Of a stretch of 32,315 bases of DNA, positions 1 to 32,315 are shown piece by piece. The stretch comes from a virus (Duplodnaviria; Heunggongvirae; Uroviricota; Caudoviricetes), in the IMG/VR virus record IMGVR_UViG_2740892235_000016, positions 1-32,315 of that record. One strand, written 5' to 3'. The notes beneath the pieces are model-generated. The model made no database searches. It saw only the letters and a program-made list of their open reading frames with translations, and was not told the origin of the DNA. The position numbers were made by a program, and so were the translations under genes. Positions within the stretch are counted from its first letter, which is position 1. Every line of letters starts with the position of its first letter.

Positions 1-255
1 AAGTACACGCGCTGGGTTAAGACGCAGCCGTGTGCATGTTGTGGTAAGCCAGCCGACGATCCGCATCACCTGATTGGTCATGGTCAGGGTGGAATGGGTA
101 CAAAAGCGCATGACCTTTTTGTGTTGCCTTTGTGCAGAAAACACCATGACGAACTGCATGCGGATACCGTGGCATTTGAAGAGAAGTATGGTTCCCAACT
201 GGAGCTGATATTTCGTTTTATCGATCGCGCACTGGCGATTGGTGTGCTGTCCTGA
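1..255 (+). CDS. DUF968-like prophage protein, C-terminal fragment (5' end lies outside window); Cys/His-rich CxxC...HH motif
   Basis: Frame-1 ORF open from base 1 to TGA at 253-255; translation identical to the C-terminus of the 2082..2919 ORF; position immediately upstream of a Q gene as in lambdoid nin/Q regions. Confidence 0.6.
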   Translation, partial: KYTRWVKTQPCACCGKPADDPHHLIGHGQGGMGTKAHDLFVLPLCRKHHDELHADTVAFEEKYGSQLELIFRFIDRALAIGVLS

Positions 256-272
256 TTTTGTGGAGAAAGTTG

Positions 273-653
273 ATGCGTGATATTCAGATGGTTCTTGAAC
301 GCTGGGGGGCATGGGCGGCAAGTGGTAACACCGGGGTGGACTATTCTCCGATCGCTGCCGGATTCAAAGGACTTTTACCATCTGCCACTAAACCACGTCC
401 GGCCTGCTGCGATGATGACGGACTTATCATTGAAAACTGTCTTGCTCGTCTGAAGCAGAAAAAACCTGAGGAGTATTCGCTTCTCATTGCTCATTATTTG
501 TTGCGAATATCAAAAAGACAGATAGCCAGGACGAGAAAGAAAAGCGAAAAAGCAATACGAATTGAGATGCAGATAGCCGAAGGGTTTATTGACGGATGTT
601 TGTCTGTGCTGGGGGTAAGACTGGAGATGGACGACTGGCTGCTAAAAAAGTAA
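273..653 (+). CDS. Q-family late-gene antiterminator, divergent paralog of the quuD-like gene at 2937..3320
   Basis: ORF track 258..653, ATG at 273 ([16 protein letters not shown]...); same N-terminal motif and length as copy 2 but divergent after residue ~20; sits directly after a DUF968 gene. Confidence 0.65.
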   Translation: MRDIQMVLERWGAWAASGNTGVDYSPIAAGFKGLLPSATKPRPACCDDDGLIIENCLARLKQKKPEEYSLLIAHYLLRISKRQIARTRKKSEKAIRIEMQIAEGFIDGCLSVLGVRLEMDDWLLKK

Positions 654-721
654 AAAATGATTAGCGCGGTCCGCAAAAAGTATGTCAGTATGTTAAGAGT
701 GGTTACTTCGCCACACAGCTT

Positions 722-746
722 AAACCCGCCGCGAGCGGGTTTTTTT
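722..746 (+). terminator. Rho-independent terminator (tR'-like) downstream of Q copy 1
   Basis: GC stem cccgc/gcggg with a 5-nt loop followed by a 7-T run (aaacccgccgcgagcgggttttttt). Confidence 0.6.
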
Positions 747-819
747 ATGGCTGAAATCGGTCCTGTACAGTAAACGCGCTGGTGGCGGTGAATATATGTC
801 TTTCAGCTTGCTGGCTTTT

Positions 820-848
820 TTGACAAGAGTTATTGGTGTGTCACGTTA
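820..848 (+). promoter_or_regulatory. Candidate sigma70 promoter for the small HTH ORF (perfect -35 TTGACA, weak -10)
   Basis: TTGACA at 820-825, 17-bp spacer, ACGTTA-like -10; the second copy (1990-1995) reads TCGACA. Confidence 0.3.
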
Positions 849-868
849 ACCGGAAAAGGGAAAAAGAC

Positions 869-1066
869 ATGCTGAAACAGCAGGATATGACAGAAACCGC
901 CAGAGCAGTGTTTAATGAATTAAGCGTCACCGAACCGGCGACAGTCGGGGAGATTGCGCAGAATACTTACCTTTCACGCGAACGCTGCCAGTTAATACTG
1001 ACCCAGCTTGTTATGGCGGGTCTGGCAGACTATCAGTTCGGTTGTTACAGACGCCTTCAGTCCTGA
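869..1066 (+). CDS. Small (65 aa) putative winged-helix/HTH DNA-binding protein of unknown function
   Basis: ORF with ATG at 869 preceded by AG-rich RBS (aaaagggaaaaagac); HTH-like segment TVGEIAQNTYLSRERCQLILTQLVMAGL; own terminator overlapping its stop codon; 5' end duplicated at 2039-2071. Confidence 0.5.
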   Translation: MLKQQDMTETARAVFNELSVTEPATVGEIAQNTYLSRERCQLILTQLVMAGLADYQFGCYRRLQS

Positions 1067-1076
1067 AGGCTTTTTT
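1053..1076 (+). terminator. Rho-independent terminator of the small HTH ORF
   Basis: gccttcag-tcc-ctgaaggc hairpin followed by TTTTTT; stop codon TGA lies inside the hairpin. Confidence 0.65.
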
Positions 1077-1189
1077 ATTTGTGGTAAATGGGCGGCTGGT
1101 GGGTGTTAGGGGCACTCACCAGCCATCTGCTCATGCGTTGGGGTCACAAGCAAACCTCAGGCCCATCTGCTTTGCGCAAAAGCGGTATG

Positions 1190-1199
1190 NNNNNNNNNN
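1190..1199. other. Run of 10 N (assembly/scaffold gap or masked sequence)
   Basis: Directly visible in the sequence. Confidence 0.95.
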
Positions 1200-1265
1200 T
1201 CAGCTTGTTCCTGGTGGTCGGTTGGGTGTGAAGATTTACAAAATTGAGAGTGAGTGAGCGTAAAT

Positions 1266-1796
1266 ATGATATATCCGGAAATTACAGGCAAAAGCGGCGA
1301 ACATTTACGCCTGAACACGCTGGAAGCAGTCTGGATCCAGGGGAAATTACGGATGTGGGGGCGGTGGTCGTATATAGGCGGGGGTAAATCCGGAAATATG
1401 TTTAACCGGTTACTGGTTTCGAAGAAGCTGACGAAAACAGCAGTTAATGAAGTTTTACGCAGAATGAAGAAATCCGGGCTGGATAAACCGGAACTTGAGG
1501 CATTTTTTCGGGATATGACCAGAGGGAAGCAGAAGAGCTGGTTGTCACATTGTACAGACACAGAGGCGTTGATTATTGATCGCGTTATCAGTGAGGTGCT
1601 TGGGGAATATCCCGGGCTAATCAATATTCTCCGGCAAAGGTACGAAGGACGGGGTATGAGTAAGAGAAAAATGGCAGAATGTTTAAATCGTACTCACCCG
1701 GAATGGTGCTTCAGCACATGTGAGAAACGTATTGCAGGTTGGTTAGCCGTGGCTGAACACATGCTTTATGTACCTATGCATGATTCATTTCGATAA
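1266..1796 (+). CDS. Q-family antiterminator-like protein (third, highly divergent Q paralog, 176 aa)
   Basis: ORF track 1254..1796, ATG at 1266; motif LRMWGRWSY parallels LERWGAWAA of the other two Q ORFs; C-terminal basic/HTH-like segment (GMSKRKMAECL...IAGWLAVAE) parallels the other Q proteins; followed by terminator-like hairpins. Confidence 0.5.
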   Translation: MIYPEITGKSGEHLRLNTLEAVWIQGKLRMWGRWSYIGGGKSGNMFNRLLVSKKLTKTAVNEVLRRMKKSGLDKPELEAFFRDMTRGKQKSWLSHCTDTEALIIDRVISEVLGEYPGLINILRQRYEGRGMSKRKMAECLNRTHPEWCFSTCEKRIAGWLAVAEHMLYVPMHDSFR

Positions 1797-1894
1797 AAAA
1801 AGCTTGCTTTTTTACGCAGAAACAGCTTGAATTCCTGTAAGCTTCGCAAAGCTGTATCGCGAGGCGAAACGCAAGTTTTTTTCGCACAAGGAAG

Positions 1895-1915
1895 CCACCG
1901 GAAGGTGGTTTTTTT
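1895..1915 (+). terminator. Rho-independent terminator downstream of the 176-aa Q-like gene
   Basis: ccacc-ggaa-ggtgg hairpin followed by a 7-T run; approximate coordinates. Confidence 0.5.
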
Positions 1916-1940
1916 GTGTCCGTAATATATAGCAGCGCAA

Positions 1941-2071
1941 TAAATTCGCTGGTGGTTATTAATACAGTTCTTTCAGCTTGCTGGCTTTTTCGACAAGAGT
2001 TATTGGTGTGTCACGTTAACCGGAAAAGGGAAAAAGACATGCTGAAACAGCAGGATATGACAGAAACCGCC
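1941..2071 (+). repeat. Direct repeat of 771-901 (last ~105 bp near-identical), including promoter-like region and 5' end of the small HTH ORF; truncated by the N gap
   Basis: Alignment by eye of 799-901 with 1969-2071 shows a single mismatch (T/C in the -35 hexamer); upstream 30 bp diverged. Confidence 0.85.
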
Positions 2072-2081
2072 NNNNNNNNNN
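2072..2081. other. Run of 10 N (assembly/scaffold gap or masked sequence)
   Basis: Directly visible in the sequence. Confidence 0.95.
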
Positions 2082-2919
2082 CGCGGCATCACAACCGCTG
2101 GCGGATGATCCTGCCGTTCGGGCCGTGTTCCGTAATGAGGCAGTGATTCGTCGTGCTGGTGGGGTGGAATGTCTTGAAAGCTGGTTACTTCGTGAAAAAG
2201 GTTGCCAGTGGCCTCATTCCGACTGGCACAGCGAGAACATGACCACAATGCGACACGCGCCGGGCGCAATCCGTCTGTGCTGGCACTGCGATAATCAGTT
2301 ACGTGATCAGTTCACGGAGCGGCTGGAATCAATGGCAACGGATAACTGTGCCCATTGGGTGTTGTCTGTAGTCCGTCGGGATCTCGATTTTAATGATAAC
2401 CATGCCGTGACAATGCCGGAACTGTGCTGGTGGCTGGTTCGTAATGACCTGGCGGATGCCTTACCGGAAAGCGCAGCCCGTAAGGCACTGAGATTACCGA
2501 AGTCTGTTTTGCCGTCTGTCACCCGGGAAAGTGACCTTGTGCCTTCGGTTCCTGCCACCAGCATTATCCAGGATAAAGCGAAAAAGGTGCTGGCGCTGAA
2601 AGTGGATCCGGAGTCGCCGGAGTCTTTTATGTTACGCCCCAAACGTCGTCGCTGGGTTAATGAACAGTACACGCGCTGGGTTAAGACGCAGCCGTGTGCA
2701 TGTTGTGGAAAGCCAGCTGATGATCCGCATCATCTGATAGGCCATGGTCAGGGTGGAATGGGTACAAAAGCGCATGACCTTTTTGTGCTGCCTTTGTGCA
2801 GAAAACACCACGACGAACTGCATGCGGATACCGTGGCATTTGAAGAGAAGTATGGCTCCCAGCTGGAGCTGATATTTCGTTTTATCGATCGCGCACTGGC
2901 GATTGGTGTGCTGGCCTGA
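2082..2919 (+). CDS. DUF968-like prophage protein (Cys/His-rich C-terminus), 5' end truncated by the N gap
   Basis: Reading frame open from the gap through ORF 2125..2919; C-terminal 84 aa identical to the 1..255 fragment; CxxC and HH/H motifs. Confidence 0.65.
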
Positions 2920-2936
2920 TTTTGTGGAGAAAGTTA

Positions 2937-3320
2937 ATGCGTGATATTCAGATGGTTCTTGAACGTTGGGGAGCGTGGGCGGCTAATAATCATGAAGATG
3001 TGACCTGGTCGTCCATTGCCGCCGGTTTTAAGGGATTAATTCCTTCAAAAGTAAAATCTCGCCCGCAATGTTGTGACGATGACGCGATGATCATTTGCGG
3101 GTGCATGGCCCGTCTGAAAAAGAACAACAGCGATTTGCACGATTTATTAGTAGATTATTATGTAGTCGGTATGACATTCATGTCACTGGCAGGTAAGCAT
3201 TGCTGCTCTGATGGTTATATCGGGAAAAGGTTACAGAAGGCTGAGGGCATAATTGAAGGGATGTTAATGGCATTAGATATCCGGTTAGAGATGGATATCG
3301 TTGTTAATAACTCTAATTAA
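2937..3320 (+). CDS. quuD: Late-gene antiterminator Q, DLP12 QuuD-like (phage 82-type)
   Basis: ORF track 2922..3320 with ATG at 2937; 127-aa product [24 protein letters not shown]... matches my recollection of QuuD; located upstream of the nmpC-like porin and 21-type lysis genes as in DLP12. Confidence 0.7.
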
Positions 3321-3345
3321 TATGCCAATTGTTTACTGAAAGTTA

Positions 3346-3372
3346 TTAAAAATGGGGCGTTGCAACGCCCCC
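3346..3372 (-). terminator. Rho-independent terminator, likely for the minus-strand porin gene
   Basis: GC hairpin (ggggcgt-tgca-acgcccc) followed on the minus strand by ATTTTT; two further GC hairpins at ~3438-3459 and ~3468-3484. Confidence 0.5.
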
Positions 3373-3509
3373 AAAAATAAAGGGTAATATATAACAGAAG
3401 GTTTATATAGTTAGAAGCAAGGTTGTGCTCCTAAAGGAAGTGGCTTGAGGGAGCCACTTATATGTTGGGGAGGCAACGCCTCCCGCAACATATCTTTTTC
3501 GTAATCAGA

Positions 3510-4607
3510 TTAGAACTGGTAAACCAGACCTACAGCAACGATGTCATCAGTGCTTACACCGAGTGCTTTAGTGAAGTCATTTTTGTCAAGCAGGTTGATT
3601 TTGTAATCAACGAAAGTAGACATATTTTTGTTGAAGTAATAGGTTGCACCTACATCAACATATTTGACTAAGTCCTGATCGCCCCATACTCCAAGATCCT
3701 TACCTTTAGATTGCAGGTAAGCAACGGACGGACGCAGACCGAAATCGAACTGATATTGTGCAACAGCTTCGAAGTTTTGAGCTTTATTAGCAACGAAGTG
3801 ATCAGCAAATACAGTCATATTCTGGGTTTCAGAATAGGTAGTGGCCAGGTAAATGTTGTTAGCGTCATATTTCAGACCTGCGGCCCAAACTTCTGCATTT
3901 TTACCGGAAGCAAATACTTCAGGAAGAACTTTCCCTGCATTAACTTGAGTGTCGGTACGATCAGATTTCGCATAAGTTGCACCGATACCGAATCCTTCGT
4001 ATTCATAGGTAGCAGAGAAACCGAAGCCATCACCGTTACCTTCGGTGTAGTTATCGAAATCGCTACGATCGTTTTTGCCTTGGTACTGAGCAGCAAAGTT
4101 CAGACCATCAACCAGACCAAAGAAGTCGTTGTTACGATAGGTTGCAACACCAGTGGTGCGACCAGTCATGAACACATCTGTTTGGGTCCAGGTATCGCCA
4201 CCGAATTCTGGCAGAACGTCAGTCCACGCACCGATGTCGTATGCTACACCGTAGTTACGGCCGTAATCGATTGAGCCGTAGTCACCGAATTTCAGGCCTG
4301 CAAATGCAAGACGGGTTTTGTCTTTGGAGGAACCTTGAGATTCAGCGCGGTTGCCTTTGAATTCATATTCCCACTGACCGAAACCAGTCAGCTGATCGTT
4401 GATTTGGGTTTCGCCTTTGAAGCCCAGACGAACATAAGTAGTATCACCATCATCTGCATCGTTAGAGGAAAAGTAGTGCTTGGCATTAACTTTCCCGTAC
4501 AGATCCAGCTTGTTACTGTCTTTATTATAAATTTCAGCTGCCTGAGCAGACATCGCCATCAGTACTGATGCAGCTACAGCAGAAATTGCCACTGTTAATT
4601 TTTTCAT
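3510..4607 (-). CDS. nmpC: Outer membrane general porin, prophage-encoded NmpC/OmpD-like (OmpC family)
   Basis: 365-aa ORF with signal peptide [30 protein letters not shown]... and C-terminal ...VGLVYQF; matches remembered NmpC; strong RBS; AT-rich upstream region. Confidence 0.9.
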
Positions 4608-4936
4608 CGTGAGCCCTTTTTTTTGAACTATTATTAAAAAATGATGTCACTGCGCGATAAATATTCATCTAATCAATGTGATTATTTCAAGATGTAAGTT
4701 TTAGTTTCTCATTTAATTTGTGAAGTAGATCTCTATTTTTATCTGAACTTTTTCTATCGAAACCTATTTATGGCTCTTATTTGAACAAAAATAAACCTAT
4801 TAGCTAATTTATATTAATGGCTGTTATTTATGGTGGTTCTATAATTCGTCTGTTTAATTTAAACCAGCTAAAAATAACACTGGAAATTATTTATTGTTTA
4901 TTTGTTGAAGTTTTCTTATGTATTTGTGGTGATGTT

Positions 4937-4965
4937 TTGAACACTCGGTAGCATTCTCATAAATA
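4937..4965 (+). promoter_or_regulatory. Candidate late promoter (pR'-like) upstream of the lysis cassette
   Basis: TTGAAC -35, 16-17 bp spacer, ATAAAT/TAAATA -10; followed by a ~60-bp element (approx 4985-5058) homologous to the sequence just downstream of Q copy 1 (672-746). Confidence 0.4.
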
Positions 4966-5195
4966 TCATTCAGTGGTTTACGTACGTAAAAAATTGGTTA
5001 TGCTGTTAAGAGTGGTTACTTCGTCACACAGCTTAAACCCGCCGTCGAGCTGGTTTTTCCATTTTTTGAGTCTCGATATTAGCTGATAACTCAATACCTG
5101 AGTTATTCACCGACTCGGAGTCAGTTACGTTTCTGCTTTTTTGCGATACGTTGTATTCCCTCAATTTACACCCGCTTTGTCTGCGAGGTGGGGTT

Positions 5196-5411
5196 ATGAA
5201 ATTCATGGATAAGTTAACAACTGGAGTCGCCTATGGCACCTCAGCAGGTAGTGCCGGTTACTGGTTTTTACAGCTGCTCGATAAAGTCACTCCCTCACAG
5301 TGGGCAGCAATAGGTGTGCTGGGTAGCCTGGTATTTGGCCTGCTGACGTACCTGACAAACCTTTATTTCAAGATTAAAGAAGATAAGCGCAAGGCTGCGA
5401 GAGGTGAATAA
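5196..5411 (+). CDS. essD: Phage 21-type class II holin/pinholin with dual starts (M1 and M4)
   Basis: ORF track 5151..5411, ATG at 5196 after GAGGTGGGG RBS; product [28 protein letters not shown]... matches S21; two predicted TM segments; stop overlaps R start (TAATG). Confidence 0.85.
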
Positions 5412-5908
5412 TGCCTCCATCATTACGAAAAGCCGTTGCTGCTGCTATTGGTGGCGGAGCAATTGCTATAGCATCAGTGTTAATCACTGGCCCAAGTGGT
5501 AACGATGGTCTGGAAGGTGTCAGCTACATACCATACAAAGATATTGTTGGTGTATGGACTGTATGTCACGGACACACCGGAAAAGACATCATGCTCGGTA
5601 AAACGTATACCAAAGCAGAATGCAAAGCACTCTTGAATAAAGACCTTGCCACTGTCGCCAGACAAATTAACCCGTATATCAAAGTCGATATACCGGAAAC
5701 AACGCGCGGCGCTCTTTACTCATTCGTTTACAACGTGGGTGCTGGCAATTTTAGAACATCGACGCTTCTTCGCAAAATAAACCAGGGCGATATCAAAGGC
5801 GCATGTGATCAGCTGCGTCGCTGGACATACGCTGGCGGTAAGCAATGGAAAGGCCTGATGACTCGTCGTGAGATTGAGCGTGAAGTCTGTTTGTGGGGGC
5901 AACAGTGA
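5411..5908 (+). CDS. rrrD: SAR (signal-arrest-release) endolysin, lysozyme, phage 21 R-like
   Basis: 165-aa ORF with N-terminal hydrophobic Gly/Ala-rich SAR domain ([20 protein letters not shown]) and T4-lysozyme-like catalytic region; position after holin. Confidence 0.9.
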
Positions 5909-6366
5909 GCAGAGTAACCGCGATTATATCCGCTCTGATTATCTGCATCATCGTCAGCCTGTCATGGGCGGTCAATCATTACCGTGATAACGCAATCGCC
6001 TACAAAGTCCAGCGCGACAAAAATGCCAGAGAACTGAAGCTAGCGAACGCGGCAATTACTGACATGCAGATGCGTCAGCGTGATGTTGCTGCGCTCGATG
6101 CAAAATACACGAAGGAGTTAGCTGATGCGAAAGCTGAAAATGATGCTCTGCGTGATGATGTTGCCGCTGGTCGTCGTCGGTTGCACATCAAAGCAGTCTG
6201 TCAGTCAGTGCGTGAAGCCACCACGGCCTCCGGCGTGGATAATGCAGCCTCCCCCCGACTGGCAGACACCGCTGAACGGGATTATTTCACCCTCAGAGAG
6301 AGGCTGATCACTATGCAAAAACAACTGGAAGGAACCCAGAAGTATATTAATGAGCAGTGCAGATAG
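5905..6366 (+). CDS. rzpD: Rz, inner-membrane spanin subunit (i-spanin)
   Basis: ORF track 5893..6366; GTG at 5905 overlaps R stop (GTGA) and gives a 153-aa product with N-terminal TM helix and coiled-coil periplasmic domain. Confidence 0.8.
6125..6307 (+). CDS. rzoD: Rz1, outer-membrane lipoprotein spanin subunit (o-spanin), embedded in the +1 frame of Rz
   Basis: 60-aa ORF nested inside Rz; lipobox LVVVGC; proline-rich mature region. Confidence 0.8.
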
Positions 6367-6397
6367 AGCTGACCATATCGATGGGCAACTCATGCAA

Positions 6398-6691
6398 TTA
6401 TTTTGAGCAATACACACGCGCTTCCAGCGGAGTATAAATGCCTAAAGTAATAAAACCGAGCAATCCATTTACGAATGTTTGCTGGGTTTCTGTTTTAACA
6501 ACATTTTCTGCGCCGCCACAAATTTTAGCTGCATCGACAGTTTTCTTCTGCCCAATTCCAGAAACGAAGAAATGATGGGTGATGGTTTCCTTTGGTGCTA
6601 CTGCTGTCTGTTTGTTTTGAACAGTAAATGTCTGTTGAGCACATCCTGTAATAAGCAGGGCCAGCGCAGTAGCGAGTAGCATTTTTTTCAT
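6398..6691 (-). CDS. bor: Bor lipoprotein (serum-resistance-associated lysogenic conversion protein)
   Basis: 97-aa ORF, lipobox LITGC, sequence matches remembered lambda Bor; antiparallel to late genes as in lambda. Confidence 0.9.
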   Translation of the reverse strand: MKKMLLATALALLITGCAQQTFTVQNKQTAVAPKETITHHFFVSGIGQKKTVDAAKICGGAENVVKTETQQTFVNGLLGFITLGIYTPLEARVYCSK

Positions 6692-6981
6692 GGTGTTATT
6701 CCCGATGCTTTTTGAAGTTCGCAGAATCGTATGTGTAGAAAATTAAACAAACCCTAAACAATGAGTTGAAATTTCATATTGTTAATATTTATTAATGTAT
6801 GCCAGGTGCGATGAATCGTCATTGTATTCCCGGATTAACTATGTCCACAGCCCTGACGGGGAACTTCTCTGCGGGAGTGTCCGGGAATAATTAAAAACGA
6901 TGCACACAGGGTTTAGCGCGTACATGCATTGTATTATGCCAACACCCCGGTGCTGACACGGAAGAAACCGGACGTTATGAT

Positions 6982-7515
6982 TTAGCGTGGAAAGATTTGT
7001 GTAGTGTTCTGAATGCTCTCAGTAAATAGTAATGAATTATCAAAGGTATAGTAATATCTTTTATGTTCGTGGATATTTGTAATCCATCGGAAAACTCCTG
7101 CTTTAGCAAGATTTTCCCTGTATTGCTGAAATGTGATTTCTCTTGATTTCAACCTATCATAGGACGTTTCTATAAGATGCGTATTTCTTGAGAATTTAAC
7201 ATTTACAACCTTTTTAAGTCCTTTTATTAACACGGTGTTATCGTTTTCTAACACAATGTGAATATTATCTGTGGCTAGATAGTAAATATAATGTGAGACA
7301 TTGTGACGTTTTAGTTCAGAATAAAACAATTCACAGTTTAAATCTTTTCGCACTTGATCGAATATTTCTTTAAAAATGGCAACCTGAGCCATTGGTAAAA
7401 CCTTCCATGTGATACGAGGGCGCGTAGTTTGCATTATCGTTTTTATCGCTTCAATCTGGTCTGACCTCTTTGTGTTTTGTTGATGATTTATGTCAAATAT
7501 TAGGAATGTTTTCAA
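6982..7515 (-). CDS. Hypothetical protein, homolog of the lambda ORF adjacent to bor (ybcV-like); function unknown
   Basis: 177-aa ORF in a low-GC segment; DNA matches my recollection of the lambda right-end region between bor and cos. Confidence 0.7.
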
Positions 7516-7677
7516 TTAATAGTATTGGTTGCGTAACAAAGTGCGGTCCTGCTGGCATTCTGGAGGGAAATACAACCGACAGATGTATGTAAGGCCAACG
7601 TGCTCAAACCTTCATACAGAAAGATTTGAAGTAATATTTTAACCGCTAGATGAAGAGCAAGCGCATGGAGCGACAAA

Positions 7678-7884
7678 ATGAATAAAGAACAATCTGCTGA
7701 TGATCCCTCCGTGGATCTGATTCGTGTAAAAAATATGCTTAATAGCACCATTTCTATGAGTTACCCTGATGTTGTAATTGCATGTATAGAACATAAGGTG
7801 TCTCTGGAAGCATTCAGGGCAATTGAGGCAGCGTTGGTGAAGCACGATAATAATATGAAGGATTATTCCCTGGTGGTTGACTGA
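7678..7884 (+). CDS. ybcW: Hypothetical 68-aa protein (YbcW-like), function unknown
   Basis: 68-aa [27 protein letters not shown]... matching remembered lambda/DLP12 small ORF. Confidence 0.65.
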
Positions 7885-8048
7885 TCACCATAACTGCTAA
7901 TCATTCAAACTACTTAACCTGTGACAGAGCCAACACGCAGTCTGTCACTGTCAGGAAAGTGGTAAAACTGCAACTCAATTACTGCAATGCCCTCGTAATT
8001 AAGTGAATTTACAATATCGTCCTGTTCGGAGGGAAGAACGCGGGATGT

Positions 8049-8243
8049 TCATTCTTCATCACTTTTAATTGATGTATATGCTCTCTTTTCTGACGTTAGC
8101 CTCCGACGGCAGGCTTCAATGACCCAGGCTGAGAAATTCCCGGACCCTTTTTGCTCAAGAGCGATGTTAATTTGTTCAATCATTTGGTTAGGAAAGCGGA
8201 TGTTGCGGGTTGTTGTTCTGCGGGTTCTGTTCTTAGTTGACAT
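8049..8243 (-). CDS. ylcI: Hypothetical 64-aa basic protein (YlcI-like, lambda orf-64), function unknown
   Basis: 64-aa ORF MSTKNRTRRTTTRNIRFPNQMIEQINIALEQKG...; matches remembered lambda right-end ORF. Confidence 0.65.
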   Translation of the reverse strand: MSTKNRTRRTTTRNIRFPNQMIEQINIALEQKGSGNFSAWVIEACRRRLTSEKRAYTSIKSDEE

Positions 8244-8409
8244 GAGGTTGCCCCGTATTCAGTGTCGCTGATTTGTATTGTCTGAAGTTGTTTTTACGTT
8301 AAGTTGATGCAGATCAATTAATACGATACCTGCGTCATAATTGATTATTTGACGTGGTTTGATGGCGTAGATGCACGTTGTGACATGTAGATGATAATTA
8401 TTATCATTT

Positions 8410-8630
8410 TGTGGGTCCTTTCCGGCGATCCGACAGGTTACGGGGCGGCGACCTCGCGGGTTTTCGCTATTTATGAAAATTTTCCGGTTTAAGGCGTTTC
8501 CGTTCTTCTTCGTCATAACTTAATGTTTTTATTTAAAATACCCTCTAAAAAGAAAGGAAACGACAGGTGCTGAAAGCGAGCTTTTTGGCCTCTGTCGTTT
8601 CCTTTCTCTGTTTTTGTCCGTGGAATGAAC
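8410..8630 (+). other. cos: cos site: cosQ/cosN/cosB; 12-nt cohesive end GGGCGGCGACCT at about 8443-8454
   Basis: Sequence ...CGACAGGTTACG|GGGCGGCGACCTCGCGGGTTTTCGCTATTTATGAAAATTTTCCGG... corresponds to the joined right and left ends of lambda. Confidence 0.85.
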
Positions 8631-8631
8631 A

Positions 8632-9151
8632 ATGGAAGTCAACAAAAAGCAGCTGGCTGATATTTTCGGTGCGAGTATCCGTACCATTCAGAACTGGCAG
8701 GAGCAGGGAATGCCCGTTCTGCGAGGCGGTGGCAAGGGTAATGAGGTGCTTTATGATTCTGCCGCCGTCATAAAATGGTATGCCGAAAGGGATGCTGAAA
8801 TTGAGAACGAAAAGCTGCGCCGGGAAGTTGAAGAACTGCGGCAGGCCAGCGAGACAGATCTCCAGCCAGGGACTATTGAGTACGAACGCCATCGACTTAC
8901 GCGTGCGCAGGCCGACGCACAGGAGCTGAAAAATGCCAGAGACTCCGCTGAAGTGGTGGAAACCGCATTCTGTACTTTCGTGCTGTCGCGGATCGCAGGT
9001 GAAATTGCCAGTATTCTCGACGGGATCCCCCTGTCGGTGCAGCGGCGTTTTCCGGAACTGGAAAACCGACATGTTGATTTCCTGAAACGGGATATCATCA
9101 AAGCCATGAACAAAGCAGCCGCGCTGGATGAACTGATACCGGGGTTGCTGA

Positions 9152-9177
<26 letters not shown>
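8632..9177 (+). CDS. nu1: Terminase small subunit Nu1
   Basis: 181-aa product MEVNKKQLADIFGASIRTIQNWQEQGMPVLRGGGKGNEVLYD... matches lambda Nu1. Confidence 0.97.
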
Positions 9178-12858
<3,681 letters not shown>

Positions 12859-12878
<20 letters not shown>

Positions 12879-14178
12879 TCTCCCGCATATTGCCAGTATG
12901 GCCTTTAATGAGCCGCTGATGCTTGAACCCGCCTATGCGCGGGTTTTCTTTTGTGCGCTTGCAGGCCAGCTTGGGATCAGCCGCCTGACGGATGCGGTAT
13001 CCGGCGACAGCCTGACTGCCGGAGAGGCACCCGCGGCGCTGGCGTTATCCGTTGATGATGACGGACCACGACAGGCCCGCAGTTATCAGGTCATGAACGG
13101 CATCGCCGTGCTGCCGGTGTCCGGCACGCTGGTCAGCCGGACGCGGGCGCTGCAGCCGTATTCGGGGATGACCGGTTACAACGGCATTATCGCCCGTCTG
13201 CAACAGGCTGCCAGCGACCCGATGGTGGACGGCATTCTGCTCGATATGGATACGCCAGGCGGGATGGTGGCAGGGGCATTTGACTGCGCTGACATCATCG
13301 CCCGTGTGCGTGACATAAAGCCGGTATGGGCGCTGGCCAATGACATGAACTGCAGCGCAGGTCAGCTGCTTGCCAGTGCCTCCTCCCGGCGTCTGGTCAC
13401 GCAGACCGCCCGGACAGGCTCCATCGGCGTCATGATGGCTCACAGTAATTACGGCGCTGCGCTGGAGAAACAGGGCGTGGAAATCACGCTGATTTACAGC
13501 GGTAGCCATAAGGTGGATGGCAACCCCTACAGCCATCTACCGGATGATGTCCGGGAAACATTGCAGTCCCGGATGGATGCAACCCGCCGGATGTTTGCAC
13601 AGAAGGTGTCGGCATATACCGGCCTGTCCGTGCAGGCTGTGCTGGATACCGAGGCTGCAGTGTACAGCGGTCAGGAGGCCATTGATGCCGGACTGGCTGA
13701 TGAACTTGTTAACAGTACCGATGCGATCACCGTCATGCGTGATGCACTGGATGCACGTAAATCCCGTCTCTCAGGAGGGCGAATGACCAAAGAGACTCAA
13801 TCAACAACTGTTTCAGCCACTGCTTCGCAGGCTGACGTTACTGGCGTGGTGCAAGCGACGGAGGGCGAGAACGCCAGCGCGGCGCAGCCGGACGTGAACG
13901 CGCAGATCACCGCAGCGGTTGCGGCAGAAAACAGTCGCATTATGGGGATCCTCAACTGTGAGGAGGCTCACGGACGCGAAGAACAGGCACGCGTGCTGGC
14001 CGAAACCCCCGGTATGACCGTGGAAACGGCCCGCCGCATTCTGGCAGCTGCACCACAGAGTGCACAGGCGCGCAGTGACACTGCGCTGGATCGTCTGATG
14101 CAGGGGGCACCGGCACCGCTGGCTGCAGGTAACCCGGCATCTGATGCCGTTAACGATTTGCTGAACACACCAGTGTAA
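12859..14178 (+). CDS. C: Capsid assembly protease C (start predicted at GTG 12859)
   Basis: ORF track 12724..14178; product from VTAELRNLPHIASMAFNEPL... is 439 aa as lambda gpC; S49-type protease domain. Confidence 0.9.
13573..14178 (+). CDS. nu3: Scaffolding protein Nu3 (in-frame internal start within C)
   Basis: Internal ATG (MDATRRMFAQKV...) in the C frame at the lambda-equivalent position, same stop as C. Confidence 0.75.
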   Translation: MDATRRMFAQKVSAYTGLSVQAVLDTEAAVYSGQEAIDAGLADELVNSTDAITVMRDALDARKSRLSGGRMTKETQSTTVSATASQADVTGVVQATEGENASAAQPDVNAQITAAVAAENSRIMGILNCEEAHGREEQARVLAETPGMTVETARRILAAAPQSAQARSDTALDRLMQGAPAPLAAGNPASDAVNDLLNTPV

Positions 14179-14187
14179 GGGATGTTT

Positions 14188-14520
14188 ATGACGAGCAAAG
14201 AAACCTTTACCCATTACCAGCCGCTGGGCAACAGTGACCCGGCACATACGGCAACCGCGCCCGGCGGATTGAGTGCGAAAGCGCCTACAATGACCCCGCT
14301 GATGCTGGACACCTCCACCCGTAAGCTGGTTGTGTGGGATGGCACCACCGACGGTGCTGCCGTTGGCATTCTGGCGGTTGCTGCTGACCAGACCAGCACC
14401 ACGCTGACGTTCTACAAGTCCGGCACGTTCCGTTATGAGGATGTGCTCTGGCCGGAGGCTGCCAGCGACGAGACGAAAAAACGGACCGCGTTTGCCGGAA
14501 CGGCAATCAGCATCGTTTAA
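14188..14520 (+). CDS. D: Head decoration protein D
   Basis: 110 aa, [31 protein letters not shown]... Confidence 0.95.
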
Positions 14521-14540
14521 CCTTACCCTTCATCACTAAA

Positions 14541-14562
14541 GGCCGCCTGTGCGGCTTTTTTT
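14541..14562 (+). terminator. Hairpin plus T-run between D and E (attenuator-like)
   Basis: ggccgc-ctgt-gcggc followed by TTTTTTT. Confidence 0.5.
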
Positions 14563-14575
14563 ACGGGATTTTTTT

Positions 14576-15601
14576 ATGTCGATGTACACAACCGCCCAGC
14601 TGCTGGCGGCAAATGAGAAGAAATTTAAGTTTGATCCGCTGTTTCTGCGTCTCTTTTTCCGTGAGAGCTATCCCTTCACCACGGAGAAAGTCTATCTCTC
14701 ACAAATTCCGGGACTGGTAAACATGGCGCTGTACGTTTCGCCGATTGTTTCCGGTGAGGTTATCCGCTCCCGTGGCGGCTCCACCTCTGAATTTACACCG
14801 GGATATGTCAAGCCGAAGCATGAGGTGAATCCGCAGATGACCCTGCGTCGCCTGCCGGATGAAGATCCACAGAATCTGGCGGACCCGGCTTACCGCCGCC
14901 GTCGCATCATCCTGCAGAACATGCGAGACGAAGAGCTGGCCATTGCTCAGGTCGAAGAGATGCAGGCCGTTTCTGCCGTGCTTAAGGGCAAATATACCAT
15001 GACCGGTGAAGCCTTCGATCCGGTTGAAGTGGATATGGGCCGCAGTGTGGCGAACAACATCACGCAGTCCGGCGGTACGGAGTGGAGCAAGCGTGACAAG
15101 TCCACGTATGACCCGACCGACGATATCGAAGCCTACGCGCTGAACGCCAGCGGTGTGGTGAATATCATCGTGTTTGATCCGAAAGGCTGGGCGCTGTTCC
15201 GTTCCTTCAAAGCCGTCAAGGAGAAGCTGGATACCCGTCGCGGCTCTAATTCCGAGCTGGAGACAGCGGTAAAAGACCTGGGCGAAGCGGTGTCCTATAA
15301 GGGGATGTATGGCGATACGGCGATCGTCGTGTATTCCGGACAGTACGTGGAAAACGACGTCAAAAAGAACTTCCTGCCGGACAACACGATGGTGCTGGGG
15401 AACACTCAGGCACGCGGTCTGCGCACCTATGGCTGCATTCAGGATGCGGACGCACAGCGCGAAGGTATTAACGCCTCTGCCCGCTACCCGAAAAACTGGG
15501 TGACCACCGGCGATCCGGCGCGTGAGTTCACCATGATTCAGTCAGCACCGCTGATGCTGCTGGCTGACCCTGATGCGTTCGTGTCCGTACAACTGGCGTA
15601 A
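14576..15601 (+). CDS. E: Major capsid protein E
   Basis: 341 aa, MSMYTTAQLLAANEKKFKFDPLFLRLFFRESYPF... Confidence 0.97.
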   Translation: MSMYTTAQLLAANEKKFKFDPLFLRLFFRESYPFTTEKVYLSQIPGLVNMALYVSPIVSGEVIRSRGGSTSEFTPGYVKPKHEVNPQMTLRRLPDEDPQNLADPAYRRRRIILQNMRDEELAIAQVEEMQAVSAVLKGKYTMTGEAFDPVEVDMGRSVANNITQSGGTEWSKRDKSTYDPTDDIEAYALNASGVVNIIVFDPKGWALFRSFKAVKEKLDTRRGSNSELETAVKDLGEAVSYKGMYGDTAIVVYSGQYVENDVKKNFLPDNTMVLGNTQARGLRTYGCIQDADAQREGINASARYPKNWVTTGDPAREFTMIQSAPLMLLADPDAFVSVQLA

Positions 15602-15642
15602 TCATGGCCCTTCGGGGCCATTTTCTCTCTGTGGAGGAGTCC

Positions 15643-16038
15643 ATGACGAAAGATGAACTGATTGCCCGTCTTCAGGTGCTGGGTGAGCAACTGAACCGTG
15701 ATGTCAGCCTGACGGGGACGAAAGAAGAACTGGCACTCCGTGTGGCAGAGCTGGAAGAGGAGCTTGATGACACGGATGACGCTGCTGGTCAGGACACATC
15801 TGTCAGCCCGGAAAATGCGCTGACCGGACATGAAAATGAGGTTGTATCAGCGCAGCCGGATACCGTGACTGATACGGCTGATCTGGTCACGGTTGTGGCA
15901 CTGGTGACGCTGCATACTGATGCACTTCACGCCACGCGGGATGAGGCTGTGGCATTTGTGCTGCCGGGAACGGCGTTCCGTGTCTCTGCCGGTGTGGCAG
16001 CCGAAATGACAGAGCGCGGCCTGGCCAGAATGCAATAA
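15643..16038 (+). CDS. FI: DNA-packaging protein FI
   Basis: MTKDELIARLQVLGEQLNRDVSLTGTKEELALRVAELEEELDD... Confidence 0.9.
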   Translation: MTKDELIARLQVLGEQLNRDVSLTGTKEELALRVAELEEELDDTDDAAGQDTSVSPENALTGHENEVVSAQPDTVTDTADLVTVVALVTLHTDALHATRDEAVAFVLPGTAFRVSAGVAAEMTERGLARMQ

Positions 16039-16049
16039 CGGGAGGCGCT

Positions 16050-16403
16050 GTGGCTGATTTCGATAACCTGTTCGATGCTGCCATTGTCCGCGCCGATGAA
16101 ACGATACGCGGGTACATGGGAACGTCAGCCACCATGACATCCGGTGAGCAGTCCGGCGCAGTAATACGTGGTGTTTTTGATGACCCTGAAAATATCAGCT
16201 ATGCCGGACAGGGCGTGCGCGTTGAAGGCTCCAGCCCGTCCCTGTTTGTCCGGACTGATGATGTGCGGCAGCTGCGGCGTGGAGACACGCTGACCATCGG
16301 TGAGGAAAACTTCTGGATAGACCGGGTTTCGCCGGATGATGGTGGAAGCTGTCATCTCTGGCTTGGGCGGGGCGTACCGCCTGCCGTTAACCGTCGCCGC
16401 TGA
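16050..16403 (+). CDS. FII: Head completion protein FII
   Basis: 117 aa, MADFDNLFDAAIVRADETIRGYMG... Confidence 0.95.
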   Translation: MADFDNLFDAAIVRADETIRGYMGTSATMTSGEQSGAVIRGVFDDPENISYAGQGVRVEGSSPSLFVRTDDVRQLRRGDTLTIGEENFWIDRVSPDDGGSCHLWLGRGVPPAVNRRR

Positions 16404-16414
16404 AAGGGGGATGT

Positions 16415-16993
16415 ATGGCCATAAAAGGTCTTGAGCAGGCCATTGAAAACCTCAGCCGTATCAGCAAAACGGCGGTGCCTGGTGCCGCCGCAATGGCCAT
16501 TAACCGCGTTGCTTCATCCGCGATATCGCAGTCGGCGTCACAGGTTGCCCGTGAGACAAAGGTACGCCGGAAACTGGTAAAGGAAAGGGCCAGGCTGAAA
16601 AGGGCCACGGTCAAAAATCCGCAGGCCAGAATCAAGGTTAACCGGGGGGATTTGCCCGTAATAAAGCTGGGTAACGCGCGGATTGTCCTGTCCCGACGCA
16701 GGCGTCGTAAAAAGGGGCAGCGTTCAGCCCTGAAAGGTGGCGGCAGCGTGCTTGTGGTGGGAAACCGTCGTATTCCCGGCGCGTTTATTCAGCAACTGAA
16801 AAATGGCCGCTGGCATGTCATGCAGCGTGTGGCCGGGAAAAACCGTTACCCCATTGATGTGGTGAAAATCCCGATGGCGGTGCCGCTGACCACGGCGTTT
16901 AAACAGAATATTGAGCGGATACGGCGTGAGCGTCTTCCGAAAGAGCTGGGCTATGCGCTGCAGCATCAACTGAGGATGGTAATAAAGCGATGA
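16415..16993 (+). CDS. Z: Tail completion protein Z
   Basis: 192 aa, MAIKGLEQAIENLSRISKTAVPGAAAMAINR... Confidence 0.95.
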   Translation: MAIKGLEQAIENLSRISKTAVPGAAAMAINRVASSAISQSASQVARETKVRRKLVKERARLKRATVKNPQARIKVNRGDLPVIKLGNARIVLSRRRRRKKGQRSALKGGGSVLVVGNRRIPGAFIQQLKNGRWHVMQRVAGKNRYPIDVVKIPMAVPLTTAFKQNIERIRRERLPKELGYALQHQLRMVIKR

Positions 16994-17385
16994 AACATAC
17001 TGAACTCCGTGCAGCCGTACTGGATGCACTGGAGAAGCATGACACCGGGGCGACGTTTTTTGATGGTCGCCCCGCTGTTTTTGATGAGGCGGATTTTCCG
17101 GCAGTTGCCGTTTATCTCACCGGCGCTGAATACACGGGCGAAGAGCTGGACAGCGATACCTGGCAGGCGGAACTGCATATCGAAGTTTTCCTGCCTGCTC
17201 AGGTGCCGGATTCAGAGCTGGATGCGTGGATGGAGTCCCGGATTTATCCGGTGATGAGCGATATCCCGGCACTGTCAGATTTGATCACCAGTATGGTGGC
17301 CAGTGGCTATGACTACCGGCGCGACGATGATGCGGGCCTGTGGAGTTCTGCCGATCTGACTTATGTCATTACCTATGAAATGTGA
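16990..17385 (+). CDS. U: Tail terminator protein U
   Basis: 131 aa, [31 protein letters not shown]... Confidence 0.95.
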
Positions 17386-17392
17386 GGACGAT

Positions 17393-18133
17393 ATGCCTGT
17401 ACCAAATCCAGCAATACCGGTGAAAGGTGCCGGAACCACCCTGTGGGTTTATAACGGGAGCGGCGACCCTTATGCGAACCCGCTTTCAGACGTTGACTGG
17501 TCGCGTCTGGCTAAAGTTAAAGACCTGACGCCCGGCGAACTGACCGCTGAGTCCTATGACGACAGTTATCTCGATGATGAAGATGCGGACTGGACCGCGA
17601 CCGGGCAGGGGCAGAAATCCGCCGGAGATACCAGCTTCACGCTGGCGTGGATGCCCGGAGAGCAGGGGCAGCAGGCGCTGCTGGCGTGGTTTAATGAAGG
17701 TGATACCCGTGCCTATAAAATCCGCTTCCCGAACGGCACGGTCGATGTGTTCCGTGGCTGGGTCAGCAGTATCGGTAAGGCGGTGACGGCGAAGGAAGTA
17801 ATCACCCGTACGGTGAAGGTCACCAATGTGGGCCGTCCGTCAATGGCAGAAGATCGCAGTACGGTGACGGCGGCAACCGGTATGACTGTGACGCCTGCCA
17901 GCTCCTCGGTGGTGAAAGGGCAGAGCACCACGCTGACCGTAGCATTCCAGCCGGAGGGCGCAACTGACAAGAGCTTCCGTGCGGTGTCAGCGGATAAAAC
18001 AAAAGCCACCGTGTCGGTCAGTGGTATGACCATCACCGTGAAAGGCGTTGCTGCAGGTAAGGTCAACATTCCGGTTGTATCCGGTAATGGTGAACTTGCT
18101 GCGGTTGCAGAAATCACTGTCACCGACAGTTAA
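17393..18133 (+). CDS. V: Major tail tube protein V (with C-terminal Ig-like domain)
   Basis: ORF track 17363..18133, ATG at 17393 ([24 protein letters not shown]...), 246 aa. Confidence 0.95.
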
Positions 18134-18148
18134 TCCGGAGAGTCAGCG

Positions 18149-18571
18149 ATGTTCCTGAAAACCGAATCATTTGAACATAACGGCGTGACCGTCACGCTTT
18201 CTGAACTGTCAGCCCTGCAGCGTATTGAGCATCTCGCCCTGATGAAACGGCAGGCAGAACAGGCGGAGTCAGACAGCAACCGGAAGTTTACTGTGGAAGA
18301 CGCCATCAGAACCGGCGCGTTTCTGGTGGCGATGTCCCTGTGGCATAACCATCCGCAGAAGACGCAGATGCCGTCCATGAATGAAGCCGTTAAACAGATT
18401 GAGCAGGAAGTGCTTACCACCTGGCCCACGGAGGCAATTTCTCATGCTGAAAACGTGGTGTACCGGCTGTCTGGTATGTATGAGTTTGTTGTGAATAATG
18501 CCCCTGAACAGACAGAGGTCGCCGGGCCCGCAGAGCCTGTTTCTGCGGGAAAGTGTTCGACGGTGAGCTGA
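18149..18571 (+). CDS. G: Tail assembly chaperone G
   Basis: 140 aa, MFLKTESFEHNGVTVTLSELSALQRIEHLALM... Confidence 0.95.
   Translation: MFLKTESFEHNGVTVTLSELSALQRIEHLALMKRQAEQAESDSNRKFTVEDAIRTGAFLVAMSLWHNHPQKTQMPSMNEAVKQIEQEVLTTWPTEAISHAENVVYRLSGMYEFVVNNAPEQTEVAGPAEPVSAGKCSTVS
18547..18553 (+). promoter_or_regulatory. Programmed -1 ribosomal frameshift slippery heptamer G GGA AAG (G to G-T fusion)
   Basis: Heptamer GGGAAAG in the G frame just upstream of the G stop; the -1 frame continues as the T ORF. Confidence 0.85.
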
Positions 18572-18987
18572 GTTTTGCCCTGAAACTGGCGCGTGAGATG
18601 GGGCGACCCGACTGGCGTGCCATGCTTGCCGGGATGTCATCCACGGAGTATGCCGACTGGCACCGCTTTTACAGTACCCATTATTTTCATGATGTTCTGC
18701 TGGATATGCACTTTTCCGGGCTGACGTACACCGTGCTCAGCCTGTTTTTCAGCGATCCGGATATGCATCCGCTGGATTTCAGTCTGCTGAACCGGCGCGA
18801 GGCTGACGAAGAGCCTGAAGATGATGTGCTGATGCAGAAAGCGGCAGGGCTTGCCGGAGGTGTCCGCTTTGGCCCGGACGGGAATGAAGTTATCCCTACT
18901 TCCCCGGATGTGGCGGACATGACGGAGGATGACGTAATGCTGATGACAGTATCAGAAGGGATCGCAGGAGGAGTCCGGTATGGCTGA
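18553..18987 (+). CDS. T: T portion of tail assembly chaperone G-T (expressed only as a G-T fusion via -1 frameshift)
   Basis: -1 frame ORF following the slippery site, ...FDGELSFALKLAREMGRPDWRAMLAGMSS...; ends TGA 18985-18987 overlapping H start. Confidence 0.85.
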   Translation: MFDGELSFALKLAREMGRPDWRAMLAGMSSTEYADWHRFYSTHYFHDVLLDMHFSGLTYTVLSLFFSDPDMHPLDFSLLNRREADEEPEDDVLMQKAAGLAGGVRFGPDGNEVIPTSPDVADMTEDDVMLMTVSEGIAGGVRYG

Positions 18988-21541
18988 ACCGGTAGGCGAT
19001 CTGGTCGTTGATTTGAGTCTGGATGCGGCCAGATTTGACGAGCAGATGGCCAGAGTCAGGCGTCATTTTTCCGGTACGGAAAGTGATGCGAAAAAAACAG
19101 CGGCAGTCGTTGAACAGTCGCTGAGCCGACAGGCGCTGGCTGCACAGAAAGCGGGGATTTCCGTCGGGCAGTATAAAGCCGCCATGCGTATGCTGCCTGC
19201 ACAGTTCACCGACGTGGCCACGCAGCTTGCAGGCGGGCAAAGTCCGTGGCTGATCCTGCTGCAACAGGGTGGTCAGGTTAAGGACTCCTTCGGCGGGATG
19301 ATCCCCATGTTCAGGGGGCTTGCCGGTGCGATCACCCTGCCGATGGTGGGGGCCACCTCGCTGGCGGTGGCGACCGGTGCGCTGGCGTATGCCTGGTATC
19401 AGGGCAACTCAACCTTGTCCGATTTCAACAAAACGCTGGTCCTTTCCGGCAATCAGTCGGGGCTGACGGCAGATCGTATGCTGGTCCTGTCCAGAGCCGG
19501 GCAGGCGGCAGGGCTGACGTTTAACCAGACCAGCGAGTCACTCAGCGCACTGGTTAAGGCGGGGGTAAGCGGTGAGGCTCAGATTGCGTCCATCAGCCAG
19601 AGTGTGGCGCGTTTCTCCTCTGCATCCGGCGTGGAGGTGGACAAGGTCGCTGAAGCCTTCGGGAAGCTGACCACAGACCCGACGTCGGGGCTGACGGCGA
19701 TGGCACGCCAGTTCCATAACGTGACGGCGGAGCAGATTGCGTATGTTGCTCAGTTGCAGCGTTCCGGCGATGAAGCCGGGGCATTGCAGGCGGCGAACGA
19801 GGCCGCAACGAAAGGGTTTGATGACCAGACCCGCCGCCTGAAAGAGAACATGGGCACGCTGGAGACCTGGGCAGACAGGACTGCGCGGGCCTTCAAATCC
19901 ATGTGGGATGCGGTGCTGGATATTGGTCGTCCTGATACCGCGCAGGAGATGCTGATTAAGGCAGAGGCTGCGTTTAAGAAAGCAGACGACATCTGGAATC
20001 TGCGCAAGGATGATTATTTTGTTAACGATGAAGCGCGGGCGCGTTACTGGGATGATCGTGAAAAGGCCCGTCTTGCGCTTGAAGCCGCCCGAAAGAAGGC
20101 TGAGCAGCAGACTCAACAGGACAAAAATGCGCAGCAGCAGAGCGATACCGAAGCGTCACGGCTGAAATATACCGAAGAGGCGCAGAAGGCTTACGAACGG
20201 CTGCAGACGCCGCTGGAGAAATATACCGCCCGTCAGGAAGAACTGAACAAGGCACTGAAAGACGGGAAAATCCTGCAGGCGGATTACAACACGCTGATGG
20301 CGGCGGCGAAAAAGGATTATGAAGCGACGCTGAAAAAGCCGAAACAGTCCGGCGTGAAGGTGTCTGCGGGCGATCGTCAGGAAGACAGTGCTCATGCTGC
20401 CCTGCTGACGCTTCAGGCAGAACTCCGGACGCTGGAGAAGCATGCCGGAGCAAATGAGAAAATCAGCCAGCAGCGCCGGGATTTGTGGAAGGCAGAAAGT
20501 CAGTTCGCGGTACTGGAGGAGGCGGCACAACGTCGCCAGCTATCCGCACAGGAGAAATCCCTGCTGGCGCATAAAGATGAGACGCTGGAGTACAAACGCC
20601 AGCTGGCTGCACTTGGCGACAAGGTTACGTATCAGGAGCGCCTGAACGCGCTGGCGCAGCAGGCGGATAAATTCGCACAGCAGCAACGGGCAAAACGGGC
20701 CGCCATTGATGCGAAAAGCCGGGGGCTGACTGACCGGCAGGCAGAACGGGAAGCCACGGAACAGCGCCTGAAGGAACAGTATGGCGATAATCCGCTGGCG
20801 CTGAATAACGTCATGTCAGAGCAGAAAAAGACCTGGGCGGCTGAAGACCAGCTTCGCGGGAGCTGGATGGCAGGCCTGAAGTCCGGCTGGAGTGAGTGGG
20901 AAGAGAGCGCCACGGACAGTATGTCGCAGGTAAAAAGTGCAGCCACGCAGACCTTTGATGGTATTGCACAGAATATGGCAGCGATGCTGACCGGCAGTGA
21001 GCAGAACTGGCGCAGCTTCACCCGTTCCGTGCTGTCCATGATGACAGAAATTCTGCTTAAGCAGGCAATGGTGGGGATTGTCGGGAGTATCGGCAGCGCC
21101 ATTGGCGGGGCTGTTGGTGGCGGCGCATCCGCGTCAGGCGGTACAGCCATTCAGGCCGCTGCGGCGAAATTCCATTTTGCAACCGGAGGATTTACGGGAA
21201 CCGGCGGCAAATATGAGCCAGCGGGGATTGTTCACCGTGGTGAGTTTGTCTTCACGAAGGAGGCAACCAGCCGGATTGGCGTGGGGAATCTTTACCGGCT
21301 GATGCGCGGCTATGCCACCGGCGGTTATGTCGGTACACCGGGCAGCATGGCAGACAGCCGGTCGCAGGCGTCCGGGACGTTTGAGCAGAATAACCATGTG
21401 GTGATTAACAACGACGGCACGAACGGGCAGATAGGTCCGGCTGCTCTGAAGGCGGTGTATGACATGGCCCGCAAGGGTGCCCGTGATGAAATTCAGACAC
21501 AGATGCGTGATGGTGGCCTGTTCTCCGGAGGTGGACGATGA
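18980..21541 (+). CDS. H: Tail tape measure protein H
   Basis: 853 aa, as lambda gpH; coiled-coil-rich central region. Confidence 0.97.
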   Translation: MAEPVGDLVVDLSLDAARFDEQMARVRRHFSGTESDAKKTAAVVEQSLSRQALAAQKAGISVGQYKAAMRMLPAQFTDVATQLAGGQSPWLILLQQGGQVKDSFGGMIPMFRGLAGAITLPMVGATSLAVATGALAYAWYQGNSTLSDFNKTLVLSGNQSGLTADRMLVLSRAGQAAGLTFNQTSESLSALVKAGVSGEAQIASISQSVARFSSASGVEVDKVAEAFGKLTTDPTSGLTAMARQFHNVTAEQIAYVAQLQRSGDEAGALQAANEAATKGFDDQTRRLKENMGTLETWADRTARAFKSMWDAVLDIGRPDTAQEMLIKAEAAFKKADDIWNLRKDDYFVNDEARARYWDDREKARLALEAARKKAEQQTQQDKNAQQQSDTEASRLKYTEEAQKAYERLQTPLEKYTARQEELNKALKDGKILQADYNTLMAAAKKDYEATLKKPKQSGVKVSAGDRQEDSAHAALLTLQAELRTLEKHAGANEKISQQRRDLWKAESQFAVLEEAAQRRQLSAQEKSLLAHKDETLEYKRQLAALGDKVTYQERLNALAQQADKFAQQQRAKRAAIDAKSRGLTDRQAEREATEQRLKEQYGDNPLALNNVMSEQKKTWAAEDQLRGSWMAGLKSGWSEWEESATDSMSQVKSAATQTFDGIAQNMAAMLTGSEQNWRSFTRSVLSMMTEILLKQAMVGIVGSIGSAIGGAVGGGASASGGTAIQAAAAKFHFATGGFTGTGGKYEPAGIVHRGEFVFTKEATSRIGVGNLYRLMRGYATGGYVGTPGSMADSRSQASGTFEQNNHVVINNDGTNGQIGPAALKAVYDMARKGARDEIQTQMRDGGLFSGGGR

Positions 21542-21867
21542 AGACCTTCCGCTGGAAAGTGAAACCCGGTATGGATGTGGCTTCGGTCCCTTCTGTAAGA
21601 AAGGTGCGCTTTGGTGATGGCTATTCTCAGCGAGCGCCTGCCGGGCTGAATGCCAACCTGAAAACGTACAGCGTGACGCTTTCTGTCCCCCGTGAGGAGG
21701 CCACGGTACTGGAGTCGTTTCTGGAAGAGCACGGGGGCTGGAAATCCTTTCTGTGGACGCCGCCTTATGAGTGGCGGCAGATAAAGGTGACCTGCGCAAA
21801 ATGGTCGTCGCGGGTCAGTATGCTGCGTGTTGAGTTCAGCGCAGAGTTTGAACAGGTGGTGAACTGA
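21538..21867 (+). CDS. M: Tail tip protein M
   Basis: 109 aa, MKTFRWKVKPGMDVASVPSVRKVRFGDGYSQ... Confidence 0.95.
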   Translation: MKTFRWKVKPGMDVASVPSVRKVRFGDGYSQRAPAGLNANLKTYSVTLSVPREEATVLESFLEEHGGWKSFLWTPPYEWRQIKVTCAKWSSRVSMLRVEFSAEFEQVVN

Positions 21868-22565
21868 TGCAGGATATCCGGCAGGAAACACTGAATGAAT
21901 GCACCCGTGCGGAGCAGTCGGCCAGCGTGGTGCTCTGGGAAATCGACCTGACAGAGGTCGGTGGAGAACGTTATTTTTTCTGTAATGAGCAGAACGAAAA
22001 AGGTGAGCCGGTCACCTGGCAGGGGCGACAGTATCAGCCGTATCCCATTCAGGGGAGCGGTTTTGAACTGAATGGCAAAGGCACCAGTACGCGCCCCACG
22101 CTGACGGTTTCTAACCTGTACGGTATGGTCACCGGGATGGCGGAAGATATGCAGAGTCTGGTCGGCGGAACGGTGGTCCGGCGTAAGGTTTACGCCCGTT
22201 TTCTGGATGCGGTGAACTTCGTCAACGGAAACAGTTATGCCGATCCGGAGCAGGAGGTGATCAGCCGCTGGCGCATTGAGCAGTGCAGCGAACTGAGCGC
22301 GGTGAGTGCCTCCTTTGTACTGTCCACGCCGACGGAAACGGATGGCGCTGTTTTTCCGGGACGTATCATGCTGGCCAACACCTGCACCTGGACCTATCGC
22401 GGTGACGAGTGCGGTTATAGCGGTCCGGCTGTCGCGGATGAATATGACCAGCCAACATCCGATATCACGAAGGATAAATGCAGCAAATGCCTGAGCGGTT
22501 GTAAGTTCCGCAATAACGTCGGCAACTTTGGCGGCTTCCTTTCCATTAACAAACTTTCGCAGTAA
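21867..22565 (+). CDS. L: Tail tip protein L
   Basis: 232 aa, MQDIRQETLNECTRAEQSASVVLWEIDLTEVGG... Confidence 0.95.
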   Translation: MQDIRQETLNECTRAEQSASVVLWEIDLTEVGGERYFFCNEQNEKGEPVTWQGRQYQPYPIQGSGFELNGKGTSTRPTLTVSNLYGMVTGMAEDMQSLVGGTVVRRKVYARFLDAVNFVNGNSYADPEQEVISRWRIEQCSELSAVSASFVLSTPTETDGAVFPGRIMLANTCTWTYRGDECGYSGPAVADEYDQPTSDITKDKCSKCLSGCKFRNNVGNFGGFLSINKLSQ

Positions 22566-22570
22566 ATCCC

Positions 22571-23314
22571 ATGACACAGACAGAATCAGCGATTCTGGCG
22601 CACGCCCGGCGATGTGCGCCAGCGGAGTCGTGCGGCTTCGTGGTAAGCACGCCGGAGGGGGAAAGATATTTCCCCTGCGTGAATATCTCCGGTGAGCCGG
22701 AGGCGTATTTCCGTATGTCGCCGGAAGACTGGCTGCAGGCAGAAATGCAGGGTGAGATTGTGGCGCTGGTCCACAGCCACCCCGGTGGTCTGCCCTGGCT
22801 GAGTGAGGCCGACCGGCGGCTGCAGGTGCAGAGTGATTTGCCGTGGTGGCTGGTCTGCCGGGGGACGATTCATAAGTTCCGCTGTGTGCCGCATCTCACC
22901 GGGCGGCGCTTTGAGCACGGTGTGACGGACTGTTACACACTGTTCCGGGATGCTTATCATCTGGCGGGGATTGAGATGCCGGACTTTCATCGTGAGGATG
23001 ACTGGTGGCGTAACGGCCAGAATCTCTATCTGGATAATCTGGAGGCGACGGGGCTGTATCAGGTGCCGTTGTCAGCGGCACAGCCGGGCGATGTGCTGCT
23101 GTGCTGTTTTGGTTCATCGGTGCCGAATCACGCCGCAATTTACTGCGGCGACGGCGAGCTGCTGCACCATATTCCTGAACAACTGAGCAAACGAGAGAGG
23201 TACACCGACAAATGGCAGCGACGCACACACTCCCTCTGGCGTCACCGGGCATGGCGCGCATCTGCCTTTACGGGGATTTACAACGACTTGGTCGCCGCAT
23301 CGACCTTCGTGTGA
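22571..23314 (+). CDS. K: Tail tip assembly protein K (MPN/JAB plus NlpC/P60-like domains); full 247-aa ORF
   Basis: ORF from ATG 22571; JAB-like HSHP motif (ALVHSHPGG) in the N-terminal part; I recall lambda K annotated as 199 aa from the internal Met (MSPEDWL...) at about 22715. Confidence 0.85.
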   Translation: MTQTESAILAHARRCAPAESCGFVVSTPEGERYFPCVNISGEPEAYFRMSPEDWLQAEMQGEIVALVHSHPGGLPWLSEADRRLQVQSDLPWWLVCRGTIHKFRCVPHLTGRRFEHGVTDCYTLFRDAYHLAGIEMPDFHREDDWWRNGQNLYLDNLEATGLYQVPLSAAQPGDVLLCCFGSSVPNHAAIYCGDGELLHHIPEQLSKRERYTDKWQRRTHSLWRHRAWRASAFTGIYNDLVAASTFV

Positions 23315-23883
23315 AAACGGGGGCTGAAGCCATCCGGGCACTGGCCACACAGCTCCCGGCGTTTCGTCAGAAACTGAGCGACGGCTGGTATCAGGTACGG
23401 ATTGCCGGGCGGGACGTCAGCACGTCCGGGTTAACGGCGCAGTTACATGAGACTCTGCCTGATGGCGCTGTGATTCATATTGTTCCCAGAGTCGCCGGGG
23501 CCAAGTCAGGTGGCGTATTCCAGATTGTCCTGGGGGCTGCCGCCATTGCCGGATCATTCTTTACCGCCGGAGCCACCCTTGCAGCATGGGGGGCAGCCAT
23601 TGGGGCCGGTGGTATGACCGGCATCCTGTTTTCTCTCGGTGCCAGTATGGTGCTCGGTGGTGTGGCGCAGATGCTGGCACCGAAAGCCAGAACTCCCCGT
23701 ACACAGACAACGGATAACGGTAAGCAGAACACCTATTTCTCCTCACTGGATAACATGGTTGCCCAGGGCAATGTTCTGCCTGTTCTGTACGGGGAAATGC
23801 GCGTGGGGTCACGCGTGGTTTCTCAGGAGATCAGCACGGCAGACGAAGGGGACGGTGGTCAGGTTGTGGTGATTGGTCGCTGA
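23212..23883 (+). CDS. I: Tail tip assembly protein I
   Basis: 223 aa, MAATHTLPLASPGMARICLYGDLQRLGRRIDLRVK...; overlaps K 3' end in another frame. Confidence 0.95.
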   Translation: MAATHTLPLASPGMARICLYGDLQRLGRRIDLRVKTGAEAIRALATQLPAFRQKLSDGWYQVRIAGRDVSTSGLTAQLHETLPDGAVIHIVPRVAGAKSGGVFQIVLGAAAIAGSFFTAGATLAAWGAAIGAGGMTGILFSLGASMVLGGVAQMLAPKARTPRTQTTDNGKQNTYFSSLDNMVAQGNVLPVLYGEMRVGSRVVSQEISTADEGDGGQVVVIGR

Positions 23884-23943
23884 TGCAAAATGTTTTATGT
23901 GAAACCGCCTGCGGGCGGTTTTGTCATTTATGGAGCGTGAGGA

Positions 23944-26900
23944 ATGGGTAAAGGAAGCAGTAAGGGGCATACCCCGCGCGAAGCGAAGGACAACCTGAAG
24001 TCCACGCAGTTGCTGAGTGTGATCGATGCCATCAGCGAAGGGCCGGTTGAAGGTCCGGTGGATGGATTAAAAAGCGTGCTGCTGAACAGTACGCCGGTGC
24101 TGGACACTGAGGGGAATACCAACATCTCCGGTGTCACGGTGGTGTTCCGTGCCGGTGAGCAGGAGCAGACACCGCCGGAGGGGTTTGAATCCTCCGGCTC
24201 CGAGACGGTGCTGGGTACGGAAGTGAAATATGACACGCCGATCACCCGCACCATTACGTCTGCAAACATCGACCGTCTGCGCTTTACCTTCGGTGTACAG
24301 GCACTGGTGGAAACCACCTCAAAGGGTGACAGGAATCCGTCGGAAGTCCGTCTGCTGGTTCAGATACAACGTAACGGTGGCTGGGTGACGGAAAAAGACA
24401 TCACCATTAAGGGCAAAACCACCTCGCAGTATCTGGCCTCGGTGGTGGTGGGTAGCCTGCCGCCGCGCCCGTTTAATATCCGGATGCGCAGGATGACGCC
24501 GGACAGCACCACAGACCAGCTGCAGAACAAAACGCTCTGGTCGTCATACACCGAAATCATCGATGTGAAACAGGGCTACCCGAACACGGCACTGGTCGGC
24601 GTGCAGGTGGATTCGGAGCAGTTCGGCAGCCAGCAGGTGAGCCGTAATTATCATCTGCGCGGGCGCATTCTGCAGGTGCCGTCGAACTATAACCCGCAGA
24701 CGCGGCAATACAGCGGTATCTGGGACGGAACGTTTAAACCGGCATACAGCAACAACATGGCCTGGTGTCTGTGGGATATGCTGACCCATCCGCGCTACGG
24801 CATGGGGAAACGTCTTGGTGCGGCGGATGTGGATAAATGGGCGCTGTATGTCATCGGCCAGTACTGCGACCAGTCAGTGCCGGACGGTTTTGGCGGCACG
24901 GAGCCGCGCATCACCTGTAATGCCTACCTGACCACGCAGCGTAAGGCGTGGGATGTGCTCAGTGATTTCTGCTCGGCGATGCGCTGTATGCCGGTATGGA
25001 ACGGGCAGACGCTGACGTTCGTGCAGGACCGACCATCAGATAAGGTGTGGACCTATAACCGCAGTAATGTGGTGATGCCGGATGATGGCGCGCCGTTCCG
25101 CTACAGTTTCAGCGCCCTGAAGGACCGCCATAATGCCGTTGAGGTGAACTGGATTGACCCGGATAACGGCTGGGAGACGGCGACAGAGCTTGTTGAAGAT
25201 GCGCAGGCCATTGCCCGTTACGGTCGTAACGTCACGAAGATGGATGCCTTTGGCTGTACCAGCCGGGGGCAGGCGCACCGCGCCGGGCTGTGGCTGATTA
25301 AAACGGAACTGCTGGAAACGCAGACCGTGGACTTCAGCGTGGGTGCTGAAGGGCTTCGCCATGTACCGGGCGATGTCATTGAAATCTGCGATGATGACTA
25401 TGCCGGTATCAGCACCGGTGGTCGCGTGCTGGCGGTAAACAGCCAGACCCGGACGCTGACGCTCGACCGTGAAATCACGCTGCCATCCTCCGGTACCACG
25501 CTGATAAGCCTGGTTGACGGAAGTGGCAATCCGGTCAGCGTGGAGGTTCAGTCCGTCACCGACGGCGTGAAGGTGAAAGTGAGCCGTGTTCCTGACGGCG
25601 TTGCTGAATACAGCGTGTGGGGGCTGAAGCTGCCGACGCTGCGCCAGCGCCTGTTCCGCTGCGTGAGTATCCGTGAGAACGACGACGGCACGTATGCCAT
25701 CACCGCCGTGCAGCATGTACCGGAAAAAGAAGCCATCGTGGATAACGGGGCGCACTTTGACGGCGACCAGAGCGGCACGGTGAATGGTGTCACGCCGCCA
25801 GCGGTGCAGCACCTGACCGCCGAAGTCACCGCAGACAGCGGGGAATACCAGGTGCTGGCGCGCTGGGATACGCCGAAGGTGGTGAAGGGCGTGAGCTTTA
25901 TGCTTCGCCTGACCGTGGCCGCCGATGACGGCAGTGAGCGGCTGGTCAGCACGGCCCGGACGACGGAAACCACTTACCGCTTCAGGCAACTGGCGCTGGG
26001 GCGTTACACGCTGACGGTCCGGGCGGTAAATGCCCGGGGACAGCAGGGCGATCCGGCGTCGGTATCGTTCCGGATTGCCGCCCCGGCAGCGCCGTCGCGG
26101 ATTGAGCTGACGCCGGGCTATTTTCAGATAACCGCCACGCCGCATCTTGCGGTTTATGATCCGACGGTACAGTTTGAGTTCTGGTTCTCGGAAACGCGGA
26201 TTACCGATATCAGGCAGGTTGAAACCACAGCCCGCTACCTTGGCACGGGGCTGTACTGGATAGCCGCCAGTATCAATATCAAACCGGGCCATGATTATTA
26301 CTTTTATATCCGCAGTGTGAACACCGTTGGCAAATCGGCATTCGTGGAGGCCGTCGGTCGGGCGAGCGATGATGCGGAAGGTTACCTGGATTTTTTCAAA
26401 GGCAAGATAACCGAATCCCATCTCGGTAAAGAGCTGCTGGAAAAAGTCGACCTGACGGAGGATAACGCCAGCAGACTGGATGAGTTTTCGAAAGAGTGGA
26501 AGGACGCTAACGATAAATGGAATGCTATGTGGGGCGTCAAAATTGAGCAGACCAAAGACGGCAAACATTATGTCGCGGGTATTGGCCTCAGCATGGAGGA
26601 CACGGAGGAAGGCAAGCTGAGCCAGTTTCTGGTTGCCGCCAATCGTATCGCGTTTATTGACCCGGCAAACGGGAATGAAACGCCGATGTTTGTGGCGCAG
26701 GGCAACCAGATATTCATGAACGACGTGTTCCTGAAGCGCCTGACAGCCCCCACCATTACCAGCGGTGGCAGTCCTCCGGTATTTTCCCTGACATCAGACG
26801 GAAAGCTGACCGCTAAAAATGCGGATATCAGTGGTAGTGTGAATGCGAACTCAGGAACGCTCAACAATGTCACGGTAAATGAAAACTGTACGATTAAGGG

Positions 26901-27357
26901 CATGCTGGAGGCGACCCAGGTCAGAGGGGATTTCGTTAAAGCTGTATCAAAAGCCTTCCCGAAAAAAGTCGGTACGTGGGGTAACACGGAAACACCAAAC
27001 GGTACGGTTACAGTCACCATCAGCGATGATCATAACTTTGACCGCCAGATTATTATTCCGCCCATTATTTTTAACGGTATAGCGTATGACGATCCGGGGA
27101 GCGGAAATAACCCAGGAGGCACGCGATACACGGGTTATGGTTTTGAAGTTCGCAAAAACGGCGTATTAATCGCATCCAGAGAAACTAAAGGGGCCATTCC
27201 CGGTAGTTACAGTGCAGTTATTGATATGCCTAGTGGTGGTGGTAGCGTCACTCTGGAGTTTAAGATTTTCCAGAAAGGCAATCAGGGGGCAGGCAATATC
27301 ACCGACTGTACGGTGATTGTGACCAAAAAAGCGGCTTCCGGCATCAGTATTCGTTGA
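23944..27357 (+). CDS. J: Central tail fibre / host-specificity protein J (1137 aa) with non-lambda C-terminal receptor-binding region
   Basis: N-terminal ~980 aa collinear with lambda gpJ; fibronectin-III-like repeats; last ~150 aa diverge from my recollection of the lambda LamB-binding C-terminus. Confidence 0.93.
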
Positions 27358-27379
27358 AATATTTATAACCCCAATAAAT

Positions 27380-27403
27380 GGCGTCAGGAATGACGCCTTT
27401 TTT
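27380..27403 (+). terminator. Rho-independent terminator after J
   Basis: ggcgtca-ggaa-tgacgcc hairpin followed by TTTTTT. Confidence 0.7.
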
Positions 27404-27427
27404 ATTGCAGAAAAGCGAGAGGTAATT

Positions 27428-28027
27428 ATGCGTAAAGTTTGTGCCGCCATTTTGTCCGCAGCCATTTGTCTGGCCGTATCCGGTGCGCCTGCATGGGCGT
27501 CTGAACATCAGTCCACGCTGAGCGCGGGGTATCTTCATGCCCGGACCAACGTTCCCGGCAGTGATGATCTGAACGGGATTAACGTGAAATACCGTTATGA
27601 GTTTACGGATACGCTGGGGCTGGTGACGTCATTCAGCTATGCAGGAGACAAGAATCGCCAGCTGACCCATTACAGCGATACTCGCTGGCATGAAGATTCC
27701 GTTCGTAACCGCTGGTTCAGCGTAATGGCGGGGCCGTCTGTGCGCGTGAATGAATGGTTCAGCGCGTATGCGATGGCGGGTGTGGCTTACAGCCGTGTGT
27801 CGACTTTCTCCGGGGATTATCTCCGCGTAACTGACAACAAGGGGAAAACGCACGACGTGCTGACCGGAAGTGATGACGGTCGCCACAGCAACACGTCTCT
27901 GGCGTGGGGAGCTGGCGTGCAGTTTAACCCGACCGAATCCGTGGCCATTGATATTGCTTATGAAGGCTCCGGCAGTGGCGACTGGCGCACTGACGGTTTC
28001 ATCGTGGGTGTCGGTTATAAGTTCTGA
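27428..28027 (+). CDS. lom: Lom outer-membrane protein (Ail/Lom family 8-strand beta-barrel)
   Basis: 199-aa ORF with signal peptide; C-terminal ...GFIVGVGYKF; matches lambda Lom. Confidence 0.9.
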   Translation: MRKVCAAILSAAICLAVSGAPAWASEHQSTLSAGYLHARTNVPGSDDLNGINVKYRYEFTDTLGLVTSFSYAGDKNRQLTHYSDTRWHEDSVRNRWFSVMAGPSVRVNEWFSAYAMAGVAYSRVSTFSGDYLRVTDNKGKTHDVLTGSDDGRHSNTSLAWGAGVQFNPTESVAIDIAYEGSGSGDWRTDGFIVGVGYKF

Positions 28028-28053
28028 TTAGCCAGGTAACACAGTGTTATGAC

Positions 28054-28081
28054 AGCCCGCCGGTTCAGGCGGGCTTTTTTG
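28054..28081 (+). terminator. Rho-independent terminator after lom
   Basis: agcccgcc-ggttca-ggcgggct hairpin followed by TTTTTT. Confidence 0.7.
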
Positions 28082-28091
28082 TGGGGTGAAT

Positions 28092-31052
28092 ATGGCAGTA
28101 AAGATTTCAGGTGTACTGAAAGACGGCACAGGAAAACCGGTACAGAACTGCACAATCCAGCTGAAAGCAAAACGTAACAGCACCACGGTGGTGGTGAACA
28201 CGCTGGCCTCAGAAAATCCGGATGAAGCCGGGCGTTACAGCATGGACGTTGAGTACGGTCAGTACAGCGTTATTCTGTTGGTGGAAGGATTCCCGCCGTC
28301 ACATGCCGGGACCATCACCGTGTATGAAGATTCCCGACCCGGTACGCTGAATGATTTTCTCGGTGCCATGACGGAGGATGATGCCCGTCCGGAGGCTCTG
28401 CGCCGTTTTGAACTGATGGTGGAAGAGGTGACGCGTAACGCGTCCGCGGTGGCACAGAACACGGCAGCCGCGAAGAAGTCAGCCAGTGATGCCGGCACAT
28501 CTGCCCGTGAGGCGGCAACCCATGCGACTGATGCTGCAGGCTCAGCGCGTGCAGCCAGCACGTCAGCCGGACAGGCCGCGACTTCGGCTCAGGAGGCGTC
28601 TTCCAGCGCAGGAACGGCATCAACAAAGGCCACTGAAGCATCAAAAAGTGCTGCCGCTGCAGAGTCCTCAAAAAGCGCGGCGGCCACCAGTGCCGGTGCG
28701 GCGAAAACGTCAGAAACGAATGCTGCAGCGTCACAAAAATCAGCAGCCACTTCTGCATCCACTGCGACGACGAAAGCGTCAGAAGCCGCCACTTCAGCCA
28801 GAGATGCGGCGGCCTCCAAAGAGGCGGCAAAATCATCAGAAACGAACGCCTCCACAAGCGCCAGCAGTGCAGCCTCCTCGGCAACGGCGGCAGGAAATTC
28901 CGTGAAGGCGGCAAAAACGTCCGAGACGAATGCCAGGTCTTCTGAAACGGCAGCGGAACAGAGCGCCTCAGCTGCGGCAGACTCTGAGACAGCAGCTGCA
29001 TCATCGGCCCGTGAGGCGTCCATTAAGGCAGAGGAGGCAGCAGTCAGTGCCACCGCCGCCGGAAAATCGGCAGAAAGCGCCGCATCATCCGCTTCAACAG
29101 CCACAACGAAGGCTGGCGAAGCCACTGAACAGGCCAGCGCAGCAGCGAGGTCTGCTTCCGCAGCGAAGACATCCGAAACGAACGCGAAAGCGTCGGAAAC
29201 CAGCGCAGAATCCTCAAAAACGGCTGCCGCATCGTCCGCCAGTTCGGCGGCGTCATCGGCATCATCTGCGTCTGCTTCAAAAGATGAGGCGACCAGACAG
29301 GCGTCAGCAGCGAGGGGCAGCGCCACGACGGCATCCACGAAGGCGACAGAGGCTGCTGGCAGTGCGGCAGCGGCAGCACAGAGCAAAAGTACGGCGGAAT
29401 CCGCGGCAACGCGCGCCGAGACAGCAGCAAAACGGGCAGAGGATATTGCATCCGCCGTGGCGCTTGAGGATGCGAGCACGACGAAAAAGGGGATAGTACA
29501 GCTCAGCAGTGCGACCAACAGCACTTCCGAGTCACAGGCGGCAACGCCAAAAGCCGTTAAGGCCGCGTATGACCTGGCTAACGGGAAATACACCGCACAG
29601 GATGCAACGACAGCACAGAAAGGGATAGTTCAGCTCAGCAGTGCGACTAACAGCACTTCCGAGTCACAGGCGGCAACGCCAAAAGCCGTTAAGGCCGCGT
29701 ATGACCTGGCTAACGGGAAATACACCGCACAGGACGCTACGACAGCACAAAAAGGAATTGTCCAGCTCAGTAGTGCAACCAACAGCACATCTGAAACGCT
29801 TGCTGCGACACCGAAAGCAGTGAAAGCAGCTAATGACAATGCGAATGGTCGGGTACCTTCTGCCCGTAAGGTGAATGGTAAGGCGCTTTCAGCGGATATA
29901 ACACTGACGCCGAAAGATATTGGTACGCTTAACTCAACAACAATGTCATTCAGCGGTGGTGCTGGTTGGTTCAAATTAGCAACGGTAACCATGCCACAGG
30001 CGAGTTCTGTTGTTTCAATTACGTTGATTGGTGGCGCTGGATTTAACGTGGGGTCACCTCAACAGGCAGGTATATCTGAACTTGTTTTACGTGCAGGTAA
30101 TGGTAATCCGAAGGGGATTACTGGTGCTTTATGGCAGCGCACATCGACAGGGTTTACAAATTTTGCCTGGGTCAATACATCTGGTGATACTTACGATATT
30201 TACGTTGCAATCGGAAATTATGCGACTGGTGTAAATATTCAATGGGATTATACCAGTAATGCCAGCGTGACGATTCATACGTCACCAGCATATTCTGCTA
30301 ATAAGCCGGAAGGGTTAACGGACGGTACAGTTTATTCACTCTATACGCCATCAGAGCAGTTTTATCCGCCTGGCGCACCAATCCCGTGGCCATCAGATAC
30401 CGTTCCGTCTGGCTATGCCCTGATGCAGGGGCAGACTTTTGACAAATCTGCATACCCGAAACTTGCAGCCGCTTATCCGTCAGGCGTGATCCCTGATATG
30501 CGTGGCTGGACGATTAAGGGCAAACCTGCCAGTGGTCGGGCCGTATTGTCTCAGGAACAGGACGGCATTAAATCGCATACCCACAGCGCCAGCGCATCCA
30601 GTACGGATTTGGGGACGAAAACCACATCGTCGTTTGATTACGGCACTAAATCCACGAATAACACTGGTGCGCATACCCATAGTTTAAGTGGCAGCACGAA
30701 TGCAGCTGGTAATCACAGCCATAGAGATGGCCGTCGATTTAACCCCAGTGTTTTTAAAGATACTTATCAATATGGTTATACAAGCTCAGGTCAAAATACC
30801 TGGGGTGTACAAGGCTCAGTAGGTATGTCTACGGGGTGGTTAGCGAATACCAGTACAGATGGTAATCATAGCCATTCACTGTCCGGCACAGCAGCATCTG
30901 CAGGTGCACACGCGCATACTGTCGGTATTGGTGCTCATACGCACTCCGTTGCGATTGGTTCACATGGACACACCATCACCGTTAACGCTGCTGGTAACGC
31001 GGAAAACACCGTCAAAAACATCGCATTTAACTATATTGTGAGGCTTGCATAA
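28092..31052 (+). CDS. stf: Side tail fibre protein Stf (intact, ~986 aa) with Ala/Ser/Thr-rich shaft, three tandem 44-aa fibre repeats and His-rich C-terminal domain
   Basis: ORF track 28086..31052, ATG at 28092 ([26 protein letters not shown]...); C-terminus ...[22 protein letters not shown] with multiple HxH motifs; lambda-Stf-like N- and C-termini. Confidence 0.93.
29478..29873 (+). repeat. Three tandem in-frame 132-bp repeats inside stf (phage tail fibre repeat motif [15 protein letters not shown]...TPKAVKAA)
   Basis: KGIVQ codons recur at ~29490, ~29622 and ~29754; copies 1 and 2 nearly identical at nucleotide level, copy 3 diverged; boundaries approximate. Confidence 0.85.
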
Positions 31053-31627
31053 TGGCATTCAGAATGAGTGAACAACCACGGACCATAAAAATTTATAATC
31101 TGCTGGCCGGAACTAATGAATTTATTGGTGAAGGTGACGCATATATTCCGCCTCATACAGGTCTGCCAGCAAACAGTACCGATATTGCACCACCAGATAT
31201 TCCTGCTGGCTTTGTGGCTGTTTTCAACAGTGATAAGGCATCGTGGCATCTCGTTGAAGACCATCGGGGTAAAACGGTTTATGACGTAGCGTCAGGGGAC
31301 GCGTTATTTATTTCTGAACTCGGTCCGTTACCGGAAAATGTTACCTGGTTATCGCCGGAAGGGGAGTTTCAGAAGTGGAACGGCACAGCCTGGGTGAAAG
31401 ATGCAGAAGCAGAAAAACTGTTCCGGATCCGAGAGGCGGAAGAAACAAAAAACAGCCTGATGCAGGTAGCCAGTGAGCATATTGCGCCACTTCAGGATGC
31501 TGTAGATCTGGAAATCGCAACGGAGGAAGAAACCTCATTGCTGGAAGCCTGGAAAAAGTATCGGGTGTTGCTGAACCGTGTTGATACGTCAACTGCACAG
31601 GATATTGAATGGCCAGCACTGCCGTAG
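31052..31627 (+). CDS. tfa: Tail fibre assembly protein Tfa
   Basis: 191 aa, [54 protein letters not shown]...; start overlaps stf stop (TAATG). Confidence 0.95.
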
Positions 31628-31724
31628 GGTAAAACATATAAATTCTATAATTAGATGTATCTTTCCATTTACGGCAAGGAAGGGGGCTTGGAAGACGTAA
31701 AGCATCTCACACCGAGATTATTTT

Positions 31725-32315
31725 TTATATGTCAGGTGTCTGAAGTTTTGCTTTGGCTCTTAAAATGGTTTGCCGCGAGGTTTTGAATTCCCGGGCAATG
31801 GCACTTATACTTACACCTGACTTAATTCGTTCGAATACCACCTGTTTCTGTTCTTCATTTAACACAGGTGGTCGACCAAAACGTTTCCCTGCGCCGCGGG
31901 CTCTTACTATCCCGGAATGAGTGCGTTCAAGTAAAAGGTCTCGTTCAAATTCAGCGACTGCTGAAATTACGTGCATCATCATTTTTCCTGTTGGACTGGT
32001 CAGGTCAATGCCCCCCAATGCTAAGCAATGCACTCTGATACCTGTTTCGGTCAGTTGTTCCACTGTTTTCCTGATATCCATTGCATTACAACCAAGGCGA
32101 TCCAGTTTTGTCACAATCAATTGATCACCACATTTCAGGCGAGCAAGCAACCGGTTAAAACCAGGACGCTCACTGGTTGCTGCTGAGCCGCTAATGTGTT
32201 CTTCGATTATTTGCTGAGGTTTGATTTTAAAACCTGCACTTTCGATTTCCCTGCGTTGATTTTCGATGGTCTGATCCAGCGTTGATATCCGACAGTAAGC
32301 AAAAATTCGAGACAT
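31725..32315 (-). CDS. Serine recombinase (resolvase/DNA-invertase family), complete 196-aa ORF whose start codon is the last three bases of the window
   Basis: N-terminal catalytic motif [12 protein letters not shown] (active-site Ser), central ...[11 protein letters not shown]..., GRPP linker and C-terminal HTH ([18 protein letters not shown]); convergent with tfa. Confidence 0.85.

Follow-up and report, generated by a model that had tools for sequence, protein, structure and literature searches.

The first 3,320 nucleotides of the stretch analysed here (the window, 32,315 nt) are in all probability a chimeric scaffold from a short-read draft assembly, in which parts of three lambdoid prophages of one Shiga-toxin E. 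coli would have been set side by side. Judged by comparison with other genomes, which is an indirect basis for calling a misjoin, the arrangement of three Q genes is non-biological, an ordinary draft-assembly artefact and no true tandem array. A first-pass annotation had offered both readings, a genuine array of late-regulatory modules or fragments of other prophages placed together during scaffolding, and had favoured the second. That choice is borne out by what is established here: the identities of the blocks and their separate homes, the lack of such an adjacency in the finished genomes searched, the genes cut short at the gaps, and a k-mer geometry that places the block ends at repeat boundaries.

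Draft record CCQJ01000091.1 (GCA_000753315.1) opens with the window, which takes up its first 32,315 nt. Identical N runs are present in both, at exactly 1190-1199 and 2072-2081, of 10 N each; they are the only N runs in the window and delimit block 1 (1-1189), block 2 (1200-2071) and block 3 (2082 onward). The gene calls of the record place three Q-type and two DUF968 genes side by side, and the two gaps, the three Q-family reading frames and the duplicated DUF968-Q junction all lie where the first-pass annotation had put them.

1-255, + strand: 3' fragment of a DUF968 gene, 84 codons (PF06147, E 7e-46, 156.8 bits); the source scaffold begins at position 1
273-653, + strand: Q1, Q antiterminator of 126 aa, qO111-like allele of an Stx2 prophage (full-length PF06530 Phage_antitermQ match, 177 bits)
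669-749, + strand: putative late-promoter/early-terminator (pR'-tR'-like) stretch 3' of Q1, with a hairpin and T-run at 722-749
869-1066, + strand: orf65, conserved hypothetical of Stx2 prophages (WP_000917735.1), annotated in finished genomes
1190-1199, no strand: gap 1, 10 N, probable join of unrelated assembly nodes; the native neighbour of 1189 differs
1200-1257, + strand: RusA gene remnant, its last 58 nt, at the start of block 2 (locus L002, RusA at 5699-6058, match from 6001)
1266-1796, + strand: DUF1133 Q-like protein of 176 aa, from a second Stx2 prophage (full-length PF06576 match, 1-176 of 176, 367 bits)
1938-2071, + strand: repeat copy of 768-901 that includes the first 33 nt of orf65 (2039-2071); 92% identical, last 80 nt identical
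2072-2081, no strand: gap 2, 10 N, probable join of unrelated assembly nodes; orf65 is cut on the left and DUF968 on the right
2082-2919, + strand: DUF968 gene of a DLP12-like prophage, without its first 152 nt (PF06147, 272.5 bits over 2083-2919)
2937-3320, + strand: Q3, QuuD, Q antiterminator of 127 aa (full-length PF06530 match, 181 bits; annotated quuD, WP_001204780.1)
3510-4607, - strand: porin gene, an NmpC-like moron flanked by quuD and the lysis cassette (PF00267, 521 bits; annotated porin)
4982-5044, + strand: copy of a 63-nt element, 84% identical to 669-731; may serve as late-promoter region of the lysis genes in block 3

Homes of the three blocks

The question whether each block had a better home elsewhere, raised in the first-pass annotation, was answered by comparison with finished E. 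coli genomes; three distinct prophages were matched, in each of which the block concerned is contiguous and 100% identical. Block 1 is identical to Stx2-prophage DNA in seven finished genomes, where the order is DUF968-Q-orf65 and then methyltransferase, three tRNAs and stx2AB; Q1 is found in this context as WP_001204806.1. The fragment at 1-255 is the end of what in finished genomes is a 990-nt DUF968 gene, and past 1189 the DNA methyltransferase begins 28 nt further on. Phage LC567841, which has been typed as qO111 (PMC8456039), is 97% identical to block 1. Terminator-like sites are found at 722-742, downstream of Q1, and at 1053-1070, following orf65, whose profile search gave sub-threshold winged-helix matches only. 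From Stx-phage biology (PMC7547250, PMC6266700), 669-749 may have a pR'-tR' role; as to a Q-utilisation site at pR' and read-through of tR', what was observed is the hairpin plus T-run after Q1 and the shared 63-nt element. The second copy of this element lies around 150 nt before the holin gene of block 3 (5196-5411), where it could also act as a late promoter. Rfam gave no known RNA family over 1-5500, and zero tRNAs were found in the window.

For block 2, seven complete-genome records contain a 100% match, in an Stx2 prophage other than that of block 1. Its native context is DUF968'-RusA-DUF1133-orf65-methyltransferase-stx2AB, as was seen in all 10 long contigs examined, and a cluster of sites at which RusA alleles vary begins at position 1200. 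The reading frame at 1266-1796 had been described as a third, more distant Q-like gene; the likeness to Q stands, in that its protein has a second match to PF06530 at 35.5 bits, above the gathering score of 26 that Q1 (177) and Q3 (181) also exceed, but its family is DUF1133. A DUF1133-type protein has been listed as 'Q antiterminator (HHPred)', pham 984 (PMC8136144), and comparison of the protein by sequence with solved structures gave no match. In their native contexts in finished genomes the Q genes stand after nin-region genes (RusA/DUF968) and just upstream of the late operon. The DUF1133 gene was on contigs of less than 5 kb in 687 of 1,192 collection blocks. Its designation as a 'qO111:H-' allele, after a 97.5% copy in O111:H- strain 11128, was dropped, the 11128 copy being in a stx-less prophage; the phage that has been typed qO111, LC567841, matches block 1 instead (PMC8456039). 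Two distinct Stx2 prophages are very probably present in the source strain; the qO111-like Q would belong to one and the DUF1133-type Q to the other.

Several finished genomes contain 2082-32315 as one unbroken stretch at 100% identity, a 30-kb match to a DLP12-like prophage with the order KilA-N-DUF968-quuD-porin-lysis-structural genes. The match of block 3 to locus L003, in which DUF968 lies at 4849-5838, runs from 5001, and block 3 is in all probability where the unbroken DLP12-like prophage of the scaffold really begins. An exact protein look-up of the 5'-truncated DUF968 frame 2125-2919 gave no match; the record's own gene call begins at 2082.

Where two of the blocks occur in the same finished genome, distances of 0.5-1.5 Mb separate them, and each prophage has a single Q. 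FWSEC0008 has block 1 at 4.525 Mb and block 2 at 3.057 Mb, strain 10 has block 1 at 3.506 Mb and block 3 at 4.484 Mb, and JNE120393 has block 2 at 1.355 Mb and block 3 at 1.892 Mb; at 99% identity or more, the finished genomes of the collection gave pairwise combinations only, and a full set of three was not found. A search of 5,426 complete E. coli genomes for the arrangement of the window, taken as one place covering at least 80% of 1-3320, gave no hit; the best coverage at one place was 67%, and this came from both DUF968 copies mapping to one gene. Likewise, 120 IMG/VR loci with the end of block 1 were compared, and none of them continues into Ns, block 2 or Q3. Exact-pattern scans of genome contigs, among which E. 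coli genomes are too few, gave no match either for the junction with its Ns or for the last 39 nt of block 1; a junction pattern with Ns also gave none in viral contigs, where an N in the pattern may not match an N in the target. Four other assemblies break at the same base (±1) as block 1; three of them then run natively into the methyltransferase gene, and the contig of the fourth is too short to reach it.

These positions also bear on the idea that the order is right and the gaps are huge, with each 10 N standing for tens of kb between tandemly integrated prophages. Ten Ns need not be a literal size and tandem prophages occur in STEC; however, in the finished genomes holding block pairs the prophages are at different loci, at the distances given above, and a late region, attR, attL and early region would be needed after block 1 and again before block 3, which is beyond short-insert scaffolding. 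This arrangement is therefore considered very unlikely.

Shared repeats and the geometry of the block ends

The direct repeat of 2-301 and 2666-2965, which covers the DUF968/Q start, is 96% identical, in agreement with the earlier description of two near-identical DUF968 3' ends with a different Q after each. The stretch shared by these two Qs is their first 16 residues rather than the first 20 or so, and they are 52% identical over 120 aa. The mosaic breakpoint that had been placed at the DUF968/Q boundary is real, but it lies inside the 5' end of Q, because nucleotide similarity reaches 47 nt into the gene, to 319/2983; it separates distinct prophages and not parts of one array, and the reading as a genuine tandem array is unsupported. 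Nor does the DUF968 repeat abut gap 2, as had been thought, since it begins 583 nt to the right of it. The repeat that truly abuts this gap is that of 768-901 and 1938-2071, absent from the earlier list, the second copy of which runs up to the Ns.

Of the four block ends that border a gap, three fall inside a gene, which leaves 58 nt of RusA, 33 nt of orf65 and a DUF968 that lacks 152 nt. With these three genes cut and N runs at both links, the uninterrupted DNA and intact flanking genes of a genuine array are not seen. A comparison of the two Stx2 prophages of FWSEC0008 shows differences at 821, 904, 988, 1109 and 1262 (window-equivalent positions). The end of block 2 corresponds to 821+80 (2071 is 80 nt past 1991, the last base specific to prophage B) and that of block 1 to 1109+80, in either case exactly 80 nt beyond the last base distinguishing the two Stx2 prophages. 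Block 1 starts at the first mismatch after a 135-nt exact repeat common to the block 3 DUF968, and the starts of blocks 2 and 3 coincide with paralogue-variant bases. As read from these positions, block ends of this geometry bear the mark of k=81 de Bruijn nodes, an argument that lets the FWSEC0008 prophages stand in for their counterparts in the source strain and covers two block ends and one block start only. Block 1 crosses three short shared stretches and block 2 halts at the first.

Alternatively, recombination between prophages could have stacked the Q1, DUF1133-Q and QuuD modules before one late operon, with the Ns as small unresolved stretches. The three modules have the same orientation and a plausible order, and the DUF968/Q-start and orf65 repeats are the kind of homology used in lambdoid recombination. 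Yet such an array is absent from the complete genomes and IMG/VR loci described above, it would need three truncated genes with deletion endpoints coinciding with N runs, and its block ends would fall exactly 80 nt past variants separating prophages 1.5 Mb apart, which is biologically meaningless and is expected of assembly nodes. It is regarded as extremely unlikely. The same slight chance is given to a recombinant prophage with two Stx-phage late-regulator stubs (Q1 and the DUF1133 Q-like gene) captured upstream of quuD; if true, one late operon would have three alternative antiterminators.

Proposed origin of the scaffold

The chimeric scaffold may be accounted for by three de Bruijn-graph nodes, one per prophage, chained with minimum-length 10-N gaps. 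Two modules are near-identical among the prophages, one a 2.6-kb LexA-RusA-KilA-N-DUF968-Q-start module and the other an orf65-methyltransferase-tRNA-stx2 module of at least 4.8 kb; since these are common to the prophages, the assembly graph would branch there. The unique Q-bearing stubs would be left as nodes of 0.9-1.2 kb and then set beside a node sharing a repeat, and 1110-1189 followed by AGCCTATCAGAG... (methyltransferase) would sit together on another contig. Breaks at this region would be due to lambdoid mosaicism; Stx prophages fail to assemble from short reads owing to their likeness to other lambdoid prophages (PMC4587872). In the real genome each Q would serve one prophage as its sole late-gene antiterminator, acting at the late promoter of that prophage, and two of the three Qs would gate stx2 expression. 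The type of assembler, the way in which the scaffolder linked the nodes and the promoter and terminator roles are parts of this explanation that we infer. The underlying biology is the already known lambdoid mosaicism, and there is no new biology.

An artefact of another kind could be imagined, in which contigs were ordered against a reference after assembly and joined with 10 Ns, a common submitter convention, the Stx-phage contigs being placed at the DUF968/rusA/quuD region of a DLP12-like prophage. Consistent with this, block 1 is 96% identical to the DLP12-like DUF968/Q start and block 2 begins in rusA, the neighbour of quuD in DLP12-type prophages, as in the K-12 gene order. However, each of the three blocks, even the one that opens the record, has the first node-specific base as its start and not a base 80 nt upstream. 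Such starts resemble graph nodes printed without the k-1 prefix which, to go by Velvet-type printing, stand-alone contigs would normally carry. Ordering against a reference is considered unlikely, if of appreciable probability, and direct chaining of graph nodes is preferred.

Comparison with known systems

Block 3 and the rest of the window share order and annotations with the late region of the DLP12 family (quuD-nmpC porin-essD-rrrD-rzpD-bor-ybcV). DLP12 of K-12 is a defective prophage; by contrast, the prophage of block 3 has a complete packaging/head/tail region, KilA-N and DUF968 upstream of quuD, and an uninterrupted porin. Like the Q21/Q82-type Q proteins (PF06530; 6P18, 6JNX), Q1 and Q3 match this family from end to end; the match of Q1 to the Q21 chains (6P18/6JNX) is distant (E 7.5e-8, residues 8-86 only) and its function is putative.

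In finished STEC genomes the Stx2 module has the order Q-pR'/tR'-orf65-methyltransferase-tRNAs-stx2AB, and blocks 1 and 2 are 100% identical to it up to orf65. Unlike that module, only the first 0.9-1.2 kb are present here, the methyltransferase, tRNAs and stx2 being outside the window. Among Stx2 modules the Q alleles differ and the downstream region is 97-99% conserved, which fits the q-allele diversity already described (PMC6266700, PMC8456039); how strongly the toxin is expressed has been tied to the Q allele (PMC6266700, PMC3320398).

There is also a likeness to the repeat-induced misassembly or mis-scaffolding of STEC drafts (PMC4587872), where breaks also occur at modules common to the resident lambdoid prophages and Q-stx is left on very short contigs. 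Here, unlike in those drafts, the fragments were chained into one record, and a false three-Q locus has been annotated as real. The main value of the analysis is one of caution, as surveys of prophage architecture, q-allele typing and searches for 'multi-Q' loci could trust such a public record at face value.

Three Q-type genes at the start of the window

The first-pass annotation reported three Q-family antiterminator genes and a duplicated DUF968-Q junction, interrupted by two N gaps, and preferred a scaffolding artefact to a tandem array of late-regulatory modules. All of these elements are present, as seen by Pfam, repeat and N-run checks. The only N runs in the whole window, 1190-1199 (gap 1) and 2072-2081 (gap 2), split positions 1-3320 into three blocks (1-1189, 1200-2071 and 2082 onward) with the following features:

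1-255 and 2083-2919: DUF968 fragments (PF06147 DUF968, 156.8 and 272.5 bits respectively)
273-653: the Q gene Q1 (PF06530 Phage_antitermQ, full length, 177 bits)
1266-1796: the DUF1133 gene (PF06576 DUF1133, full length, 367 bits; second match to PF06530, 35.5 bits against a cut-off of 26)
2937-3320: the Q gene quuD (PF06530 Phage_antitermQ, full length, 181 bits)

The Q1 and quuD proteins are 52% identical overall and do begin alike, but over 16 residues rather than the 20 or so first noted; the DUF1133 protein resembles Q1 only marginally. The repeat spanning DUF968 and the Q start is real (2-301 versus 2666-2965, 96% identity), and a further one had been missed: 768-901 matches 1938-2071 at 92% identity with the final 80 nt identical, and its right copy terminates exactly at gap 2.

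Native homes of the three blocks

When each block was searched for a better home, every one matched a different prophage at 100% identity. Block 1 has its match in seven finished E. coli genomes, in which the order is DUF968, Q, a 65-codon ORF (869-1066 in the window), a DNA methyltransferase gene, tRNA-Ile/Arg/Arg, stx2A and stx2B. Block 2 matches seven complete-genome records in the order of a different DUF968, RusA, DUF1133, the same 65-codon ORF as in the home of block 1, methyltransferase, tRNAs and stx2AB, and this gene context was found in 10/10 long contigs encoding exactly the window's DUF1133 protein. Block 3 and the remainder of the window match, across 6.9 kb and 24.9 kb, a DLP12-like prophage of several finished genomes (KilA-N, DUF968, quuD, porin, essD, rrrD, rzpD, bor, ybcV, terminase, head, tail). 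All three homes carry one Q-type gene per prophage. Where one finished genome contains two of the blocks, they are widely separated. The finished genome FWSEC0008 (O91:H21) holds both block 1 (4.525 Mb) and block 2 (3.057 Mb) at 100% identity; Strain 10 has block 1 at 3.506 Mb and block 3 at 4.484 Mb, and JNE120393 has block 2 at 1.355 Mb and block 3 at 1.892 Mb.

With 1-3320 as a single query, no place in 5,426 complete E. coli genomes reached a coverage of 80%; the best was 67%, where both DUF968 copies map to one DUF968-Q locus just 1.77 kb long. Similarly, none of 120 IMG/VR contigs that contain the 39 nt at the end of block 1 goes on into Ns, block 2 or quuD. It is highly improbable that the window holds a real tandem array of Q modules, and equally so that the pieces stand in their correct order with very large gaps between them.

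The prophage of block 1 and the DLP12-like prophage have 2,591 bp in common at 96% identity, comprising LexA-like, RusA, KilA-N, DUF968 and the first 47 nt of Q; the mosaic breakpoint thus exists, but it sits 47 nt inside Q and not at the DUF968/Q boundary. From window-equivalent 768 on, the block 1 prophage and the other Stx2 prophage, taken from different strains, are 97.5% identical across at least 4.8 kb, and the common stretch within FWSEC0008 is 6.1 kb at 99.3%. Prophage-private sequence is limited to around 450 bp at Q1 and 790 bp at the DUF1133 gene. It is because of this real mosaicism between separate prophages that assemblies break in this region. According to PMC4587872, short-read drafts do not allow Stx prophages to be assembled, owing to their likeness to other lambdoid prophages. 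Of the 1,192 collection blocks containing the DUF1133 gene, 687 have it on contigs below 5 kb.

Block ends and the public record

Three of the four block ends that flank the gaps cut a gene. Block 1 ends 28 nt short of the methyltransferase start, block 2 runs from the last 58 nt of RusA to 33 nt into the 65-codon ORF, and block 3 starts 152 nt inside DUF968. The two Stx2 prophages of FWSEC0008 differ at window-equivalent positions that include 798, 821, 904, 988, 1109 (a 1-nt indel in a G run) and 1262. The end of block 2 (2071) lies 80 nt past 1991, the equivalent of 821; this offset, derived from block 2, was then tested on block 1, whose end (1189) is 1109 + 80. With four differences in 822-1189, an end of block 1 exactly 80 nt past one of them would arise by chance in about 1% of cases. 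The start of block 1 is the first mismatch beyond an exact repeat of 135 nt (2530-2664) common to its own DUF968 and that of block 3, the start base of block 3 differs from the block 1-type DUF968, and the start base of block 2 is the leftmost in a cluster of sites (1200-1210) variable among RusA alleles.

The block ends look like k = 81 de Bruijn-graph nodes printed without their k-1 prefix, which would begin at the first node-specific base and finish 80 nt past the last one. Velvet would be expected to print scaffolded nodes in this way, with a gap minimum of 10 N. The pieces may have been ordered against a reference after assembly, but since the blocks lack k-1 prefixes we favour their having been chained by the assembler's own scaffolding. 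Taken together, the separate homes, the absence of the arrangement elsewhere, the cut genes and the geometry of the block ends bear out the artefact, and the three-Q cluster is almost certainly a chimeric scaffold and no feature of the genome.

Searching for exact matches to the protein encoded by the partial DUF968 gene (1-255) led to NCBI draft record CCQJ01000091.1 (assembly GCA_000753315.1). This "contig" is 45,298 nt long and agrees with the window at every base over its first 6,255 nt, including the Ns; the window corresponds to positions 1-32,315 of the record and therefore shares its first base. In the public gene calls the three Q-type genes and the two DUF968 fragments appear as neighbours, a warning case for users of the record. 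The search also yielded four other, unrelated assemblies (JHFU01000081.1, ACAITP010000165.1 and two MEGAHIT k141 metagenome contigs) with contigs that begin inside DUF968 at that position (±1 nt), in an allele of 96-98% identity. Three of them reach far enough to enter the methyltransferase gene and do so in the native order; the fourth (857 nt) stops after Q, and DUF1133 follows in none of the four. Position 1 is a recurrent contig-break point because of the 135-nt exact repeat common to prophage DUF968 genes.

The Q genes in their prophage settings

At the late promoter pR', Q proteins load onto RNA polymerase, which can then transcribe past the terminator tR'. Expression of the stx and lysis genes of Stx phages is gated in this way (PMC6266700), and the short terminated transcript is the sRNA StxS (PMC7547250). 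A hairpin and T-run lie downstream of Q1 (722-749), and 3' of the DUF1133 gene the sequence reads CCACC-GGAA-GGTGG followed by TTTTTTT (1895-1915). Phage LC567841, whose q gene has been typed as qO111 (PMC8456039), matches block 1 at 97% identity; the DUF1133 protein was entered as "Q antiterminator (HHPred)" in a Stx-phage survey (PMC8136144).

Several other features were observed:

869-1066 (+): the 65-codon ORF, conserved between Q and methyltransferase in Stx2 prophages, with sub-threshold winged-helix matches only (TrmB 18.9 bits, DprA_WH 16.6 bits)
669-731 and 4982-5044: a 63-nt element (84% identity), just after Q1 and about 150 nt upstream of the block 3 holin
3510-4607 (-): an uninterrupted porin gene (365 aa, PF00267, 521 bits) between quuD and the lysis cassette
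31052-31627 (+): tail-fibre assembly gene (PF02413), with an Rfam IS009 match in its 3' part (31395-31593, +, 226.7 bits)
31725-32315 (-): after the IS009 match, a Pin/Gin-like serine invertase gene (PF00239 and HTH_7), its start codon at the window's last base

The 63-nt element is possibly a common late-promoter/Q-utilisation region of two related Qs, Q1 and quuD; its block 3 copy is 1.66 kb from quuD because the opposite-strand porin gene lies in between. The nmpC gene of K-12 DLP12, homologous to this porin gene, is disrupted by IS5. The IS009 match, tail-fibre assembly gene and invertase, with the 988-aa tail fibre gene, look like an invertible host-range segment. In O111:H- strain 11128 (NC_013364.1, 1447279-1456068) a RusA-DUF1133-65-codon ORF-methyltransferase-tRNA module of 97.5% identity is followed by a SASA esterase gene and no stx genes, so stx-negative prophages can carry the DUF1133-type late module too.

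Q1 is a distant relative of Q21 (structures 6P18 and 6JNX), and for the DUF1133 protein no solved structural relative was detectable by sequence. In finished genomes, blocks 1 and 2 form the Q regions immediately upstream of stx2AB (the stx genes themselves being outside the window). It is therefore very likely that the source strain has two Stx2 prophages that differ in their Q allele, one qO111-like and one DUF1133-type, as is the case in FWSEC0008 (O91:H21).

Follow-up and report, generated by a model that had tools for sequence, protein, structure and literature searches.

The small open reading frame (ORF) at positions 869–1066 on the plus strand of the window, that is, of the whole 32,315-nucleotide stretch of caudovirus DNA analysed, is a real, widely conserved protein-coding gene, and the reading favoured here, at a probability of roughly 0.55, is that it serves as a Q-dependent late gene in a module controlling a DNA methylase. 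According to this proposal, the ORF would be the first late-operon gene, after pR′ and tR′, in many lambdoid prophages of Enterobacterales, and the module would be composed of the ORF, a hairpin overlapping its stop codon, a leader, and an orphan β-class adenine methylase of the M.EcoGII type. The ORF itself, as first described, is mostly ordinary, being an annotated hypothetical gene in a standard lambdoid slot, and its apparent oddity stems largely from a scaffolded draft assembly.

A conserved winged-helix gene

The ORF begins with ATG at 869, ends with TGA at 1064–1066, and encodes a protein of 65 aa (WP_000917735.1). Its dN/dS is ~0.08 with dS ~1.3, its codon-position entropies are 0.75, 0.57, and 1.33, with the third position the most variable, and 36 of 38 loci, drawn from many genera, keep it intact at 63–67 aa. 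A short ORF amid many regulatory RNA signals might be taken for a chance reading frame within a conserved non-coding late leader, which is the outcome that the original prediction had named beforehand as speaking against a coding gene. The codon-level analysis refutes this reading, the frame is maintained over 33 diverged loci, and the product both matches the PHROG 331 profile (E = 1.7e-37, 128.5 bits; residues 1–64 against profile positions 35–98 of 111) and yields an AF2 model with a pLDDT of 92.5; the probability left to a chance frame is accordingly negligible. A non-coding late leader of the 6S or StxS type, i.e., a pR′ transcript, was likewise rejected for the ORF on the basis of its dN/dS and of a pR′–tR′ unit lying separately at ~669–748.

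The protein, which had at first gone unrecognised, thus belongs to PHROG 331, and RefSeq names for it exist, either “TrmB family transcriptional regulator” or “hypothetical protein”. The former name results from sub-threshold similarity: PF01978 (TrmB) scores 18.9 bits against a gathering cut-off of 25.6 (E = 0.0013), and TrmB membership was rejected for that reason. Pfam gave no match to the protein at the gathering score, its sub-threshold matches being TrmB, HTH_24, and MarR_2, and the NCBIfam models gave none. Characterised TrmB proteins possess an effector-binding C-terminal domain, for which a length of 65 aa leaves no room. Orthologues of 50–98% protein identity occupy the same position in phiP27 (L23), SfV (orf47), and, as unnamed genes, mEp460, cdtI, 1720a-02, and Stx2c phages, annotated as unknown, as hypothetical, or as a TrmB family transcriptional regulator. 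The gene marks a tightly conserved module that occurs in ~45% of complete E. coli genomes, at up to 7 copies per genome, and a literature search by accession number and by the Q–stx interval retrieved neither a functional study of the ORF nor transcript, protein, or binding results for it; the family is therefore a known but uncharacterised prophage late gene.

The AF2 model bears out the helix-turn-helix (HTH) segment noticed in the original prediction, with three helices followed by a β-hairpin wing, the arrangement of a winged HTH of the MarR/ArsR-like superfamily. Such a fold could belong to an independent transcription factor acting on phage or host promoters, with the adjacency to the methylase reflecting nothing but shared mosaic ancestry. 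The nearest folds are indeed DNA-binding regulators of the MarR, ArsR, and IclR types, and the sub-threshold Pfam matches point in the same direction; on the other hand, 65 aa hold no dimerisation or ligand domain, no Pfam family is reached at the gathering score, and the family is mostly acidic (pI 4.6–6.8 in 13 of 16 members, 5.1 for the present protein), which is unusual for a stand-alone nucleic-acid binder. Together with the near-identity of methylase-less and methylase-bearing loci given below, these features leave the independent transcription factor an unlikely explanation. The protein contains two cysteines, C40 and C59, and PADLOC returned a weak SWIM_XIII match for it (E = 0.0012).

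Position in the late operon and the promoter question

The window carries two N10 runs, at 1190–1199 and 2072–2081, which are scaffold gaps, and three Q genes, the third at 2922–3320. The first two Q genes lie on separate short contigs, each of which breaks within a repeat, and their adjacency is a scaffolding product; in complete STEC genomes, the two belong to different prophages, where each precedes a full ORF–methylase–tRNA–stx2 unit. The first (273–653, plus strand) encodes an antiterminator Q of the PF06530 type of 126 aa (Phage_antitermQ, E = 1.6e-52), is WP_001204806.1 in a 100% identical complete genome, and follows the 3′ end of a DUF968 gene at 1–255. The second (1266–1796, plus strand, on the second contig) encodes a 176-aa Q-like protein of the DUF1133 family (E = 1.1e-110) that also gives a weaker Phage_antitermQ match and matches PHROG 753, “anti-termination protein Q-like”.

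The recurrence of the promoter region and the 5′ end of the ORF after this second Q gene, described as spanning 1941–2071 with TCGACA in place of TTGACA, was confirmed as a direct repeat of 768–901 at 1938–2071 with 92% identity. This second copy (plus strand) comprises a Chi site, the conserved block discussed below, and ORF codons 1–11 (2039–2071), and it ends at the N10 of 2072–2081; a truncated cassette was rejected, the contig simply ending there and the complete genome NZ_CP031906 carrying the full 65-aa ORF downstream of the DUF1133 gene. The homology between the two copies begins at a Chi site, GCTGGTGG, at 778–785 on the plus strand, and further Chi sites are located at 1095–1102, within the leader, and at 1948–1955, in copy 2. 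That the ORF follows different Q genes also holds well beyond the window, where four unrelated Q families are found upstream of it, namely PF03589 (50), PF06323 (48), DUF1133 (47), and PF06530 (40).

Between the first Q gene and the ORF, a putative pR′/qut block with a short leader, specific to this Q type, is placed at 669–721 (plus strand) by analogy; it has an 84% repeat at 4982–5044, directly upstream of the third prophage’s lysis genes, and its TGTTAAGAGTGGTYAC motif is common to other loci with a PF06530-type Q. It is followed at 722–748 (plus strand) by a tR′-like intrinsic terminator with an 8-bp stem and T7 (−12.6 kcal/mol), and a tR′-like terminator in the second prophage lies at 1893–1915 (plus strand; CCACC-GGAA-GGTGG and T7, −19.4 kcal/mol, z = −5.5). 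Across the loci of alignment A4, a hairpin and T-run precede the conserved block at this point, GC-rich and with T6–7 in nearly all. At loci with a lambda-type Q, the interval between Q and the ORF carries elements of the TAACGATGGG type, matching the lambda pause element, upstream of the conserved block. Because the late-promoter block and terminator (669–748) lie between Q and the ORF, the ORF sits after tR′. This slot is the usual one for morons, tRNAs, and stx (PMC4104026), and the position of the ORF is thus the normal accessory slot of lambdoid prophages, so that the expectation of finding no protein-coding cassette just downstream of Q does not hold. An earlier treatment of the whole interval as the “pR′ region” leaves the genes within it unmentioned (PMC6266700).

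Upstream of the ORF, a conserved block of the form CTTGCTG-N13-CAGAGTTAY-N2-GTRTG-TCA spans 807–845 on the plus strand, and its CTTG and AGAG-TA are invariant over 31 loci. The TTGACA that had been read as a perfect −35 element is present within it at 820–825; the promoter built on it was not supported. Every hexamer 15–19 nt from TTGACA lacks the A in position 2, the T in position 6, or both, and a sigma-70 scan of 600–2200 on both strands returned no promoter-like site. The hexamer is moreover a single-lineage variant, with TCGACA, TATACA, or GCAACC in relatives, and visual inspection of the conserved block as a −10 in every register revealed none with T at −7. The ORF is therefore without a convincing promoter of its own, and the 807–845 block could be a weak or activator-dependent promoter. 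As for a structural role of the block, no consensus RNA structure was found by RNAalifold in the ORF 5′ UTR or the block; the minimum free energy (MFE) fold of the E. coli 5′ UTR pairs CUUGCUG with CAGCAGG and GUAUGUC with GACAUGC, and these pairings, which do not hold in Klebsiella, Enterobacter, Proteus, or Plesiomonas, were dropped for that reason.

These observations bear on whether the ORF is an autonomous moron, with its own sigma-70 promoter and terminator and with expression in the lysogen that is independent of Q. Such a moron would account for TTGACA at 820–825 and the good terminator directly after the ORF, for an invariant CTTGCTG – 17 nt – TAYNNG at promoter distance in all genera, and for a site after tR′, which is a known moron site (PMC4104026). 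Whereas classic morons combine their own promoter and terminator with an atypical composition, only the terminator is found here: the scan detects no promoter, TTGACA is confined to one lineage, the candidate −10s never have T at −7, and the GC content of the cassette (0.47–0.52) is like that of its flanks (0.44–0.55) and unlike that of stx2 (0.42). In addition, the ORF is part of a fixed two-gene module, and its constant distance to the methylase in 88% of loci fits an operon member better. An autonomous moron is on these grounds very unlikely.

The stop-codon hairpin, leader, and methylase

The terminator predicted to overlap the stop codon is found in the window as the terminator-like hairpin P0 at 1053–1080 (plus strand), with a stem at 1053–1070 followed by TTTTTTATTT, an energy of −10.5 kcal/mol, and z = −3.2; its 3′ arm begins with the UGA stop. 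In most genera, the stop codon lies within the loop or the 3′ arm of P0, and compensatory changes preserve the hairpin in other genera and in ORF-less phages, while a perfect T-tract occurs only in the E. coli lineage and is degenerate elsewhere. The placement of the stop codon and the compensatory changes are also what a leader-ORF attenuator would require, in which a ribosome at the stop blocks folding of the hairpin and polymerase enters the methylase gene. Against such an attenuator, a dN/dS of 0.08 and a confidently folded domain indicate that the protein itself is selected, ORF-less phages retain the hairpin, and the Proteus and Providencia copies have no P0, which makes it highly improbable as the function of the ORF.

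Downstream of P0, the window retains at 1087–1189 (plus strand) the first 103 nt of a methylase leader of 131–137 nt between the ORF and the methylase, cut by the assembly gap; the covariance-model match covers 1087–1214 with 59.9 bits, and the full element is present at 6433–6566 of locus L001. The N10 gap at 1190–1199 is filled in complete genomes by the rest of the leader and then a 352-aa PF01555 methylase (E = 6.9e-44). The mean column entropy of the leader is 0.50, compared with 0.57 and 1.33 at codon positions 2 and 3 of the ORF, so that the leader is as constrained as codon position 2. In the alignment, paired cells make up 95.4%, and both partners have changed in 14 pairs; most of these compensatory changes come from one clade (Proteus/Providencia and Plesiomonas) and thus represent few independent events. 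None of 500 shuffles reached the observed values, slid controls remained at or below 41%, and a plain MAFFT alignment still gave 93.5% paired cells and 13 such pairs. The relatives retrieved by viral and metagenome scans were all close E. coli ones, with at least 95% identity, and these scans served for linkage counts, not for covariation. In E. coli, the leader has an MFE of −61.3 kcal/mol with z = −4.7, and the Proteus leader has one of −48.5 kcal/mol with z = −5.2. Its predicted P1–P2 hairpin comprises about 19 bp. Only 1–2 nt separate the 3′ strand of predicted helix P3 from the methylase AUG, which lacks a Shine-Dalgarno sequence.

Rfam offered no family for the leader or for the block upstream of the ORF: the window had no match at the gathering score, and the matches for L001 5950–6650 (E ≤ 10) and for four diverse loci (E ≤ 0.1) were all at chance level; isrK, Trp_leader, STnc260, P9, and P26 were discarded as weak, chance-level matches that were not reproduced in Salmonella. 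Among small RNAs, AsxR/EcOnc02 lies 3′ of stx2B rather than at the ORF or leader, and Pas and STnc100 belong to other contexts. The leader also contains a small ORF (MGGWWVL..., 45 aa in E. coli) that ends over the methylase start; it was set aside, its peptide being unconserved (16 aa in Klebsiella, MGDSEDA... in Proteus) where the base pairing is conserved.

Both complete genomes and phages were used to check the gene order. Among the 190 loci with room downstream of the ORF, the methylase starts 337–354 nt after the ORF start in 167 (88%), and at exactly 348 nt in 120. Over the ORF, leader, and initial 437 nt of the methylase gene, DNA identity with phage 1720a-02 is 97%; the enzyme of this phage is named as very similar to M.EcoGII, a methylase reported to be silent in the lysogen and deleterious if constitutive (PMC5778455). 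The downstream gene belongs to the same family as M.EcoGII and M.EcoGI, i.e., the β-class orphan prophage methylases; the bioinformatic section of that study mentions only flanking phage genes, leaving the upstream small ORF and leader undescribed, and no description of the natural regulation of M.EcoGII was found in the literature searched. Many Stx2a, Stx2c, Stx2d, and Stx2e phages carry the module in the interval from Q to stx2, and tRNA genes and stx2AB follow the methylase in STEC phages.

The association between the ORF and the methylase is not absolute in either direction. The ORF is missing from phages Eeyore, LLS, and Flotzy, all of which retain the hairpin, leader, and methylase, and the protein is thus not an obligatory activator. 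Conversely, the ORF is intact in 23 of the 190 loci where the methylase has been replaced, as would be expected of an independent transcription factor; these methylase-less loci are 95–100% identical to methylase-bearing ones, except for a truncated copy at L030 (76%), and thus resemble recent replacements associated with Chi more than cases of an ORF retained over the long term. At least three protein subtypes precede nearly the same leader, so protein and leader do not co-vary. Q, methylase, tRNA, stx, or lysis genes surround the ORF and methylase, with no restriction or defence partner among the neighbouring genes, and PADLOC assigned only a Type II MTase model to the methylase; a defence or restriction-modification (R-M) system was rejected for want of partner genes.

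Proposed regulation and related systems

In the favoured reading of a Q-dependent, methylase-controlling module, pR′ transcripts in the lysogen would end at tR′, and any read-through would end at the hairpin after the ORF, so that this double stop would keep a deleterious methylase silent. Upon induction, Q-modified RNA polymerase would pass both terminators, and the ORF, leader, and methylase would be transcribed. With the last leader helix only 1–2 nt from an AUG without a Shine-Dalgarno sequence, we infer that translation of the methylase would be gated post-transcriptionally. The winged-helix protein would most likely tune the module, whether by regulating it or by partnering the methylase or its leader, and it would not be strictly required because some phages have the leader and methylase without the ORF. 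A bolder version, in which protein and leader form an undescribed post-transcriptional switch, resembling com–mom but built from unrelated parts, that licenses translation of a non-specific, host-toxic adenine methylase only in lytic growth, is quite unlikely.

Three known arrangements invite comparison with the module. In phage Mu, Com is a zinc-finger (Cys4) RNA-binding protein, com overlaps mom, and Mom is not a SAM-dependent methylase. As in the module proposed here, a tiny protein gene is found directly upstream of a host-harming DNA-modification gene, within a late transcription unit whose expression is held off until lytic growth, and an RNA structure lies over the start of the modification gene, as is predicted here with covariation support. 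In contrast, the protein described here lacks a Cys4 motif and has a winged-helix fold, the genes are 142–154 nt apart instead of overlapping, the modification enzyme is a methylase unlike Mom, and the small gene is absent from some module-bearing phages. The C proteins of R-M systems, Xre-type HTH dimers whose targets are the C-boxes of their own promoter and whose partner is a restriction enzyme, are likewise small HTH-type proteins encoded upstream of, and co-transcribed with, a timing-sensitive modification or restriction gene; here, the protein is a winged helix rather than Xre-type, there is no restriction gene, and no C-box-like dyad was found at the ORF. Finally, the accessory genes and morons of lambdoid phages (stx, tRNAs, nanS-p, and sRNAs) share the same slot between tR′ and the lysis genes, in which expression is Q-dependent (PMC4104026, PMC6266700).

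The importance of the module lies in what surrounds the ORF, since it contains an unannotated structured RNA before a methylase of the M.EcoGII type, M.EcoGII being unusual among adenine methylases in that it is non-specific. For the mosaic reshuffling of Stx phages, a concrete handle is provided by the Chi sites that border the module. Should the more speculative switch prove true, a new cis-regulatory RNA motif would be represented by the leader, and a new RNA- or methylase-binding winged helix by the protein. If the leader, the protein, or both gate the methylase, they would shape the path of the late transcript before it reaches stx2 and the lysis genes.

A winged-helix gene in the slot behind tR'

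The 65-aa reading frame at 869-1066 (+) (the ORF; WP_000917735.1) is a selected protein gene with a predicted winged-helix fold, which stands behind tR', the terminator following the late promoter pR' of lambdoid phages, and is joined in a fixed arrangement to a structured leader and a PF01555 methylase, in a unit with two serial terminators. Its frame is retained at 63-67 aa over 33 diverged loci (from Escherichia, Salmonella, Klebsiella, Citrobacter, Kluyvera, Buttiauxella, Pantoea, Mixta, Proteus, Providencia, Plesiomonas, and others), with a median dN/dS of 0.08 in the closer group (dS ~1.3) and column entropies of 0.75, 0.57, and 1.33 at codon positions 1, 2, and 3; the codons GAT ATG AC (D6-M7-T8) are invariant, third positions included. 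AlphaFold2, supplied with a 24-sequence alignment, returns a model with the order helix-helix-helix-beta hairpin at a pLDDT of 92.5, that is, a winged helix at the level of the model; the original prediction of a real HTH-type gene is upheld. All winged-helix matches in Pfam remain below threshold (e.g., TrmB, which scores 18.9 bits where 25.6 are required), and an NCBIfam search gives no match; the protein does fall into PHROG 331 (E = 1.7e-37), a family with no assigned function, and the gene is already annotated as hypothetical. The RefSeq label "transcriptional regulator" sits poorly with a mostly acidic family, in which 13 of 16 members have a pI of 4.6-6.8.

The family is narrow, with 340 clusters at 90% identity and only 63 representatives at 50%, and its named sources are all Enterobacterales, save two assemblies labelled Bacillus sp. 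(a MAG, L012) and Chryseobacterium sp. (L021); both carry Enterobacterales-type sequence (100% and 78% protein identity) and are probably contaminated or mis-binned. Decaying copies are also found: in Erwinia tracheiphila (L029) the ORF stop is lost and the methylase is frameshifted, and in Mangrovibacter (L038) a premature stop occurs at ORF codon 23.

Q is separated from the ORF by a pR'-like block (669-721), conserved according to Q type, and by a terminator (722-748); the same block recurs at 4982-5044, directly before the lysis genes of a third prophage that lacks the cassette. In that prophage, an nmpC-like porin gene (3510-4607, -) and an AT-rich stretch separate Q (2922-3320) from the block, the holin gene starts at ~5198, and the terminator behind the block looks degenerate (ccgccgtcgagctggtttttcc). 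A hairpin followed by a T-run is present ~60-145 nt ahead of the ORF start in 31/31 aligned loci, nearly always as T6-7 behind a GC-rich stem, and in loci with a lambda-type Q (PF03589) it is preceded by TAACGATGGG-type elements, which we take to resemble the pause-inducing element of lambda pR'. These features upstream of the ORF give the order Q - pR'/leader - tR' - ORF. The position had been considered unexpected on the ground that pR', qut, and a short terminated transcript should occupy it; the pR'-like block and terminator do stand there, and the ORF occupies the accessory or "moron" slot already known behind tR' in lambdoid phages (PMC4104026). The best-studied Stx2 phages, of the 933W/Sp5 type, carry neither the ORF nor the methylase, which is probably why literature is lacking.

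The sequence features on which an autonomous promoter-ORF-terminator cassette had been proposed are all present, namely the ORF, TTGACA (820-825), a hairpin plus T-run (hairpin at 1053-1070), and a 92% repeat between 768-901 and 1938-2071, but the promoter itself is not supported. A sigma-70 scan of 600-2200 on both strands finds no site against 1.8 expected by chance, no -10-like hexamer lies 15-19 nt from TTGACA, and the same position reads TCGACA, TATACA, or GCAACC in relatives. What is invariant ahead of the ORF in every genus is the block CTTGCTG-N13-CAGAGTTAY-N2-GTRTG-TCA (807-845), in which the aligned loci reveal no usable -10 and share no consensus RNA fold.

Assembly of the window

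The first 2.1 kb of the window is not one continuous genome piece, as N10 runs at 1190-1199 and 2072-2081 divide the window into three contigs. The first (1-1189) holds the DUF968 3' end, a 126-aa PF06530-type Q (273-653), the ORF, and ~100 nt more; the second (1200-2071) holds the end of rusA and a Q-like gene of the DUF1133 family (176 aa, 1266-1796), together with the opening 134 nt of another cassette copy; the remainder, from 2082, is a DLP12-like prophage late region with DUF968, the third Q, the minus-strand porin gene, and lysis, terminase, head, and tail genes. At the far end of the window, an Rfam IS009 match (226.7 bits, 31395-31593) lies inside or adjoining a tail-fibre assembly gene (31052-31627), and a Pin-like resolvase/invertase gene (31725-32315, -) follows beyond it.

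Both short contigs terminate within genome-repeated sequence, as is typical of short-read assemblies, and NZ_CP031906, a complete O91:H21 genome, contains each of them at 100% identity in a separate prophage; they are repeat-bounded pieces of two different Stx2 prophages scaffolded to the DLP12-like late region. The gene order in both annotated contexts (DUF1133 from NZ_CP031906, PF06530 from a 100% identical copy in NZ_CP027449) is Q - 65-aa ORF - methylase - tRNA Ile/Arg/Arg - stx2AB. The gaps and the complete-genome arrangement thus make the adjacency of the Q genes in the window, and the supposed truncation of the second copy, products of assembly. The association of the ORF with different Q genes is genuine, and the upstream Q gene is drawn about equally from four unrelated families. 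The earlier observation is, in sum, mostly correct and its interpretation partly right.

The methylase and its structured leader

Among 190 loci with enough sequence downstream of the ORF, a PF01555 methylase gene (~350 aa) begins 337-354 nt past the ORF start in 167, and at exactly 348 nt in 120; it is followed by tRNAs and stx2, or at once by lysis genes. Judged from sequence, the enzyme is an orphan beta-class methylase, and a DPPY motif is read by eye near its N-terminus. The ORF, the leader, and the opening 437 nt of the methylase gene share 97% DNA identity with phage 1720a-02, whose enzyme has been named as very similar to M.EcoGII (PMC5778455); an M.EcoGII-type assignment is thereby suggested through 1720a-02. 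For M.EcoGII and M.EcoGI, that study reports silence in the lysogen and a deleterious effect of constitutive expression (PMC5778455). The remaining 23 loci keep the ORF intact without the methylase (or the tRNA and stx genes, where present). In the two of these whose downstream genes were examined, a DUF1737/SASA/DUF6645 esterase (NanS-p-like) lies ~1 kb downstream of the ORF (L055, 3696-6735) and an AraC-family regulator follows it (L072, 2057-2910).

The 142-154 nt from the ORF stop to the methylase AUG, with an entropy of 0.50 in their core columns, surpass the ORF in conservation, and the leader proper, from AATGGGC to the AUG, measures 131-137 nt in every case; it is complete in comparison locus L001 (6433-6566), and the window holds its first 103 nt (1087-1189). 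The predicted fold is alike in nearly all genera: helices P1 and P2 form a long hairpin of ~19 bp, and P3-P6 form a closed domain whose outer helix (GGUCA / UGAUC) stops 1-2 nt short of the methylase AUG, before which there is no Shine-Dalgarno sequence. The E. coli leader has a minimum free energy of -61.3 kcal/mol (z = -4.7), the Proteus leader one of -48.5 kcal/mol (z = -5.2). When the leaders are aligned with plain MAFFT, 93.5% of cells are paired and both sides are changed in 13 pairs; 0/500 shuffles match these values, and slid controls do not exceed 42%. A model-fitted alignment (40 leader sequences), which is biased towards the structure, gives 95.4% and 14 double-sided changes, mostly in P2 and P4. 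The double changes come mostly from the Proteus/Providencia and Plesiomonas branch. The leader matches no Rfam family. In E. coli, a 45-codon frame (MGGWWVLGAL..., L001 6434-6571) crosses it with its stop over the methylase start; the peptide is unconserved elsewhere, and the frame is probably not a gene.

Helix P2 also contains a Chi site, GCTGGTGG (1095-1102, +). The 32-kb window has six Chi sites, against 1.5 expected for its whole length, and every one falls within its first 2.6 kb, with five on the plus strand: those at 778-785 and 1948-1955 (+), where the homology of the two cassette copies begins, the P2 site, and others at 2155-2162 (+), 2426-2433 (+), and 2555-2562 (-). Two Chi sites flank the cassette, and in most of the 23 methylase-less loci homology breaks directly after GGCTGGTGGGTG. 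With RecBCD entering at the right cos end, plus-strand Chi sites in a cos-directed late operon are in the active orientation. Proteus and Providencia alter both P2 arms and lose Chi, which makes structure the primary constraint; Chi is possibly a second function of the P2 site that would account for the mosaic borders.

The stop hairpin and the proposed working of the module

The hairpin at 1053-1070 (-10.5 kcal/mol, z = -3.2) is terminator-like, carries the ORF stop codon in or beside its loop, and is retained with compensatory changes throughout Enterobacteriaceae. A perfect T-tract behind it is confined to the E. coli/Shigella lineage, and the isolated E. coli phages Eeyore, LLS, and Flotzy (L206-L208) have hairpin, leader, and methylase with no ORF; the hairpin hence belongs as much to the methylase leader as to the ORF. 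Merely the last few ORF codons are left in Flotzy.

In the working proposed here, the ORF and methylase would be transcribed only by Q-modified polymerase, and the two terminators, together with the start-occluding leader, would hold a harmful methylase off in lysogens, with the small winged-helix protein modulating the module. The closest analogy is presumably com-mom of phage Mu, although the component parts are unrelated. A role of the protein as strict activator is disfavoured, because some phages lack it, three of its subtypes precede nearly the same leader, and it is mostly acidic; it may instead be a repressor or limiter, a binding partner of the methylase, or a protein with an unrelated DNA-binding function. 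The part worth following up is the module, and chiefly the unannotated methylase leader.
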